NCBI GenBank assembly: GCA_965207225.1
Contig: CBDBLV010000002.1
Coordinates: 236,160 to 300,159, forward strand
DNA from: Dehalococcoidia bacterium
GTDB lineage: Bacteria; Chloroflexota; Dehalococcoidia; Plut-88900
Direction: 5' to 3'
DNA length: 64,000 bases
In this document: in pieces, positions 1-64,000 of the stretch
Layout of the letters: each line of letters begins with the position of its first letter
Position numbering within the stretch: the stretch's first letter is position 1
The notes under the pieces: model-generated
Seen by the model: the letters and a program-made list of their open reading frames with translations, nothing else
Database searches by the model: none
What the model was told of the DNA's origin: nothing
Made by a program: the position numbers and the translations under genes

Positions 1-396
1 CTACGGACGCCTTCACACTCTCCACCGATCCTATGGGCACCACCATCACCCCAACGTCGCCCAGCCGCTCCACCTGCCCCGACTCCAACGGCTTCTGCAA
101 ATCTCCCAGGTGGCACACCACTATCCCGTCCATCTCGATGGCGTATACCGTGTTCCGGCCTATCGAGACCGCCCCGTTCTCAGCCTCGCTGGTATGGTAG
201 GCAGTACCCACCCCCGTGATCAGGACCTCCGCTATCTCGTACTCACCCGGCCCTCGGATCGCCCTCCACCCTTGCTCCTCCTGTACACCCCCTTGCTCCT
301 CCGCCCCGAAAAGGGACAACGGCCCCGTGGGAGGCCCGCTCCAGGTCACTGCCTTCACGTAAGGTGCGCGCGTCACCTTGCCGTGTACTTGTTCAT
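1..396 (-). CDS. small protein resembling only the C-terminal half of an MBL-fold metal hydrolase (not in the supplied ORF track)
   Basis: Hand translation: ATG 394-396, upstream in-frame stop 409-411, stop codon 1-3. Product MNKYTGKVTRAPYVKAV...YAIEMDGIVVCHLGDLQKPLESGQVERLGDVGVMVVPIGSV has the H.GD...LG.vDv..vPiG pattern of beta-lactamase-fold hydrolase C-termini but no HxHxDH motif. Confidence 0.4.
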
Positions 397-535
397 AAGG
401 ATCGGTGATCACCCCCAGCTCCCGGGACCTTATCGAAAAACACCTTCTGCCAAACCAGGTTATGTCCAACTCTTTGCTCTCTTTCTAGCTGAAGTATAGG
501 AAAGGGTATAGGCACGTGCAATACTGCATCCCAAC

Positions 536-564
536 TTGACACCGACAACCCGTGTTGATAAATT
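536..564 (+). promoter_or_regulatory. sigma70-like promoter of hrcA operon
   Basis: TTGACA (536-541), 17-nt spacer, TAAATT (559-564). The CIRCE element starts about 9 nt downstream. Confidence 0.45.
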
Positions 565-572
565 CGATGTAT

Positions 573-599
573 CTGGCACTCTCGATTTCGGGGTGCCAA
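573..599. promoter_or_regulatory. CIRCE-like HrcA operator
   Basis: CTGGCACTC-N9-GGGTGCCAA, an imperfect inverted repeat resembling TTAGCACTC-N9-GAGTGCTAA, directly upstream of hrcA. Confidence 0.6.
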
Positions 600-645
600 A
601 CCTTTATGTAGGCGGTCGGCGCCACTCCTCTTCAAGGAGGCCTTT

Positions 646-1665
646 TTGTTAACTGCAAGAAGAGAATCCGTGCTAAACGCCATTGTCGAAGGGCATATCG
701 ATACGGTTACGCCCGTCGGCTCGCAGCTTATTGCAAAGAGGTGGGGAATGCGGCTGAGCCCCGCCACCGTTCGGTCGGAGATGGCCGCCCTGGAGCAGGA
801 CGGCTACATCACCAGGCCCCACACCTCTGCCGGAGGCCTCCCCACCGACCTCGGCTACAGGGCCTACGTGCGCCAGTTCCTTGCCAACCCGACCCTCGAC
901 ACTGGCCAGCGGGGAGTCGTCCGTCGGCGTCTTCTTGATGTCGCCATGGACCAGGAGGGTTGGGCCCGCTCCGCCGCCGAAGCCCTCTCCCGCCTCACCG
1001 GCAGCCTTGCTGTAACCACCGCCCCCAAGGCGTCTCAAGTGCGCCTCAAGCGCATAGAGCTGGTCCCTGTCCAGGACCTGATGGTTATGACCCTCGTAGT
1101 TCTCTGGGGAACCAAGGTCCTGCGGCAGATGCTTTCGTTGGATGAGTCCGTATCCGAGAATGAGCTGATCCGCTCCAGCAATAAGCTCAACCACCTTTTC
1201 GAGGGCGTGGTCCCGTCTGAGTTGGCCGACTCCGCCGCAGAGCTTACCCCTCTTGAAGAAGATGTGGTCCAGCTGGTCAAGGAACTCATGGAGGAAGAGG
1301 CGCAGCAGGACCTTGAGGACCCCCTTTTCGAAGGCTTGCAGCAGGTCTTTGAACAGCCCGAACTAGCCGAAGCCGAGATCCTCAGAGACATGATGGAGAT
1401 CCTCGAAGAAAAAGGCAGGCTGAAGAAAATCATGCAGCAGGTCCACTCTGGGCCCGGGCTCCGGGTCGCCATCGGTGGCGAAGTCCGCGTCGCCAGGATG
1501 CGCCACTTCAGCATCATCGTCTCCGAATATGGCGTCTCCGACCGCGTCAAAGGCGTGGTCGGCGTGTTCGGCCCCAAGCGCATGGCCTACAGGCGAAACA
1601 TCCCCGCCGTCAACTATCTTGCTCACCTAATGAGCGACGCCGTGCAGCAAGGCTTCCCCGACTAG
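646..1665 (+). CDS. hrcA: heat-inducible transcription repressor HrcA
   Basis: 339 aa. TTG start 5 nt after AAGGAGG. N-terminal winged-helix region (SVLNAIVEGHI..PVGSQ) typical of HrcA. CIRCE upstream; grpE and dnaJ downstream. Confidence 0.93.
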   Translation: MLTARRESVLNAIVEGHIDTVTPVGSQLIAKRWGMRLSPATVRSEMAALEQDGYITRPHTSAGGLPTDLGYRAYVRQFLANPTLDTGQRGVVRRRLLDVAMDQEGWARSAAEALSRLTGSLAVTTAPKASQVRLKRIELVPVQDLMVMTLVVLWGTKVLRQMLSLDESVSENELIRSSNKLNHLFEGVVPSELADSAAELTPLEEDVVQLVKELMEEEAQQDLEDPLFEGLQQVFEQPELAEAEILRDMMEILEEKGRLKKIMQQVHSGPGLRVAIGGEVRVARMRHFSIIVSEYGVSDRVKGVVGVFGPKRMAYRRNIPAVNYLAHLMSDAVQQGFPD

Positions 1666-1677
1666 TAAGGCTGAGAA

Positions 1678-2265
1678 ATGAGTGATTCCAACACCAGTCC
1701 CGAGGATTCTGAAAAGCCCCAGCCGGAGGGAGATCAGCAGGGGGACACGGAGGGCCGGGATTTACCGGAGGACCTGGCCTCGGCCCTCGAACAGGAAAAA
1801 GAGCGCGCCGACAAAAACCTCGCCAACTGGCAAAGGGCCCAGGCGGACCTGGCAAACTACAAGAAGCGCGTGGAGGTGGAAAAGCAGGAATTGGCCAAAT
1901 TCGCCAATGCTGCCCTTGTTGGGTCGCTCGTCTCCCTCGTCGACGATTTTGAACGGGCCCGGGCCACCATCCCCGACAGCATCCTCGGCATGACCTGGGT
2001 GGAAGGCCTGTTCCTCATCGAGCGTAAACTCCTCTCTACCCTGGAGGTCTCGGGCCTCTCGGTAATCAAGGCCCTGGACGAGGACTTCGACCCTAACCTC
2101 CACGAAGCCGTGATGCACGGCGAAGGTCCCGAGGGAAAGGTTGTCGAGGAGTTCCAGAAGGGATACAAGCTCCACGAACGAGTTATCCGCCCGGCCATGG
2201 TCAAGGTCGGGCAGGGCACTACCACCGAAAACCCCGACATATCAAATGAACAAGGAGATTCCTGA
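1678..2265 (+). CDS. grpE: nucleotide exchange factor GrpE
   Basis: 195 aa. Acidic N-terminus followed by the GrpE core (LANYKKRVEVEK ... GYKLHERVIRPAMVKV). Confidence 0.93.
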   Translation: MSDSNTSPEDSEKPQPEGDQQGDTEGRDLPEDLASALEQEKERADKNLANWQRAQADLANYKKRVEVEKQELAKFANAALVGSLVSLVDDFERARATIPDSILGMTWVEGLFLIERKLLSTLEVSGLSVIKALDEDFDPNLHEAVMHGEGPEGKVVEEFQKGYKLHERVIRPAMVKVGQGTTTENPDISNEQGDS

Positions 2266-2317
2266 CTTAGCACCAAAGCCTCGGACCCCCGACAGGGATT
2301 CTAAGTAAACAAGTATC

Positions 2318-3439
2318 ATGACCACCAAGACCGACTATTACGAACTGCTGTCGGTGCCGAGGAGCGCCTCCCAGGAAGAGATCAAGAAGGCCTTCCGCCG
2401 CCAGGCCCTCAAGTACCACCCCGACAGGAACAAGGATCCTGGCGCCGAGGCCAAGTTCAAGCAGATCAACGAGGCCTACGAGGTCCTGAGCGACCCGGAC
2501 AAACGCGCCGCCTACGACAGGTTCGGACACGCCGGGACTTCCGGCGGCCCCTACGGCCGGGGCTTTGAAGGCATGGGTGGCTTCGGTGGTTTCGGCGACA
2601 TCTTCGAAGCCTTCTTCGGGTCCAATGCCAGCGCCAAGACCGGGCCCCAGCGCGGGGCCGATTTACACACTGGTGCTACCATCTCCTTTGAAGATTCGGT
2701 CTTTGGCACCGAACGCAACGTTGAAGTCCAGAGGACAGAGGTATGCAAGGATTGTCGCGGCTCCCGCGCCGAGCCCGGCACCGATGTATCCACCTGCTCC
2801 ACCTGCAACGGCAACGGCAGCGTGCGTCGGGTGCAGCAGAACCTGTTTGGACAGTTCGTCAACGTCACCCCGTGCGCTCAGTGCCGCGGCGAGGGCCGTG
2901 TTGTCTCTACTCCATGTAGTCATTGTCGGGGCTCCGGCAGGATACGGGCCAACCGCACAATCGCCGTCCAAATACCTGCCGGAGTCGAGGAAGGCACCCA
3001 GGTCAGACTCACCGGCGAGGGCGATGCCGGCGGCCGTGGCGGCTCATCAGGCAACCTCTATGTCACCGTCAAAGTGAAGAGACACGAGTACTTCAGCCGG
3101 GACGCCGACGACGTCCTCTTGGACTACTATGTCAACTTCGCCCAGGCCGCCCTCGGTGACGAGGTGGAGGTGCCGACCATCGACGGCCCCGTTATGCTCA
3201 AAGTCCCGTCGGGAATCCAGACAGGGACCGCGCTCAGGCTCAGGGGCAGGGGCGCCTACAGGCTGCGGGGTGGCGGTCGCGGGGACCAGATTGTCTACGT
3301 CAACGTACTAACCCCAGACTCCCTCAACAAGGAAGAACTGGAGCATTTCCGTCAGCTCGCCCTCACCCTGGATCAGCCGGGCGTATCCGGCCGCAACGGT
3401 AAGGGCATATTCGAGAAGATCAAGGAAGTGTTCCGATAG
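2318..3439 (+). CDS. dnaJ: molecular chaperone DnaJ
   Basis: 373 aa. J domain with HPDRNK, a G/F-rich linker, and four CxxCxGxG zinc-finger repeats. Confidence 0.97.
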
Positions 3440-3471
3440 TCTGGTTATCGAGTTGGACTTTGCCACTTGGG

Positions 3472-3502
3472 CCCGACCCGGCAGTGCTGGATCGGGTTTT
3501 TT
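3472..3502 (+). terminator. intrinsic terminator after dnaJ
   Basis: CCCGACCC / GGATCGGG stem (7 of 8 bp) followed by TTTTTT. Confidence 0.5.
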
Positions 3503-3533
3503 CTCAGCCATTGACCCGGACTAGGGCGGTTGG

Positions 3534-4415
3534 ATGGAACTGGTAGAACTCTCAGTGGAGGTGGACTCTGAGTCCACGGAACCCGTCTGCGAGGCTTTCC
3601 GTCGCTACGGCTGCGAGAGAATCGTAGTGGAGAAATTGGACCCCTCCGGCCCCCACCCCAGACTCCTCGTCAAAGCCTACTCCCACAACGACGAATCTCG
3701 GGAAACGCTGATTGCCAACATGGAAGTAGTCGTCCGGCTTCTGGGCCTAGTCCGAGAGGTGGGTGGCCTTCAAACTCGGGTGCTTCAGGAGGAAGACTGG
3801 GCTCTGGCCTGGCGCAGGCAATACACCATCCAGCACCTGGGGAAAAGGCTGATTGTTTGCCCCACCTGGCTTTCTTACAAACCTGAACAACACGAGGTTG
3901 TTGTTCGCCTCGACCCCGGCATGGCCTTCGGTACGGGCGTCCACCCGACCACCCGTATGTGCCTTCAGGTCCTTGATGGGCTGATCAAGCCTGGAATGCA
4001 CATCGCGGACGTTGGTTGCGGCTCGGGCATCCTGTCCATCGCCGCAGTCAAGCTTGGCGCTTCCAAGGCCCTGGCCCTGGATGTGGACACCCTGGCTGTT
4101 AAGGTTGCCCGTGAGAATGTCGAAGCTAACGGTGTATCACAGTTAGTGGAAGTTGCAGAAGGCACCCTCCGGCATGACCCCTCCCACCCCGCCCCCGACT
4201 ACGACCTCATCGTCGCCAATATCACCCTCAACCCCATCCTTGAGCTGGCCCCCCACATCGTGAATTCCCTGGGTTCAGGCGGTTTGGCAATCCTTAGTGG
4301 CCTCCTTCAAGAACAGGGCCCGACCGTCGATTCCGCCTTCGAGGCCTTGGGAGCCTGCCTGGAGTCCCGGACCACGATAGACGACTGGCTGACCCTGGTC
4401 TTTAGAAAGCCCTAG
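3534..4415 (+). CDS. prmA: ribosomal protein L11 methyltransferase
   Basis: 293 aa. GTGVHPTTRMCL and DVGCGSGILSIAA (SAM motif). Conserved position after dnaJ. Confidence 0.9.
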   Translation: MELVELSVEVDSESTEPVCEAFRRYGCERIVVEKLDPSGPHPRLLVKAYSHNDESRETLIANMEVVVRLLGLVREVGGLQTRVLQEEDWALAWRRQYTIQHLGKRLIVCPTWLSYKPEQHEVVVRLDPGMAFGTGVHPTTRMCLQVLDGLIKPGMHIADVGCGSGILSIAAVKLGASKALALDVDTLAVKVARENVEANGVSQLVEVAEGTLRHDPSHPAPDYDLIVANITLNPILELAPHIVNSLGSGGLAILSGLLQEQGPTVDSAFEALGACLESRTTIDDWLTLVFRKP

Positions 4416-4419
4416 CCAC

Positions 4420-5025
4420 CTACTCCTCTGGATCAAACTCCAGCTTGTTCTCAGTGCCTTCTAGCAAGCGTTTGAAGTTCTCTCGGTGTGCATAGAAGAT
4501 GATCGCCGTCGGGATTAAGGCTTGAAGCAGATACGCCTTCGGCCTCTTTCCAATCAGCACCGCAAAGAAAAGGCACAGCGCTCCTACTGCCGTCCCCGAC
4601 AATGACCCCAGCGATGATATCCGGAACTTAGCCATCACCGAACCACCGGTCAACGCGGCGACAATTCCCGGCCCGGGCGCCAATGCCAGCAGCGCACCGA
4701 GGTTTGTGACTACCCCCTTCCCCCCCTTGAAACCCCGCAAAACTGGCCAAATGTGTCCCGCCACAACAGCAATGCCCACAAGCGCGTGCACCAGACTCGA
4801 ATCACTGACCTTCCTGGCTATCAATACCGGAAGCAGGCCCTTGAAAGTATCGATGAGCAGCACGGCCGTAGAAGCCGAGGGCCCCGCCACCCGGTACACA
4901 TTCGCCGCACCTATATTTCCGCTCCCCCGCCTCTGGATATCGACCCCTTTCGCCTGCTTCACCACTATCTTGCCCGTCGGTATCCCGCCCATCAGGTAGC
5001 CGAACAGAATCAGTAGTATTGTCAT
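4420..5025 (-). CDS. plsY: glycerol-3-phosphate acyltransferase PlsY
   Basis: Start placed at the internal ATG 5023-5025 (MTILLILFGYLMGGIPTGKIV...GSGNIGAANV), giving 201 aa. The rest of the 356-aa track ORF overlaps der out of frame. ATGA overlap with the der stop codon. Confidence 0.9.
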   Translation of the reverse strand: MTILLILFGYLMGGIPTGKIVVKQAKGVDIQRRGSGNIGAANVYRVAGPSASTAVLLIDTFKGLLPVLIARKVSDSSLVHALVGIAVVAGHIWPVLRGFKGGKGVVTNLGALLALAPGPGIVAALTGGSVMAKFRISSLGSLSGTAVGALCLFFAVLIGKRPKAYLLQALIPTAIIFYAHRENFKRLLEGTENKLEFDPEE

Positions 5026-6334
5026 TCGCCCCGGCTTCTCCTTTGGAACCTGAGTTGTATCGGGGTACCCTCGAACCCGAACTCGTCCCGCAGCCGGTTC
5101 TCCAGAAAACGTTGATAGGAGAAATGCACTAGCGCCGGGTCGTTCACAAAAAATGTGAATGTCGGGGGGTGGGTCCCGGTCTGGGTAACGTAGAACAGTT
5201 TGAGCCGCCTCCCCCGCGCCCGTGGCAGAGGACTGTCCGTCACCGCGCGAGTCAACATCCTGTTCAACGCTGATGTTGCAACAGTCTTCCCTCTCTCGTT
5301 GAAAATCATTAGAGCCGCAGGCATCAGTTCCGACACTCCCTGACCGTACATCGCAGAAGTGTACAGCACCGGCACGTACTCTCCAGCCCGGATCCTGTCC
5401 TGGATGTACGGCTGGGCAGTCTCCATTCCCAGCTCCAGTTCCGGGGCCAGGTCCCATTTGTTCACCACCACCGCCATCCCTTGTACGCATCCTTTGCGTA
5501 CCCCCAGATGTGCATGTCCTGCGCCGTCATGAGCTCCGACGCGTCTACAACCAGCAGCACCACGTCGGCCCTGTAGATCGCCTCCATCGTCCGCAGCACG
5601 CTGTACTTCTCCACCCCCCGCCCTATCTTCCCCCGACGCCTCACCCCTGCCGTATCTATCAGCAGTATTCGCTCTCCCTCGTATTCCAGTACGGTGTCAA
5701 TGGCATCTCGAGTCGTCCCCGGGACATCACTGACTATGACCCTCTCCTCACCGAACAGTGTGTTCAGCAGCATCGATTTTCCCACATTCGGCCGACCCAC
5801 GATTGCCACCTTCATTACTCCGGTCTGTGGCTCGACCTCCGGCTCCTCCACGTTGGCGTCCATCCAGGCGGTGAGCCGGTCCAGACCCTTGGCATGGTAT
5901 GCGCTGATTGGGGTAGGGTCTCCCATCCCCAGCCTGTAGAAGTCACCAAGGTCCGCCGCCCGACGGTTGTTGTCAATCTTGTTGACCACCAGAGACACCG
6001 GCTTTTCCGATACCCGGAGCAGGTCCGCCAGCTCCTCGTCTCCTGCCGTCAGGCCATCCTTCCCGTCAACCATGAACAGGATCGCCGACGCCTCCGCCAG
6101 TGCCACCTTGACCTGCTCCGTCACGCCGACGTGGATCTCATCTTCCTGCCCCAGGTCCAAACCTCCGGTATCGACCAGCAGAACGCTCTTGTCACCCACC
6201 GTCACCTGCGCCGATACCCTATCCCGCGTCGTTCCCGGCATGTCTGACACTATCGCCATCCGCCGCCCGACAAACTTGTTGAACAGCGTCGACTTCCCCA
6301 CATTCGGCCGGCCTACTATGGCTACGATAGACAT
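5022..6334 (-). pseudogene. der: ribosome-associated GTPase Der (EngA), reading frame broken by a 1-nt frameshift (or assembly error)
   Basis: The track ORFs 5462..6334 (two GxxxxGKS P-loops, DTAG) and 5022..5477 (VVVNKWDL G4 motif plus KH-like C-terminus) together form one Der protein. The frames overlap by 16 nt at 5462-5477. Confidence 0.85.
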
Positions 6335-6363
6335 TTGACCAAGCGTCGGTGAAGACCGTGTCC

Positions 6364-7278
6364 CTAAGCCCGACCCAGGAGCCGCTCCAGCACCGCTTTC
6401 TGAGCATGCAGCCGGTTCTCCGCCTGGTCGAACACCACCGATTGCGGGTGCTCCATCGCCTCGTCTGTCACTTCTTCCCCCCGGTGGGCAGGCAGCGGGT
6501 GCATGAAGATGGCGCTGCTATCCGCACGCGATATCAATTCCGCATCGACCTGGTACCCCGCAAAGTCCCGAAGCCTGCGCTCCGACTCCGCTTCCTGTCC
6601 CATGCTCGTCCAAACGTCCGTATACACCACGTCCGCCTCCGACACCGCCTCGGCCGGCTGAGTCTGCACCCTGAAACTGGCCCCGCTCTCGCCGCTCAGC
6701 CTTTCTATCTTCCCAACCATCTCGGGGGGGAGAAGGTAGGACTCGGGAGTCGCCATCACGAAGTTCGCCCCGACCAGCATCGCCCCCAGCGAAAGGCTCG
6801 CCGCCATGTTGTTGCCGTCTCCCACGTATGCGATCTTCAATCCTTTCAATGCGCCTTTGTGCTCGTACATCGTCAGCAGGTCCGCCAGCACCTGGCACGG
6901 GTGCTCTCCGTCCGATAGCCCGTTTATGACCGGACATGTCGCGTACTTCGCGAGGTCCACAACAGTCTGGTGCCGATGAGTCCGCGCCACTATCCCGTCT
7001 GCATATCGACTAAGCACCCGCGCCACGTCCGAAACCGGCTCCCGGGTCCCCAACCCTATCTCCTGCGGCGAAAGGTAGACGCACTGCCCGCCCAACTGCC
7101 TCATCCCGATGTCAAAGCTAGCACGGGTCCGCAGCGATGGTAACTCGAAGACCAGGGCCAGCGCCTTCCCCTCCAGTGCCCGAGAACCATCCCCCTTCTT
7201 CATCGTCACCGCCCTCTCTATGAGGGCCATGATCTCAGCCCCCGAGAGGTCGGCCATGGAGAGCAGGTCTTTATCCAT
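6364..7278 (-). CDS. argF: ornithine carbamoyltransferase
   Basis: 304 aa. Motifs SLRTRASF, HPCQVLADL, DVWTSMGQE and FMHPLP. Confidence 0.9.
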   Translation of the reverse strand: MDKDLLSMADLSGAEIMALIERAVTMKKGDGSRALEGKALALVFELPSLRTRASFDIGMRQLGGQCVYLSPQEIGLGTREPVSDVARVLSRYADGIVARTHRHQTVVDLAKYATCPVINGLSDGEHPCQVLADLLTMYEHKGALKGLKIAYVGDGNNMAASLSLGAMLVGANFVMATPESYLLPPEMVGKIERLSGESGASFRVQTQPAEAVSEADVVYTDVWTSMGQEAESERRLRDFAGYQVDAELISRADSSAIFMHPLPAHRGEEVTDEAMEHPQSVVFDQAENRLHAQKAVLERLLGRA

Positions 7279-7352
7279 GATGCTCCTTGAGGAGATGTCA
7301 GAATAGTAGGTCTTGGAGATGAGGGAATTGTGACGGCAGGCCTCTGTGCCCG

Positions 7353-7832
7353 TTACGCGTCTGCGTGGACGTGTGCCCGGTCGGCAGAGAATAGATGGGG
7401 TGCGAAGTTGGCGGGTCCTCCCAGCCGGGTCTGGCAGGCCTTGCAGACCACGTAGACCTCTATCCGGTGCCCGACTACGCTCCCTCTACCCGACATTTCC
7501 CATTGCGAAAGCCACTGCTCGATTTCCGATTCGTGGAACTCGGAGACCAGGCCGCAGGACACGCATACCAGGTGGTGGTGGTGCCCGCTCATGGTTAGCA
7601 TGTAGCGAGGCGAGCCGTCAGGAAGGCTGATCTTGCACAGCAGTCCCTGTTCCACCAGCAGCTTGATCGTCCGGTATACCGTAGCCCTCCCGACACCCTC
7701 TAACTCCGCGTGCAACTCTTCCGCCGTGAAGTTGGTCTCCTTGCCGGCTATGCTTTCTATTACCTGGCGCCTCGGGTGCGTTATCCGGTAGCGTCGGCCG
7801 CCTATGGCATCAAGTAGCGTTTTGGAGTCCAT
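7353..7832 (-). CDS. Fur-family metalloregulator (Fur/Zur/PerR type not resolved)
   Basis: 159 aa. Winged-helix region (ATVYRTIKLLVEQGL), then HHHHLVCVSCG and a C-terminal CKAC pair. Confidence 0.85.
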   Translation of the reverse strand: MDSKTLLDAIGGRRYRITHPRRQVIESIAGKETNFTAEELHAELEGVGRATVYRTIKLLVEQGLLCKISLPDGSPRYMLTMSGHHHHLVCVSCGLVSEFHESEIEQWLSQWEMSGRGSVVGHRIEVYVVCKACQTRLGGPANFAPHLFSADRAHVHADA

Positions 7833-7876
7833 AGCAATGTGTGGGACCTCTGTCCCATGTCTCCGTCTTTCCTAAC

Positions 7877-8182
7877 CTACCATTTTTCGTCTTCAGGATA
7901 AACGCTGTTGCACACCGCGACTTCGTAGGGCTTTGCAAACCAGTTTTCGGTAGCCTTTTCCCATCGCTGGAAGTGGGGCGTCTTGATGTGTTCATCCTCG
8001 GCGTTGGAGTCCAAATACACCTCGTAGAGATAAAACCGGGTCGGGTTGTCCGTGTCCACCAGCACTTCCCACCTCGTGCATCCCGGCTCGGTGACGGAGC
8101 CCTTGGCGTTGAGTATAGTCTCGGCGATGAATTTCTCCCGGTACTCGGGCTTGACGTCTATGGTAACCACATCGACTCGCAT
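7877..8182 (-). CDS. ABM (antibiotic biosynthesis monooxygenase-like) domain protein
   Basis: Start at the internal ATG 8180-8182, preceded by GGAGGAG. About 101 aa (MRVDVVTIDVKPEYREKF...RFYLYEVY...HIKTPHFQRW), a typical ABM ferredoxin-like fold signature. Confidence 0.7.
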   Translation of the reverse strand: MRVDVVTIDVKPEYREKFIAETILNAKGSVTEPGCTRWEVLVDTDNPTRFYLYEVYLDSNAEDEHIKTPHFQRWEKATENWFAKPYEVAVCNSVYPEDEKW

Positions 8183-8265
8183 GGCTCCTCCGGAAGGTGT
8201 ATGTATCTCTATTGTACACCGTAATTGATACAAAGGGGCTTGCCCTCTCCCCTGAAACATCTTTA

Positions 8266-8294
8266 TTGACGGGCAATTTCGGCCTGAGTATCAT
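8266..8294 (+). promoter_or_regulatory. candidate promoter of the E1a/E1b/E2 operon
   Basis: TTGACG, 17-nt spacer, TATCAT, about 45 nt upstream of the start codon. Confidence 0.4.
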
Positions 8295-8336
8295 GTTTCC
8301 ATCGCTCCGCCCCCTGACCTGCGACGAGGTGTCATC

Positions 8337-9320
8337 ATGCCAGACGTTCACCCCATGCCCGACAAATCAACCGCTTTCTCCCTCTATGAAGGCATGGTCA
8401 CCATCCGCGAATTCGAAGAACGCGCCCGCCGCGAGGGAGACGCCGGAAAACCCGTGGGCGGTATCCACTCCTCCGTCGGCCAGGAAGCCGTTGCCGTCGG
8501 CATCTGCCGCTATCTTCGTGACGACGACTACGTTCTAGGCAATCACAGGAGCCATCACCATTGCCTCGCCAAGGGTGTCGACATGAAGGAGATGATGGCC
8601 GAGCTCATGGGCAAGGCCACCGGCACCAATAAGGGCAAGGGCGGTACAATGCACATCGCCGACAAGAACGTCGGTATGCTAGGCGCCAACGGAGTAATCG
8701 GCTCCAACGTCCCCGTAGCCGCCGGAGCGGCCCTTAGTGCCAAGATCCGAGGCACCGACCAGGTAGCCGTCGTTTTCTTCGGCGACGGCGGCGCCAACCA
8801 GGGCGCCCTCCACGAGACCCTCAACCTCGCCGCCATCTGGAATCTCGGCGTCATTTTCGTCTGCGAAAACAACCGCTATGCAGAGTCCACCCCCGTGGAA
8901 TACTCCCTCGCCGGTGGCTCCATCGCCAACCGGGCCTCGGCTTACGGGATAGTCGGGGAGACCGTTGACGGCCAGGACGTTCTCGATGTCTCGACGGCAA
9001 TGGAAAGGGCGGTCCATAGGGCCCGGGCAGGTGAAGGCCCCTCCATCATTGAGGCCAAGACCTACCGTTACTACGGCCACCACGGCGCCGACGACCCCCT
9101 GCGCTACCGCACGAGAGAAGAGGAAGAGTTTTACCGCAATCGGGACTGCATAGCCAATTTCAAGACTCGAATTATCGAAGAAGAACTGGGTACCGGCGAA
9201 GAGCTCCAGGAAATCGATGCCTCGATATTGGGGGCACTGGACGAGGCTGTGAAGTTCGCCGACGAAAGCCCCTGGCCCGACCCCGATGAGCTCGTCGCCG
9301 ACGTTTATGTCAATTACTAG
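8337..9320 (+). CDS. TPP-dependent 2-oxoacid (pyruvate/acetoin-type) dehydrogenase E1 alpha subunit
   Basis: 327 aa. TPP-binding region GDGGANQG...NNRYA; typical E1 alpha length and order. Confidence 0.9.
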   Translation: MPDVHPMPDKSTAFSLYEGMVTIREFEERARREGDAGKPVGGIHSSVGQEAVAVGICRYLRDDDYVLGNHRSHHHCLAKGVDMKEMMAELMGKATGTNKGKGGTMHIADKNVGMLGANGVIGSNVPVAAGAALSAKIRGTDQVAVVFFGDGGANQGALHETLNLAAIWNLGVIFVCENNRYAESTPVEYSLAGGSIANRASAYGIVGETVDGQDVLDVSTAMERAVHRARAGEGPSIIEAKTYRYYGHHGADDPLRYRTREEEEFYRNRDCIANFKTRIIEEELGTGEELQEIDASILGALDEAVKFADESPWPDPDELVADVYVNY

Positions 9321-9358
9321 AATCCGTCACCAGCCATCTATGCAACCTGGGTAACGCC

Positions 9359-10429
9359 ATGACAACCACCGAATCCAAGGCAACCGAACGCAGCCGCATC
9401 AGCTTCGTCCGGTCCATCAACGAAGCCATCACCCAGGAGATGGAGCGCGACCCCACCGTCATCGTCATGGGCGAAGACGTGGCCGGCGCTCCCGGTAAGA
9501 AGGACCAGGGCTTCGAGGATGCCTGGGGCGGTGTATTCAAGCTCACTAAAGGCCTCATAGGCAAGTTCGGCCCCCAGCGTGTCCTCGATACCCCCATCTC
9601 CGAAGCCGGGTTCATCGGCGCCGGCGTAGGCGCCGCCGCCACCGGCCTCCGACCCATCGTTGAGCTCATGTTCGTCGGTTTTTACGGAGTCTGCGCTGAC
9701 CAGATAACCAACAACGCCGCAAAAATGCACTACATGTTTGGCGGCAAAGTGACCCTTCCCTTGACCATCATCACTAACACCGGCACCGGCGCGGGCGCTG
9801 CCGCCCAGCACTCCGAGACCCTCTACTCCATCTTCACCCACTTCCCCGGTCTCAAGTGTGTCGTCCCTTCCGACGCCTACACCGCCAAGGGCCTCATGAC
9901 CGCCGCTATCCGTGACGACGACCCCGTAATCATCTTTCTCCACAAGCTCCTTCTCGGAAGGACCCGCGCCGGCCTCCGGCCCTCCGAGGAATACGCTGTA
10001 CCTGAAGAGCCCTACATCGTGCCTATAGGTAAGGCCAACGTGGCCCGGGAGGGTGAGGACCTCACCATGATCGGTATCGGCTACACCACCGGCCTCTGCC
10101 TCCAGGCCGCCGACACCCTTCAGCAGCAGGGCGTCAACGCCGAGGTCATAGACCTGCTGTCCCTCTCCCCCATGGACGAGGAGACAATCCTTGAGTCCGT
10201 CAAGAAGACCCGTAGAGCCGTTATTGTCGACGAGGACTACCCGCGTTGTAGCGTCGCATCTGACATATCAGCCCTCATCGCCGAGCAGGCCTTCGACTAC
10301 CTGGACGCCCCACCCAAAAGGGTGACCCCACCCCACTCCCCCGTCCCCTACAGCATCATGCTGGAGCGCCTATTCGCCCCCACCAAAGAGAAAGTCATCG
10401 AGGCCGCATCCGAGGTCCTGGAGGCTTGA
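9359..10429 (+). CDS. 2-oxoacid dehydrogenase E1 beta subunit
   Basis: 356 aa. Transketolase-like pyrimidine-binding and C-terminal domains (VIVMGEDVA..., DTPISEAGFIG). Confidence 0.9.
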   Translation: MTTTESKATERSRISFVRSINEAITQEMERDPTVIVMGEDVAGAPGKKDQGFEDAWGGVFKLTKGLIGKFGPQRVLDTPISEAGFIGAGVGAAATGLRPIVELMFVGFYGVCADQITNNAAKMHYMFGGKVTLPLTIITNTGTGAGAAAQHSETLYSIFTHFPGLKCVVPSDAYTAKGLMTAAIRDDDPVIIFLHKLLLGRTRAGLRPSEEYAVPEEPYIVPIGKANVAREGEDLTMIGIGYTTGLCLQAADTLQQQGVNAEVIDLLSLSPMDEETILESVKKTRRAVIVDEDYPRCSVASDISALIAEQAFDYLDAPPKRVTPPHSPVPYSIMLERLFAPTKEKVIEAASEVLEA

Positions 10430-10471
10430 TGTCCGCAAAGCGCTCGGGGCGATAGTGGAACAGGACTCATA

Positions 10472-11674
10472 ATGGCAACTGCCATACGAATGCCGCAGCT
10501 TGGCATGATTATGACCGAAGGCACCCTCGCCAAGTGGCACAAGGAGCCTGGCGCCCCGGTCAAGCAAGGCGATCCCCTCGCCGAGATCACTACCGAAAAG
10601 ATCTCCTACGAGCTCGAAGCCCCGGAGTCCGGCATCTTCCACCCGGCCGTCAGCGAGGGAGATATCGTCCCCATTGAAGAGCTGATAGCCCATATCCTCC
10701 AGGAGGGTGAAGCGGTCCCCGAGACACCTGCTCCCAAACCCGTTGTCCCGTCCCAGCCCTCTCCCGTCGCCTCTGGCCCTGGGAGGACCCCCGCCCAACC
10801 CCGCGCCGATGTCCGTGCCGCCCCCAGCGCCCGTAAACTTGCCGCCCAGCTTGGAATCGATATCTCCCATGTTATCCCCGCCCGACCCGGCGGCCGCATC
10901 GTCGAGGCTGATGTCAAAGCCTATGCTGAAGCTCAGGTAACGACACCGGCGCCGACAGCGGCAATGGCCGAGGCCCGCGGCCTTCCCCCCGGCCTCCCCG
11001 AACCATCTAAGATAGAATCCCTCTCCGGCATCAGGAAGGCCATAGCCAACAACATGCGCCGCAGCGTGTCCAACGCCGCCCAACTCTCCTTCCACATTGA
11101 AGTTGACATGACACAGGCCACTGCCCTTAGAAAAGAGCACTCCAGGGGTGGGGACATCAGCCTCTCTGCCGCAGACATCGTCATGAAGGCCTGCGCCGAT
11201 GCCCTCCTAAAGAACCCCCGGCTTAACACAATCCTCTCCGACGGAAAGGTCCACTACTTTGACCAGGTCAACATGGGCCTCGCCGTCGCCCTCAACGATG
11301 GCCTCCTGGTACCTGTAATCAGAAACGCCCAATCCAAGTCAATCACCGAGCTTGCCGCCGAAAGAAAAGACCTCTCGGAACGTGCCAGGAGCAGCAAGCT
11401 GAAGGCTGACGAGCTTACCGGCGGGACCTTCAGCCTCACCGTCCTCGGCACCGTCGATGGTTTCACCCCACTCCTTTATCCGGGTCAGAGCGCCATCCTG
11501 GGTGTGGGACGAATTGCAAAGAAACCCGTCGTTGTTGGAGACGAAATTGCTGTGCGAGAGATGGCTACCCTCAGCCTGACCGTGGACCACCAGGTCGTGG
11601 ACGGAGCCCCCGCCTCGGCCTTCCTCCGCCGGGTGAAACAACTCCTCGAACATCCCGAGCAGCTTTTCGACTAG
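10472..11674 (+). CDS. dihydrolipoamide acyltransferase E2 subunit
   Basis: 400 aa. N-terminal lipoyl domain, Pro/Ala linker, peripheral subunit-binding domain (SARKLAAQLGIDIS), and catalytic domain ending in DHQVVDGA. Confidence 0.9.
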   Translation: MATAIRMPQLGMIMTEGTLAKWHKEPGAPVKQGDPLAEITTEKISYELEAPESGIFHPAVSEGDIVPIEELIAHILQEGEAVPETPAPKPVVPSQPSPVASGPGRTPAQPRADVRAAPSARKLAAQLGIDISHVIPARPGGRIVEADVKAYAEAQVTTPAPTAAMAEARGLPPGLPEPSKIESLSGIRKAIANNMRRSVSNAAQLSFHIEVDMTQATALRKEHSRGGDISLSAADIVMKACADALLKNPRLNTILSDGKVHYFDQVNMGLAVALNDGLLVPVIRNAQSKSITELAAERKDLSERARSSKLKADELTGGTFSLTVLGTVDGFTPLLYPGQSAILGVGRIAKKPVVVGDEIAVREMATLSLTVDHQVVDGAPASAFLRRVKQLLEHPEQLFD

Positions 11675-11696
11675 ACCTTTACGTTGACGCCAACGG

Positions 11697-11730
11697 AAAA
11701 GGGGCGACACCTTGGTGTCGCCCCTTTTGC
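11697..11730. terminator. bidirectional intrinsic terminator between convergent genes
   Basis: AAAA-GGGGCGACACC-TT-GGTGTCGCCCC-TTTTGC. Perfect 11-bp stem with an A-tract and a T-tract on either side. Confidence 0.75.
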
Positions 11731-11750
11731 TTCTCTATCTGGCGGGTAAT

Positions 11751-12557
11751 CTAGCCCCGGGGCCTCACCCAGGACTCGGACCACGCCAGGCACGCCGTCG
11801 TCGAAGGCGTACCGTCCCGCTGTGCCGGCTGCGCATCTCCAGACGCATATTCGCCGTTTATCACAACCTGCGCCCGACGCGCCGGCGTCATGATGCTGTA
11901 TACCCCATGTGTCCTGCCGCCTGTACCGGGAGGCGCATGGATCGCAAATGGCGTAATGGTATCATACCACGTCAGTGCTATGTCCTGGTCTTCGGATAGC
12001 ACTCTCTCGGTAGAGAAGGACCGCACGTCTCCTTCCCTCTCGAATTCCGCCTCGATTATCCGAAGAGAGGTATCCGAAAACGGCGGATTGATCATCGATT
12101 CAATCTCTTCTTGCAGCCACCGTGCCAGCGCAACGTTGTCGGAATACGCAACAACCTCGTTGTTGGTAAGATCGGAACGCATGAAGAGCGCGTGCCCCGG
12201 GCCCGCCGGTGAGAAAAGCACACGCCAATGGCTCGCCACGGTCGTGAATTCCGCCCCCTCGGACGGCGCCAGTCGGATAAACGAATTCTCTCCCGTGACC
12301 CGTACCTCGTTCGGGTCCACCACCGATGCCGACCTCCCCCTCTGCGACTTGTCCAGTAGCTTTTCCTCTCCCTTAGTTGTCAGGTACTTCACGGGAGAAG
12401 GGATCAGGCGTCGGCCCTTCCGCTTGAAACTACCGACTATCCGGTTCTCTCCCAATAGCTTGGAAATTCTCGCTACACTGTATCCGGTCGCCTCTGCTGC
12501 CTCTTTGACGGTCATCGCACCCTTGGGCGGCACGAATCTGGATCTCCTTCTAGCCAT
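11751..12557 (-). CDS. hypothetical protein with N-terminal helix-turn-helix and unrecognised C-terminal domain
   Basis: 268 aa. N-terminus MTVKEAAEATGYSVARISKLLGE resembles excisionase/MerR-type HTH. I do not recognise the remaining ~200 aa. Confidence 0.55.
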   Translation of the reverse strand: MARRRSRFVPPKGAMTVKEAAEATGYSVARISKLLGENRIVGSFKRKGRRLIPSPVKYLTTKGEEKLLDKSQRGRSASVVDPNEVRVTGENSFIRLAPSEGAEFTTVASHWRVLFSPAGPGHALFMRSDLTNNEVVAYSDNVALARWLQEEIESMINPPFSDTSLRIIEAEFEREGDVRSFSTERVLSEDQDIALTWYDTITPFAIHAPPGTGGRTHGVYSIMTPARRAQVVINGEYASGDAQPAQRDGTPSTTACLAWSESWVRPRG

Positions 12558-12794
12558 TTGCAGTCCTTTCTTTAGTCACGGCAGCCGCATTGGCCTGCCT
12601 TCTCAATTGAAGAGCACATCTATGACTACAATATACTATTCTAACAGGTTGCTGCGGTAGATAGAAACTTGCACGTTGTTGAGTCTGGATGTAACCGATT
12701 TTTTGCCTTCTTAAGTGAAACTCAGGGCTAAAACCGTGTACAATGGAGATACATGAGAAGGGCGGCGGGTAGTAAATAAATCCGGAGGAGCCAA

Positions 12795-13379
12795 ATGACT
12801 ATCACCACCTACGACGTAGACCAGTTTGTCCACGACATGAAGGAACTTCAGGCCAAGGGCTTGGACGACGCCCGCATACTGGACCAGGGTTCATCCTATC
12901 TCGAAAAACTGATCAGCAACCCCGACTGTATCCCCCCCGAGTTCCGAGTCCCCTCCCTCAAGGGCAGCAGCCGCCTCCACGGCTCGTATCTCCTTCACCG
13001 CTCCGATGATCTCCTCGTCTCCGCCGAGGTCTGGGGCCCCGGTGACCACGTAGACCCCCATGATCACCTCGTCTGGGGAATGATCGGCGTCCTGGACAAC
13101 ACCCTCAACGAGGTCCGCTTCCAATGGCACGAGGATGAGAATCGACCCGGCTTCGGCCGCCTGGAGAAATCTCGAGACGCCGTATCCAAGCCCGGCGAGG
13201 TTAGCCTTCTCGTCCCCGGCATCGACGAAATCCACCAGATTGACAACCACGACTCCCGTCCCACCGTCGAAATTCACGTCTACGGCTTGGACCTCGGGAC
13301 CATCCAGCGCAACAGGTACGACGCCGCAGCCGGCACGAAGGTCAACTTCCGGATCAAGTCCAAGTACGACAACGAGTAG
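12795..13379 (+). CDS. cupin-fold protein, cysteine dioxygenase type I-like
   Basis: 194 aa. His-rich cupin motifs (HVDPHDHLVWGMIGVL ... IHQIDNH ... VEIHVYG). Sits next to a rhodanese gene. Confidence 0.6.
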   Translation: MTITTYDVDQFVHDMKELQAKGLDDARILDQGSSYLEKLISNPDCIPPEFRVPSLKGSSRLHGSYLLHRSDDLLVSAEVWGPGDHVDPHDHLVWGMIGVLDNTLNEVRFQWHEDENRPGFGRLEKSRDAVSKPGEVSLLVPGIDEIHQIDNHDSRPTVEIHVYGLDLGTIQRNRYDAAAGTKVNFRIKSKYDNE

Positions 13380-13414
13380 CAGACTCCCGTTTTCGACCTC
13401 CCTGCAATTTCACC

Positions 13415-14998
13415 ATGCCAGCGAACACGTCGCCCGACCAGCTTGCCGCGCTTTTGGAGGGAGACTCCCCCTTCGCCCTGCTGGACGTCCGTGAACTGGG
13501 TGAATACAACCAGGCCCACATACCCGGCGCCTGCCCCCTCCCCCGACGCCTTATCGAATACCGCCTCCCGAGGCTCGTGCCCAATCTATCAACGAACGTC
13601 ATAGTTTGTGACGACGATGGGAGACGCGCCGCACTGGCAGTTGGGACTCTGCAGAAAATGGGATATACCAACGCCTCCGTCCTTGAGGGAGGCATCAACC
13701 GTTGGACGTCTCAGGGATACGGTTCCGAGTGGGGAGTCAACGTCCCCAGCAAGGACTACGGAGAGCGCGTCCAGGTGGAGCGCAACATCCCCGAAATTAC
13801 CGCTGAAGAATTGGAAGACTGGATCTCCCGTAAAGACAAGTTCGTCCTGGTAGACTCCCGCACCCCCGAGGAACACAACAGCTTCTGCATCCCCGGAAGC
13901 CGCAGCATGCCCGGCGGCGAGCTCGCCCTCCGTGTCTGGGACCTCATGGACTCCGAGGACACCCCTGTGGTCGTTCACTGTGCGGGCCGGACTCGAAGCA
14001 TCGTCGGCACAAGCATCCTCCACCGCATGGGTATCAAGAACGTCTTCGGCCTCCGCAACGGAACCATGGGTTGGCAGCTTGCCGGCTTTGACCTCGAGCA
14101 TGGCTCCACCCGACTAACCCTGGACACCCCATCCGAGGCCGCCATCCAAAAGGCCGAGGCCCACGGCCGCAAGGTCGCTACCGAAGACGGTGTCCAATAC
14201 CTCCCTCTGGAAGACTTGGCATCTTTCATCGCTGAACACAGCCAGGAAAACGTCTACCTTATCGACGTGCGCTCCATCGAGGAGTTCGAGTCCGGTCACG
14301 TCCCGGGCTTCTTGTGGTATCCCGGGGGCCAGGCCGCCCAGGAGAGCGACAACGCAGTAGGCGTAAAGGCCGGCCACATAGTCTTCTGCTGCGACGGCGT
14401 GGCCCGAGCCTCGGTCACCGCCTCCCTCTTCCGCCAGATCGGATACCCCAACGTCTACGTACTTGATGGTGGCACGACCACCTGGACCCGAGCCGGCTTC
14501 TCACTCCAAGCCGGCCTCGCCTCCCCCGACCCCGCCCTCCTCGATCAAGCCCGCTCTCGGGTCCCCTCACTTCCCGCCCCCGATGCCAGGAAACTGATGG
14601 AAGATCAGGACTGCGCCACGCTGTTCGTCGGCACCAGCGCCGAGTTTGCCCAGGCACACACCCCCGGCGCCCGATGGGCCCCCCGCGGCTCCCTCGAACT
14701 CACTATCGGAGAGATCGCCCCCTCCCTCACCACCCCCGTCCTCCTCGTCACCCCCGAAGGTCGAGAATCTCTCCTGGCCGGCCTGACCCTGCTGGATTCC
14801 GGCTATTCCAACGTCCATTCTCTGCAGGGCGGTACCCGGGCCTGGGCGGACGAGGGCCTTCCTCTGGAAACTGGACTCGCAGGCGTCATGAGTCCCCCTA
14901 ACGACCTCGTCTCCACCGGCTCGGGCCGCAACTTCGCCGACGCCATCAACTACCTGCGGTGGGAAATAGAGCTCGGGCACAAGTACGAAAAGGCCTAG
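13415..14998 (+). CDS. multi-domain rhodanese sulfurtransferase (about four rhodanese repeats)
   Basis: 527 aa. Repeated rhodanese modules; candidate active-site loops VVHCAGRTRS and FCCDGVARAS. Confidence 0.8.
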   Translation: MPANTSPDQLAALLEGDSPFALLDVRELGEYNQAHIPGACPLPRRLIEYRLPRLVPNLSTNVIVCDDDGRRAALAVGTLQKMGYTNASVLEGGINRWTSQGYGSEWGVNVPSKDYGERVQVERNIPEITAEELEDWISRKDKFVLVDSRTPEEHNSFCIPGSRSMPGGELALRVWDLMDSEDTPVVVHCAGRTRSIVGTSILHRMGIKNVFGLRNGTMGWQLAGFDLEHGSTRLTLDTPSEAAIQKAEAHGRKVATEDGVQYLPLEDLASFIAEHSQENVYLIDVRSIEEFESGHVPGFLWYPGGQAAQESDNAVGVKAGHIVFCCDGVARASVTASLFRQIGYPNVYVLDGGTTTWTRAGFSLQAGLASPDPALLDQARSRVPSLPAPDARKLMEDQDCATLFVGTSAEFAQAHTPGARWAPRGSLELTIGEIAPSLTTPVLLVTPEGRESLLAGLTLLDSGYSNVHSLQGGTRAWADEGLPLETGLAGVMSPPNDLVSTGSGRNFADAINYLRWEIELGHKYEKA

Positions 14999-16107
14999 CT
15001 GAAGCTCAGGTGGTGGATCGTCGCCGCCTCCATCGCCTCCCAGTCCACATCCAGCCCTAGGCCCGATTTCTCCGGCCCGTAGACGTATCCATCCGGTTGC
15101 GTCCTCACCACGTCCAGCATCCCGTACTCATACGGTTCGAGAGGCATGCTCTGCTCGTAATAGGTGCAATTCTCGGTGGTCAACATTACGTGTAGGTTAG
15201 CCGTTGAATTCAGACTATAACCCCAGGACATTACCTCGCAGTTCATTCCGGCTTCCAGTGTAATGTCGACAGCTTTTCTAAGCGGAGTAACCCCCCCGAG
15301 AACCAGGGCATCCGTCCTGGCTGACCTCCAGCACCCCGCCTTCACTGCACCCTCGAAGGTCGCCAGGTCCATTATCCAATTCCCGGACGGCAGGACCGGC
15401 ATCTCTACCTCCCGCGCCAGCATCCTGTACCCTTCCAGGTCGTAGTCCGGCAGAGGCGCCTCGAACCACGTGAAGTCCAGGCTTTCCAGCTCTTTTGCCA
15501 CCCGCATCGCCGATTCCCGGTCGTAGTTGTTTTCCGCATCCAGCATGAACTCCACGTCCTTGCCTGGATGTTCTTGCCGGACTGCCCGTGCCAACGCTGC
15601 GTCGTCCTCCGGGATGCACCAGGTGTGGAACTTTACCGCCGTGAATCCCTGCCCCAGCAGCTCATCCACAAATGCCAGGTATGCGGCTATGTCGTCGAGC
15701 ATCGGCGTACTCGCGTAAGAACGAATGCGGTCCCGCTTCGCTCCAATAAGCTTATACAACGGCGCGCCCGACACCTTCCCCGCCAGGTCCCACAACGCAA
15801 TGTCTACCGCAGCCAGTGCCTGTGGCGGAATCGGGAACACCCTCGGCCAGAGTTCCTTCCGGATGCCTTCCCGGTCCAGGGGGTCCTTCCCGACCAGTAT
15901 CGGCCCGAGATGCCGCAGCGTCTCCGCGGTGTACCGGTCGTAATCGAAGGAGGTCGCATTCCAGACCCCACCCATTCCCTCCACCCCATCGTCCGTATAG
16001 ATTCTCACAAGCGTATTGGTGGAAAACTGGTCTGGCAAATCATACGACCATGCAAACCTCTCCACCCGCGGCGCAACCGCCCTCACCTCAATCCTCTCAA
16101 TCTTCAT
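14995..16107 (-). CDS. enolase-superfamily enzyme (mandelate racemase/muconate lactonizing family)
   Basis: 370 aa. N-terminal capping domain (MKIERIEVRAV...) and barrel domain with a typical layout of acidic metal ligands. Confidence 0.8.
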   Translation of the reverse strand: MKIERIEVRAVAPRVERFAWSYDLPDQFSTNTLVRIYTDDGVEGMGGVWNATSFDYDRYTAETLRHLGPILVGKDPLDREGIRKELWPRVFPIPPQALAAVDIALWDLAGKVSGAPLYKLIGAKRDRIRSYASTPMLDDIAAYLAFVDELLGQGFTAVKFHTWCIPEDDAALARAVRQEHPGKDVEFMLDAENNYDRESAMRVAKELESLDFTWFEAPLPDYDLEGYRMLAREVEMPVLPSGNWIMDLATFEGAVKAGCWRSARTDALVLGGVTPLRKAVDITLEAGMNCEVMSWGYSLNSTANLHVMLTTENCTYYEQSMPLEPYEYGMLDVVRTQPDGYVYGPEKSGLGLDVDWEAMEAATIHHLSFS

Positions 16108-16245
16108 TTCACCACCTTCATTACTATTCTGGCAGTCTAGTTTGGCGACAAACAGTGTAAATGTCCTCCATAACTTGCGCCATTAATCGTTGCACTTTAA
16201 CCTTCAATTCCATCAGCGGCATTCACCCACCGGAGGCCCGACACC

Positions 16246-17439
16246 ATGACAGCCAACCCCGCCTACCCCATGTTCTCCCCACAGGAGATGGACCGACGCC
16301 TCGCCCGCGCCCGGGACCTCATGGGCCTGCATGACCTCGACGCCCTCCTCATCACCGGCGAGCACAACTTCCACTACTTCGTAGGCGCCGCCCCCAGCAT
16401 CGGCCCCAACGAGTCCCTCGCCCGGCCCTCCGCCTTCATCCTGCCCGCCGTCGGCGAGCCCATCATCGTCTCTCAGGGTCGCGATAACATTCAGGAAGGC
16501 ACCTACATATCCGAAATCCGCGACTATTTCGACGTTCTCCGGTTCCCTTACGACCTCGTGACTGAAGCCCTACGCGACAGAGGGCTCAGTGCAGGCCGCA
16601 TCGGTGCAGAATTGGGACAGGAACAGAGGATGGGCCTGCCCGTTGGCGATTATCTCGCCATCACTAACTCCCTCCCCGAGGCCCGCTTCGTCGATGCCGC
16701 CGACGTCATCATTAAGACCCGCATGGTTAAGTCCGACGAGGAAGTGGAATACATGCGGGAAGCCGCCCGAATTACCGCCCGCGCCCGAAACCGTCTCTAC
16801 TCCGACTACCTCACCCCCGGTGTCACCGAGCGCCAGCTCGCCCGCCAGTTCCAGAAGCTCGTCCTCGACGAAGGCGCTGACGGTACTTCCTTCGTCCACT
16901 TCCAGTTCGACATCCAGTCCCAGCTCCCCGGCGCCAAGCACGCTTTCCACTACGACCGACCCCTCAGGAAAGGCCTCATCCTCGGTATCGACACCGGCGC
17001 CCGGGTCGGAATGTACACCGTCGACTATCCCCGCATGGTATCCCTCGGCCCTCCTACCGATAGACAGAAGCGTCTCTACGAAAACCTCCTGGAGGTCAAC
17101 CGGCGCATGACCGTAGCCCTCAAGCCCGGAGTCACCGCCGCCGAAATCCACGCCGCCGCCGTCCAGGCCATGAAGGACCTCGGCGTGGAGACCGACAACC
17201 CCGAAAGGCTCTCGGGCGGCAGCCGCATGGGCCACGGCCAGGGCATCCAGTTCACTGAGCCCCCCAGCGTTACCCCTACAGACCACACCATCCTGGAAGT
17301 CGGCGCCGTAATCAGCACCGAGCCCGGCATCGCCGACGGGGAATTGCACCTCCTCTGGGAAGACACCCACGTCATCACCCCCACCGGCTCAGACCTGATC
17401 ACCACAGAATCCGAAACCCTCCGCCAAGTCCCCTTCTAA
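16246..17439 (+). CDS. M24-family metallopeptidase (Xaa-Pro aminopeptidase/creatinase-like)
   Basis: 397 aa. Creatinase-like N-domain plus pita-bread domain (GIDTGARVGMYTVD, HGQGIQFTEPP, STEPG). Confidence 0.85.
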   Translation: MTANPAYPMFSPQEMDRRLARARDLMGLHDLDALLITGEHNFHYFVGAAPSIGPNESLARPSAFILPAVGEPIIVSQGRDNIQEGTYISEIRDYFDVLRFPYDLVTEALRDRGLSAGRIGAELGQEQRMGLPVGDYLAITNSLPEARFVDAADVIIKTRMVKSDEEVEYMREAARITARARNRLYSDYLTPGVTERQLARQFQKLVLDEGADGTSFVHFQFDIQSQLPGAKHAFHYDRPLRKGLILGIDTGARVGMYTVDYPRMVSLGPPTDRQKRLYENLLEVNRRMTVALKPGVTAAEIHAAAVQAMKDLGVETDNPERLSGGSRMGHGQGIQFTEPPSVTPTDHTILEVGAVISTEPGIADGELHLLWEDTHVITPTGSDLITTESETLRQVPF

Positions 17440-17469
17440 CCTCCCATTTCCCTGTCCCCTCCATCCCAC

Positions 17470-17965
17470 CCCCTCTCTGTCATCCCGCTTCCGACCGGGA
17501 GTTCACCCTATCCTTTTTCGTCATTCCCGACTCCGATCGGGAATCCATCCCGCGGGGCGAGGGTTCCGTTCGCCCTGAGCAAAGTCGAAGGGTCGACCGA
17601 ACGGAATGGGGTGGTGCCCGGTTCCCGTAGGGGCGACCGGCGGGTCGCCCTCCCCGGTCCGGGGCCGCTCGTGCTGAGACCCTCGAAGTATGAGCGAGAG
17701 GCGGCCCACGCCTTGCCAACCCGTCTCATCCCTCCATCACCAACCACCCTTTCTCACCTTCCCATTCCGATGCCCCGCGAGGAATCTGGGGCTGGCAGGA
17801 GGCTGGCCCTCTCCCCCGAGCAGTGGGGCCGCTCACCCTGAGCGACGAGTCGAAGGGTCGAGCGGGGAGGGGTGGCCCAAGCCTCTCCAAACCATCACCT
17901 CAGTCTGCCGTCAACCCACACCCCTCACTGTCATTCCGATGCCCCGCGATGAATCTAGGACTTGC
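17470..17965. repeat. cluster of REP-like hairpin modules (families F1 and F2)
   Basis: F1 is GTCATTCC(C)GA-loop-TCGG(G)AATC at about 17484-17500, 17524-17543, 17763-17786 and 17929-17955. F2 is GGCCGCTC..CTGAGC..GTCGAAGG..GAGCGG nested hairpins at 17564-17606, 17660-17712 and 17826-17878. An extra hairpin GGGCGACC/GGTCGCCC lies at 17631-17650. Confidence 0.8.
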
Positions 17966-18000
17966 CCGCTCACGCCCTTTATCTCCTTCTCCCTTTCTCT

Positions 18001-18145
18001 CCCCAGTACTGAACTAGAGGGCTACGTGGGTGCGCAGCACCCACGTAGCCCTCTGTTCTTCTTCCCCCTCTCCCTTAAAGGCCCTAAGAGCCTGCCCCGA
18101 GTCCCTCGAGGGGGAGAGGGGGATCAAGGGGGTGAGGGTTCCCCC
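18001..18145 (+). repeat. composite repeat F3, copy A1 (terminator-like hairpin plus conserved CCCCCTCTCCC...GGGAGAGGGGG module)
   Basis: CCAGTACTGAACTAG, then a perfect 18-bp hairpin at 18016-18054 (AGAGGGCTACGTGGGTGC / GCACCCACGTAGCCCTCT), then TGTTCTTCTT, then CCCCCTCTCCCTTAAAGGCCCTAAGAGCCTGCCCCGAG..GGGGAGAGGGGGATCAAGGGGGTGAGGGTTCCC. Confidence 0.85.
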
Positions 18146-18186
18146 GTGGGGCCGAGGGGCATTCCATCCCCAAGAAGATCGGACAT

Positions 18187-18215
18187 TTGCCCTACCTGAA
18201 CCCCCGTGCTATACT
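18187..18215 (+). promoter_or_regulatory. extended -10 promoter P1 driving element X
   Basis: TTGCCC, 17-nt spacer ending in TGc, TATACT. The block CCCGTGCTATACT matches the blocks before rpsO (CTCTGTGCTATACT) and purA (CCCGTGTTATACT). Confidence 0.5.
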
Positions 18216-18470
18216 ACGCCCCAGGCCGCCGACCTCACTCCTCGGCGACCATCACAATGCAGGATCAAAGGAGTCCCATGAGCCGCACCGGCCTACATAG
18301 GCCCCGTCTCAGCCGAGCAGCATCCCGCCGCCCGGCCCCCGGCACGCGCCTCCTCCCAGGCTCCTTTCTCTTTCCACACCCCGTCCTGCACCCCAACACT
18401 CACTACAAGCGCTGCCCAAAGGCCCAACGTCTCGGCCTTCGCAGCGATCAATCACCGCCCCGCCCCATGC

Positions 18471-18882
18471 AAGGAAGGTCCCCGGACAAATCACGGCACG
18501 TCCTATTCAAGGGCCGTTGCCAGGTGCGCGCCCCACTCATAGGGCGCAACGGTTTCGCCCCGTCAGGCGACGCTAAGGAGCACGGTGTAATGTTGCTCCA
18601 TCGGGCCATCGCGCCCTTCTTGGATTCCACCGTCGTCACCATCGGCAAGTTCCGGTCTACGAACGGCGGTCACGGGTCCATGCTCTCACCCCTTGGGGTG
18701 CTAGAGCGCTTCCGGTGGTCGAGGCTGCCCCAGAGCGAGAGTTTCTCGCGTCTCGTCCACATCCCCTCGGAAGTGTGGGGCTGTCGCAGGGTCGACGCTG
18801 GTGTGGACCGTCCCCAGGGGCAGACACCCCGCATCGGTACAGGCGTCGCCGACATCCTGCGCAAACCGTCCGGGACCTTCCT
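18471..18882 (+). ncRNA. candidate structured RNA X (unknown class), closed by a 15-bp long-range helix
   Basis: AAGGAAGGTCCCCGGAC (18471-18487) pairs with GTCCGGGACCTTCCT (18868-18882), with one bulged C. No credible ORF. A promoter lies upstream and a terminator-like hairpin downstream. Paralogous architecture at 39516-39900 on the minus strand. Confidence 0.3.
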
Positions 18883-18898
18883 CCCCCTCCCCCGACTT

Positions 18899-19258
18899 GC
18901 CATGTCATCCCGAGGCCCCGCGAGGGATCTCAAGGGCCCGTCTCAAGACGTGGCATTCACCACCGTTCACCCCCATCCAACTTCAGGGAGTGTAAGGGGT
19001 GCAGCTTCCCGTACCCTGGAGGAATGGGCTGGCATGAGGCTGATGCCCTCCCCTCCCACCAGTACCAACCCCCGATTTGCTATGTCATCCCGAGGCCCCG
19101 CGAGGGATCTCAAGCGCCCGCCTCAAGACATGGCATTCACCGCCGTTCACCCCCATCCAACTTCAGGGAATGTAAGGGGTACAGCCTCCCGTACCCTGAA
19201 GGAATGGGCTGGGATGAGGCTGATGTCCTCACCTCCTACCAGAACCAAACTAGGGGCA
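18899..19258 (+). repeat. tandem direct duplication, two units of about 180 bp
   Basis: Units 18899-19078 and 19079-19258 are roughly 90% identical by eye, with scattered transition differences. Each starts with an F1-type hairpin ATCCCGAGGCCCCGCGAGGGAT. Confidence 0.9.
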
Positions 19259-19382
19259 AGCGCCTGTGCCAGGGCACAGGCGCTTGCCCCTGTTTTTCCT
19301 TCCCTCTCTCCCTTAAAGGCCCTGAGAGCCTGCCCCGAGTCCCTCGAGGGGGAGAGCAGGATAAAGAGGGTTAGGGTTCCCC
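19239..19382 (+). repeat. composite repeat F3, copy A2
   Basis: Same flanks as A1, but the hairpin has a different sequence: AGGGGCAAGCGCCTGTGCC / GGCACAGGCGCTTGCCCCT (19252-19291), followed by GTTTTTCC. Confidence 0.85.
19252..19299 (+). terminator. terminator-like hairpin inside F3 copy A2 (probable end of the P1 transcript)
   Basis: Perfect 19-bp GC-rich stem followed by TGTTTTTCC. Confidence 0.45.
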
Positions 19383-19449
19383 TCTCGTTCCTTAAACAAT
19401 CAAAGGCGTGCCTGAAACCGGAAAACAATCAAAAGCCCGCCCCCTCCCC

Positions 19450-19545
19450 TTCGTCATTCCCGACCCCGATCGGGAACCCACCCCCGGGGGCTGGGCCGCT
19501 CGTGCTGAGGCTCTCGAAGTACGAGCGGAGGGGTGGCCCACACCC
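19450..19545 (+). repeat. F1 plus F2 hairpin pair
   Basis: GTCATTCCCGACCCCGATCGGGAACCC, then GGGCCGCTCGTGCTGAGGCTCTCGAAGTACGAGCGGAGGGGTGGCCC. Close copy of 17520-17712. Confidence 0.8.
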
Positions 19546-19624
19546 GACCGTCACGTCTCGCTGGTCATCCTCGCCCACCCCATGCCGTCGTCTCCCCCAC
19601 AGCGCCACGCGAAATCCCCCAAAA

Positions 19625-19682
19625 CCCCTTTAGGCGTCGTTCAATCAAACCAGCCACGAATTCAATCAACGTTCAATCAAAA
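19625..19682 (+). repeat. F4 module: CCCCTTTAGGCGTC plus phased TTCAATCAA repeats
   Basis: TTCAATCAA at 19640, 19661 and 19672 (spacings of 21 and 11 bp). An inverted copy lies at 39085-39168. Confidence 0.8.
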
Positions 19683-19759
19683 CCCCACCCCCCGTCGAGG
19701 GAGAGGGTCGGAGCATCCCCCCAAGAAGCCGCCGGGTGAAGGTTCCCATTTGACCCCGT

Positions 19760-19788
19760 TTGACATCCTCACCAAACACGGCTAAGAT
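19760..19788 (+). promoter_or_regulatory. sigma70-like promoter upstream of the Cys-rich leader and sulfite reductase gene
   Basis: TTGACA, 17-nt spacer, TAAGAT. The predicted transcription start is only about 3 nt before the ATG at 19798. Confidence 0.55.
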
Positions 19789-19797
19789 TTTGCACCG

Positions 19798-19848
19798 ATG
19801 ATTATAAAAATCCATCTCGACCACTGCTCCTGTACCTGTCGGCTATAG
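19798..19848 (+). CDS. candidate leader peptide MIIKIHLDHCSCTCRL (3 Cys in 5 codons)
   Basis: 16 codons plus stop, found by hand. Effectively leaderless. Followed 32 nt later by a strong intrinsic terminator and then the sulfite reductase gene. Confidence 0.4.
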   Translation: MIIKIHLDHCSCTCRL

Positions 19849-19879
19849 GGCCGACGTAAAACCGCATAGGCATAACGTT

Positions 19880-19920
19880 GCGCCCCGACGATGATTCCCA
19901 TCGACGGGGCGCCTTTTATT
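19880..19920 (+). terminator. intrinsic terminator / attenuator in the sulfite reductase leader
   Basis: GCGCCCCGACGATG (19880-19893) pairs with CATCGACGGGGCGC (19899-19912) with one A/A mismatch, followed by CTTTTATT. Confidence 0.7.
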
Positions 19921-19951
19921 GCACCTAAGCACCAATGGAGACCAACCCGAA

Positions 19952-21766
19952 ATGACCACCGTCGAAAGAGAACCCAAGATCCAGGATAAGGCGGACCTTG
20001 ACTACTCCAGGGGCATAATCCCCTACCTGCCCCAGGAAGTCTCCGACTTCGAGACCGAGGTCACCCGCTTCCAGAAGGGCGGCTGGGACGACCCCCTGAA
20101 GTTCACCGCCTACCGGCTCGTCCGCGGCATCTACGGCCAGCGCCAGCCCGACGTTCACATGGTCCGCATCAAGATGCCCTCCGGCTCCCTCACCGCAGAC
20201 CAGCTCGAAGCCGTAGGTGAAATCGTCGACAAGTACGTGCCCCTCAATAAGGGGCACGTCACCACCAGGGAGAACATCCAGCTGCACTTCGTAAAGCTGG
20301 AGGACACCCCGGAGGTGATGCGCATGCTCGGTGAAGTCGGCCTTTCCACCCGAGAGGCCTGCGGCAATACAGTCCGCAACGTCATCGGCTGCCCCCTCTC
20401 CGGCGTCACCCCTGACGAGCCCTTCTACGTCGGCCCGTACCTCGCAGCCTTCGCTCGCTGGTTCGTGCGGCATCCCCAGGCCCAGGCCCTCCCCCGGAAA
20501 ATGAAGTGCGCCTTCGCTAGCTGCAACAACGACTGCGTGGTCACCGCCATCCACGACCTCGCCTTCAAGCCCAAGCTCAGGGTTGACGAAAACGGCGTAG
20601 AGCGCCGCGGCTTCGAGATCATCACCGGCGGCGGCACCTCCATCATGCCCCGGCTCGCCTACACCCTATACGACTTCGTCCCCGTCGAAGATTACCTTCG
20701 CATCAGCGAGGCTATAATCCGTATCTTCAACCGCACCGACGAACTTCGGCGTAACCGCATGAAGGCGCGCATCAAGTTCTACATCGACCGCGTGGGCATC
20801 GACGCCTTTCGCGAAGAGGTGGAGGAGGAGCTAAAGCAGCCCTGGGCCCAGGAGTCCTACGACCCCACCCCCCTCATGGAACTCCCACCCGAGCTCATCG
20901 ACAATCCCCCCGCCCCCGTCCCCGCCGAGACCAACGGCCACCACGACCCCGCCTACGAACGATGGCTGTCAACCAACGTCCGGGCCCAGAAGCAGGACGG
21001 TTACAACGTGGTCACCGTCAAACTCCCCCTGGGTGACATCTCCACAGAGCAGTTTCCTATCCTCGGACGTATCGCCCGCGAATTCGCCGGGGGCCGAGTC
21101 CGCACCACCGTCGAGCAGAACCTCGTCTACCGCTGGGTGCCGACAGGCGTACTCAAGGAAGTCTGGCGACAGCTCAAGGACGCGGGTCTCGGGGAGGCGG
21201 GCGCCGGAGAGATCAGCGACGTCGTGTCCTGCCCCGGTACCGATAGCTGCAAGCTGGGCATTACCTCTTCCATGGGGCTCGGGCAGGCCGTAGGCCAGGC
21301 CCTCAAGGAGGCGGCCTATGATGACCCCCTGGTCAGGTCCCTCCACGTCAAGATAAGCGGCTGCCCCAACGGCTGCGCCCGACACCACATCGCCAACATC
21401 GGTTTCCACGGCGCCGCCACCCGGGGCGCCAATAAGAGCCAGATCCCTTCCTATGAGCTCTTCATCGGCGGCAGCTTCGGCAGCGATGAGGCCGCCCGGT
21501 TTGGCAAGCGCGTAAAGACCAAGGTCCCGGCAAAGAAGGTCCCGAGCCTCGTTCAGGACATCGTACGCTACTACCAGGCCGAGCGAGAACCCCGGGAGGT
21601 CTTCAACCGCTTCGTGGACCGCGTAGGCACCGAACCCTTCGAGACCCTCGCTGGCGCTTACAAGGAGACCGGCCCCCTCAACCGGGACACCATAGGCACC
21701 TACATGGACTGGGGCAAGACCCGCATGTTCAAGGTCGAACGCGGCGAAGGAGAGTGTGCCGTATAG
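19952..21766 (+). CDS. ferredoxin-type sulfite/nitrite reductase (siroheme, 4Fe-4S)
   Basis: Cys clusters SCPGTDSCK and GCPNGCARHH. The duplicated NIR_SIR layout is inferred from the protein length, not checked. ATG 19952 is preferred because the TTG at 19919 lies inside the terminator. GGAG sits 11 nt upstream. Confidence 0.88.
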   Translation: MTTVEREPKIQDKADLDYSRGIIPYLPQEVSDFETEVTRFQKGGWDDPLKFTAYRLVRGIYGQRQPDVHMVRIKMPSGSLTADQLEAVGEIVDKYVPLNKGHVTTRENIQLHFVKLEDTPEVMRMLGEVGLSTREACGNTVRNVIGCPLSGVTPDEPFYVGPYLAAFARWFVRHPQAQALPRKMKCAFASCNNDCVVTAIHDLAFKPKLRVDENGVERRGFEIITGGGTSIMPRLAYTLYDFVPVEDYLRISEAIIRIFNRTDELRRNRMKARIKFYIDRVGIDAFREEVEEELKQPWAQESYDPTPLMELPPELIDNPPAPVPAETNGHHDPAYERWLSTNVRAQKQDGYNVVTVKLPLGDISTEQFPILGRIAREFAGGRVRTTVEQNLVYRWVPTGVLKEVWRQLKDAGLGEAGAGEISDVVSCPGTDSCKLGITSSMGLGQAVGQALKEAAYDDPLVRSLHVKISGCPNGCARHHIANIGFHGAATRGANKSQIPSYELFIGGSFGSDEAARFGKRVKTKVPAKKVPSLVQDIVRYYQAEREPREVFNRFVDRVGTEPFETLAGAYKETGPLNRDTIGTYMDWGKTRMFKVERGEGECAV

Positions 21767-21773
21767 AGGTCGC

Positions 21774-22142
21774 ATGGGCATAAGCCGCTCCCGCGCCCAG
21801 GACTACGCCGAGCAGATCCTCGAAAGGCCCCGCGCCGCCATCGACTTGATCATCAGGCGCTCTAAGTCAGGTGTGACTTTGCTGCACAGGGGAAGAGCCG
21901 TTACCAAGTGCCACGCAACTGGCGTCGGCGAAATGCAGGCCGAGTTCATGGCCATCGCCCTCGGCACTGAGCTCCCAGCACTGGGGGATGCGGTTTCCGT
22001 CCAGGTTCCCGCCGGCGCTTTCTACCGCGCCATTGCCATCTCTTCCCTTGACCTCCGCAGACCCGAGGCCCGCCTCCTCCTCAAACAGCACCTCGCCACC
22101 GCCCAGATGCAGCGCACCAGCATGCGCAGCATAGAGGCCTGA
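21774..22142 (+). CDS. hypothetical protein
   Basis: 122 aa from ATG 21774 (AGAGG 4 nt upstream). No family recognised. Confidence 0.4.
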   Translation: MGISRSRAQDYAEQILERPRAAIDLIIRRSKSGVTLLHRGRAVTKCHATGVGEMQAEFMAIALGTELPALGDAVSVQVPAGAFYRAIAISSLDLRRPEARLLLKQHLATAQMQRTSMRSIEA

Positions 22143-22155
22143 TCGGTACACGAGC

Positions 22156-22500
22156 ATGTTACTCGTAATCGAAATCGAAGAGTCCGAGAACAGCCTCTTC
22201 GCCGTCACCCGCAGCTTTCAAACCATGGAAGACCCGAGGCCCGTCTCCCGGGTGCAGACCTACGGCCCTGACGGATCAGAAGACATGTTTGAAGTGGTAG
22301 GCTGGTCCGAAGAAGGGCCCGGTACGGCCTTCGTAGCCCTCGTAGATGACTCTGGAGAGGGGTCTGCTCTCCTCGTCTACGGTCGCGAAGAAGGCATCCG
22401 CCTGCGCCCCGAGAACTCAATCCTCGACTGGTCTCTCGAAGAACCCTCCCAATGGGGCGAACCCTTCCTCCTCCTCTCTCGCGACACCCTAGCCGACTAA
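22156..22500 (+). CDS. hypothetical acidic protein
   Basis: 114-aa ORF. No motif recognised. Confidence 0.4.
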   Translation: MLLVIEIEESENSLFAVTRSFQTMEDPRPVSRVQTYGPDGSEDMFEVVGWSEEGPGTAFVALVDDSGEGSALLVYGREEGIRLRPENSILDWSLEEPSQWGEPFLLLSRDTLAD

Positions 22501-22525
22501 GGCCTTTGCCCATCCACGGTCCTGC

Positions 22526-23578
22526 TCACAGTAGCAGGATTATCGTGATCCCGCTGAACATCGCCGTTATCCCCACTATCCCTGCCAGGTTCATCCGTTC
22601 CCTCAGTACCACCACCGAGAGCATCGTAGTCCAGAATATCTGCGTCGATCCCAGCACGGCGGAAATTGAGAGGCCAGCTCGCTCTATGCCTATAAGGAAC
22701 AGCATGCTCGCTACCCCCAACAGCCCTGCCCCATTGGCAATGGCCACCCCCGCCAGCCGGAACGACCAACCCGAATGGTATACCCTCCTCCTACGCACCG
22801 AATCCCGATGGGCCGCGCCCCCTGGTCCTCTCCCCCCAATCCTCAACGACCTGGCAGCCGTCCTCGCAACAAGGCTCTGCGACACCGCCATCTTGACCCT
22901 GTCCCCAAAGCGTAGCTTTGCTCCTTCCTCACTCGGGATGAGTATCTCGCTCACCCCCAGCCACGACATAATGGTCAGGAAGATGCACACCGCAGATAGC
23001 CGGAGCACGTTCAACGTCGGTGGGTCCATCTCCCGCAACGCGTAGCCCTGCACCGTAAGCCCCGACACCCAGAACGCGGACACTATCGATAGCAGGAATA
23101 CGCCCTTGAATCCTAGCCACGACGCCTGGTTCTCATCCGTATGCTTGCGCTGCCCAAAGCTCAGCAGGTACACCCCCGTGACTACTACTATCACGCCCCC
23201 AATATCGAACGCGCTGGGGGTCTCTCGTAGTATCAGGATCCCGGAGAGCAGCGAGAAGATCGACAGCAACCCAGCCATGATCGGCCAAGCCTTGCTGATG
23301 TCCACGTTCCGCAGGAAGAGCAGGTAAAGCGGCTCCCCCAGTCCGATGTTGATGAGCCCGCCGAGAATGCCCAGCACAACGTGCGTAGTAGGGATGTGTG
23401 GAATCGCAGCAATGTCCGAGGTCGTCAGCACGAACACTAGCGCTGCCAGCGCCCCTCCCCCCGCTCCCAGGGCCCCCAGTGTAAGGGGCCTGAATCTCGT
23501 CACCAGCCTCTTCTGCACAATGCCCGTAATGGAAAAGACCAGCGTGGACGCCAGTACTGCCAGTTCGCCTATTGGCAT
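22526..23578 (-). CDS. EamA/DMT-family transporter
   Basis: 350 aa. About 10 hydrophobic segments in two EamA-like halves. Confidence 0.75.
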   Translation of the reverse strand: MPIGELAVLASTLVFSITGIVQKRLVTRFRPLTLGALGAGGGALAALVFVLTTSDIAAIPHIPTTHVVLGILGGLINIGLGEPLYLLFLRNVDISKAWPIMAGLLSIFSLLSGILILRETPSAFDIGGVIVVVTGVYLLSFGQRKHTDENQASWLGFKGVFLLSIVSAFWVSGLTVQGYALREMDPPTLNVLRLSAVCIFLTIMSWLGVSEILIPSEEGAKLRFGDRVKMAVSQSLVARTAARSLRIGGRGPGGAAHRDSVRRRRVYHSGWSFRLAGVAIANGAGLLGVASMLFLIGIERAGLSISAVLGSTQIFWTTMLSVVVLRERMNLAGIVGITAMFSGITIILLL

Positions 23579-23668
23579 GTCAGCTTCTTTTCATTGCAAG
23601 CGTTCATCCGTCAGGCGCAATATAATACTCTGCATACCACGGCTTAACACTCCAAAGGGGAGCAATAT

Positions 23669-25000
23669 ATGGTGGAAAGCATGACCGGCCTCTCCCTTAC
23701 GACTAATGAAGAATGGATCGAGGCTGGGGAGCAGTGGGCCCTAAACACCTGGCACAAGTTTCCCATCGTCCCCGCCCGAGGCCTCGGCTGCTCCCTGTGG
23801 GACGTTGAAGGCAACGAGTTTCTCGACATGATGTCCGGCCAGCTGTGCGTATCCGTCGGGCATTCCCACCCCCGACTCCTTGACGCCGTCGCACGGCAGT
23901 CGGCCCTCCTAATGCAGACCGGATCGTCCTTCACGACTCCCCAGGAGGTTGAACTTTCCAGGCGCCTGACCGAGCTCACCCCCGGAGATCTGCAGAAGCC
24001 CTTCTATGGATGTACGGGCTCAGACTCTGTAGAAACCGCTATCCGTATCGCCCGCTTCGCCACCGGCCGCCACGAGATGGTCGCCCTATCCGAAAGCTAT
24101 CACGGCCTCTCCCTCGGGTCCTGGAGCGTGACCGGACGCGGCTACCGTCGAGGACATCCGGAGTACGGTCCCGCTATGCCGGGCGTCACCTTCATCCCCA
24201 CCCCCAACTCCTACCGTTGCCGCATCTGCTCCAATGGGGGATGCTCCTCTCTCGCCTGCTTCGACTATTCCGTGGAAATGATCGACCTCAATACCACAGG
24301 AGAACCCGCTGCGGTCATCATCGAGCCGGTGCTCGGCGGACCCATCGTCGTCCCTCCCCCCGAGTACGTGCAGGCCCTCCGACGCTTCTGCACCGAGAGG
24401 GGCGCCCTCCTCATTATGGACGAGGCCCTAACTGGCCTCGGGCGTACCGGCAAATGGTTCGCCGCCGAGCACCACAATGTTATCCCCGACATTATGACCC
24501 TATCCAAGAGCCTGGGTGGAGCCGTGCCCCTCAGCGCAACCCTGGTATCGGAGTCCGCAGCCCGAAAACTCGAAGACGGCGGATATTATCAGAGCACCTC
24601 CCACAGTGGTGACCCATTCCTTTGCGGAGTCGGCCTCGCCAATCTGGACATCATCGAGGACGAAGGGCTGGTAGAGAGGGCGGAAGTGATGGGAGGATAT
24701 TTCCGTTCCGGCCTTGAGAGCCTGAAGGACCAGTACGAGATAGTCGGGGACGTGAGGGGCGTGGGGCTGCTGCTGGGAATGGAGATCGTCACCGACAAGG
24801 CCTCCGCCACCCCCGCCCCCGACCTTATGACCCATATCACCGACTACTGCCTGGACAAGGGCCTCATACTCTTCACCACGCCCGGCACACCCATAATCCG
24901 CATTGCGCCGCCCCTGGTCATCGGAAAACCGGAAATAGACCGAGCCCTCACCGTGATAGAAGAGGTCATACGAGCCGTTTCCGAAGGTGCTGGACGCTAG
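23669..25000 (+). CDS. class III (omega) aminotransferase, PLP-dependent
   Basis: 443 aa. Motifs SGQLCVSVGHSHPRLLDAV, DEALTGLGRTGKWF and LSKSLGG (PLP lysine). Confidence 0.9.
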   Translation: MVESMTGLSLTTNEEWIEAGEQWALNTWHKFPIVPARGLGCSLWDVEGNEFLDMMSGQLCVSVGHSHPRLLDAVARQSALLMQTGSSFTTPQEVELSRRLTELTPGDLQKPFYGCTGSDSVETAIRIARFATGRHEMVALSESYHGLSLGSWSVTGRGYRRGHPEYGPAMPGVTFIPTPNSYRCRICSNGGCSSLACFDYSVEMIDLNTTGEPAAVIIEPVLGGPIVVPPPEYVQALRRFCTERGALLIMDEALTGLGRTGKWFAAEHHNVIPDIMTLSKSLGGAVPLSATLVSESAARKLEDGGYYQSTSHSGDPFLCGVGLANLDIIEDEGLVERAEVMGGYFRSGLESLKDQYEIVGDVRGVGLLLGMEIVTDKASATPAPDLMTHITDYCLDKGLILFTTPGTPIIRIAPPLVIGKPEIDRALTVIEEVIRAVSEGAGR

Positions 25001-25019
25001 ACGAAAGAGGAGAACAGCA

Positions 25020-26789
25020 ATGTCATACCCCGGAATCGAAAGCATGCGCCCGACCTACATGGGCACAACCCACATGGTCGCCGCCGGACACTACCTCGCC
25101 GCCGAGGCCGGTTATCGCATCCTGGAACAGGGCGGCAACGCCATAGACGCGGGGGTGGCCGCCGGAATCGCCATCAACGTCCTGCTGCCGGAGAGCACCA
25201 ACTTCGGTGGTGTAGCGCCCATCATCATCTACCTCGCCGAATCCGACTCAGTGGTCACCATAAGCGGCCTGGGGCGCTGGCCCCGCGCCGCCAACATTGA
25301 TTACTACATGGAACACGCCGGAGGCGAGATTCCAAAGGGCATTCTCCAGAGCGTCCTTCCCGCCGCCCCCGACGCCTGGCTCACCGCTCTGGAGCGCTAC
25401 GGCACCAAGACCTTCGCCGAAGTCGTGACCCCGGCCCTGCAGTTGGCCAGGGACGGCTTCCCCATGAACCCGGTCACTTACGAAGGCCTCCTGGATGACG
25501 CCGACCCTGTCACCGGCGCCCTCGGACGCTGGCCCACCACCCGAGAGATATTTATGCCCGACGGCCGCGTGCCCCCAGTCGGCAGCCTGTTTGTGCAGTC
25601 CGACCTCGGCCGCACCTTCCGGCGCCTCGCCGATGTGGAAGCCGCCAACGCTCGCCTGGGCAGGGCCGGGGCTCTGCGCGCCGCCCGCGATTACTTCTAC
25701 AAGGGCGACATTGCCCGCGAAATGGCCCGCTTCAGCGAGGAGCAAGGCGGCCTCATAAGCTATCAGGACCTCCACGACTTCACCGTCAGAATCGAGGCCC
25801 CCGTAAAGGCCCGTTTCCGTGACTACGAGATCTACACCTGCGGCCCCTGGTGCCAGGGCCCGGTGGTCGGACAGGTGCTCCAGATGCTGGAAGACGACGA
25901 CCTGGAAGGCATGGGCCACAACTCGCCCGACTACCTCCACCTCTACGCCGAGGCCATGAACATGGCCTTTTCCGACCGGCACCAATACTACGGAGACCCA
26001 GACTTTATAGACGTCCCAATAGAAGGCATCCTGTCCAAAGGGTACACAAAGACCCGCCGCTCTGACGTAAACATGGCCCAGGCAGTGGGCCAAATGCCCG
26101 CACCCGGCAACCCCTGGGCCTACCAGCGACCTCCCAGAGGCGATAAGCGCGCATTCAGTCCGAGCAATGCAAAGCCCTCGTCCCTCGCCGGAGTCTCCGC
26201 AGCCGATACCAGCTACACCTGTGTGGTGGACAAGTGGGGCAACGCCTTCTCTGCCACGCCCTCTGATCCAGTTTCGGAAACGCCGATAGTCGAGGATCTC
26301 GGCTTTGTGATGTCTGGCAGGGGTTACCAGGGGTGGCTAGACCCTGACATGCCGTCTAGCCTCGGCCCTTGGAAGCGGCCCCGCCTGACCCCCAACCCTG
26401 CTATCGCATTTAAGAACGGCAAGCTGTTCATGCCCTTTGGCTGCCCCGGCGGCGACGCCCAGCCCCAGGGCATGATCCAGACCTTCCTGAACATCGCCAT
26501 ATTCGGCATGAGGCCCCAGCAAGCCATTGAGGCCCCCCGGGTAACGACCTGGAACTTCCCCAACTCCTTCTGGCCTCACACCTACCTCCCGGGACGCCTG
26601 CGCGTAGAAGGCAGAATCTCTCCCGAGACATGCGTCGACCTTCAAAGTAGGGGTCATGACGTGGAGGTCATCCCCGAACTCTCCCAGGCCTATTCGTCTT
26701 CAGTCTCGGCCATAACGGTTGACCACGAAAATGGTGTGCTGATGGGCGGCGCCGACCCCCGCAGGGAGACCTACGTCATGGGGCGCTAG
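25020..26789 (+). CDS. gamma-glutamyltransferase family protein
   Basis: Start at ATG 25020 after AAAGAGGAG. Autoprocessing and nucleophile region DTSYTCVVDKWGNAFSATPS. Confidence 0.88.
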   Translation: MSYPGIESMRPTYMGTTHMVAAGHYLAAEAGYRILEQGGNAIDAGVAAGIAINVLLPESTNFGGVAPIIIYLAESDSVVTISGLGRWPRAANIDYYMEHAGGEIPKGILQSVLPAAPDAWLTALERYGTKTFAEVVTPALQLARDGFPMNPVTYEGLLDDADPVTGALGRWPTTREIFMPDGRVPPVGSLFVQSDLGRTFRRLADVEAANARLGRAGALRAARDYFYKGDIAREMARFSEEQGGLISYQDLHDFTVRIEAPVKARFRDYEIYTCGPWCQGPVVGQVLQMLEDDDLEGMGHNSPDYLHLYAEAMNMAFSDRHQYYGDPDFIDVPIEGILSKGYTKTRRSDVNMAQAVGQMPAPGNPWAYQRPPRGDKRAFSPSNAKPSSLAGVSAADTSYTCVVDKWGNAFSATPSDPVSETPIVEDLGFVMSGRGYQGWLDPDMPSSLGPWKRPRLTPNPAIAFKNGKLFMPFGCPGGDAQPQGMIQTFLNIAIFGMRPQQAIEAPRVTTWNFPNSFWPHTYLPGRLRVEGRISPETCVDLQSRGHDVEVIPELSQAYSSSVSAITVDHENGVLMGGADPRRETYVMGR

Positions 26790-28527
26790 GTTCCCTGTTC
26801 ATCCGTCGTCTCACCGTCCACACGATTGCCAGCAGAGCTGCTGCCCCGAGCAACACCAACACCGAAACGGCGGACATCATCGGCCCGTATTCCGCACTCC
26901 TGCCGGACCAGATGTTCATCGGCAGCGTCTCGAAACCTCGGGCCTTCAGCAGCAGCGCCACGATCACTTCGTTGAAGGACACCAAGAATGCCAGGAACCC
27001 CGCTATCGCTATCGCCGGGTAAAGCTGAGGCAGCAACACCCTCCTGACAACCGTGAGTCGGTTTGCCCCCAGGCTTAGCGCCACCCTCTCCTGGATCGGG
27101 TCAATGTTCCTCATCGCTGCAGTGAGCACGATTATCACGTATGGCAGGGCCAAGACTGTGTGGGGAAACACTATTCCAGGTATCGTGCCCAGCAGGTGGC
27201 GCAGTATCTGGCTATGGAAATAAAGGTGAAAAAGGGCTCCCGCTGTCACGACCGTCGGGACTACCAGCGGAGACATGACAAATCCGTTGAATAGCCCCCG
27301 CCCCGGCACCCGAGATCGCACCAGGAAATAGGACACGATTCCCCCCAGCACCAGCGCCAGCATGGTAACCAGCCCCCCGATTACCAGGCTGTTGAACGTG
27401 GCCTCGGGCCAGTCCAGCAACGGGTCCGCCGAGGTGAAGTAGTCTCTGTACCACTTCAAGGTGATTCCCCTTAGAGGGAATACCAGGAACGATGATGTGC
27501 TGAATGACATCATCACTATCATAGCGGTGGGAAGGAGCAGGTAAACGCATATCACCCCCACTCCCAACCCCAGAAACGTCCGCCTCCTGGAGGGTTGTCC
27601 TCTGTCTTCCCCCCCGAGCCCCGTCAATGCCTCCCCCGCTTGATACAGAGGCCTGAATCCGACCCATCTCACGAATGCCAGGTAGATGATCAACACACCT
27701 GCTAGGGTTACTATGGCCAGTGCGGAGTTGAACTGCCCTCCTCCCCTCAAGTGGGAAGCAATGCCCCGGTGCGGGACGTTGCCAAGGATATCCGGCGCCG
27801 CAAAGGAGCTGATGCTCAGCACCACTACCAGCAGCACTCCCGCCCACACCCCCGGCATGCTCATCGGTAGGTACACCCTCAGGAAGCTTCGCACTGGGCC
27901 CGCGCCCAAATTGTTGGCGACCATCATGAAGGCCCGGGGTATTCCCCTCATGCCAGCGTAGATGCATAGGACCATGAAGGGCAGCAGGGTCTGGATCATC
28001 CCGATCTCTACGGCCGGCCCCGAGAACAGGATCGACAAAGGCTCATCGATTATCCCAAGTCCGGTCAACGCTTCGTTGATCCAGCCCCTCCTCCCCAGGA
28101 CCACCCGCCAGATTGAAGTCTGCGCCACAAAATGAGTCAGGAACGGTACGATAACCGCCATCAGGGCCAGGTTTCGCCTCCAACCGTCACTCGAGGCCAG
28201 GTAGTACGCCACGGGATACCCCAGGACCAGGCACAGAGCTGTAGTCACCAGCGTCTGCTCCAGTGTGATCTCCCACCACACTTGGGTTACCGAACTAAAA
28301 AGCGCCCTTTCGTACTGATCCAGCGTGAATGGCCCCCGACCCCCAAAGCTCGCCTCCAATACGCTCACCAGCGGCACCACAAAGAAAATCGCCAGCAGCA
28401 ATACTACCGGCGTAAGCAATATCAGCGTATTTCCGTCCCACCGCACCCACCCGGCCCGAAGCAATGCTCTGCCTTCGCCGTTCCGGATCCCAATGGCGGC
28501 CCTGCGTACTGAGCCTAAAACAGCCAA
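26776..28527 (-). CDS. fused two-domain ABC transporter permease (FbpB/ThiP/PotBC-like)
   Basis: 583 aa. Two tandem binding-protein-dependent permease modules. No cognate ATPase or binding-protein gene is adjacent. Confidence 0.75.
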   Translation of the reverse strand: MAVLGSVRRAAIGIRNGEGRALLRAGWVRWDGNTLILLTPVVLLLAIFFVVPLVSVLEASFGGRGPFTLDQYERALFSSVTQVWWEITLEQTLVTTALCLVLGYPVAYYLASSDGWRRNLALMAVIVPFLTHFVAQTSIWRVVLGRRGWINEALTGLGIIDEPLSILFSGPAVEIGMIQTLLPFMVLCIYAGMRGIPRAFMMVANNLGAGPVRSFLRVYLPMSMPGVWAGVLLVVVLSISSFAAPDILGNVPHRGIASHLRGGGQFNSALAIVTLAGVLIIYLAFVRWVGFRPLYQAGEALTGLGGEDRGQPSRRRTFLGLGVGVICVYLLLPTAMIVMMSFSTSSFLVFPLRGITLKWYRDYFTSADPLLDWPEATFNSLVIGGLVTMLALVLGGIVSYFLVRSRVPGRGLFNGFVMSPLVVPTVVTAGALFHLYFHSQILRHLLGTIPGIVFPHTVLALPYVIIVLTAAMRNIDPIQERVALSLGANRLTVVRRVLLPQLYPAIAIAGFLAFLVSFNEVIVALLLKARGFETLPMNIWSGRSAEYGPMMSAVSVLVLLGAAALLAIVWTVRRRMNREPSAP

Positions 28528-28611
28528 TCTCTACTCCGTTGCCTATCGACAGTTCGGCGACAACTGTATTGGTTGAGTAATGACATGGCAACTACCTAGG
28601 ATTGCCAGTAA

Positions 28612-28654
28612 GGGACAAAGAAATCGGGCGCTGGGATGTCCCCAACGCCCGATT
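28612..28654 (-). terminator. intrinsic terminator after the ABC-2 operon
   Basis: On the minus strand, the AATCGGGCG stem pairs with CGCCCGATT and is followed by TCTTTG, giving a T-rich TTTCTTTG tail. Located 48 nt after the permease stop codon. Confidence 0.55.
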
Positions 28655-28701
28655 GCGACTTCAGTCTGATGACAAAGGGAGAGGATCGATCTTCGTCCTG
28701 G

Positions 28702-29622
28702 CTACGACCTTATCTCTTCCCGGATAAATTTTGTGTAGGAGACGGCCAGGAAGACCACCACTGCGGATATCATGGCCACTATGTGGGGCCACACCAGCCG
28801 CAGGCTCTGCACAGCCGAAATGGGACTGCTCAGCAGGCCCGGGACCTGCTCTTGGAGAAACACTCCAAGGCTGCGAACGGTCGGGTTCAGCAGGGTGTCC
28901 GCGGCTTCCGAGAATAGGAAAGACGGTGAGACCCGTGATATCCAGGTCTCTATGTTGAAGTGCTCGATTGCCGTTTCCTGGTCCACTATATCGCCGACAA
29001 AGAAGTCCGCAATGGCCCCTGCCACCAGTATCAGGAAGAACGTTGATAGCAGCCACAGCCCTATCGCCACCATCGCCGAGACTACTGTGCTCCTGAAGAA
29101 TATGGAGGCAGCCATCGACACCGCCAGCCACAACCCCAGGTAGGCTATCGACACTATCGCGAAGCCCACCAGCCGGATAATCTCCTCTCCGTCCGGCACT
29201 ATGCCCAACGAAGCCATCGTAGCCCCGACAATCCCCAGTATCGTCGATATCTGGATAACCGCCAGAGTTGCCAGCCCGGCCAGGAACTTCCCGTTGTACA
29301 CCGAGTCCCGATGCACTGGGTTTGACAACACCCGGGCCAACGTTCCCTGGGTCCGTTCACTGTTGATGCTGTCGAACCCAAGAATAATCCCGGCCAGCGG
29401 CCCGAAGAAGCTTATGAAGAATAGGAGAGAGGGCAATACGTCGGTGCTGGAAGAGAACACCTTCAGAAAGAGAAACTCCTCCCGACTGCTGGCCGCATCT
29501 TGCACAGTCCCGAAAATCACCGACAGCGCCCAGATTATCGCTAGTAGCACTAGCGCCAGCAGGAAGATAAACCTCCTCCTGCCGAAATGGTCGGCCATCT
29601 CTTTCCAGAAGATTGCGCCCAT
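28702..29622 (-). CDS. ABC-2 type transporter permease
   Basis: 306 aa. Six hydrophobic segments. N-terminus MGAIFWKEMADHFGRRRF is typical of the ABC-2 / NosY-like family. Abuts the ATPase gene. Confidence 0.75.
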   Translation of the reverse strand: MGAIFWKEMADHFGRRRFIFLLALVLLAIIWALSVIFGTVQDAASSREEFLFLKVFSSSTDVLPSLLFFISFFGPLAGIILGFDSINSERTQGTLARVLSNPVHRDSVYNGKFLAGLATLAVIQISTILGIVGATMASLGIVPDGEEIIRLVGFAIVSIAYLGLWLAVSMAASIFFRSTVVSAMVAIGLWLLSTFFLILVAGAIADFFVGDIVDQETAIEHFNIETWISRVSPSFLFSEAADTLLNPTVRSLGVFLQEQVPGLLSSPISAVQSLRLVWPHIVAMISAVVVFLAVSYTKFIREEIRS

Positions 29623-30552
29623 CTAGCCCTCCTGGAAATACCTCAGGTAGATCTCTTCCAGACTGCGGTCTCTGGACTGCATCTGGAGAAGCTCCACACC
29701 GTGCTCCATGACCGACGCCAGTGCCTTGGCCCTTACCTGTTCTTTCGAAGAGACAGTGATCGTGTTGCCCAGTGCAACACAACGGTCCACGGATGGCAGC
29801 CCTTTCAGGGCCTCTATCAATTCGGCCGTCGCGTCGCTGACTTCTAACTCCAATTGATAGCCTTCTTCCTGCCTGTCCACCAGCTCCCCGACTGGCCCTT
29901 CCAGAACCATCTTCCCGTGGGACATTATCCCGACCCGGTTGCAGATTCGCTGCACCTCATGAAGTCGGTGAGAAGAGATAAAGACCGTTATGCCTTCCGA
30001 CTTGCTCATCTCCTGGATGAGCTGGAGTAGCCAGTTAACGCCTGCTGGGTCCAGCCCCAGAGTCGGATCATCTAGGATGACCAGCTTCGGCTCCTTGAGT
30101 AATACGTCCGCCAAACCTAACCTCTGCCGCATGCCTCGTGAATACTGGCCTACAGGCTGGCTCTTTGCCGCTGACAGCTCGACCTGGTCCATCAGCTCCT
30201 CAATGCGCTCGTCGCTCTCCTCACGGGGCATTTCGTTTAGCCTGGCAGTGTATTGCAGATTCTCCCGACCTGTGAGGTCGTTATAGAAGCCCACGTTCTC
30301 CGGCAGGTAGCCGATCATGCGCTTCACGGCTAGAGGATTCCGCGTCGGGTCGAACCCCGATATCCGCGCCCATCCCTCCGTCGGCTCCGTCAGCCCCAGG
30401 AGCATCAGGATAGTGGTGCTCTTACCCGACCCATTCGGCCCGAGGAAACCGAACACCTCTCCCTCTTCCAGGCGCAGATCAAGGGAGTCAACGGCTGTGA
30501 AGTTGCCGTATCTCTTGGTCAGACCCTCGGCCTCGATAATGACTTCGCTCAT
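29623..30552 (-). CDS. ABC transporter ATP-binding protein
   Basis: Start at the internal ATG 30552 (MSEVIIEAEGLTKRYG). Walker A GPNGSGKST, signature YSRGMRQRL, Walker B LVILDDPT. ATGA overlap with the upstream gene. Confidence 0.9.
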   Translation of the reverse strand: MSEVIIEAEGLTKRYGNFTAVDSLDLRLEEGEVFGFLGPNGSGKSTTILMLLGLTEPTEGWARISGFDPTRNPLAVKRMIGYLPENVGFYNDLTGRENLQYTARLNEMPREESDERIEELMDQVELSAAKSQPVGQYSRGMRQRLGLADVLLKEPKLVILDDPTLGLDPAGVNWLLQLIQEMSKSEGITVFISSHRLHEVQRICNRVGIMSHGKMVLEGPVGELVDRQEEGYQLELEVSDATAELIEALKGLPSVDRCVALGNTITVSSKEQVRAKALASVMEHGVELLQMQSRDRSLEEIYLRYFQEG

Positions 30553-31778
30553 CGCCTGCCCAGCCGTACGAACATGCCTACCAGGGCAAAGATTACGGCT
30601 ATCAGTATCCCGATCCCGACCCACTGCCAGACCGTTGACCTCTCCACCGTAATCCTGAGCGAGACCTGGTCTTGAATGTCGTTGTTGCGTGCGCGCAGGG
30701 TGACAAGGTAGTCGCCTGGCACGGCGTCGCTGGGCGGGGTTATTGCCACGCCGACGTTTATGAGGTTGTTCACCGGGATAGACTCGATGTTGGCGGTCTG
30801 CCACTCGATTTCCCAGCCGGCCGGGGTGTCGGCTATCAGACCCAGGTCCGTGATGTCCGCCGTACCCGTGTTGACCAGCTGCACCGTGGCGGCTTGCGCG
30901 CTCCCGGCTTCGGCGTTGACGTTCAGCCGACCGTCGGGGGTGGTCATGAACACATCGAAGGTCCCTGTCAAGGTCACCTGGAGCGGAATTTCCCGGACGT
31001 AGATTTCTTCTTCATCCGCCAGCCGTACCACTATCGGATAGTCTCCTGCAGGCGCCAATGCCGGCGGCGACACCCTCACCTTTATCCTCTGGTTGAGCTG
31101 GGTGACTATGCTCACGTTGGTGATCAAGCGCTCCGCCCCGAAGGCCGGCAGGAATTGCACCCGCCACCCCTGCGGGAACAGCGCCCCGAGGTTCAGGGAT
31201 ACATCTTCGGGAGTGTTATTCACCACGGACATTTCGAACTCGAATAGGGTGGTAGTGGGGCCGCTAAGGAATGGGTAATTCGAAGTTACCGTGACCTCGC
31301 CCGGGTCTTCCGGCGCTCCTTCTACCCTCTGGAGCCTTAGGCTCTTTTCGACTAGAACATCACCTGTTGCTGACTTTGCCAGGAGCGTCATCGTGAAGTC
31401 TGCAGCGCTCTGGTCCCGGGGGCCGCGTATCCGCAACTGCAAGTCTTCTCGTTGCTCGGGTGCCAATTCGATGCTCGTGATCAGGAACGTCCCGACCCTG
31501 GGTCTGAATCTCGCCGTCCAGCCCTCGGGCAGCCCAGACGTCTCAAGGTTCACCAGCATGGTACGGTTCGTGCCGTTGCACAGCACCGTGTCCAGGTTTG
31601 CCGTGGTAGTGGAAGCCTCAAGGAAGATGCCGGTGGCGGGGGGGTCCATGCTGACTACCCCCGGAGGACAGGGTTCCGGCTCCTCTTCATCATCCTGCGC
31701 CAGCACCATTGTTGGCAGAGCCAAAGACAGGACCAGGATGATTAGTAAAGCAGATGTGAATAGAGCCTTATAGCGCAT
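30549..31778 (-). CDS. secreted, C-terminally anchored protein with repeated beta-sandwich (NEW3/CARDB-like) domains
   Basis: Start at MRYKALF (31778). Signal peptide, acidic linker, repetitive beta-rich modules, and a C-terminal TM segment ending in RLGRR. First gene of the ABC-2 operon. Confidence 0.55.
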   Translation of the reverse strand: MRYKALFTSALLIILVLSLALPTMVLAQDDEEEPEPCPPGVVSMDPPATGIFLEASTTTANLDTVLCNGTNRTMLVNLETSGLPEGWTARFRPRVGTFLITSIELAPEQREDLQLRIRGPRDQSAADFTMTLLAKSATGDVLVEKSLRLQRVEGAPEDPGEVTVTSNYPFLSGPTTTLFEFEMSVVNNTPEDVSLNLGALFPQGWRVQFLPAFGAERLITNVSIVTQLNQRIKVRVSPPALAPAGDYPIVVRLADEEEIYVREIPLQVTLTGTFDVFMTTPDGRLNVNAEAGSAQAATVQLVNTGTADITDLGLIADTPAGWEIEWQTANIESIPVNNLINVGVAITPPSDAVPGDYLVTLRARNNDIQDQVSLRITVERSTVWQWVGIGILIAVIFALVGMFVRLGRR

Positions 31779-32099
31779 GGTTCCTCCCTGCCGAGGCCCC
31801 ACATCCCGCGATCTCCGCTCGCGCCACGGCCTCTGACATTTGTTTGGGTTGTGTAGTTGCTGGGTTTAGAGGTCGCTTGTTGGCTTATAACGTTTTGGCG
31901 TGCAATTGGTTAGGAGGTCAATCGGGTTTTGTCACAAAGAAGGTCTGCCTCGCGAAATATCTCTTTAGAATCAGCCTTCTTCATTCGCGCCAATTGAGTA
32001 TAAATGCCCGTCATTGGCTGTCAAGCTGCCAGCCTGCTTGTCCTGGTAGCATGGTCCCCGACTCAGCTTTGTTCTTCCACGTCCTGTCCGGTTGCCCCC

Positions 32100-32136
32100 C
32101 TCGCGTTGGGGCGGAACACTGCCCCCGTGTTATACT
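32100..32136 (+). promoter_or_regulatory. extended -10 promoter of purA
   Basis: CCCCCGTGtTATACT (-10 at 32131-32136, TG at 32128-32129). Weak -35. Confidence 0.4.
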
Positions 32137-32179
32137 CCCCGACGGCCCGGACCCCAGACCCCGTAAGGAAGGACCCACG

Positions 32180-33472
32180 TTGCCAGTCGTAGCGATCGTC
32201 GGCGCCCAATGGGGCGACGAAGGTAAAGGAAAGATCGTAGATCTCCTATCGGAGAGCGCCGACTACATAGTCAGGTACGCCGGTGGAAACAACGCCGGTC
32301 ATACCGTGATGAACGCGCATGGTGAGTTCAAGCTCCACATGGTGCCTGCGGGTGTATTCAATCCCAAGGCTACCTGCGTCCTGGCCAATGGAGTAGTTAT
32401 TCATCCCCCGGCTCTGCTTGAGGAGATCAAAGGGCTTGAGGACAGCAGCGTAAACCTCCAGCCCGGCAAACGTCTTCTCATCAGCGACAAGGCCCACCTC
32501 ATCATGCCCTACCACGTCCTGCAGGACGAACTGGAGGAAAATGCCCGAGGCAGTATGGCTATTGGCACAACCAAAAAGGGCATCGGCCCCGCTTACATGG
32601 ACAAAACGGGCAGGCTCGGTATCAGGGTGGGGGAACTGCTGGAACCCGGGTCATTTCGAGAACGGCTTGATTACGTGCTCAGCTACAAGAACGCACTCCT
32701 GACAAAGCTATATGGCGTCGAACCCCTCTCCGCGGATGAAGTTTTCGAGGAGTACGCCGAGCATGGCGAAAAGCTCCGTCCCTTTATTGGCCAGACCGAA
32801 ATCACCGTTCGCAGGGCCGCCGAGTCCGGCGCCTTGGTAGTCATGGAAGGCGCGCAAGGCGCACTCCTTGACCCCGACTTCGGCACGTACCCCTTCGTCA
32901 CGTCCTCCGCCCCGATAGCCGCTGGATCCGCCCAGGGCGCGGGCCTCAGCCCCAACATGATCGATTCCGTCATTGGGGTCTACAAGAGCTATTCCACACG
33001 GGTGGGCTCCGGCCCATTCCCTACCGAGCTCCACGACGAAGTAGGCCACCACATCCGCGAAAAGGCCGCCGAGTACGGTGCCACAACGGGTCGACCCCGC
33101 CGATGCGGCTGGTTTGACGCAGTCCTGGGCCGCTATTCTTCCATGATAAACGGCTACACGTCGGTGGCGCTGACCCGTCTGGACGTCCTGGACGAACTAG
33201 ATACCCTGAAGATATGTACGGGCTACCGACTCAACGGCTCCGTCCTTTCGAATCCCCCATCCAGCGCCGCAGCCCTGAACGACTGCCAGCCCGTCTACGA
33301 GGAACTGCCCGGATGGCTCACCTCCACCCGGGAGGCCCGCAGCTTCGAGGATCTCCCTCCCCAGGCCCGACAGTACGTAGAGCGCATCCAGGAGCTCATC
33401 TGCGCCCCCATCGACCTGATCGCTGTCGGGCCCCGCCGCGAAGAATCCATCTTCCTCCGACCTCTCCCATAG
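32180..33472 (+). CDS. purA: adenylosuccinate synthetase
   Basis: TTG start at 32180 after AAGGAAGGA. The N-terminus LPVVAIVGAQWGDEGKGK is the canonical PurA P-loop. The 5' part of the 542-aa track ORF is spurious. Confidence 0.93.
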   Translation: MPVVAIVGAQWGDEGKGKIVDLLSESADYIVRYAGGNNAGHTVMNAHGEFKLHMVPAGVFNPKATCVLANGVVIHPPALLEEIKGLEDSSVNLQPGKRLLISDKAHLIMPYHVLQDELEENARGSMAIGTTKKGIGPAYMDKTGRLGIRVGELLEPGSFRERLDYVLSYKNALLTKLYGVEPLSADEVFEEYAEHGEKLRPFIGQTEITVRRAAESGALVVMEGAQGALLDPDFGTYPFVTSSAPIAAGSAQGAGLSPNMIDSVIGVYKSYSTRVGSGPFPTELHDEVGHHIREKAAEYGATTGRPRRCGWFDAVLGRYSSMINGYTSVALTRLDVLDELDTLKICTGYRLNGSVLSNPPSSAAALNDCQPVYEELPGWLTSTREARSFEDLPPQARQYVERIQELICAPIDLIAVGPRREESIFLRPLP

Positions 33473-33486
33473 CACTGAATTCAGGA

Positions 33487-33535
33487 CGCGACGAGGGCCC
33501 GGCGGTGCCGGGTCCTCGCGTTTGAGGCTTTGTTT
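33487..33535 (+). terminator. intrinsic terminator after purA
   Basis: CGCGA..GGGCCCGG / CCGGGTCCTCGCG stem with a 3-nt bulge, followed by TTTGAGGCTTTGTTTG. Confidence 0.45.
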
Positions 33536-33537
33536 GC

Positions 33538-34440
33538 TTACACCCTTGCAGGTATGGGCAAGTCCATGGAGTGCTTTGCAACTTCCGCCATGATCTTCGC
33601 GGCGGTGGCATCATCGGGGCCAAGAAGCGGTAACCTTGTGCCTCCCACGTCGAACCCTATCCTCCCCATAGCATACTTCAGGGGTATCGGGTTGGCCACA
33701 ACGAACATGCTGTTAACCAGGGGCAGGAGCCTACGGTGAATAGCTGCCGCTTCATTGTTGCTCCTGCTGACATAGCTGTCGATCATCTGCTTGATCTGAT
33801 TGCCGACCAAGTGTGAGAGGACACTAACCACACCATAACCGCCCAGGGAAAGGATGGGCAACGTGTCCCCGTCATTCCCGCTCCAGACTTTGAAGTCAGG
33901 GCCTGCGCCCGAGATGATCTTCGAAATCTGGTCGAAATCGGCGCTCGCCTCCTTGATCCCGACAATGTTCTCAATTGCACTTAGCTTAACTACGGTGCCA
34001 GCCTGAATGTTCGTCACGGTGCGGCTGGGGACGTTGTAGATTATGCAGGGGAGCGACGTGCTGCCGGCGATGTAAGCGAAGTGCTCGTAAAGGCCGTCCT
34101 GGGGCGGCTTGTTGTAGTAGGGCACCACAAGCAGTGCGCCGTCTACACCCAGCCTCTCCGCCTCCCCAGTCAATTCCGCCGACTCTGCGGTACAGTAGCT
34201 CCCCGAACCCGCAATCACCGAGGCCCGGTCCCCCACCTCCGCCTTCACCTCCGCCCACAGCCTTGTTTTTTCCTCCGAGGTTAGGGTCGGGGCCTCTCCT
34301 GTCGTACCGGTCACGACTAACCCATCGCTGCCCGAGTCAACAAGCGCAGATGCCAGGCGTTTGGCAGCATCGTAGTCCACCTCCCCCCTGTCGTCGAAGG
34401 GCGTCACCATCGCCGTGAGAAGTCTTCCTATCTCCACCAT
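33538..34440 (-). CDS. dapA: 4-hydroxy-tetrahydrodipicolinate synthase
   Basis: 300 aa. Motifs GTTGEAPTLT, VVPYYNKP and IVGIKEAS (Schiff-base lysine). Confidence 0.93.
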   Translation of the reverse strand: MVEIGRLLTAMVTPFDDRGEVDYDAAKRLASALVDSGSDGLVVTGTTGEAPTLTSEEKTRLWAEVKAEVGDRASVIAGSGSYCTAESAELTGEAERLGVDGALLVVPYYNKPPQDGLYEHFAYIAGSTSLPCIIYNVPSRTVTNIQAGTVVKLSAIENIVGIKEASADFDQISKIISGAGPDFKVWSGNDGDTLPILSLGGYGVVSVLSHLVGNQIKQMIDSYVSRSNNEAAAIHRRLLPLVNSMFVVANPIPLKYAMGRIGFDVGGTRLPLLGPDDATAAKIMAEVAKHSMDLPIPARV

Positions 34441-34518
34441 CTTTCGCCTCCCTTCTCTTGCCTCTTACCGATGACTGTCACTAAGCCGCTGGGCCGAGCG
34501 TATTGAGTTATCGTGTGA

Positions 34519-35571
34519 CTACTGTGCGGCGGACGTGAGGACGGGTTCGGGTCGAGACTCTCTCTGTCCCGAAATCAGCACCTCGGCAATTTGCACCGTG
34601 TTCAAGGCAGCACCCTTGCGAACGTTGTCGCCGACTACCCACAAGGCTATTCCCCTAGGGTGGGATGCGTCCTTCCTGATTCTACCGACAAACACGTCGT
34701 CCGTTCCGGCAACCGATACAGGTAGCGGATATTCATGCGACGCTGGGTTATCTATGACGTGGACACCCGGGGCTTGGGACAGGACTTCCCTGACTTCCTG
34801 AGCGTCCATTGGGTCGGTTAGTTCCATGTGTACGGCTTCACTGTGGCTTACGTACACCGGTACCCGAACTGCCGTAGCGGAAATGGCCATTTCCGGCGCA
34901 TGCATGATTTTGCGAGTCTCCTGGACTATCTTCCACTCCTCGTTGAAGTAACCGTTGTCCAGGTAGGTGTCGATTTCCGGTATCACGTTGAAGGCTATCG
35001 GGTGAGGCATCTTCCGGGCACTGACCTCTTCACTAGCAACTGACGCACGAGTCTGGTCTTCCAGCTCCTGTACACCTGCTCCCCCTGCCCCCGATACTGA
35101 TTGGTAGGTATCCACAATCACCCGCTTGATGGGGTTCACCCGGTGAATCGGGGCAAGGGCCACGACCAGTTGTATGGTCGAACAGTTCGGGTTGGCAATG
35201 ATGCCCTCGTGCTTGAACACGTCATCGGCGTTCACCTCGGGGACGACCAGTGGGACGTTCTCCTCCATACGGAAGGCCTTGCTATTGTCCACGACCACAG
35301 CCCCACATTCGGCGGCAATTGGAGAGAACTTACGGCTCACCCCCGAGCCAGCCGAAAACAGCACGATATCCACTCCGTCAAAGGAGCCTTCATCCAACCT
35401 CTCAACCACCACGTCCCGACCCTTGACTTGCATCACCTTGCCCTCGGACCGCTCCGAGGCCAGGAGCCTCACCGAGGACATGGGGAAGTCTCGCTCCTCC
35501 AAAATACTGAGGAACTGCCGACCCACCAGGCCAGTGGCCCCGGCGATTGCTATGCTAGGTTCTCGTTTCAT
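34519..35571 (-). CDS. asd: aspartate-semialdehyde dehydrogenase
   Basis: 350 aa. Motifs IAIAGATGLVG and IIANPNCSTIQL (active-site Cys). Confidence 0.93.
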   Translation of the reverse strand: MKREPSIAIAGATGLVGRQFLSILEERDFPMSSVRLLASERSEGKVMQVKGRDVVVERLDEGSFDGVDIVLFSAGSGVSRKFSPIAAECGAVVVDNSKAFRMEENVPLVVPEVNADDVFKHEGIIANPNCSTIQLVVALAPIHRVNPIKRVIVDTYQSVSGAGGAGVQELEDQTRASVASEEVSARKMPHPIAFNVIPEIDTYLDNGYFNEEWKIVQETRKIMHAPEMAISATAVRVPVYVSHSEAVHMELTDPMDAQEVREVLSQAPGVHVIDNPASHEYPLPVSVAGTDDVFVGRIRKDASHPRGIALWVVGDNVRKGAALNTVQIAEVLISGQRESRPEPVLTSAAQ

Positions 35572-35641
35572 ATCGATTTCTCAAGGCAGGCGCGATGAGC
35601 GCCTCTATCCGTAGGCTTGGAATGATAGGACTTAAGGGGAT

Positions 35642-36439
35642 TTAGTCAAGGCCCAGCAGGTTATCCAGGCCAAAGACTATCCCCACCCGCTTGGGCGCAG
35701 CCTCCAGGGCCATCAGAACGCCGGGCATGTAGCACGTCCTCCCGGAGGTGTCGTGCCTGATAGAAAGAGTCTGACCGAGACCCCCAAAGATCACTTCCTG
35801 GTGCGCCACCGAGCCCTGGGGCCTGAGGCTGTGTACGGCCACGCCATCCACTACCGCCCCTCGTGATCCGGGCAAGTTCTCCTTTTGCGTGACCGACAGT
35901 TCAAAGGGCTTGCCCCTAGCCTTCACCATGTCCTCGGCGGTGGCGATGGCGGTGCCGGATGGGGCGTCTATCTTTGTCTCGTGGTGCCTTTCAATCACCT
36001 CTGCATAGTCGAAGTACCTGCTGGCGATCTTGGACATGTGGATCATCAGCACAGCGCCCAGAGCGAAGTTGGGCGCTATCACCCCCCCGACGTTGTGCTG
36101 ACGGCATAGCACATCAAGTTCGGACACTTGGTCCCCCGTCAACCCGGACGTGCCGATGACTACGTGGACACCGTTCTCTATAGCAACTCGTGCAGTGGCC
36201 AGCGCGCCTTCGGCCTGGCTGAAATCAACTATCACGTCAGGCTTGACGTGTTGGAGAAGGCTCGGGAAATCCAGGGTATGGGGCACGCCTGAACCGTCGG
36301 GGAGGGTTAGTGGGGAGCCGTCAGCATCCAGGGACACGGCCCCCGCCACCCGCATATCGGGATGGTTGGATACTGCTGCGACTATCTCTTTGCCGACGCG
36401 CCCGGTTGCTCCCTGGATGGCTACGTTGAGAGTTGCCAC
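35642..36439 (-). CDS. dapB: 4-hydroxy-tetrahydrodipicolinate reductase
   Basis: 265 aa. Motifs GATGRVGKEI and ERHHETKIDAPSGTA. Confidence 0.9.
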   Translation of the reverse strand: MATLNVAIQGATGRVGKEIVAAVSNHPDMRVAGAVSLDADGSPLTLPDGSGVPHTLDFPSLLQHVKPDVIVDFSQAEGALATARVAIENGVHVVIGTSGLTGDQVSELDVLCRQHNVGGVIAPNFALGAVLMIHMSKIASRYFDYAEVIERHHETKIDAPSGTAIATAEDMVKARGKPFELSVTQKENLPGSRGAVVDGVAVHSLRPQGSVAHQEVIFGGLGQTLSIRHDTSGRTCYMPGVLMALEAAPKRVGIVFGLDNLLGLD

Positions 36440-36471
36440 GGCTGAACCTCCCTGTTCACAGGGTTGCCGTG

Positions 36472-38733
36472 CTACCGTCTCCGGCCCCGGCTCCCCGAAA
36501 ACCTGCCCTGCGGCCTATCACCCCTGGGCGGCCGCCTGTCCTGGGGTCTCCTGTCCCGGCCCCCGCCCCGGAAGTCTCCATCCGACCTCCCATATCCTCC
36601 ACCCGACCGCGCGTATTCTTCCCTGGGCCGAGAGCCATCATCCCCGGGCGCTCCTTCGAGCACCGCTCTCCTTGAGAGGTTGATTCGCCCCAGGGAATCT
36701 ATTTCGGTGACCATCACGGTGACTTCGTCGCCGACCTGGACCTCGTCCTCCACGGATTCGACCCGGTATTCCGCAAGCTCGCTGATGTGGACCAGGCCGT
36801 CCTTGCCGGGCAGTATCTCCACAAAGGCGCCGAAGTTCATGATCCGCACTACTTTGCCGGTGTAGGTCTCACCAACTTCCACCTCTTTGGTCAGGCCGCG
36901 GATCATCTCTTCGGCCCGCCGGGAGGCTTCCCGATCAGATGAACCTATTATCACCGTTCCGTCATCTTCGACGTCAACGGTTGCACCAGTGGCTTCGACA
37001 ATCGACCTTATGGTCTTGCCGCCCGGGCCTATGACTATCCCAATCTTCTCTTTATCTATCTTGACGGTCGTCATACGAGGGGCGTATTCGCTCAGTTCAG
37101 GTCGGGCTTGCTGGATGGTCTTGCCCATCAGGTCGAGGATCTGGAGCCGTCCCGCCACCGCCTGCTTCAGGGCCTTCTCCATGATTTCGAAGCTCAGGCC
37201 CTTTATTTTCAGGTCCATCTGCCAGCCGGTCATTCCCTCGGTGGTACCGGCTACCTTGAAGTCCATGTCTCCCATGAAGTCTTCGATGCCGGCGATATCC
37301 GTAAGCACCGAATACCGGCCGTTCTCATCCGTAATCAGGCCCATGGCCACTCCGGCAACGGGATGAGATATCGGAACGCCCGCATCCATCAGGGATAAGC
37401 TGCTTCCGCACACGCTTGCCATAGAGGTGCTGCCGTTGGAGCTAAGCGCCTCCGACACCACTCTTATTGCGTAAGGGAAATCTTCCTCACTGGGCAGGAT
37501 GGGTTCAATGGACCTCTCCGCAAGGGCCCCGTGGCCTATCTCCCTGCGACCCGGCGACCCGATCCGTCCCGTCTCCCCCACGCTGTAGGGCGGGAAGTTG
37601 TAGTGGTGCATGAACCGTTTTCTGGTCTGCGGGCTGATGTTGTCTATCTTCTGAGCGTCGCCCGAGGACGAAAGCGTGGTAACCGAGAGCACCTGTGTCT
37701 GCCCTCGACTGAAAAGTCCTGTCCCATGAGTCCTGGGAAGGATTCCGACCTCGCACTCGATGTGGCGGAGTTCGTCCAGATTCCTGCCGTCGGGCCTGAC
37801 ACCCGTGTCCAGGATGTTCGCCCGGACCTGCTTCTTAACCTGGGCTCGGACTATGTCCCCCACCGCCTCGCCGGGGAAGCTGTCGGACAGTGCGGATATC
37901 GCTTCCTTCTCCAAAGCCTCAATGGCCGACTCCCTGTCCTCTCTTCTCACCACCTTGCTGGTGCTCTTCAAGCGGTCGCCGACCAGGTCCAGGACGGCCT
38001 TTTCAAGGTCCGGGTTAGGGATTGCGGAAGCGGGAAGCTTCATCTTCGTCTTGCCCCACGCGGAGACAAGCTCTTCCTGCAACCCGATGACTATCTGGTT
38101 AGCTTCATGCCCGAACTTGACCGCATTGAAGACAAGGTCTTCGGGAAGCTGGTTGGCCCCGGCCTCGACCATCACGACAGCATCCTTAGTGCTCACGACG
38201 ACCAGGTCCAGGTCGCTCTTGTCCGACTGGGCATAGGTCGGGTTCAGCACGAACTCACCGTCTACGTAGCCGACACGGGAGCCGCCCACGGGACCCTCGA
38301 AGGGAATCTCCGAGATGGAAAGCGCCGCCGACGCGCCGATGATCGCCGGTATAGCAGGCTCATGCTCCCTGTCCGTAGAAAGGACGGTGGCGATTATCTG
38401 GACGTCGTTGCGGAAACCCTTGGGGAAGAGGGGCCGCAGCGGGCGGTCAATCAGCCGACCCGTAAGAATGGCCTCCGCGCCGGGCCTGCCCTCTCTCTTG
38501 AAGAAGCTGCCCGGGATCTTCCCGGCCGCGTAGTGACGCTCTTCCATGTCTATGGTGAGGGGGAAGAAGTCGATGCCGGGTCGGGGTTGGGCGGATACGC
38601 AGGCTGTGACCAGAACTACGGTCTCGCCATATATGACGGTAACCGACCCGTGGGCCTGCATTGCAAGCTTCCCCGTACCGATGGTTAGGGGGATGCCGCC
38701 CAGGTCTCTTTGAAAGCTGCTAGCTGCTGCCAA
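36472..38733 (-). CDS. pnp: polyribonucleotide nucleotidyltransferase (PNPase) with an Arg/Gly-rich C-terminal tail
   Basis: 753 aa. Two RNase PH domains, KH and S1 domains, then about 65 extra residues (..GGGYGRSDGDFRGGGRDRRPQDRRPPRGDRPQGRFSGSRGRRR). Confidence 0.96.
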   Translation of the reverse strand: MAAASSFQRDLGGIPLTIGTGKLAMQAHGSVTVIYGETVVLVTACVSAQPRPGIDFFPLTIDMEERHYAAGKIPGSFFKREGRPGAEAILTGRLIDRPLRPLFPKGFRNDVQIIATVLSTDREHEPAIPAIIGASAALSISEIPFEGPVGGSRVGYVDGEFVLNPTYAQSDKSDLDLVVVSTKDAVVMVEAGANQLPEDLVFNAVKFGHEANQIVIGLQEELVSAWGKTKMKLPASAIPNPDLEKAVLDLVGDRLKSTSKVVRREDRESAIEALEKEAISALSDSFPGEAVGDIVRAQVKKQVRANILDTGVRPDGRNLDELRHIECEVGILPRTHGTGLFSRGQTQVLSVTTLSSSGDAQKIDNISPQTRKRFMHHYNFPPYSVGETGRIGSPGRREIGHGALAERSIEPILPSEEDFPYAIRVVSEALSSNGSTSMASVCGSSLSLMDAGVPISHPVAGVAMGLITDENGRYSVLTDIAGIEDFMGDMDFKVAGTTEGMTGWQMDLKIKGLSFEIMEKALKQAVAGRLQILDLMGKTIQQARPELSEYAPRMTTVKIDKEKIGIVIGPGGKTIRSIVEATGATVDVEDDGTVIIGSSDREASRRAEEMIRGLTKEVEVGETYTGKVVRIMNFGAFVEILPGKDGLVHISELAEYRVESVEDEVQVGDEVTVMVTEIDSLGRINLSRRAVLEGAPGDDGSRPREEYARSGGGYGRSDGDFRGGGRDRRPQDRRPPRGDRPQGRFSGSRGRRR

Positions 38734-38762
38734 GTATGGTCCGTATCAGGCCATCCACAGCG

Positions 38763-39026
38763 CTATCGCCTCAGTCCCAGCCTGGAAATCATGGAGCGGT
38801 AGCGCCCCACGTCTTTCCGGTTCAAGTACTCGAGCAGTCGCCTGCGTTGGCCAACCAGTTTAAGGAGACCCCGCTGGCTGTGATAATCGTGCTTGTGACT
38901 TCTGAGGTGCTGGGTGATAGACCCTATCCTGTTAGTCAGGAGGGCTATCTGCACCTCCGCCGACCCAGAGTCATTGTCGTGAAGCCTGTAGGAACCGATT
39001 ATTTCTTGCTTTAGCTGTGGCTCCAA
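38763..39026 (-). CDS. rpsO: 30S ribosomal protein S15
   Basis: TTG start at 39026 gives 87 aa ([31 protein letters not shown]...). The ATG at 39065 lies upstream of the predicted transcription start, so it is treated only as an alternative. Confidence 0.88.
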
Positions 39027-39055
39027 AAAATCTATACCTCTAATTTCCGTGGCGG

Positions 39056-39085
39056 AGTATAGCACAGAGGGGGCGCGGATGCCAC
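39056..39085 (-). promoter_or_regulatory. extended -10 promoter of rpsO-pnp
   Basis: Minus strand CCCTCTGTGcTATACTCCGCC, with the -10 at 39056-39061. Weak -35 (TGGCAT). Confidence 0.45.
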
Positions 39086-39168
39086 AGGGTGTTGCGGATT
39101 TTGATTGAACGTTGATTGAACATTGATTGAACTCGTAGCTGTTTTGATTGAATGACGCCTAAAGGGGA
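39085..39168 (-). repeat. F4 module (inverted copy): four TTCAATCAA units plus CCCCTTTAGGCGTC
   Basis: Plus-strand TTGATTGAA at 39101, 39112 and 39123 (11-bp phasing) and at 39144. About 88% identical to the reverse complement of 19625-19682. Confidence 0.8.
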
Positions 39169-39298
39169 AAACGGAGGGGAACCCTCTCCCCCTCGATCCC
39201 CCTCTCCCTTAGGGCCATTGAGGGAGAGGGGGAGGAGTAAACAGAGGGACGTGCGTGCGCGGGGCGCACGCACGTCCCTCTAGTTTGTACTCGGGGGG
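39169..39298 (-). repeat. composite repeat F3, copy B1
   Basis: Perfect 18-bp hairpin at 39243-39281 (AGAGGGACGTGCGTGCGC / GCGCACGCACGTCCCTCT), flanked by CTAGTTTGTACTCGGGG and the GGGAGAGGGGG/CCCCCTCTCCC module (short form). Confidence 0.85.
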
Positions 39299-39344
39299 AG
39301 AGGAGAACAGCGCCGACCTCTGCCTCTAGTTCAGTACTGGGTGG
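39299..39344 (-). repeat. truncated F3 fragment (B1b)
   Basis: GCCTCTAGTTCAGTACTGGG flank is present, but only half of a hairpin. Confidence 0.6.
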
Positions 39345-39407
39345 AAGGGAGGGAATGACGGAGAGGAGCCTGGCTGAGTTGCGTAGTTGGGTCTGGTCGT
39401 TCAGGAG

Positions 39408-39438
39408 GGATGGATTCCCGACTCCTCGGGAATGACGG
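39408..39438 (-). repeat. F1 hairpin
   Basis: Reverse complement reads GTCATTCCCGAGGAGTCGGGAATCCATCCC. Same stem as 17524-17543, different loop. Confidence 0.8.
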
Positions 39439-39515
39439 GTTAGACGGGCGGGGATGGGGGTGTTCGGTTGTGGGGTTTGGGTATTCATTTTGTTCTGGCT
39501 GTGGGGTTTTGGGTC

Positions 39516-39900
39516 GGCGATGGAAGGTCCGGGACTCGGATGCAGGACCTCGATGGCACCTACGCCGACGCTGGTGGCATCGGCGGTTGTCCTGCCTTTC
39601 CCTTCACGCATGCCTTGGGAGACTTGCCGCTGTCGAGGGCGTCTCTGCGTGGGGACATCCGCTCTCTGCATCAGCGCTCGACCGCTGTACGGGACGGCAT
39701 ATCGGCTCGAGGCCGCCGTGGGCGGAAGGAGCCGCATAAGGGCGCTAAGGCCCTGCATAACGAGTCAGAGGACTCGCGGAATTCCTCGACGAGGGTAAAG
39801 TCGGCGAGGCGTATACGCCCGAGTAAGGGGCGTCGTATCGGCAAGGGCGTCGTTATAGAGAGGCCTGCTGCCGCATAGAGTCGATGGACCATCCATCGCC
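39516..39900 (-). ncRNA. candidate structured RNA Y, paralogous in architecture to X
   Basis: Long-range helix GGCGATGGAAGGTCC (39516-39530) / GGACCATCCATCGCC (39886-39900), extended by GACTC (39533-39537) / GAGTC (39878-39882). Inner helix GCAGGAC (39542-39548) / GTCCTGC (39589-39595). Promoter P2 lies upstream on the minus strand. Confidence 0.3.
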
Positions 39901-40051
39901 TGGTGGGTCAGGGAAGGGACACGAGACTTGATGGGATGAGGAGATGGCGTCCCCGACGTCTCGGGGGCGGTGCCTTGGGTCGGGTCTCGGGGGCTTCCCT
40001 GGGTTTTTGGTTCCTCCTTGTGTTACTGAATATCAGTTCGAACTGCAAAAC

Positions 40052-40079
40052 AGTTTAGCACGGGTGTAATAGAAGTCAA
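40052..40079 (-). promoter_or_regulatory. extended -10 promoter P2 driving element Y
   Basis: Minus strand TTGACT (40074-40079), 16-nt spacer ending in TGc, TAAACT (40052-40057). Confidence 0.5.
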
Positions 40080-40119
40080 GGGCTTTCGGGCGCGGTTTTG
40101 TCGGGAATACCCCCCAACC

Positions 40120-40267
40120 CCCCAGGGAACCCTCTCCCTCTTTATCCCCCTCTCCCCCGTATCGGGGTACGGGGCAGGCTCTTAGGGCCTATAAGGGAGA
40201 GGGGGAGAAAAAACAGAGGCATGCACCTGCGCCTCTGCGCAGGTGCATGCCTCTAGTTTAGTACTGG
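40120..40267 (-). repeat. composite repeat F3, copy B2
   Basis: Perfect 18-bp hairpin at 40215-40254 (AGAGGCATGCACCTGCGC / GCGCAGGTGCATGCCTCT). On the minus strand it is followed by GTTTTTTCT. The long-form conserved module carries an inner hairpin CCCCGTA/TACGGGG. Confidence 0.85.
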
Positions 40268-40282
40268 AAAGAGGGGAGAAGA

Positions 40283-40397
40283 CCATCCTCACCACCTGCT
40301 CCCCCATACCTTAGGGCCATTGAAGGAGAAGGGGAGAGAAGCGTAGAGGCATAGGCATGTGCGTTGCACCCACGTCTGCCTCTAGTTCAGCACTGGG
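40283..40397 (-). repeat. composite repeat F3, copy B3 (degenerate hairpin)
   Basis: The arms at 40345-40362 and 40366-40383 pair at only 13 of 18 positions. One arm resembles the A1 hairpin and the other resembles B2. Confidence 0.7.
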
Positions 40398-40665
40398 GGG
40401 AGGGGGGTTGTGATACGAATAGGACTACAGGAGCTCAGCAATCGGGGGAGATGATTGAATATTTTAAGGGGTTGGGAGCCGTATGACTTCAGGGAGACCA
40501 CGCATCGGAGTGATCCGAGGGCAGATCCGGCACTCCTGCGTGAATAGTCCGGTCTCCCTTGCAATCACAATCGCAATCCCCCTACAATGCCTCAATCCCA
40601 CGAAGCTAACGCCCCCCTCTGCCTTTACACTCTACAAGGCGTTAAATATAATTGAATTCAGGCTT

Positions 40666-41868
40666 ATGAACGATTCTGAAGGACAGCACACCCAGCCCGA
40701 GGACACATCTTCCTACGGAATGCAGGAACTCCTGGACGAGGCTGAGAACGTCGCCACCATAAGAAGAGGCGATATAGTAAAGGGTGTAGTAGTCCAGAAG
40801 GACCGTGAAGGCCTTCTGGTCGATATAGGGGCCAAGACCGAGGGTGTAGTCCCGGCCCGAGAGATGCGCACCTTCTCTGCAGAAGAAGCCGAGGCCCTCA
40901 GCCTTGGGGACGAAGTTCTTGTCTACGTAGTCCAGACCGACGAGAGCGAAGGCCAGATATACCTGTCGGTTGACCGGGCCCAGGGAGAGAAGGGCTGGCA
41001 CGTACTCCAGGGCAACTTCGAAAACGGAGACGTAATTGAGGGTGAGGCGGTCGACTACAATAAAGGCGGCCTCCTGGTCAACGTAGAGGGAATCAGGGGT
41101 TTCGTACCCATGTCCCAGCTGGCCACCCCCGTGGCGTTCGACCCTTCCGCCGACCCCAGCCGTAGCCCCCTCGCTGACCTCATCGGCAACCACCTCAAGT
41201 TGAAGGTAATCGAAATCAATCGGCGGCGGAACCGGCTGATCCTCTCCGAAAAGCAGGTGATGCGCCAGCAGAGGGAACAGCTGCGCCAAAGCCTGTTCGC
41301 CGAGTTAGACACGGGCCAGGTCCGAAAGGGGCGCGTCACCGGGATCCGGGAGTTCGGGGCCTTCGTTGACATTGGCGGGGTTGACGGACTGGTGCATCTA
41401 TCCGAATTTTCCTGGGGCCAGGTGGAACCCCCGGAGAAGACCCTATCAATCGGGGATGAGGTAGATGTCTACGTATTGAGAGTGGACCGGGAAAACATGA
41501 AGGTAGCTCTCAGCTTCCGGCGCCTCCACCCCGAGCCCTGGGAGTCGATTCACGAGAAGTACCACGTCGGACAGACCGTCACGGCCACAGTGACAAAGGT
41601 CACGACTTTCGGCGCGTTTGCCCGCCTGGACCCGGCCATCGAGGGCCTGGTCCACATCTCGGAACTGAGCGATGGCCCGGTCCGCCACCCCTCGGACGTG
41701 GTCTCCGAGGGGCAGGAATTAACCCTGAAGATCCTGAGAATAGAACCCGAAAGAAGGCGTCTTGCCCTGAGCCTGAAGCAGGCCGGTTCCTACGGATTTG
41801 CCGAGCGATACAGGGATGAGTTCTACGGCGGCGCCGAATATGGAGACGGAGACGGGGACTACCAATAG
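40666..41868 (+). CDS. rpsA: 30S ribosomal protein S1 (four S1 domains)
   Basis: Start at ATG 40666 (MNDSEGQ...). Repeated S1 motifs (GDIVKGVVV, GDVIEGEAV, GQVRKGRVTGIREFGAFVDI, GQTVTATVTKVTTFGAFARL). The upstream part of the track ORF is spurious. Confidence 0.88.
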   Translation: MNDSEGQHTQPEDTSSYGMQELLDEAENVATIRRGDIVKGVVVQKDREGLLVDIGAKTEGVVPAREMRTFSAEEAEALSLGDEVLVYVVQTDESEGQIYLSVDRAQGEKGWHVLQGNFENGDVIEGEAVDYNKGGLLVNVEGIRGFVPMSQLATPVAFDPSADPSRSPLADLIGNHLKLKVIEINRRRNRLILSEKQVMRQQREQLRQSLFAELDTGQVRKGRVTGIREFGAFVDIGGVDGLVHLSEFSWGQVEPPEKTLSIGDEVDVYVLRVDRENMKVALSFRRLHPEPWESIHEKYHVGQTVTATVTKVTTFGAFARLDPAIEGLVHISELSDGPVRHPSDVVSEGQELTLKILRIEPERRRLALSLKQAGSYGFAERYRDEFYGGAEYGDGDGDYQ

Positions 41869-41927
41869 CACAGTGGGCAACGCCCATTGACCGGACGGGC
41901 CCGTTGCCGTCCTCCTGGGAGCAGCAC

Positions 41928-44387
<2,460 letters not shown>

Positions 44388-44416
44388 CCCTCGACTCTCG
44401 GCTAAACTGAAGAGAC

Positions 44417-44452
44417 GAAGGGAAGCCCCGTCGGGGGCTTCCCTTCTTTCAT
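44417..44452 (+). terminator. intrinsic terminator after clpC
   Basis: GAAGGGAAGCCCC / GGGGCTTCCCTTC, a perfect 13-bp stem, followed by TTTCATT. Confidence 0.7.
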
Positions 44453-44486
44453 TGATACCGGAAACAGACAAAGATCGACTAAGCCG

Positions 44487-45869
44487 ATGCCCAAGACCCA
44501 GTCGAAGACCATCTACGTCTGCAACGAATGCGGCGCAACCACGCCTCGCTGGGAGGGTCGATGCTCCCGCTGCGGCACGTGGAACAGCCTTACCCAGACC
44601 GTCCAGCGGGCCTCGCGGCCCGGGACTTCCGGACCAACCAGTTTCTCCCGCACCCCGGTGGAGCTTTCATCCGTTACCACGTCTACCGATCCCCGCATCC
44701 CCCTCTCCTCCCCAGAATTCTCCCGGGTCCTGGGAGGCGGCATAGTACCCGGCTCCCTGGTCCTCCTTGGCGGGGAGCCGGGCATCGGAAAGTCCACCCT
44801 ATTGCTCCAGACCGCCGCCGATCTCTCGGGCCCCGACTCCTGCGTCCTCTATGTTTCCGGCGAGGAGTCCGAGCAGCAAGTAAGGATGCGGGCTTCCAGG
44901 CTCGGGATTGGGGGTTCTAACCTCTTCGTCCATGCCGCCAACGACTTGAACGCCGCCCTGCAGTCCATGGACGAGATCTCTCCCGCCCTTGTGATAGTCG
45001 ACTCTATACAGACCGTCTTCTTCAGCGAGATCGGGAGCTCACCGGGGAGCCTCGCCCAGGTCAGGGAGGCCACGTGGAGGCTCCTGGAATGGAGCAAGTT
45101 CTCGGGGGTACCGGTTATGGTCTCGGGCCACGTTACCAAGGAGGGGGCCATAGCCGGGCCCCGGATGCTCGAGCACATCGTCGACGTTGTGCTCTACCTG
45201 GAAGGCGACACCTACAGCCCCTACCGACTCCTCCGCGGCGAGAAAAACCGCTTCGGCTCCACCAACGAGACAGGCATCTTCGAAATGACCGAAAAGGGCC
45301 TTATTGACGTCCCGGACCCATCCCGGGCCCTTCTATCCGAACGACGCTCCGGCGAAGTCGGCTCCATCATCGTCCCCGTCATGGAAGGCACCCGACCCAT
45401 CCTCGTCGAGGTCCAGGCGCTCACCAGCATGACGCCCTTCAACCTTCCCAGGAGGACAGCCAACGGCATAGATTTGAACCGCCTGCTCCTCATAACCGCC
45501 GTATTGAGCAAGCGGATGGGCGCCCGACTCTCCAACCAGGACGTACTGGTTAATGTCATTGGCGGGCTTCGTATCCGGGAGCCGTCCGCCGACCTCGCCG
45601 TCGCCCTGGCCATCCTTTCCAGCCTGAAGGACAGGCCCGTGCTTGACGGACTAGTCGCGGTGGGGGAGGTGGGGTTGGGAGGGGAGGTCCGATCTGCCCG
45701 CCACCTCGCCCGCCGCCTCCAGGAAGCTGCTCACCTCGGATTGGATACGGGTATAATACCCGTGACCACGCCCAAGGATTTCGTCAGCCCGGCCAACATG
45801 ACCGTTACCAGAGTGTCCAACCTCTCAGAAGCGGTGAAGGCCGCTCTTGGACCAAAATATTCCAGGTGA
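44487..45869 (+). CDS. radA: DNA repair protein RadA (Sms)
   Basis: 460 aa. N-terminal zinc ribbon CNECG..CSRCG, Walker A GGEPGIGKST, KNRFG motif, and a Lon-like C-terminal domain. Confidence 0.95.
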   Translation: MPKTQSKTIYVCNECGATTPRWEGRCSRCGTWNSLTQTVQRASRPGTSGPTSFSRTPVELSSVTTSTDPRIPLSSPEFSRVLGGGIVPGSLVLLGGEPGIGKSTLLLQTAADLSGPDSCVLYVSGEESEQQVRMRASRLGIGGSNLFVHAANDLNAALQSMDEISPALVIVDSIQTVFFSEIGSSPGSLAQVREATWRLLEWSKFSGVPVMVSGHVTKEGAIAGPRMLEHIVDVVLYLEGDTYSPYRLLRGEKNRFGSTNETGIFEMTEKGLIDVPDPSRALLSERRSGEVGSIIVPVMEGTRPILVEVQALTSMTPFNLPRRTANGIDLNRLLLITAVLSKRMGARLSNQDVLVNVIGGLRIREPSADLAVALAILSSLKDRPVLDGLVAVGEVGLGGEVRSARHLARRLQEAAHLGLDTGIIPVTTPKDFVSPANMTVTRVSNLSEAVKAALGPKYSR

Positions 45870-46738
45870 TGACTATCCAACCAGACACCGCGAACAAATC
45901 GGGCCACCTCCGTGAAATACTCAAGGAGATGGGGTCGGTTGTCGTTGCCTATTCCGGCGGTGTGGACAGCGCGTTCCTCGCCGTGGAGGCCCATGCGGCC
46001 CTCGGGGACAGGGCTCTTGCCGTCACCGCCGATTCCCCCAGCATCCCACGGTCCGAGCTGAGCGCCGCTCAGTCCCTGGCCCGGCAGTTCAACTTTCGCC
46101 ACCGGGTTATCGACACCTTCGAGACCCGCGACCCCCGGTACCAGGAAAACAGCCCGCAACGCTGTTTCTTCTGCAAAGGTGAGCTCTATTCCCGGCTCCT
46201 ACCGATCGCAGAGCAAGAAGGGTATGAATGGGTTGCCAACGGCACCAACGCCGACGATCTCGGTGACTTCCGGCCCGGCCTGGACGCAGCACGACGATCC
46301 AACGTCCGAAGCCCCCTCTGCGAGGCAGATCTGACCAAGAGCGAGATCCGGGAACTCTCCAGGGAGTTGGGCCTGCCCACCTGGGACAAACCGGCCATGG
46401 CCTGTCTCGCATCACGGGTACCATACGGAGACAAGGTGACCGTGGAGGTATTGCACCAGATAGAGGCCGCTGAAGATTATCTTAGGGGGCTGGGGATTCG
46501 AGACCTCAGGGTCCGCCACCATGACCGCATCGCACGGATTGAGGTTGATGAGCAGGGCATAGCCCTGTTGGCCCGGCCGGAAGTGCGCAGCGAGCTTGTC
46601 GGGCACTTTCGCTCCCTCGGTTATACCTATGTAACGCTGGACCTGGCCGGGTTCCGCTCGGGCAGCCTCAACGAGGTCCTGCAACTCTCCCGAAAGCCGG
46701 CAAAGGCCGCCTCCTCTCCGGTCGAGAACAAGGGGTAG
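45866..46738 (+). CDS. larE: PP-loop ATP-utilising enzyme, LarE-like sacrificial sulfur transferase
   Basis: 290 aa. SGGVDS PP-loop and ACLASRVPYG (conserved Cys). GTG/ATG start overlaps the radA stop codon. Confidence 0.78.
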   Translation: MMTIQPDTANKSGHLREILKEMGSVVVAYSGGVDSAFLAVEAHAALGDRALAVTADSPSIPRSELSAAQSLARQFNFRHRVIDTFETRDPRYQENSPQRCFFCKGELYSRLLPIAEQEGYEWVANGTNADDLGDFRPGLDAARRSNVRSPLCEADLTKSEIRELSRELGLPTWDKPAMACLASRVPYGDKVTVEVLHQIEAAEDYLRGLGIRDLRVRHHDRIARIEVDEQGIALLARPEVRSELVGHFRSLGYTYVTLDLAGFRSGSLNEVLQLSRKPAKAASSPVENKG

Positions 46739-46770
46739 TCCACTCCCTTATCCGCCCCTTCTCACCCGCC

Positions 46771-47547
46771 ATGAGCTATCTGTTTGGGGACTCCGCCACG
46801 GCCCAGTCGAGGCTCGACCTCCTTGCCCGCACCTTCGAACCCCCCACCCGGGAATTCCTTTCGACGTTCAACCCAAAAGGCACAGACCTCGCCATAGATC
46901 TCGGGTGCGGGCCCGGACACACAACCCGACTTATAGCCGAAACCTTGCCCTTCAAAAGAGTGGTAGGCCTGGACAAGTCATCGAGTTTTATTGAAGCCGC
47001 TTCCCAATCCCGTTCCACCGATGTCTCTTTCCAACAACACGACGTGACGTTGGTCCCCTTCCCCCTCCCACCCGCCGACCTCATCTTCTGCCGTTTCCTG
47101 GTCACCCACCTCCCCACACCCGGCCAGGCACTCGCCCGGTGGGCGTCCCAGCTCTCGAATTACGGTGCGATCCTGCTGGAAGAGGTACACTGGATTCACC
47201 CCCGGAACTCCGTGCTGGAATCATATCTATCTGCCTTGGACCGTGTCATGGACGCCACGGGCGTAGCCCTCTACACCGGCGCCCGGCTCCCCGATCTTAT
47301 TAAGAGCACTCCCCTGAAGATCACTGCCGACAATACCTGCCACCTTGCCGTGAGCAACCGGGATGCGGCTGCAATGTTCTCCATGAACATCCGCTCCTGG
47401 GGCATGAGCCACCCGGCCCTTTCCTTGTACGGCTCCTGCTTCCTACGCTCCCTCCACCACGACCTGGAAGTAATGGCAGCCGATTCCCCAGGCGCTCTAT
47501 CCGAAATAGAATGGGGCATGAGGCAGATGGTACTGGAGCCCGGATGA
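46771..47547 (+). CDS. class I SAM-dependent methyltransferase
   Basis: 258 aa. Motif I DLGCGPGHTT. Stop codon overlaps the larC start (ATGA). Confidence 0.75.
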   Translation: MSYLFGDSATAQSRLDLLARTFEPPTREFLSTFNPKGTDLAIDLGCGPGHTTRLIAETLPFKRVVGLDKSSSFIEAASQSRSTDVSFQQHDVTLVPFPLPPADLIFCRFLVTHLPTPGQALARWASQLSNYGAILLEEVHWIHPRNSVLESYLSALDRVMDATGVALYTGARLPDLIKSTPLKITADNTCHLAVSNRDAAAMFSMNIRSWGMSHPALSLYGSCFLRSLHHDLEVMAADSPGALSEIEWGMRQMVLEPG

Positions 47548-48737
47548 AGGCAGCCTACTTCAACTGCATAGGGGGCGTCAGCGGCGACATGGTGCTCGGC
47601 GCGCTGGTGGATGCCGGAGTCTCCATCGACTCCCTCCGAGACGAACTCTCCAAACTATCCCTCCATTGCTACGAGATCGCCTCCTCCCCCGACACACGCG
47701 CCGCCATCTCCGGCACCCGGGTCACCGTCACCACGGGAGTCGATCCTCAGCCTCGCCGCAGCCTGACCGACATTCTTTCCCTTATAGATGGGAGCGGCCT
47801 GCCGACTCCCGTGCAAAAGAACGCCAGCGATATCTTCAACCGGCTGGCACAGGCCGAGTCTCGCGTCCACGGAGTCCCCGCTGACCAGGTCCATTTCCAC
47901 GAAGTTGGCGCGGTAGATGCAATCGTGGACATAGTGGGGGCTGCTTGCGGGCTTCACCTGCTGGGTGTGGAAAGGGTCTACTGCTCCGCGATTCCCCCTG
48001 GCAGCGGAACGGTGAAGTCGGAGCATGGCAGGCTCCCAGTCCCCGCCCCCGCCACCTTAGAGCTCATGGCTCTCGCCGGCGCCCCCTTCGCCGCCGCCTC
48101 CCCCCACGCCCCTGCCACGGAGCTTTCCACACCTACGGGCGTCTCCATCATGACCACCCTTGCCGAGTTCACGCAACCGGAGCTGCGAGTCCATTCAACC
48201 GGCCACGGAATCGGACAGAAGGACATGGGAGAGTATCCCAACGTGCTCGGCCTGTGGATCGGTGAAATCCAGTCCTCCTTCGCCGTCCGACCCCTCGTTG
48301 TCATCGAGACCAACATCGACGACATGAATCCCGAAATCTACCCCTACCTGATGGACCGTCTCTTCGAGCTCGGGGCCCGGGACGCCTGGCTCAGGCCAAT
48401 CCTGATGAAAAAGGGCCGGCCCGCTCACACGCTCAGCGTTCTCGCTAACCCGGAGGACCAACAGGCGATAGTGGACAAACTCATAGAAGAGACTTCCACC
48501 CTTGGGGTCAGGGTCTCGCAGGTCATGCGCCACGAGGCCCAGCGTCGGGTCGAAGAAGTGGAAACCAGCCTCGGGCCCGTGAGGGTGAAGCTGAAGCTCC
48601 GGGACGGCAGTCCCGTCTCCCTTGCCCCCGAATACGAAGACTGCGCTGCGATTGCGTCCAGGTCGGGGCTTCCTCTGAGGGACGTTTACCGCGTTGTGAC
48701 GGAAGAGGCTTCCCGACGCCTCATTTCGCCCTCATAA
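47544..48737 (+). CDS. larC: LarC-like nickel insertion protein (DUF111 family)
   Basis: Start at MKAAYFNCIGGVSGDMVLGALVDAGV, the typical DUF111 N-terminus. Confidence 0.85.
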   Translation: MKAAYFNCIGGVSGDMVLGALVDAGVSIDSLRDELSKLSLHCYEIASSPDTRAAISGTRVTVTTGVDPQPRRSLTDILSLIDGSGLPTPVQKNASDIFNRLAQAESRVHGVPADQVHFHEVGAVDAIVDIVGAACGLHLLGVERVYCSAIPPGSGTVKSEHGRLPVPAPATLELMALAGAPFAAASPHAPATELSTPTGVSIMTTLAEFTQPELRVHSTGHGIGQKDMGEYPNVLGLWIGEIQSSFAVRPLVVIETNIDDMNPEIYPYLMDRLFELGARDAWLRPILMKKGRPAHTLSVLANPEDQQAIVDKLIEETSTLGVRVSQVMRHEAQRRVEEVETSLGPVRVKLKLRDGSPVSLAPEYEDCAAIASRSGLPLRDVYRVVTEEASRRLISPS

Positions 48738-48832
48738 AGCATCCCCGGTTCCTGGCGATAAACCCGTAAACCCTGACTCCCAGGAACCGCGCCCCGGGCA
48801 GCCAGAGAAGCGGTGCAACCGGCATGAGGGGA
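48721..48832 (-). pseudogene. 3' fragment of a DCC-family (DUF393) thiol-disulfide oxidoreductase gene displaced by IS insertion
   Basis: Encodes ..LMPVAPLLWLPGARFLGVRVYGFIARNRGCFMRAK*. Joins in frame to 50721-50967 once the IS and one GGGGA copy are removed. The stop codon lies inside the last 17 nt of larC. Confidence 0.75.
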
Positions 48833-50720
48833 CCCAAATCCACCGCCTAAAGGTAGGAATCTGATTTTCTGACCTTTCGGTTGGGCCGGTGGGGGCGTCG
48901 ATTGGCTACTGACAGGGTTAGCAGTGGTTTGGCGGGGCCGATGGTGGACGTATGAGGGTCTTGGGGTGCTGCTTTACGATGTTTTGCGTCGATTTTGAGC
49001 CGTTTGGCCTCGTAGGAGGACGCAGCGTCCCTACGACGGTTATCCACGTCGCTTGACCGATAGGCTGTGGCGCGGACCGTCTCAGATTCAGGGAGGGCCG
49101 TGAGCCAGCGCCGCTATTCTCCGGTGTGCCCCGACCAGCAGCGGGAACGATGGATGACCTCGCGCCAGTCGGATCAGCAGCTTCCTGGCATGGTAGACCA
49201 CTCGACCGGCAAGGTCGATCAGAGCGAAGCGCACCGCCTTGAGCCGCTTGGTCACCCACTCATCACCCAGCGCCAACTGCTTGACCGCCGAGTTCAGGTT
49301 GAACGCCAGCACCGTTATCGCCCACCACGCTGCGTTGGCTCCGAACTGTCCCGACGGCAGTCTCCCGCCCGCCAGGTCCTCCTTCAGCACACTATGGACC
49401 TCCTCGCCTTTCCCGCATCTCTCACGGTACCACCGCACAACCTCGTCTCCCGGAAGCTCCCGGTTCGTCACTATCCCGCTGATCTTGTACCAGCCGTGGT
49501 TCGGCATCTGCATGACCGGAACCGACAGCTCAAACTCACTCTCCATGCCCGGTAGCGGCGGTCGCCTCAGAGGTTCTCTGACGGCTATGAAACGGTAGGC
49601 GGGACCCTCCTTGTAGCGACCTAATCGACTGGACATGAAGCCCACCTCGGCCCACTCCTGCCCCGTCTCCACCTCGAACTCCCCCATCATCCGGGGCAAC
49701 TGACGCCACTCGCTCTCTTCCACCAGCGCCGCCTCATGCTTGAACTCGTCCGTGACGCGTACCCCAATCGCGAACTCGATCACTCCGAACCGTTCGTCTC
49801 TCCCCTCGGCGCAGTACTCCAGAAGATCGTTCTGGTAGCCTGCCGTGTCGGACCGCAGCATCACCCGCTCCACTCCCTCGGGTACGCACTCCAACGCGTC
49901 TCGCAACACTCGTAGCTGCTCAAATCCCGCAGGAACGTTGCCGTCTCTGAACTCCGAGTGGACGACCAGGTCCGCCTCGGCCCAGTATGTCGTTAGCGGC
50001 TGATAGGCTTTGAATCCCTTGTAGCAGTAGAGCGCCTCCTGCTTGTGAGTCTCGACCAGCGTCGCGTCCATATCCAGTGTCGCCTGCCTATGCCCGACGT
50101 GGCCCTGGACAAAGCCCACCATCTCGGCGTTGACCTTCCCAAGTCCGTCCAGCGCGTCGTTGGCCTGGGGTATGAACGCCGTATGAGGCTGCCTCGCCTC
50201 CTCCTGGGATGCGTCGTGGAACTGGCTCAGATACCGGAACACCGCCGATGGAGACGGCACATAGCGGTGTCGGTCACGCCGCCACCGGTTGCGCACCGCC
50301 CTGCGCTCCGAAGCTCGCTGCCGGTGGGTCTCCACCCTTCCCAACATCCGGCCAAGGCCCTCGTCCGCCTCCAGCACGCGAAGGTCGTCCACCCCTTCGC
50401 CGCCCGCCAGGTTCAACAGCGTCAGTGAGGTGACCATCTGACGGTCCGTCCAACCCTGGCCTCCCTCTCTGACCCTCACGTGGCGTCTGATCGACTCGCC
50501 AAGGCCGATTGCCTCGGCCATCTCCAGGTAGACTGCCAACCCCGATAGCGCCGTCATGCCCCCGATGCGGTTCTCTGCCCTGTACTGGAACGGTAGGACT
50601 CCATGTTGCATAATAACTGCACCTCGTTGGTGATGGTTTGGGATTGTCACTTACCATCTTAGTCAGCTTTGCAGCCGACTCCAACGAGGTATTCTCATTC
50701 AATTAGGCGGTGGATTTGGG
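48833..50720 (-). mobile_element. IS1380-family insertion sequence (1888 bp)
   Basis: Perfect 18-bp terminal inverted repeats: CCCAAATCCACCGCCTAA (48833-48850) and TTAGGCGGTGGATTTGGG (50703-50720). 5-bp direct repeat GGGGA at 48828-48832 and 50721-50725. One transposase ORF. Confidence 0.88.
49088..50650 (-). CDS. IS1380-family DDE transposase
   Basis: 520 aa. Family assigned from overall resemblance (..LRSDTAGYQNDLLEYCAEG.., C-terminal arginine-rich region). Enclosed by the IRs and TSD. Confidence 0.85.
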   Translation of the reverse strand: MTIPNHHQRGAVIMQHGVLPFQYRAENRIGGMTALSGLAVYLEMAEAIGLGESIRRHVRVREGGQGWTDRQMVTSLTLLNLAGGEGVDDLRVLEADEGLGRMLGRVETHRQRASERRAVRNRWRRDRHRYVPSPSAVFRYLSQFHDASQEEARQPHTAFIPQANDALDGLGKVNAEMVGFVQGHVGHRQATLDMDATLVETHKQEALYCYKGFKAYQPLTTYWAEADLVVHSEFRDGNVPAGFEQLRVLRDALECVPEGVERVMLRSDTAGYQNDLLEYCAEGRDERFGVIEFAIGVRVTDEFKHEAALVEESEWRQLPRMMGEFEVETGQEWAEVGFMSSRLGRYKEGPAYRFIAVREPLRRPPLPGMESEFELSVPVMQMPNHGWYKISGIVTNRELPGDEVVRWYRERCGKGEEVHSVLKEDLAGGRLPSGQFGANAAWWAITVLAFNLNSAVKQLALGDEWVTKRLKAVRFALIDLAGRVVYHARKLLIRLARGHPSFPLLVGAHRRIAALAHGPP

Positions 50721-50967
50721 GGGGAGGCAGCAGCAACGACAACCGCCTCACCGCAAAGAAACCACCGTGCAATCGACCCTCCTCTTCCTGCAGGTACATC
50801 GCCGCGTCAAGGTCCCGAGGTGTAAGTCCGTCGGGCAGAGCTTCCAGCTCTTGCCACGGTACCCATTGCACCCGACCCAGCCAGTCCGCCCTGGACATCC
50901 ACTTCACCGCTCCCCTGCACAAAGGGCAGTTGCCGTCGTACAGCACCGTGGCCCGAGGCCCAGTCAT
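50721..50967 (-). pseudogene. 5' fragment of the DCC-family thiol-disulfide oxidoreductase gene interrupted by the IS
   Basis: MTGPRATVLYDGNCPLCRGAVKW... (YDGxCxLC motif). The reading frame runs into the IS inverted repeat and ends at 50695. Confidence 0.8.
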
Positions 50968-50996
50968 ATTTCCTTTGCCCAAGACACCCCCCAGCC

Positions 50997-51026
50997 TTGA
51001 CTTTTCGTACGGCAATTTCCTATACT
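50997..51026 (+). promoter_or_regulatory. candidate promoter of the tRNA-tuf cluster
   Basis: TTGACT, 18-nt spacer, TATACT, about 150 nt upstream of the first tRNA. Confidence 0.45.
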
Positions 51027-51176
51027 GAATCCACGACTTTAGGGATTCTCTTATCGTACCTTCTGCGGGCCCCTCGTAGGAGGTACTTTCGAGTCTGGGA
51101 CATTGTATATCGGGCGCTCTGTCCTTAAAGGAGCGCCCAGGTAAATGGAGCAGGGAGGCAAGACCCGTATCCTTCT

Positions 51177-51252
51177 GCCCGAGTGGCGCAATGGCAGCGC
51201 AGCCGATTTGTAATCGGCAGGTTGGCGGGTTCGAATCCCCTCTCGGGCTCCA
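51177..51252 (+). tRNA. tRNA-Thr (anticodon TGT), CCA encoded
   Basis: Hand-folded cloverleaf. Acceptor GCCCGAG/CTCGGGC, D stem GCGC/GCGC, anticodon stem GCCGA/TCGGC, loop TTTGTAA. The T stem GCGGG/CCCCT has one C-C mismatch and one G-U pair. Confidence 0.8.
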
Positions 51253-51320
51253 GCTAACCAACCCGGTGCTCGGAATCAATCATTCATTAATTTATCACCA
51301 CACAGTTCGAAGGGACTTTT

Positions 51321-51406
51321 GGAGGGGTGGGTGAGTGGTTAAAACCGGCGGTCTGTAAAATCGCTGCCGAAAGGCTACGCAGGTTCGAATCCTGCCCCCT
51401 CCACCA
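51321..51406 (+). tRNA. tRNA-Tyr (anticodon GTA), long variable arm, CCA encoded
   Basis: Acceptor GGAGGGG/CCCCTCC, anticodon loop CTGTAAA, T arm GCAGG-TTCGAAT-CCTGC. Confidence 0.92.
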
Positions 51407-51447
51407 TCAAAACAGCCTATAATATCGTGAAAGGAACAATTCAGTAG

Positions 51448-51522
51448 GCCCACATAGCTCAGTGGCAGAGCACGTTCTTGGTAAGAACGGGGTCACCGGT
51501 TCAAATCCGGTTGTGGGCTCCA
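51448..51522 (+). tRNA. tRNA-Thr (anticodon GGT), CCA encoded
   Basis: Acceptor GCCCACA/TGTGGGC, D arm GCTC-AGTGGCA-GAGC, anticodon arm CGTTC-TTGGTAA-GAACG, T arm ACCGG-TTCAAAT-CCGGT. Confidence 0.93.
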
Positions 51523-51541
51523 TTACAGGAGAGTCGAAAGC

Positions 51542-52741
<1,200 letters not shown>

Positions 52742-52779
52742 GGGTCTTTACCAGTCCGGTAGCATCTGTGGATTGAGTT

Positions 52780-52947
52780 ATGGCTAAAGGAAAAGACGTA
52801 AGAGTAGTGATACACCTCGCCTGCACCGAGTGCCGGGAGAGGACATACACCAGCAGCAAGAACCGGAGGAACGACTCGGGGCGGCTGGAGTTTTCCAAGT
52901 ATTGCCCCCGATGCCGGGGGCACAAGCTTCACCGCGAGACCCGCTAG
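52780..52947 (+). CDS. rpmG: 50S ribosomal protein L33 (below the ORF-track length cutoff)
   Basis: Hand translation gives 55 aa: [55 protein letters not shown]. Four-Cys zinc form. Conserved position between tuf and secE. Confidence 0.9.
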
Positions 52948-52983
52948 AGACCGGCCAGTCAGAGTGACCGCCAAGAACATCAC

Positions 52984-53217
52984 ATGAGACGATTTACCCT
53001 TCCAGCCAGGGCCCGAATGCCCTCTTCGGGGCCGACCCTCGGGCGCTTCCGCTTCTTCGCAGAAGCCATCGCCGAGCTACGCAAGGTCAACTGGCCTACC
53101 AAGGAAGAGACCAAGCGCCTCACCACAATGGTGGTCATCATATCCGTGATCATGGGAGCGTTCCTCGGCCTCGTCGATGAAGCGTTCTCTCTGTTCATGG
53201 ATCTCCTCCTGTTCTAA
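52984..53217 (+). CDS. secE: preprotein translocase subunit SecE
   Basis: 77 aa. AELRKVNWPTKEETKRLT followed by a single TM segment. Start may be the internal Met at 53017. Confidence 0.85.
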   Translation: MRRFTLPARARMPSSGPTLGRFRFFAEAIAELRKVNWPTKEETKRLTTMVVIISVIMGAFLGLVDEAFSLFMDLLLF

Positions 53218-53267
53218 CCCGCAATTCTCACCCGAAATCCTGAAGGACAGCACCAAAGCAAAGGGCA

Positions 53268-53825
53268 ATGACCTCCCAACCGAAAACTGCAAAACTGGAG
53301 CACCGCTGGTACGTCGTCCACACCTACGCGGGATACGAGGACCGCGTCAAGAACAACCTTGAACACCGCATCGATTCCATGGATGCCAGCGCCGAAATCT
53401 TCGAGGTCCTCGTCCCCACCGAAGAGGAGCTGGACATACGAGAAGGTCAGCGCCGTACCGTGTCCAGGAAGGTCTTTCCCGGATACATCCTGGTGAACAT
53501 GGCCCTCACCGACAATAGCTGGTACGTCGTGCGGAACACCCCCGGCGTAACCGGTTTCGTCACGTCGGGAGACCCCCCCCGACCCGTCCCCCTGGAAGAC
53601 GACGAGGTCAAGGCCATTGTCGTACAGATGGAAGCCGAGGCCCCGCGGGTCAAGGTCGGGCTGGACAAGGGCGAGAAGATTCGCATAATTGACGGCCCCT
53701 TCTCCGACTTCATCGGCACCGTCGACGAACTCTACCCCGACAAGGGCAAGATCCGTGTCCTGGTTTCCTTCTTCGGCAGGGACACCGGCGTCGAACTGGA
53801 CTACCTTCAGGTGGAGAAACTGTAA
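53268..53825 (+). CDS. nusG: transcription termination/antitermination factor NusG
   Basis: 185 aa. NGN domain (WYVVHTYAGYEDRVKNNL) and KOW motif (GEKIRIIDGPFSDFIGTV). Confidence 0.95.
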   Translation: MTSQPKTAKLEHRWYVVHTYAGYEDRVKNNLEHRIDSMDASAEIFEVLVPTEEELDIREGQRRTVSRKVFPGYILVNMALTDNSWYVVRNTPGVTGFVTSGDPPRPVPLEDDEVKAIVVQMEAEAPRVKVGLDKGEKIRIIDGPFSDFIGTVDELYPDKGKIRVLVSFFGRDTGVELDYLQVEKL

Positions 53826-53851
53826 CCCGCTCCCGAATCCGGACATAGAAA

Positions 53852-54274
53852 ATGCCAAAGAGAATCAAAGCCGTACTGAAACTCCAGATCGAAGCTGGCA
53901 AGGCAACCCCTGCGCCGCCCATAGGCCCTGCCCTCGGGCAGCACGGCGTCAACATCATGGGGTTCTGCAAGGAGTACAACGCCCGGACCTCTGCGCAGGC
54001 AGGCACCATAGTCCCGGTGGAGCTAACTGTCTACCAGGACTCGTCCTTCTCCTTCGTTACCAAGACACCGCCCGCGGCGGTTTTGATCAAGAATGCCGCG
54101 GGGGTGGATAAGGGCAGCAGCCTGCCAGGGCAGGAAGTGATGGGCAGCGTGCCCCGGGACAAGATACGGGAGATTGCCGAGACCAAGATGAAGGACCTGA
54201 ACGCCAACGACATCGAAGGCGCAATGCGTATTATCGAAGGCACGGCACGCAACATGGGCATCGAGGTGGTCTAA
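53852..54274 (+). CDS. rplK: 50S ribosomal protein L11
   Basis: 140 aa. [29 protein letters not shown]. Confidence 0.97.
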
Positions 54275-54309
54275 CCTCCAGGCCCAGGCTCTAAGAAAGA
54301 ACACACGAA

Positions 54310-55026
54310 ATGGCTAAGAGAGGAAAGAAATACCAGGAAGCCGCCTCCCTGGTTGACAGGAGCAAGGCCTATTCCCCCGAGGAAGCTATCGACCTAGCCA
54401 AGCAGACTGCCAAGGCGAACTACGACGAGACTGTGGAGATCCACATGCGCATGGGTCTCGACCCCCGTCATGCCGACCAGCAGGTGCGCGGCCTCGCCAT
54501 GCTCCCAAACGGCACCGGCAAGCAGGTCCGGGTCCTGGTATTCGCCCAGGGCGAGGCTGCAACCACCGCGGAGCAGAACGGCGCAGATTACGTCGGGGCG
54601 GACGATATCATCAAGCAGATCGAGGGCGGCTGGGTGGAATTCGACACCGCAATCGCCACCCCCGACATGATGAGCAAGATCGGAAAGCTTGGCCGCATTC
54701 TCGGACGACGAGGGCTCATGCCCAACCCACGCTCCGGCACCGTTGTCCAGCAGCCCGACCTCGCCAAGGCAATATCCGACTCCCGCAAGGGCAAAATCGA
54801 GTACCGCCTGGACCGCACGGCTGTGATCCACGCGCCCCTGGGCAAAGCCAGCTTCGAAAAGGAGCACCTGTTGGAGAACTTGACTACCTTTGTAGACTCC
54901 GTGGTGCGGGCCAAGCCCTCAGGGGCCAAGGGCCAGTACATCAAGAAGATATCAATGTCCACCACCCACGGGCCCGGAATCAACATGGACGTCCAGGCCG
55001 CAATGACCATGAGCGCCAACGACTAG
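54310..55026 (+). CDS. rplA: 50S ribosomal protein L1
   Basis: 238 aa. Typical L1 sequence (..[18 protein letters not shown]..). Confidence 0.97.
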
Positions 55027-55231
55027 CCACACCGGAGAGAAAAGACCCTCAGAAACCAGGACAACCAAACACTGCGCCGGAGACGGCGGGCGGCTCCCCG
55101 GAGCCTTAATCCATCAGCCTGCCCAGGTGGTTCCCTGAGTCCTTCCTTACTGGACTTGGCAATATCCCCTGGGCCCGCGTCCCGGGGGTTTCGCTTTTGT
55201 CCCCTCAAATTGAGTTCAAGGCGGTAAATGT
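55027..55231 (+). promoter_or_regulatory. probable ribosomal protein L10 leader (autoregulatory 5' UTR of rplJL)
   Basis: A 205-nt structured gap before rplJ, with a GC-rich hairpin followed by TTTCGCTTTTG near 55170-55200. The position is the conserved one for the L10 leader. The motif itself was not verified. Confidence 0.4.
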
Positions 55232-55765
55232 ATGGCCACAGAGAAGAAAGAGCAGCAGGTAGAAGAGATAGCAGAACGGTTAGGCCGATGCACCATTGCC
55301 ATCGCCACCGACTACCGGGGCCTCGCCATGCCCGAGATGACGGCCCTGCGCCGGAAACTGCGGGAAGCAGGAATCGAGTATCGGGTAGTGAAGAACAGCC
55401 TGGCAAGCATCGCCGCCGAGCAGACCGGCGCCCCGTCCCTCGTCCAATTCCTTGAAGGCCCTACTGCCATAGCCTTCGGGTACGGCGAGGCCACGGACCC
55501 GGCCAAGGTGCTTACCGACCACATACGGCAGGAGCGCAGCATCCTCACCGTTAAGGGCGGCGTGATGGGAGACAGGGCCCTCGCCACCGCCGATGTCACC
55601 GTCCTCGCTACCCTCCCGTCGAGGCAGGAGCTTATTGCTAAGACCGCAGGCGCCCTCGTCGGTCCCATTTACGCTCTCCAGTCCGTTTTAAGCGCAAACT
55701 TAAGAGGACTCGTTACTGCCCTGAGCGCCCGAGTCGACCAGATGCAGGAAGAACCAGCAAGCTAA
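55232..55765 (+). CDS. rplJ: 50S ribosomal protein L10
   Basis: 177 aa. Typical L10 N-terminal domain. Precedes rplL. Confidence 0.95.
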   Translation: MATEKKEQQVEEIAERLGRCTIAIATDYRGLAMPEMTALRRKLREAGIEYRVVKNSLASIAAEQTGAPSLVQFLEGPTAIAFGYGEATDPAKVLTDHIRQERSILTVKGGVMGDRALATADVTVLATLPSRQELIAKTAGALVGPIYALQSVLSANLRGLVTALSARVDQMQEEPAS

Positions 55766-55786
55766 TTCGCCAGAAGGAGATATGAC

Positions 55787-56170
55787 ATGGCGACCAAAGA
55801 AGAAGTCCTAGAATCAATCAAAGCCATGACCGTCCTCGAGCTTTCCGAGCTCGTCAAGGCCATCGAGGATGAGTTCGGCGTGAGCGCCGCTGCACCCGTT
55901 GCCGTCGCCGCCGCAGGCGCCGCGCCCGCAGCCGCCGATGCCCCCGCCGAAGAGGAGAAGACCGAGTTCGACGTCGTCCTCAAAGAGATCGGCCCCAACA
56001 AGATCAACGTGATCAAGGCCGTCCGTGAGGTCACCACCCTCGGCCTTCGCGAAGCCAAGGAGCTCGTCGAAAGCGCTCCCAAGGCCGTCCGCGAAGCCGT
56101 AGGCAAGGAAGAGGCCGAGACCATCAAGAAGACCCTCGAAGGCGCCGGCGCCACCGTCGACCTGGCCTAG
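55787..56170 (+). CDS. rplL: 50S ribosomal protein L7/L12
   Basis: 127 aa. Ala-rich hinge and C-terminal domain ([24 protein letters not shown]). Confidence 0.97.
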
Positions 56171-57003
56171 GGAATCAACCTGAAGTCCGACTCCGCACCG
56201 CGGAATATCTCCGCCAAGTCGCCTTCTCCCGAGGCCACGAACAGCCGGTCATCGATCGAAACGGAGACGTCGCGGAACAGGGTTTCCAGCGAGGCAAAGC
56301 CCTCCAGTACGGGCTTTGCCTCGGTAGCCGCCTCCGGTGATTCGTGATAGGACACCAAGTCGAAGCTCCCGATTGAACCCCCGCTCCCGGATGCCGAGAA
56401 GCCCAGCGCCTGGCATCCGGGGGCTATCATTTCGCACCGTGCGGTGAACGATAAGTATGCGTCCCCGCTCATCCCGTCCAGCACCGCCCGGGCTGCTTCC
56501 GAACGGTCGAGGGTTATGCCCTCTTCCAGCTGTCCTATTACCGCCTCGATTGTCCTGAAGTCGTAGCCCAGGGCCATCCGCCCGGGGCCCAGCAGCGCCA
56601 CATTCCCCGCATCTCCGCTCCAGACCTCCGCGTCCGCTATGTTACGCACGGCGTGGCCGCTCCGTTCAAGTCGCTCGGCCACCTCCTCAATATCAAAGCT
56701 CCCCTCCACCATTAACACCCGACGCCCGTTCACGACAAAGCTCACCGCACTCCGCACCTCCGAGCTCCCGATCCCCGCGTTCCCCAGGCTCCGGTTCAGC
56801 GCCCCCAGCACCTCACCCGCCTCCCCAATGAGCCCCGGGTCCCCGCGAATTACCTCCAGGTCCACCATCGTCGCGTCAGTGGCAATTTCCGGGACGTCAC
56901 CTCCAATCGTCAACTTCTCGCCTCCCCCGGCCCCCCCACACCCCACCGCCGCGGTCAAGCTCAGGAGCAGGGTTAACACAATAACTGCCAAACTTCTCTT
57001 CAT
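56167..57003 (-). CDS. hypothetical lipoprotein
   Basis: 278 aa. Signal peptide with lipobox-like AAVGC. No family recognised. Its stop codon overlaps the rplL stop codon. Confidence 0.55.
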
Positions 57004-57055
57004 GTGTACTGAATCTCTGTGTTCGATGTATCCCTTAGTGTCTTGACCGAAATCC

Positions 57056-58324
57056 CTATTCCCCGCGGCGCCCTATCCTATCAGCCTCGGTCAACTCGGA
57101 AGCCGTTCTCCTGTAAGTCCCCAGGAGCAGAGCGGTAGCCACCAGCATCAGCGGGGCGAATGAGCTGATGAATAGTCCAAACCTCAAATCGCTGGTTGCC
57201 TCTTCCACAAACCCCACCAGGATCGGCCCCACTGCTCCTCCCCCCCACAATGCCGCGAACACCGTAGCCGATGCCACGGCAACCTCTCTCTGCGTAATCC
57301 CCGGCAGGTTGAATATCTGCGTCATTAGAATCGGGAAGAAGCTGAACATGACGCCGCCCACAATCCAGAGCAGTACCAGCAGAGGGAACGAGTCCGTAGC
57401 GATCAACCCTATGTAGGTCAGGGCCTGTCCCACCCCGCACGTTAGCAGCACCAGGGTGGTGTGTCTTCCGAAAAAGGGGAAAGCCACCACCCCGAGCTCC
57501 GCCGGCGCCATGGCAAAGGTCCCGATCCCCATGAGTATCCCCGCCGTACGGATGTCTATGCCGTACTCCTCCCCCACGAACCGGGGCCAGAAGCTGTTGA
57601 ACGCCAGCCGCGCCAGCAGCATCCCGAACATGCCCAGGCAGATGAACCACACCTCCCGGTACTTCAGGATGCTGCGAATCGGGGAGCCGTTTGCGCCCTC
57701 CTCGCCGCTTCCCGGGGCCTCGGGCCTTCCCCGGTCTTTCCCCATTGCCATCCACAGCATGGCCGCCGTCATCACTACCCCGGCCCACACGAACATCGTC
57801 TCCCGCCACCCCCCGAGCCACCCCAGCATGTAGGGTATCAGCACGGTCCCGATACCCATCAAAATGTCTACAATCGAGATCGAGAAACCGTTTGCAAGCC
57901 CATACCGCCTTCTGGGTATCCACTGGAGAATCAGGATGTTTCGGGGCGATTGACACGCCTGGAGCACGATTCCCAGCCCTATCCTCGCAAATATCAGCAC
58001 CCCGAAACCCGGCGCCCCTCCCGCCAGTGCAATCAGCCCCGAGGCCACCACGAATCCCACTGCCGCCGTCCTCCAGGGCCTGAAACGGGACACCCACCAG
58101 TTCATCGGGATGGAGAAAACTACGTTGGCCAGCAACAGCGATGACCCCAGCCACCCCTGCTCCGACGGCGATAGCTCAAGATCGTCTATGATGTCGGGGA
58201 GGAAAAGGCCCAGAGAGGTGGTAGCCACCAGGACCGTGGCCAGCCCGATGGTGAAATAGACGAGGACGCTCCATCCACCCTCCCGCGCCTCCATCTGCTC
58301 CCGTGCCGCGACCTGGGTGGTCAT
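57056..58324 (-). CDS. MFS transporter
   Basis: 422 aa. About 12 hydrophobic segments in two 6-TM halves. Confidence 0.8.
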   Translation of the reverse strand: MTTQVAAREQMEAREGGWSVLVYFTIGLATVLVATTSLGLFLPDIIDDLELSPSEQGWLGSSLLLANVVFSIPMNWWVSRFRPWRTAAVGFVVASGLIALAGGAPGFGVLIFARIGLGIVLQACQSPRNILILQWIPRRRYGLANGFSISIVDILMGIGTVLIPYMLGWLGGWRETMFVWAGVVMTAAMLWMAMGKDRGRPEAPGSGEEGANGSPIRSILKYREVWFICLGMFGMLLARLAFNSFWPRFVGEEYGIDIRTAGILMGIGTFAMAPAELGVVAFPFFGRHTTLVLLTCGVGQALTYIGLIATDSFPLLVLLWIVGGVMFSFFPILMTQIFNLPGITQREVAVASATVFAALWGGGAVGPILVGFVEEATSDLRFGLFISSFAPLMLVATALLLGTYRRTASELTEADRIGRRGE

Positions 58325-58526
58325 GCCATACCGGGGCTGCCTGAAGCCGGGCGCCCGATCTCGCCGCGTTTCTCGCCGTTGGAGTGTCGACCTTGAACGG
58401 GCCTCGACGGGCTGTTCATCACGCTAATTTAACACAGAGCCGGTCTTGAGTTCTGTCGACTCCCTTAAACACCCCTGCTAAAATTGCACGACTTATCCGA
58501 AAATCAGCGTAAAGGGGCCTGAGCCG

Positions 58527-60974
58527 ATGGAAGACCACGCAAGAGTTGTCGTTATCGGGGCCGGCATCGCCGGTTGCAGCGTCGTATATCACCTTGCCAA
58601 GCTGGGCTGGACGGACGTCGTCGTCCTCGACCAGGGCCCCCTGCCCGATACCGGCGGGTCCACGTCCCACGCCCCCGCCTTCATCTTCCAGATAAACCCA
58701 TCCAAGTTCTTCTCGGAGACCGCCAGGTATTCCGTTGAGCTTTTCAACTCCCTGGAAGTGGACGGGCAGTGCCCCTTCTACAAGGTCGGGGGGTTGGAGG
58801 TGGCTTGGACTCCCGAGCGTTTGCAGGAGCTGAAGCGCAAGGTCGGGTTCGGAAAGTCCTGGGGCCTCGAAGCCGAGGTCATATCCGCCAGGGAAGCCCG
58901 GGACCTCTTCCCCATGCTCTCCGACAAGATTCTCGGCGCTATGTACAACCCCTCCGACGGCCTGGTTAAAGGCGTCCGCGCCGACGAGGCCATGTCCAAC
59001 GCCGCCAAGGCCCTGGGGGTCAAGTTCTACGGAGAGACCGAGGTTACCGACATCCTCACTCACGACGGCCGTGTCGATACCGTGGTAACCACCAAAGGCA
59101 ACATCAAGGCCGAGCACGTTGTCGCTTGCGCAGGAATATGGGGCCCCAGGATCGGGCGCATGGTAGGACTGCCCATCCCTTACTACCCCATGCAGCACCC
59201 CTTGGTGAAGATCGGACCCCTGCCGGAGCTGGCCGATCACAAGCGGGAGATCTCCCGCCCCGGGGTCCGGCACCAGGACATGTCCATGTACGCCCGGGAA
59301 TACTTCGAGTACATGGAGGTCGGAACCTACCAAAACGAGCCCCTCTTGGTGAACGCCGACGACATAGTCCCCTACGAAATGGCCCGTGTGACTCCCGCCG
59401 TCATGCCATTCAGCCTGGAGCTCTTCGCCGACTCCCTTCTCGCTATCGACGAGCTAATGCCGGGCCTCGCCGACAACCAGCTCTTTGAGCCCATCAACGG
59501 CATGTTCTCCTTCACGACGGACGGGATGCCCCTCCTGGGCGAGGCGCCCAACGTCAAGAACTTCTGGATTGCCCAGGCCGTCTGGGTGGCCCATGCAGGC
59601 GGCATAGGCAAGGCCCTGGCCGAGTGGATGGTCTACGGCTCCCCCGAAATCGACCCCCATGAGGCCGACATCACCCGCTTCCACCCCCACATGGCAGCCG
59701 ACAACTACGTCAAGACCCGCTCCGCCCAGCAGTATCGGGAGGTCTACGACATAGTCCATCCCCTTCAGCAGATGGAAGACCCCCGACGCGTGCGTCTCAG
59801 CCCCTTCTATCCCAGGCAGGTGGAACTTGGAGCACAGTTCTTCGAGGTTGCCGGCTGGGAACGACCACAGTGGTACGCCGCCAACGAAAAGCTCCTCGAA
59901 GCCGACCCCGCGCCTCCCCGCCAGGGCTGGGAGTCCATGAACTGGTCTCCCGTAGTCCACGCGGAGCACAAGGCGGCCCGGGAACGGGTCGTGATGATCG
60001 ACCAGACCGGGTTCGCCAAGTTCGAAATCCAGGGCGCCGGGGCCCTGGAAACGCTGAATTACATTGCCAGCAACCAGATGGACCGGCCCGTGGGTCGGGT
60101 CACATACACCTCTCTCCTCAACAGCCAGGGAAAGATCAAGTGCGACCTCACCATCACGCGCCTCGGGCCGGACCGTTTCCTGGTCGTCACCGGCGGCTCC
60201 TTCGCACCCCACGATCTCGCCTGGATCAGGTCCCACCTGCCGGAGGACGGATCCGTATCCCTGACCGACATCTCCTCCCACTACTGCTGCATCGGCCTGT
60301 GGGGACCTCGGGCCCGGGAACTAGCACAATCAGTGACCGACCATGATCTCTCCAACGAGTCCTTCCCGTACCTCACCGGTCAGCAAGTAATACTGGGGGA
60401 TGTGCCCTGCCTCGCACTCCGCATCTCCTACGCCGGTGAGCTCGGATGGGAGGTCTACTGCCCGTCCGAATTCGGACTCCGGCTTTGGGACACCCTCTGG
60501 GAAGCGGGCCAGCCTTTTGGCGTAACTGCCATGGGCGCCGCCGCCTTCGACTCCCTCAGGCTGGAGAAGGGCTACCGGCTGTGGGGCGCAGACATCAGCA
60601 CAGAATTCAACCCCTACGAGGCGGGCATCGGCTTTGCGGTAAGGATGAAGAAGGGGAACTTCCTCGGGAGGGATGCTCTCGTCGAATCCCGGGAGGCGGG
60701 CCTTTCTCAGAAGCTCTGCTGCATGACTCTTGATGACTCCTCCAAAGTGATAATGGGCAACGAGCCCATCCTGGTAGGCGGGAACCCCACGGGGTTTGTG
60801 ACCAGCGCCAACTACGGTTACAGCATCGGGAGAGGGATAGCTTACGGTTATCTGCCTATCCAGCACGCCGAGGTCGGGACCAAAGTGCAGATCGAGTATT
60901 TCGGCGAACGCCTCGACGCCACAGTCTCCCGTGAACCCCTCTACGATCCCGAGATGGTGAAGCTGAAGAGCTAG
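58527..60974 (+). CDS. FAD-dependent oxidoreductase fused to a GcvT-like aminomethyltransferase domain (dimethylglycine/sarcosine dehydrogenase-like)
   Basis: 815 aa. N-terminal VVVIGAGIAGCS dinucleotide fold. C-terminal folate-binding GcvT-type domain. Confidence 0.88.
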   Translation: MEDHARVVVIGAGIAGCSVVYHLAKLGWTDVVVLDQGPLPDTGGSTSHAPAFIFQINPSKFFSETARYSVELFNSLEVDGQCPFYKVGGLEVAWTPERLQELKRKVGFGKSWGLEAEVISAREARDLFPMLSDKILGAMYNPSDGLVKGVRADEAMSNAAKALGVKFYGETEVTDILTHDGRVDTVVTTKGNIKAEHVVACAGIWGPRIGRMVGLPIPYYPMQHPLVKIGPLPELADHKREISRPGVRHQDMSMYAREYFEYMEVGTYQNEPLLVNADDIVPYEMARVTPAVMPFSLELFADSLLAIDELMPGLADNQLFEPINGMFSFTTDGMPLLGEAPNVKNFWIAQAVWVAHAGGIGKALAEWMVYGSPEIDPHEADITRFHPHMAADNYVKTRSAQQYREVYDIVHPLQQMEDPRRVRLSPFYPRQVELGAQFFEVAGWERPQWYAANEKLLEADPAPPRQGWESMNWSPVVHAEHKAARERVVMIDQTGFAKFEIQGAGALETLNYIASNQMDRPVGRVTYTSLLNSQGKIKCDLTITRLGPDRFLVVTGGSFAPHDLAWIRSHLPEDGSVSLTDISSHYCCIGLWGPRARELAQSVTDHDLSNESFPYLTGQQVILGDVPCLALRISYAGELGWEVYCPSEFGLRLWDTLWEAGQPFGVTAMGAAAFDSLRLEKGYRLWGADISTEFNPYEAGIGFAVRMKKGNFLGRDALVESREAGLSQKLCCMTLDDSSKVIMGNEPILVGGNPTGFVTSANYGYSIGRGIAYGYLPIQHAEVGTKVQIEYFGERLDATVSREPLYDPEMVKLKS

Positions 60975-61112
60975 CCTGGCATAATACCGACGGGCCTCTA
61001 CAACTTCACTATTCTGGATTTAATGGGAATACAGATTGACACGTGAAGGTTAGATAGGCATGCTATGGCTACTAAAGGCGTTCCCGTTTGAGCGGGTACC
61101 AAAAGCCACAGA

Positions 61113-61832
61113 ATGCCGGAAGACCTGCAACCCCGCTATACACTCCGCATTGCCGAGATGCCCTCGGATGAAAGGCCTCGGGAGCGACTCCGGAATTACG
61201 GCGCCCAGAGCCTGAGCCACGCTGAACTCATCGCCATCCTGCTTCGCACGGGCACCAGCCGGGAAAGCGCCCTCGACATGGCCAGGCGCATAATGACCCA
61301 GTACGGCACCTTGCGCGGTCTTGCAGGGGCCACCTTCAGCGAGTTGACTCAACTGGACGGGGTCGGAGACGCCAAGGCAGCCCAGATAATGGCGGGCCTA
61401 GAACTCGGCCTGCGCCTGCGCAACGACCCTCGCCTTGAAAAACGTCCTGTCAACAACCCCCAGGACGTTTTCGATCTCCTCGGCGACGAAATGAGTCTCC
61501 TCACCCAGGAGCACTTGAAGGTAATCCTACTGGATACAAAAAACCGCGTCATGGAAGTCCACGAGGTCTATAGGGGCAACGTAAACTCATCCATGATCAG
61601 GGCGTCCGAAGTATTCAGGGCTGCGGTAAAGGCCAATGCTGCTGCAATTCTACTGGCCCATAACCACCCCTCCGGAAACCCGACCCCCAGCGCGCAGGAC
61701 GCCCACGTCACCGCAGACCTGGTCAAGGCCGGATCGCTCCTAGGCATAGACGTTCTGGACCACATCATCATAGGCCACCCCTCAGAAAAGGCCTTCGTCA
61801 GCCTGAAGGAGCAGGGTATCGGGTTCGGCTAG
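61113..61832 (+). CDS. radC: RadC-like JAB-domain protein (UPF0758)
   Basis: 239 aa. HhH region (LDGVGDAKAAQI) and JAMM-like HNHPSGNPTPSAQD. Confidence 0.85.
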   Translation: MPEDLQPRYTLRIAEMPSDERPRERLRNYGAQSLSHAELIAILLRTGTSRESALDMARRIMTQYGTLRGLAGATFSELTQLDGVGDAKAAQIMAGLELGLRLRNDPRLEKRPVNNPQDVFDLLGDEMSLLTQEHLKVILLDTKNRVMEVHEVYRGNVNSSMIRASEVFRAAVKANAAAILLAHNHPSGNPTPSAQDAHVTADLVKAGSLLGIDVLDHIIIGHPSEKAFVSLKEQGIGFG

Positions 61833-61849
61833 GGGGCCTGCGTCCCATC

Positions 61850-61877
61850 TTGACTTAATCCCCCTCGGTGCTATCCT
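61850..61877 (+). promoter_or_regulatory. extended -10 promoter of the amidohydrolase gene
   Basis: TTGACT, 16-nt spacer ending in TGc, TATCCT. Confidence 0.45.
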
Positions 61878-61922
61878 CCCCTAAGCTTCACGGCACTGCG
61901 CTAATGCCCCAAGGAGGGTACT

Positions 61923-63059
61923 ATGCAATACAACATCATCTCAGCAGACTCCCACGTGGACCTCGGATTCCTGCCATGGGACCTCTTTACCTCCCAGGCC
62001 CCGACCCAGTACGCCAACCGCGTCCCGAGAGTCGAAACCCATGACGGCATCGACCAGTGGTGGGCGGACGGGGTGTACCTGGAAGACGTCGGCCACTTCT
62101 CCAAGGTGGCTACCTACAACCCGGGCATGAAAACCCGGGTCGACAAGATGGCGGCCACGGGCTTCATCCAGGACGCCGCCGAAGGCCGTTACCACCCCAC
62201 TGACCCCGACCTCAGGATCAAAGACCAGGATGCAGACGGCGTAGACGCGGAGGTCATATACGGCATGTTCGCAGTCGCCACCAAACTGAAGGACCAGGAG
62301 TTGGTCGCTTCCATCTACCGCACCTACAATGACTGGATCGCCGACTTCACCAGCAAGCGCCCGGACCGGCTCAGGGGTCTGGCATGCCTGCCCAACCACG
62401 ATCCCCAAGCCGCCGCCGATGAGGTCCGCAGGATTGCGGCCAAGGGGTTGGTCGGTGTCGAGTTCGGCGTGGCAACGGCGGTCAAGCCGATGTACTACCG
62501 AGACTGGGACGTGCTGTGGGAAGCCGTTGCCGAATGTGGAGTCTCCATATCCTTCCACACTACGGGCCTGTATCCCCGTCCACCCGAGCCCGGGGACGAG
62601 AAGCTCTACGCCCTGACCCATCGAGTTGTTAACATGGTGACATTCCAACTCTCGGGGGCGGAGATCCTGGCCAGCATGGTGCTGTCGGGAGCTTGTGAAA
62701 GGAACCCCGACCTGAAGTTCGTGCTCGGGGAGTGCGGCGTTACATGGATCCCCTACGTTCTCGACCGGATGGACCACGAGGACGAAGGAGACGTCACCCT
62801 CTCAATGATTCCCAGCGACTATTGGAAGCGCCAGGGCTATTCCACATTCCAGAAGGAAGCCTTTGCCGGCGACATGATCGACTTCATCGGCGAGGACAAC
62901 GTCATGTGGGGGTCAGACTATCCCCACCCCGACGGCGTCTGGCCAGACTCCCAGGAGACCATCGAGAACAACCTCAAGGGCCTCAAGGACGAGACCAAGC
63001 GGATGAAGATAATCCGGGACACGGCTGCCAAGCTCTACCGCTTTACCAACGGCAACTAG
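61923..63059 (+). CDS. amidohydrolase-2 family metal-dependent hydrolase/decarboxylase (ACMSD-like)
   Basis: 378 aa. Motifs SADSHVD and WGSDYPHPDG. Confidence 0.82.
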   Translation: MQYNIISADSHVDLGFLPWDLFTSQAPTQYANRVPRVETHDGIDQWWADGVYLEDVGHFSKVATYNPGMKTRVDKMAATGFIQDAAEGRYHPTDPDLRIKDQDADGVDAEVIYGMFAVATKLKDQELVASIYRTYNDWIADFTSKRPDRLRGLACLPNHDPQAAADEVRRIAAKGLVGVEFGVATAVKPMYYRDWDVLWEAVAECGVSISFHTTGLYPRPPEPGDEKLYALTHRVVNMVTFQLSGAEILASMVLSGACERNPDLKFVLGECGVTWIPYVLDRMDHEDEGDVTLSMIPSDYWKRQGYSTFQKEAFAGDMIDFIGEDNVMWGSDYPHPDGVWPDSQETIENNLKGLKDETKRMKIIRDTAAKLYRFTNGN

Positions 63060-63080
63060 ACCTACCTCCTGTGCTACGAA

Positions 63081-63117
63081 GAAGGGCGACCCGGTTGGGT
63101 CGCCCTTCCCTCTTTCG
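63081..63117. terminator. intrinsic terminator between convergent genes
   Basis: GAAGGGCGACCC-GGTT-GGGTCGCCCTTC, a perfect 12-bp stem, followed by CCTCTTTCG. Confidence 0.7.
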
Positions 63118-63129
63118 TGCATTCCCTGG

Positions 63130-64000
63130 CTAAATGGGAGGTCGCCGCGTGTGCCAGTCCGTTGCCCCTTCGTAGGCCGCCGAGACCCTTAACACCGTAG
63201 CCTCGTCAAACGCCCTGCCCGCAATCTGCAGCCCGATTGGCAACCCGTCCCCCGAGAATCCACAAGATATGGATATGGCTGGCAGTCCGGCGAGGTTGAA
63301 GGGGGTGGTGAGGCTCCGTGCGCCGAATATGCGCTGGCGTACATCGGCCTCACTTACGAAGACCCTTTGGACTTCCTTGATCTCGGGGGCGGGGGTGGAG
63401 ACCACAGGGCCGACCAGGACATCGAAGTCTTCCAGGGCCTCGATGAGCCGCTTCCTGAGCAGCTGCCGCGCCCTCTGGGCACGATGGTACAGAGAGGCAG
63501 GGATCAGGCTCGAGGCCATGAGGCGGGTGCGGGTGGCTACGTCGTAGTCCCTGTGCCTCTGCCTCAGCAGCGACTCGTGGGTATCGGCGGCGTCCGAGTC
63601 GCCGATTGCTATGTAGATCGGGCCTGAAAGCTCCAGGAGTGGTATGTTCACTTCCTCGGTCTCGGCGCCGAGGGACTGGAACACGTCCCTGGTGGCGTTA
63701 ACTGCGCTCCGGGTATCCTCGTCTACGCCCTCCAGGTTTATGAGCTGGTGCAGGTAGCCTATCTTCATGCCTCGCACACCCCTGTCGAGACCCGAGGAGT
63801 AGTCGTCCACGGGCCGGGGGCTGCTGAGGGGATCATTAGGGTCTTGGCCGGCTATGACGGCAAGGAGGTTGGCGCAGTCTCGGACGGTGCGGGTCATGGG
63901 GCCGGCTGTGTCCATAGACCAGCACATGGGAAAGGCGCGGTAGCGGCTGGTCCTGCCCGTGGTGGGCCTGAGCCCGACTATCCCGCACATGGCGGCGGGA
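63130..64000 (-). CDS. amidase-signature family enzyme (5' end outside the window)
   Basis: The frame is open to the window edge. Motifs ..CGIVGLRPTTGRTSRY.. and MDTAGPMTRTVRD are typical of amidase/GatA-like proteins. Confidence 0.85.
   Translation of the reverse strand, partial: PAAMCGIVGLRPTTGRTSRYRAFPMCWSMDTAGPMTRTVRDCANLLAVIAGQDPNDPLSSPRPVDDYSSGLDRGVRGMKIGYLHQLINLEGVDEDTRSAVNATRDVFQSLGAETEEVNIPLLELSGPIYIAIGDSDAADTHESLLRQRHRDYDVATRTRLMASSLIPASLYHRAQRARQLLRKRLIEALEDFDVLVGPVVSTPAPEIKEVQRVFVSEADVRQRIFGARSLTTPFNLAGLPAISISCGFSGDGLPIGLQIAGRAFDEATVLRVSAAYEGATDWHTRRPPI

Follow-up and report, generated by a model that had tools for sequence, protein, structure and literature searches.

Element X, its paralogue Y and their surroundings

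The analysed window, i.e. a stretch of 64,000 nucleotides of contig CBDBLV010000002.1 from a Dehalococcoidia bacterium, contains on its plus strand a unit, here called X, which opens with a putative sigma-70-type promoter (18187..18215), consisting by reading of the sequence of a -35 hexamer TTGCCC (18187-18192), a 17-nt spacer and TATACT (18210-18215), the extended -10 element TGCTATACT ending at 18215. The housekeeping-type promoter of the original prediction was thereby found at its predicted place, real-looking and conserved among family copies, and the resemblance of its -10 block to the blocks before rpsO and purA was likewise confirmed, with CCCGTGCTATACT repeated before rpsO (39051-39067, minus strand) and at 32122-32136. 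The promoter is followed by a Shine-Dalgarno sequence AAAGGAG (18267-18273, plus strand) and a start codon ATG (18278-18280), from which an ORF of 451 codons and a stop (18278..19633, plus strand) spans a structured domain, two 180-nt repeats, a terminator hairpin and REP-like modules. The structured domain is delimited by AAGGAAGGTCCCCGGAC (18471-18487, plus strand), which pairs with GTCCGGGACCTTCCT (18868-18882, plus strand) over 15 bp with one bulged C, and the 3′ strand of this closing helix is also the 3′ edge of the repeated unit. X itself extends from 18187 to about 18890, and its ORF and tail continue to about 19633.

Downstream of the domain, two tandem 180-nt (60-codon) modules (18893..19252, plus strand), each with a GTCATCCCGAGGCCCCGCGAGGGATC hairpin, continue in frame with the X ORF. 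The same module is present as a single copy in L009 and also follows copies L017, L037, L048 and L058, and these five copies have the same promoter as X. A strong terminator-like hairpin with a T-run (19253..19297, plus strand) lies inside the ORF and, if used, would leave an mRNA without in-frame stop; the ORF passes the first terminator-like site in five of six related copies, which are not independent of each other. The direct-repeat array of TTCAATCAA at 19639..19680 (plus strand) is part of a 65-nt module accompanying the X and Y units.

The paralogue Y lies on the minus strand in the spacer between the S1 and rpsO genes. Its promoter (40052..40079) reads TTGACT-N16-TGcTAAACT, and its leader, of which AAGGAGGAAC..CCCAGGGAAGCCC is kept in typical Y-type copies, carries an SD-like AAGGAGG (40013..40019) without a start codon after it, Y having AGG where X-type copies have ATG. 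The helix-closed domain of Y (39516..39900) is formed by GGCGATGGATGGTCC (39900-39886) and GGACCTTCCATCGCC (39530-39516) with a single U·U mismatch; beyond the closing helix Y-type copies have a C/A-rich tail, and 3′ of Y a second TTCAATCAA direct-repeat array is found (39101..39152, minus strand). The 3′ block TCCTGC-N6/7-GTCCSGGACCTTCC is exactly shared by X and Y. Blastn of X against Y returned short blocks at most, and the homology is visible only by profile search, in which nhmmer matched a profile of Y-type copies to X at 18471-18881 across the full domain (E=5e-22). Thus the two are true paralogues of the same layout, as predicted from promoter, helix and 3′ block, and the accompanying claim that their interiors are otherwise diverged was overstated, since they align end to end.

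Y was not found in the S1-rpsO spacer (130-350 bp) of relatives with 84-97% identical PNPase, and even the relative with 97% identical PNPase has the same spacer without Y, which fits a dispensable element that was recently gained or lost. The block containing Y covers 1.48 kb in the window vs 89 bp in the relative L007, which lacks this block; the repeat array 3′ of Y lies at the rpsO-proximal end of the block. Because of these Y-less spacers covariation was not obtainable from orthologues, and genomes were therefore scanned by motif instead.

A dispersed repeat family in Dehalococcoidia

Scanning with the exact 20-base 3′ motif as query identified 44 further copies in nine Dehalococcoidia MAGs, with 2-10 copies per genome, so that the family comprises at least 46 copies in these nine MAGs, the window and L009, when approximately 17 dispersed matches in unrelated taxa are regarded as chance. 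Instead of one of two elements, as first thought, X is thus a member of a previously undescribed repeat family, restricted to a group of soil Dehalococcoidia. The copies are 66-96% identical, or 66-92% when compared with the copies of the window, and fall into two subfamilies, X-type and Y-type, plus intermediates; in the hybrid copies L026 and L047 an X-type SD-ATG leader stands in place of the Y-type leader. The likeness among copies extends from the promoter/TSS to +10 (X-type) or to +60-120 (Y-type), with sharp edges that are the same in over 40 copies. Counted from the promoter, where the unit begins, the 5′ helix arm follows after 150-250 nt, and of the two arms the 3′ one alone falls on an edge of the unit. 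The length of the helix-closed domain varies from 300 to 770 nt.

A promoter of the form TTGMMN-N16-18-TAnnnT was present in 14 of 23 X-type and in all 20 Y-type copies, with the hexamers kept and the spacers variable; in the 20 Y-type copies it takes the form TTGAC.-N16-18-TAnnnT at a constant distance to the leader motif. Among 26 X-type copies, 23 have the SD+ATG motif AGGAGTCCCATGAGYCGCA.

Within about ±3-7 kb of 43 copies, no recurrent neighbour gene (reverse transcriptase, transposase or defence gene) was found besides the X ORF itself, and an IS481-like integrase near three loci only was judged coincidental. In each of three syntenic groups, X-type copies occupy orthologous loci of three different species. 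The orthologous copies diverge by 4-19% vs 11-22% at fourfold-degenerate sites of the flanking genes, and as these values are close to each other, average constraint is weak.

These data bear on the reading that X and Y are the cargo of a selfish, non-autonomous composite repeat, in which intergenic blocks of REP/terminator, hairpin and TTCAATCAA modules spread as DNA without host benefit, the inverted repeat and hairpins aiding mobilisation or simply persisting. We consider this improbable, though with a real share of the probability. Multiple copies dispersed between unrelated housekeeping genes, the near-neutral overall divergence, the near-invariant 65-nt TTCAATCAA module in fixed orientation 3′ of 20 of the 46 copies, the long Y block vs the short spacer in L007, the contig of another relative that ends just 5′ of rpsO, and a closing helix resembling a terminal inverted repeat all agree with it. 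However, the inverted repeat is internal, with the promoter and a 150-250-nt leader outside it, no transposase or reverse transcriptase recurs nearby, and the orthologous placement across species speaks against it. In the single filled/empty comparison (window vs L007) the S1-rpsO junctions were not clean and no target-site duplication was visible. Mobility as DNA would also leave unexplained the promoter conservation, the strand-specific G·U pairing and the frame maintenance described below. Of the MITE signature named in the original prediction, the many dispersed copies are thus present, but the copies are not near-identical and the one site examined shows no target-site duplication.

Closing helix and conserved secondary structure

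The predicted 412-nt segment closed by a 15-bp helix was confirmed by reading, by its presence in nearly all 46 family copies, where compensating differences separate the subfamilies, and by RNAfold, which predicts the closing helix in both X and Y (z = -3.8 and -6.1, respectively); a further folding z-score was -4.7. In the X-type alignment A5, in which columns 9-24 pair with 574-588, the 15 pairs of the closing helix are nearly invariant, and the outer pair shows one U-A to A-U swap. In MAFFT alignments, which are not structure-aware and include mutually related sequences, the Y-type copies (A3) have 80 pairs with 98.2% of cells paired and 13 pairs with double changes, a number reached by none of 500 shuffles and compared with 1-5 in slid controls, and the X-type copies (A5) have 100 predicted pairs, eight of them with double changes. 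Many exchanges in the Y-type pairs are from A-U or G-C to G·U; on the opposite strand such exchanges would give A·C mismatches, so that the pairing is strand-specific. The helix-closed domain is accordingly supported as having a secondary structure that is conserved and strand-specific, its pairs changing by compensation or via G·U.

The most conserved block of X, CATCGGTACAGGCGTCGCCGACATCCTGCGCAAACCGTCCGGGACCTTCC (18832..18881, plus strand), is constrained at the nucleotide level, with a pS of 0.05 in the last 15-codon window vs 0.13-0.31 elsewhere. The proposed inner helix GCAGGGT/ACATCCTGC stands up poorly: L009 has GCAGAAT as the 5′ strand, the majority of the other X-type copies in A5 have GCAAAGC, and RNAalifold favours other partners for TCCTGC than the GCAGGGT strand. 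The domain tolerates internal tandem duplications (162 nt in L009, a 96-nt triplication in L013), a tolerance uncommon among RNAs with a compact tertiary fold and one that speaks against the explanation preferred below.

The whole window searched against Rfam 15 at the gathering threshold returned only three tRNAs. For the X and Y loci, relaxing the threshold to E≤10 yielded nothing but spurious miRNA-like matches on flanking terminator/REP hairpins. The RNA class, already unrecognised when the element was first described, hence matched no known family.

Reading frame of X-type copies

Contrary to the original prediction that no frame gives a believable protein, the SD- and ATG-initiated frame of X is open across the subfamily with unconstrained amino acids. 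It was free of stops in 22 of 23 X-type copies, the other frames having 1-9 stops, and all of the at least 16 length changes among X-type copies were multiples of three, with one X-type subgroup having a helix-to-helix length of 3n+1. In a neutral simulation the probability of no stop was 0.3 per lineage at 10% divergence. Over the full length of the ORF dN/dS was ca. 0.5-1.3 and no window stood out as strongly constrained; substitutions were flat over codon positions 1:2:3 (755:869:811). The GC2 of the ORF was 0.60 vs ca. 0.44 in real genes. The stop codon is not conserved, the C-terminus being encoded by whatever flank follows. Y-type copies have lost both start codon and frame, with stops in all frames. 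Judged from the sequences, the X-type frame is thus shown to be maintained without amino-acid constraint.

A rival reading is that of a functional protein, namely a basic, Arg/Pro/Ser-rich, largely disordered and fast-evolving product of a terminase (TerL) nuclease domain, with the RNA fold incidental or regulatory and the Y-type copies dead or RNA-only. The conserved SD+ATG, the open frames with 3n-only indels, and the in-frame tandem repeats of 54, 32 and 60 codons in X-type ORFs are in its favour. So are public data, in which 87 protein clusters are annotated as hypothetical proteins of 165-490 aa and many metagenomic relatives are called with the same Met start, with matches that start from the first residue of query and protein alike, as well as the retention of YVAGIDLAGES and VVVDATGIGAGV in less decayed members. 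Yet dN/dS shows no strongly constrained window, GC2 and composition are unlike those of real genes, no stop is conserved, the C-terminus in the window covers a terminator hairpin and REP modules, X has no Pfam, NCBIfam or PHROG match, and Y-type copies persist with promoter and fold without the frame; on this evidence we regard the protein as an unlikely functional product. The original claim of a structured RNA therefore stands in that the fold is conserved with compensatory changes, but its addition that the locus is not coding was too simple, as X is mRNA-like, its SD-ATG and open frame being under selection.

Descent from a phage terminase gene

The segment 18386..18890 (plus strand) is homologous to the nuclease-domain part of the phage terminase large subunit (approximately aa 275-445 of the Bacillus phage vB_BboS-125 TerL). 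X itself had no match in Pfam, NCBIfam or PHROG, and ten of its relatives none either, save weak TerL PHROG matches (4e-4) on the protein P0296. By phmmer, residues 37-204 of the X ORF matched residues 39-210 of P0296 (E=2e-18), and P0296 in turn matched phage TerL (E=2e-17). By blastn, X was 68.6% identical over 277 nt to the TerL pseudogene of L071, which adjoins a portal gene and is collinear with TerL aa 49-459; other family copies gave weak collinear tblastn matches to TerL (E=0.002-0.07). A PDB sequence search returned only chance-level YeaZ matches, and no relatives were found in viral contigs scanned with the TerL-like core.

The homology between X and TerL, being transitive via P0296 and L071, demonstrates common descent but does not make X a functional TerL. 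The TerL part in the family is about 170 codons, the N-terminal ATPase domain is absent, the nuclease domain is incomplete, no phage genes lie beside, and dN/dS (0.5-1.3) does not indicate purifying selection. The YVAGIDLAGES and VVVDATGIGAGV motifs, which we take to be typical of TerL nuclease domains, have altered versions in X. At the level of sequence comparison the family is nonetheless shown to have arisen from an internal fragment of a phage TerL gene, in the nuclease-domain region, and the decayed protein gene envisaged by the original prediction as a competing outcome is in this respect partly borne out. X and Y share the ancestry of the nuclease region with TerL genes and prophage remnants, and differ from them by the new promoter and leader and by amplification. 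The TerL pseudogene, X and Y all retain the conserved block 18832..18881. Since both the closing helix and a low z-score are already found in the L071 pseudogene, the fold may be partly inherited instead of newly selected; alternatively, family copies may have converted this locus.

Decaying prophage terminase pseudogene fragments would agree with the TerL origin and the near-neutral rates, and a long cis-acting leader of the downstream gene (sulfite reductase for X, rpsO for Y) with the position of X and Y in the window, each upstream of a co-directional gene. Both readings are largely refuted, and taken together they are very improbable. A plain pseudogene was rejected on the basis of frame maintenance, promoter conservation and pair covariation, and the conserved leader and the discrete identical edges in more than 40 copies are likewise against it. 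A leader or attenuator was rejected since the downstream genes differ by copy and are often convergent (L021/L064/L069, L028/L050/L054), and terminators stand between X or Y and the next gene, while the rpsO spacer of relatives lacks Y.

Comparison with known systems

Comparative genomics has revealed large structured ncRNAs in bacteria, among them OLE, GOLLD, ROOL, HEARO/omega-RNA and raiA. Like these, the X and Y units are several hundred nt long, multi-helical, closed by a long-range helix, provided with their own promoter and of narrow range, with a function not deducible from sequence; unlike them, they have no Rfam 15 match, occur in 2-10 or more copies per genome, descend from a phage gene and carry an ORF in one subfamily. 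With MITEs, REPINs and Rickettsia palindromic elements, of which the last can be read through in frame, they share dispersal, multiple copies and an inverted repeat, but the repeat is internal, the copies are diverged and equipped with their own promoter and start codon, and the units are intergenic, not within host genes. The mRNAs of hok-type type I toxins have a 5′-3′ fold-back, their ends locked by a long-range helix, and are often multi-copy on chromosomes. X resembles them as a predicted translated RNA with helix-locked ends in several copies, and differs in that it has no short hydrophobic toxin ORF and no identified antisense partner, and in its far longer ORF with a free-running end.

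In DRT2 systems, the ncRNA is encoded directly 5′ of its reverse transcriptase and both are under one promoter, the template region is abutted by a basal stem, and the in-frame, stop-less ORF tolerates only 3-, 6- and 9-bp insertions (PMC11100668). The stem-bounded stop-less frame, the 3n length changes and the poorly conserved protein sequence of X resemble in part those of the DRT2 ncRNA and neo, and X could accordingly be read as a template which rolling-circle reverse transcription copies into a concatemeric never-ending ORF. This we hold to be highly improbable, as no reverse transcriptase gene lies beside any of the 43 loci, the ORF begins ca. 190 nt 5′ of the helix at a normal SD-ATG outside the stem and runs out into the flank, one X-type subgroup is 3n+1 from helix to helix, Y-type copies are frameless with stops in all frames, and the domain is 3-6 times the length of the DRT2 template.

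Proposed origin and function

The explanation that we prefer, at slightly less than even confidence, is that X is a transcribed structured RNA made from a phage gene fragment, belonging to a multicopy, clade-restricted unit and translated in its X-type form. A TerL fragment would have acquired a promoter and a short leader by fusion, giving a self-contained transcription unit. The features common to all copies are RNA-like, i.e. the promoter, the SD-like leader and a domain closed by a 15-bp helix with hairpins, and the functional product common to both subfamilies would then be a folded RNA. In X-type copies, the leader keeps the SD and ATG, on which ribosomes would load; an early stop or frameshift would uncouple translation, and the RNA might be truncated, for example by Rho-type polarity on a C-rich transcript, or destabilised before the 3′ strand is made. 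Such coupling would explain why the frame is open exactly through the domain, why indels are 3n, and why amino acids and stop are unconserved. The Y-type copies, with the start codon lost, would be untranslated. From the sequence patterns we infer the transcription of the X and Y units, the RNA as functional product and the rationale of translation coupling. The passage of ribosomes through a functional fold is awkward for this explanation, and the Rho/polarity rationale is a proposal only. The weak average constraint, the Y-less spacer of the relative with 97% identical PNPase and the closing helix of the L071 pseudogene also count against it.

A more speculative variant, which appears rather improbable, is a TerL fragment domesticated into a novel type of bacterial genetic unit, a multi-copy RNA with its own promoter whose fold is functional and whose frame, in one subfamily, is open purely for ribosome passage (a stop-less "translated scaffold"); it might yield non-stop messages, supply an unlinked reverse transcriptase or a defence system much as in neo, or act in phage interference or packaging. 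A phage-related cellular role is a guess drawn solely from the TerL origin.

An open frame with free amino acids and no own stop is a rare signature, for which DRT2/neo is the sole comparable case considered, and it suggests that translation itself is selected, not the protein. The hypothetical-protein label given to X-type frames by gene callers is probably misleading. If transcribed as predicted, the family would clearly exemplify, in bacteria, how part of a protein-coding phage gene can become a family of structured RNAs, and its coexisting translated and untranslated forms would make the coding-to-noncoding transition directly open to study.

Promoters and closing helices of X and Y

The helix-closed element X is preceded by the promoter TTGCCC-N17-TATACT (18187-18215, +), and its closing helix pairs AAGGAAGGTCCCCGGAC (18471-18487, +) with GTCCGGGACCTTCCT (18868-18882, +) over 15 bp with one bulged C. 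The second locus Y, upstream of rpsO on the opposite strand, carries the promoter TTGACT/TGcTAAACT (40052-40079, -) and a closing helix of GGCGATGGATGGTCC and GGACCTTCCATCGCC (39900-39886 and 39530-39516, -). Sequence reading placed these features where the original prediction had put them, and both closing helices were predicted by RNAfold, with folding energies far under those of dinucleotide shuffles (z = -3.8 for X, -6.1 for Y). Two exact blocks, GTCCSGGACCTTCC and GGGCCWTMGCGCCCTT, are common to X and Y. Their proposed paralogy was confirmed by a profile of the Y-type subfamily, which matched the full domain of X (E=5e-22) and found X and Y as the only copies within the window. The class, which the prediction had not recognised, gave no credible match inside either element in a scan of Rfam 15, even at E≤10; the sole matches of the window, at gathering level, were three tRNAs of the tRNA cluster at 51177-51519 (+).

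Copies and subfamilies

Instead of one of two elements, as first proposed, X belongs to a dispersed family. Judged by the relatives of its PNPase and sulfite reductase, the organism belongs to the Dehalococcoidia/Chloroflexota. A scan for the motif TCCTGC-N6/7-GTCCSGGACCTTCC, with one genome per species, returned 61 loci. Nine Dehalococcoidia MAGs account for 44 of these as family copies, at 2-10 per genome. The remaining 17 loci were 15 in unrelated taxa, together with L052 and L053 from a Chloroflexi MAG and a Dehalococcoidia MAG, which look like chance matches within coding sequence. The copies split into X-type and Y-type, with L026/L047 and L034/L041 as hybrids. The 5′ partner GGAnGGTCC was located 296-413 nt upstream in all Y-type copies and 409-774 nt upstream in the X-type copies with the strict motif, the others having a variant 5′ arm, e.g. 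GGAAGGTTCC. Similarity between copies, with 66-92% identity to those of the window, begins at the promoter/TSS and extends as far as +10 in X-type and +60-120 in Y-type. Promoter hexamers are kept at a fixed distance from the leader motif, with variable spacers, in all 20 Y-type copies and in 14 of the 23 X-type copies. The units do not match a classical MITE: their inverted repeat lies inside the unit, the copies have diverged from one another, and the one filled/empty comparison showed no target duplication.

Consensus folds

The predicted structured RNA was supported, besides the z-scores, by paired substitutions. The RNAalifold consensus of 18 Y-type domains comprised 80 pairs, with 98.2% of the cells being standard pairs, and both-sided changes were present at 13 pairs, a number reached by 0/500 shuffles and compared with 1-5 in slid controls; the structure alignments were made with MAFFT, which is not structure-aware, and the aligned sequences are related to each other. 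Entire hairpins were swapped for other sequence with the shape kept (CGAGUC..GACUCG in place of CCCGG..CCGGG). At many Y-type pairs A-U or G-C alternates with G·U, which would be A·C mismatches on the opposite strand, and therefore the fold belongs to the strand that the promoter would transcribe. The consensus of 12 X-type domains comprised 100 pairs with double changes at 8, including CACCCC/GGGGUG versus CAUAU/GUAUG and a swap of the outer closing pair from U-A to A-U.

Reading frame of the X-type copies

The claim that no frame gives a believable protein did not hold as worded. A canonical SD (18267-18273, +) precedes the ATG at 18278, in the form AGGAGTCCCATGAGYCGCA in 23/26 X-type copies, and the frame from this ATG is stop-free to the 3′ arm of the closing helix over 594-1,074 nt in 22/23 copies, with 1-9 stops in the two alternative frames. 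ATG-to-3′-arm lengths differ by multiples of three only, through at least 16 distinct changes, and the tandem repeats of 162, 96 and 180 nt are likewise 3n. When neutral evolution was simulated under the substitution spectrum of the copies, the probability of remaining stop-free was just 0.3 at 10% divergence per lineage. Y-type copies read AGG at the position of the ATG, are interrupted by stops in every frame, and have lengths free modulo three.

A pure protein family fits poorly, as dN/dS is about 1 (pairwise 0.5-1.3 in X-type), the ORF has no stop of its own, and Y-type persists without the frame. Substitutions over X-type codon positions are flat (755:869:811), and no strongly constrained 15-codon window was found in the ORF. 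In the last such window even the synonymous sites are frozen (pS = 0.05), a sign that the 3′ block is constrained at the level of its nucleotides. The ORF lacks a conserved stop and ends 141 to >698 nt past the unit, in unrelated flank, usually continuing beyond the first terminator-like hairpin in the window lineage. Its composition in X is atypical (GC2 0.60 vs ~0.44 in real genes), and a Pfam search returned no match. In public gene calls of the relative L009 (5531-7672), the X region is annotated as two hypothetical proteins of 381 and 314 aa with no Pfam domain. The conserved promoter, the maintained frame and the covarying pairs together ruled out a plain pseudogene.

Terminase origin

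HMMER searches of 1.84 billion representative proteins returned only 87 clusters of 84-492-aa "proteins", the less decayed of which retain YVAGIDLAGES, DSTVVTIGEL and VVVDATGIGAGVAAFLRK. One of these, P0296, has an SPP1-type portal gene directly downstream and weak matches to the PHROG terminase large subunit (TerL), and its 199-aa core matched the annotated terminases of the Bacillus phages vB_BboS-125 (33% identity, E=2e-17) and BCD7 (E=6e-10). Amino acids 49-459 of vB_BboS-125 TerL align to locus L071 in three frames, and thus L071 carries a TerL pseudogene, to which X and Y are 68-75% identical in DNA over -500..+3. The X/Y-type copies themselves gave weak collinear matches to phage TerL (aa 340-441). 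On these matches, X and Y descend from an internal TerL fragment (~aa 275-445) that was fused to a promoter and some 36 leader codons. A closing helix is present in the pseudogene segment too, in compensated form (GGTTCC/GGAACC for GGTCC/GGACC) and with z = -4.7, so either part of the fold is older than the spread of the family, or the locus was converted by copies. The surrounding region (L071:6250-7460, 8888-10003) is a decayed prophage, in which REP-like modules and then an SPP1-type portal gene come after the three-frame pseudogene; this region is the nearest to a family parent among what was found. The only pointer to a phage-related role is this ancestry.

Accompanying repeats

A 65-nt module, AGGCGTCGTTCAATCAAAACAGCTACGAGTTCAATCAATGTTCAATCAACGTTCAATCAAA (19639-19680, +; 39101-39152, -), includes three or four TTCAATCAA direct repeats with 11-bp steps between the last three, a spacing that resembles arrayed binding sites for a protein. 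It was located 226-758 nt downstream of 20/46 X/Y units in constant orientation, is by eye almost invariant, and was identified also at L009, L010, L017, L022, L024, L036, L038, L040, L044, L048, L049, L058, L060, L062, L066 and L067. In the window it adjoins the rpsO promoter, within a block missing from the relative L007.

Composite terminator-plus-REP-like modules (~18005-18145 and 19230-19385, +; 39170-39300, 40120-40265 and ~40300-40400, -), in the order (C)CAGTACTGAACTAGAGG, GC-rich perfect hairpin, T-run, CCCCCTCTCCCTTAAAGGCCCTAAG..GGGAGAGGGGGATNAAGNGGGNGAGGGTTCCCC, lie on the flanks of X and Y and take up the two largest intergenic regions; all miRNA-like Rfam noise was traceable to them. 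A 180-nt unit with a GTCATCCCGAGGCCCCGCGAGGGATC hairpin is present in two tandem copies (18893-19252, +), as in L037, and kindred GTCATTCC..GGAATC hairpins are located at 17520, 17930, 19453 and 39427. The mini-hairpin (A)ACATCCGCC-N3-5-GGCGGAC occupies differing sites of X- and Y-type copies (e.g. L061:2255-2697, L024:7192-7620; X counterpart at 18810-18830), i.e. the leader, the inside of the Y domain, and, as 27 nt in frame, between the codons of the TerL motif in X-type. Its behaviour is that of a very small mobile palindrome.

Loci, age and interpretation

The copies are neighboured by ordinary metabolic and housekeeping genes, with no recurrent RT, transposase or defence gene around the 43 copies surveyed. 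Relatives whose PNPase is 84-97% identical lack Y between S1 and rpsO, and 1,479 bp of the window stand in place of 89 bp in L007. In L009, X is at the same site with an internal 162-nt tandem duplication and a single downstream 180-nt repeat. In three syntenic groups, each spanning three species, X-type copies were present at orthologous sites and differed by 4-19%, against 11-22% for fourfold positions in the genes on either side.

The original observations were largely correct and their interpretation partly so; in the latter the structured RNA, the paralogue Y and the unrecognised class stood, when the family, the phage terminase origin and the selected frame had been missed. The X-type frame resembles that of DRT2/neo (PMC11100668) in being stop-less, 3n-only, sequence-unconstrained and stem-bounded, although the helix-to-helix length is 3n+1 in one X-type subgroup; the adjacent RT required by DRT2/neo is absent at X/Y loci. 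Because a promoter, a leader and a folded domain with its end at the 3′ arm are what X-type and Y-type share, we take RNA to be their most likely common product. The X-type frame may be a by-product of retained translation initiation: with ribosomes loaded, translation would be uncoupled by a premature stop, and the C-rich RNA would be cut short or destabilised before the 3′ arm is made, which would account for the constraint ending exactly at the 3′ arm. The X/Y units are old and retained, under weak average constraint.

Follow-up and report, generated by a model that had tools for sequence, protein, structure and literature searches.

The window analysed here, a 64-kb stretch of a Dehalococcoidia (Chloroflexota) genome of about 60% G+C, contains a 1,456-bp gap between rpsO-pnp on the minus strand (rpsO 39026-38763) and a divergent ribosomal protein S1-like gene (40483-41868). 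This gap holds element Y, which reads on the minus strand. Short repeat modules crowd both this gap and the 2.5-kb gap that holds a relative, element X, and the two gaps have modules in common. Upstream of Y, a terminator scan identifies a terminator-like module on the minus strand (40214-40255), with a 19-bp stem followed by TTTTTT, which would insulate the Y promoter against upstream transcription. Modules of this type (repeat families D6/I23) are also found in other gaps and upstream of the Y paralogues L088 and L089. A CT/GA-rich hairpin repeat module with no assigned strand (40118-40207; repeats I1, I4, I5 and D7) precedes the promoter, and the same module lies ahead of the X promoter.

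The predicted promoter, P2 (40079-40052, minus strand), reads TTGACT-N16-TAAACT with an extended -10 TG, as an earlier, sequence-only reading of this DNA had described it. P2 is one of three promoter-like sites in 1.7 kb, where 0.6 would be expected. Its -35 element, spacing, TG and -10 element are kept in the other Y-type members that include the region, and P2 recurs in every homologue recovered with its 5′ end, which bears out the claim that Y has a promoter of its own. An equivalent promoter is present in all six X-type members examined. With both hexamers at a spacing within 16-18 nt and conserved in homologues, P2 has, by sequence, the properties of a sigma-70 promoter. Immediately past the predicted start site lies a 5′ hairpin, ACUGA-UAU-UCAGU (40037-40025), followed by a Shine-Dalgarno (SD)-like AAGGAGG (40019-40013) that is kept in all Y-type members. 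No start codon follows it, as the same reading had pointed out. The motif is predicted to be single-stranded and is unpaired in most predicted folds. Its sequestration by a conserved CUCCUC block was considered and found unsupported, as the block pairs with GAGGA within the leader domain.

Two closed domains make up the body of the element. In the leader domain (domain 1, 40001-39909), CAGGGAAG (40001-39994) pairs with CUUCCCUG (39916-39909); its interior is shorter in Y than in relatives. This closing helix is predicted in six members, with an A-U to G-C swap in L095. The 385-nt core domain (domain 2, 39900-39516) is closed by GGCGAUGGAUGGUCC (39900-39886) pairing with GGACCUUCCAUCGCC (39530-39516), and the helix is extended by GACUC/GAGUC. 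In forward-strand letters, GGCGATGGAAGGTCC (39516-39530) and GGACCATCCATCGCC (39886-39900) are complementary at 14 of 15 positions, the mismatch being U.U in the minus-strand RNA; helix and extension thus lie exactly where they had been proposed. The core contains about 14 internal helices, among them hairpins A and B and the GGGCCUUAGCGCCC hairpin.

Past the core runs an unstructured, C/A-rich and G-poor tail (39515-39440). The 80 nt following the helix (39515-39436) consist of 47% C, 36% A, 10% G and 6% T, and the tail sequence is kept in L081, L082, L088 and L089 and is similar in most members from sponge metagenomes. Two further minus-strand hairpins, both noted previously, lie downstream. 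Hairpin F1 (39436-39412; GUCAUUCCCGA-GGAG-UCGGGAAUCC) belongs to repeat D14, common in gaps of the same genome. The terminator-like module B1 (39292-39232, with its hairpin at 39243-39281; repeat I14) has an 18-bp stem followed by UGUUUAC; the scan scores a T-run on the plus strand only. B1 is a possible 3′ end for read-through transcripts. The sequence-only reading had proposed a 0.8-kb transcript ending there, whereas the composition of the tail right after the helix suggests an earlier, Rho-type end than this hairpin.

We then asked whether the closing helix exceeds chance. The window contains four loci with inverted repeats matching at 14 of 15 positions and spaced by 200-700 nt (eight overlapping 15-mer matches), and first-order resamplings that preserve dinucleotide frequencies yield a mean of 2.45 such 15-mer matches. 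Significance of the 15-bp helix by itself is therefore rejected, since chance gives a similar rate in 64 kb. The helix gains its significance from three other observations: the folding of the segment it closes, the invariance of both of its strands in nine homologues, and its presence in the minimum-energy folds of all 15 X/Y cores. The segment, taken as 396 nt, folds with a minimum free energy z-score of -6.4 (0 of 100 shuffles), and the 15 cores, nine of Y type and six of X type, 369-732 nt long and down to 55% identical, have z-scores between -5 and -10. The description of Y as a non-coding, strongly folding candidate RNA closed by a long-range helix is borne out.

Conservation of the structure extends to the interior of the core. 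When six alignable Y-type cores are folded together with RNAalifold, 95.5% of cells are paired, compared with 30-43% in slid controls, and five pairs show double changes, a count reached by none of 500 shuffles. The inner stem of hairpin A appears as CCCUU/AAGGG, CCCC/GGGG or CCUC/GAGG across members, a hairpin at alignment columns 351-371 has AUGC/GCGU replaced by AACCC/GGGUU, and compensatory changes are also visible in hairpin B. Covariation is modest overall, with few sequences in a MAFFT alignment that is not structure-aware. The closing helix itself never varies (14 of 14 pairs invariant), so covariation cannot speak for it, and two unchanging strands are also what a sequence-specific site on DNA or for a protein would show. 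The antisense alignment folds equally well or better; the strand and the RNA nature of Y consequently rest mainly on the conserved promoter. Calling the strand from counts of G.U versus A.C pairs was rejected as circular, because the structure had been predicted on that same strand.

Two strain-level orthologues occupy the same gap between the S1 gene and rpsO (L081 and L082, gap lengths 1,392 and 1,879 bp). Both are long-read contigs from ENA sample ERZ25069412 and encode an identical S1 protein. The closing helix is identical in both gaps and in paralogues elsewhere, so the conservation in orthologous gaps on which the sequence-only reading had staked its candidate holds. In a three-way alignment, four blocks are near-identical: the promoter, ~95 nt at the start of the transcript, the core of 385 nt and ~70 nt past it. 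Indels and swaps are found in the stretch that separates leader from core and in the repeat modules around. The core is 96.9-97.7% identical to its orthologues and the flanking, mostly coding DNA 97.3-98.6%, which indicates that the core evolves roughly at the pace of an average coding sequence. Single-base indels in L081 and L082 were excluded as evidence, as both long-read contigs have low coverage and their pnp and dapB are frameshifted.

Further Y relatives, at least seven, lie at other loci in contigs of Dehalococcoidia metagenome-assembled genomes (MAGs) and in Mediterranean sponge metagenomes. A nhmmer search with Y recovers L089 (E = 4e-93), L088 (E = 1e-40) and L086 (E = 2e-8), the last within OZ244800.1 (L086 positions 16660-17420). 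Translation searches with a spurious antisense ORF over the core return 22 database "proteins" of 38-92% identity from related genomes, two of which, L088 and L089, were compared as DNA. An exact-pattern scan with the 3′ helix strand adds seven members, all in LXNJ01 contigs, which derive from Mediterranean sponge metagenomes (PMC5099237). Five of 12 metagenome matches to the 20-mer lack a 5′ partner and were set aside as chance.

Sequence conservation among these members is concentrated in a few motifs. All members covering the respective regions keep the promoter, the 5′ hairpin, the motif ...CAAGGAGGAAC... and the leader domain closed by CAGGGAAG/CUUCCCUG, and the covering Y-type members likewise keep CCAGGCGAUGGAWGGYCC and AGUCCCGGACCUUCCAUCGCC. 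Leader and core co-occur in 14 of 14 members recovered with both ends. In total, database traces amount to more than 300 for the X type and about 30 for the Y type, with several copies per genome.

Element X (18187-18881, plus strand) has a promoter at 18187-18215, an AAAGGAG-N4-AUG at 18278 and a helix-closed core at 18473-18881. Y had been described as a second copy of X. Evolutionary kinship stands, and "copy" is too strong: the subtypes differ, and alignable identity is ~55% or less. Neither BLASTN (word size 7) nor nhmmer finds similarity between the X core and the Y core. To bridge this distance we used R1, an 80-nt covariance model built from X-type 5′ domains only. It matches the Y-type member in L086 with 24.3 bits (E = 5.7e-4) and L089 with E = 0.16; its top match in 20 kb searched with filters off is Y itself (39894-39810), colinear, at 9.7 bits and E = 0.23. 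A nhmmer search with Y reaches an X-type member at E = 1.8e-3.

Both types share the promoter cassette, the SD-like motif, the helix core GGAAGGUCC/GGACCUUCC and a CCUGC ahead of the 3′ strand, two 5′ hairpins with the identical outer stem GGCA/UGCC, and the hairpin GGGCC(A/U)UAGCGCCC. The 3′ similarity to X that had been reported is real and short, with CCUGC...GUCC(S)GGACCUUCC kept in both types. An X-type module starting with GGAYUCCACCGUCGUC is found in some Y-type members. L088, L089, L090 and L092 carry X-like modules, and in the sponge contigs L090 and L092 such a module is joined to a Y-type 3′ end. This shared architecture and set of motifs argues for distant homology and not for identity of type: as far as sequence comparison reaches, X and Y are not copies but distant relatives whose connection runs only through intermediates and the covariance model.

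The X type also raises the question of coding. X lies inside a 451-codon frame that starts at its AAAGGAG-N4-AUG, X-type elements hold one frame open from this conserved start, and a translation search with the frame returns more than 300 matches, five each in three complete or near-complete chromosomes. Past the helix the frame stays open for 81 codons at the median, against an expectation of about 27 (34 matches whose tails do not align to the query); this stop depletion is seen in the X type and is absent in Y. An HMM of the X-type "proteins" moreover touches a frame of Y at E = 1.3e-3. Y might then be a protein-coding gene, or the decayed pseudogene of a long X-type ORF with its SD motif, AUG and 300-530 codons. 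We consider this highly improbable. Each of the three Y sense frames contains two to four stops, with no start after AAGGAGG. None of the X-frame matches has a Pfam domain, eight ORFs of both gaps have no Pfam match, and the predicted Arg/Pro/Ser-rich sequence runs through terminator hairpins. Substitution rates at the three codon phases, tested in six members of the X type only, are 0.192, 0.199 and 0.201, with no third-position excess and no codon periodicity. A 1-nt indel ahead of the X-type 3′ helix strand shifts the frame over DNA that is still conserved. Flat codon phases and the frame-shifting indel together place conservation at the nucleotide level. Likewise, the antisense-ORF "proteins" over the core switch reading frame among homologues. 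Scanning JGI metagenomes with a protein pattern taken from the X-type alignment gave no match.

Y and X match no catalogued RNA. At the gathering threshold, Rfam 15 returns only three tRNAs from the whole window. At E ≤ 10, the Y region yields sub-threshold noise on repeat hairpins and nothing within 39516-39900, and the X region has no match at E ≤ 0.1. The elements thus fall outside every Rfam 15 family, OLE, GOLLD, ROOL, HEARO, raiA, 6S, RNase P and tmRNA among them, and group I/II introns, riboswitches and Chloroflexi-1 are likewise below threshold. A shallow literature search found no description of such an element in Chloroflexota. We conclude that Y very probably represents a new family, as a genuine, conserved and structured element that does not code for protein. 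That family consists of long (about 0.55-0.9 kb), highly structured RNA elements, present in multiple copies in Dehalococcoidia including sponge symbionts.

The placement of Y next to rpsO-pnp is not conserved beyond the strain-level orthologues. The closest species representative, OZ244800.1, is a MAG of a genus-level relative whose PNPase is 84% identical. Its gap between the S1-like gene and rpsO is only ~350 bp long and has no Y; the rpsO promoter and leader are retained. The Y-type element of this genome lies upstream of a lutA-like gene, and L088 and L089 are at yet other loci. The link to rpsO-pnp made in the sequence-only reading is therefore not conserved. A role as rpsO leader or autoregulatory element is rejected, both because L001 has the rpsO promoter and leader without Y and because Y-type members lie upstream of other genes.

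What is shared across loci is orientation. At 15 of 16 independent loci the next downstream gene is co-oriented, which places the element 5′ of such a gene, as for a cis-acting leader; against a realistic neighbor baseline, which we estimate at about 70%, p is only about 0.03. One X-type member is convergent with its neighbor. The downstream genes share no pathway, contrary to what one would expect of a riboswitch or T-box-like leader: they include rpsO, gyrB and genes for sulfite reductase, M24 and M20 peptidases, a luciferase-like monooxygenase, an enoyl-CoA hydratase, a lutA-like protein, an amidohydrolase and an FAH-family protein. In sponge contigs, where readable, a start codon follows about 120-170 nt past the helix, and we found no T-run or intrinsic terminator and no anti-SD pairing in these gaps. 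By eye, weak promoter-like motifs (8/12) are also visible in the sponge gaps, and downstream genes may for that reason not depend on the element.

Dispersal at unrelated loci, and presence or absence at the gap between the S1 gene and rpsO among related genomes, could also be the mark of a selfish or neutral DNA element, a MITE-like or REP-like composite. The helix would then be a terminal inverted repeat recognised at the DNA level, GGAAGGTCC the sequence a transposase would bind, the folding a by-product of nested palindromes, and transcription incidental to an outward-facing or captured promoter. Consistent with this, inverted repeats (39516-39530/39886-39900) bound a short non-coding segment as in a MITE, both helix strands are invariant while the interior drifts to 55% identity, and the antisense strand folds no worse. 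The family is also mosaic, with a variable number of 165-nt modules and X/Y hybrids, and is embedded among other repeat modules. Even so, we judge a selfish origin unlikely. Conservation continues past the inverted repeat: paralogues at different loci also keep the promoter, 150-250 nt of leader and the tail. No consistent direct repeat or target-site duplication flanks the inverted repeat, and no transposase occurs at any locus examined. Divergence among the copies is far greater than in active MITE families, and still their hairpins are kept by compensatory changes.

Our preferred reading, adopted tentatively, makes Y a structured RNA cassette with its own promoter, in which the C-rich tail would restrict or gate read-through by a cis or Rho mechanism. 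Rho loads on about 70-80 nt of unstructured, C-rich, G-poor and untranslated RNA, and positions 39515-39436 have the composition, and it is composition only, of such a rut site. P2 would fire, and the nascent RNA would fold into its two closed domains. As the RNA is untranslated, the G-poor, C-rich tail could then serve as a Rho entry site. Transcription would either end shortly past the core or continue into the co-oriented downstream gene, with the folded domains and the exposed SD-like motif forming a platform on which a protein, a ribosomal subunit or a ligand might decide the outcome. On this reading the element would be a portable unit of "promoter plus structured leader", not a regulator dedicated to rpsO. 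P2, the 3′ end of Y and its dependence on Rho are all deduced from the DNA itself. The composition of the tail, the co-orientation and the nearby start codons without a T-run terminator in sponge contigs speak for action in cis. The intervening terminator-like modules, the separate rpsO promoter and downstream genes too unrelated for a specific riboswitch-like sensor speak against it.

Several of these points bear equally on a trans-acting role, in which Y would be an autonomous gene for a large structured RNA, ending at the tail or at B1, with incidental neighbors. Such an RNA could scaffold an RNP, form an assembly of RNA alone, or act as a sponge, with the exposed AAGGAGG or the invariant helix titrating some factor. 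This is possible rather than probable, and nearly as likely as the cassette in cis. Its size and two-domain complexity exceed the needs of known leaders, and the invariant GGAAGGUCC/GGACCUUCC and the UAG loop of GGGCCWUAGCGCCC look like recognition sites. In the source genome and its close relatives L088 and L089, terminator-like modules bracket the unit on both sides, and in the window such modules lie between X, Y and their downstream genes. The rpsO and sulfite-reductase genes have their own predicted promoters, that of rpsO being conserved in the relative that lacks Y. The unrelated functions downstream and the convergent X-type member fit as well. On the other hand, co-orientation and close start codons in sponge contigs are unexpected for a free-standing RNA, although selection against antisense read-through could yield the same bias. 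Several diverged paralogues per genome are unusual for large trans RNAs such as OLE, 6S or RNase P, and no conserved partner gene lies nearby. For the copy studied here, the extra terminator module and the separate rpsO promoter between Y and rpsO suggest that Y probably behaves mostly as an autonomous RNA gene.

A more speculative extension, to which we give little weight, combines both types. X-type and Y-type elements may be dispersed, regulon-like two-domain cassettes unique to this lineage, each with its own promoter, gating transcription into dozens of unrelated genes through the coupling of folding, ribosome engagement at the conserved SD-like site and Rho; alternatively, higher-order assemblies of RNA alone, like those of ROOL and GOLLD, could be built through the invariant helix and loop motifs. 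In the regulon-like version, ribosome engagement in the X type would consist of translating the 300-530-codon frame, kept open while the peptide is unselected. The X/Y family also accounts for "empty" intergenic regions of unusual length and for hundreds of hypothetical proteins in public databases, which are in reality translated from an RNA element. If the cassette acts in cis, it would provide a generic, movable means of control for unrelated genes. Large bacterial RNAs with elaborate folds seldom turn up as new classes, and almost no RNA biology is known from the Dehalococcoidia of environmental long-read assemblies and marine sponge microbiomes.

Some large ornate RNAs, too, first came to light when long intergenic regions were compared across genomes. 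Among earlier classes, some proved to be ribozymes, others guide RNAs (HEARO, the IscB omega RNA), and others assemblies of RNA alone (ROOL, GOLLD). Like OLE, GOLLD and ROOL, and also HEARO and raiA, the X/Y elements run to several hundred nucleotides, and long-range pairing encloses many helices. With this group they further share a narrow phylogenetic range, an independent promoter and a function not deducible from sequence. They differ from that group in their several diverged paralogues per genome, in the variable copy number of internal domains, in the conserved SD-like motif and in being nearly always co-oriented just upstream of a gene. OLE is accompanied by oapA/oapB and HEARO by IscB, whereas the X/Y family has no associated protein genes.

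The repetitive intergenic elements Correia/CREE, ERIC and REP/BIME resemble the family in being multi-copy, intergenic and a few hundred base pairs long. Their terminal inverted repeats give an RNA hairpin upon transcription, some have promoters, and strains differ in their presence or absence. Unlike these elements, Y has a promoter, leader and tail conserved outside the repeat, no target-site duplication and no cognate transposase that we could see, and copies of its family maintain their internal hairpins down to 55% identity. Rho-attenuated leaders (mgtA, corA, rho) offer another parallel, with their own promoter, a long untranslated structured RNA, a C-rich, G-poor stretch and then a co-oriented gene. 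T-box leaders, as multi-copy cis-regulators, likewise combine many copies per genome and a shared scaffold with variable parts. The family departs from both in having no recognisable expression platform that we could find, in its unrelated downstream genes, and in the terminator-like modules and second promoter ahead of some of them. Its members also exceed the mgtA, corA and rho leaders and T-boxes two- to fourfold in size.

The X-type elements, distant relatives of the minus-strand structured-RNA candidate element Y, are modular in their construction. In the window, the tail of element X contains a tandem duplication (18889-19248, plus strand) of a 180-nt unit at 92% identity, each unit of which starts with a GUCAUCCCGAGGCCCCGCGAGGGAUC hairpin repeat. 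Alignment of the X-type members shows that the cores of those in related sequences (L083-L087) vary by entire modules: a unit of about 165 nt (GGAUUCCACCGUCGUC...GGGGCUG) is present in one to three copies per core, a unit of about 85 nt (GGAYUCCCCCGGC...AACGCACC) is optional, and every module length is a multiple of three or near it.

A terminator-like module recurs at 40255-40214, 39292-39232, 18002-18050 and 19247-19296, where CCAGTACTGAACTAGAGG leads into a long stem-loop and then CCTCTGTTTTT, the stem having a different sequence in each copy. A CT/GA-rich hairpin usually comes next (at 40207-40118, 39236-39176, 18056-18144 and 19294-19382, for instance), and the module is also found in related genomes carrying X-type (L083, L087) or Y-type (L088, L089) members. 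Three to four copies of the TTCAATCAA repeat (39096-39167 and 19625-19685) form a 56-nt block, 91% identical, that lies immediately 5′ of both the rpsO and the sulfite-reductase promoters and, in L083, also upstream of a peptidase gene. Its role may be that of a shared operator or of a UP-like element.

An insertion found in the S1–rpsO gap of one strain (L082, ~5487-5815) and in the X-type element tail of another genome (L087, ~1000-1060) contains a perfect, AT-rich palindrome (GACATATCAAAAATGC...GCATTTTTGATATGTC); this is a further small mobile module. In the strain contigs, dapB is broken into two ORFs, and so is pnp (L081 1225-2021; L082 1568-3828). As these contigs are low-coverage long-read assemblies (14x, 11x), the splits are probably assembly indels, and a pseudogene reading is disfavoured. 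The exact 20-mer GTCCCGGACCTTCCATCGCC occurs in five JGI metagenome contigs (L096, L097, L099, L100 and L101), which have neither a 5′ partner nor further similarity besides the 20-mer; these were judged chance matches, although the estimated expectation is only about one.

Across the whole window, the only Rfam matches are a cluster of three tRNA genes (51177-51519, plus strand). Element X itself lies within a stop-free plus-strand frame of 451 codons (18278-19633) that starts at a conserved AAAGGAG-N4-AUG. X-type frames stay open far past the conserved part, with a median of 81-108 codons 3′ of the helix. Codon periodicity is absent from the X-type ‘hypothetical proteins’, and more than 300 database entries so annotated are of the same kind as the X-type frame.
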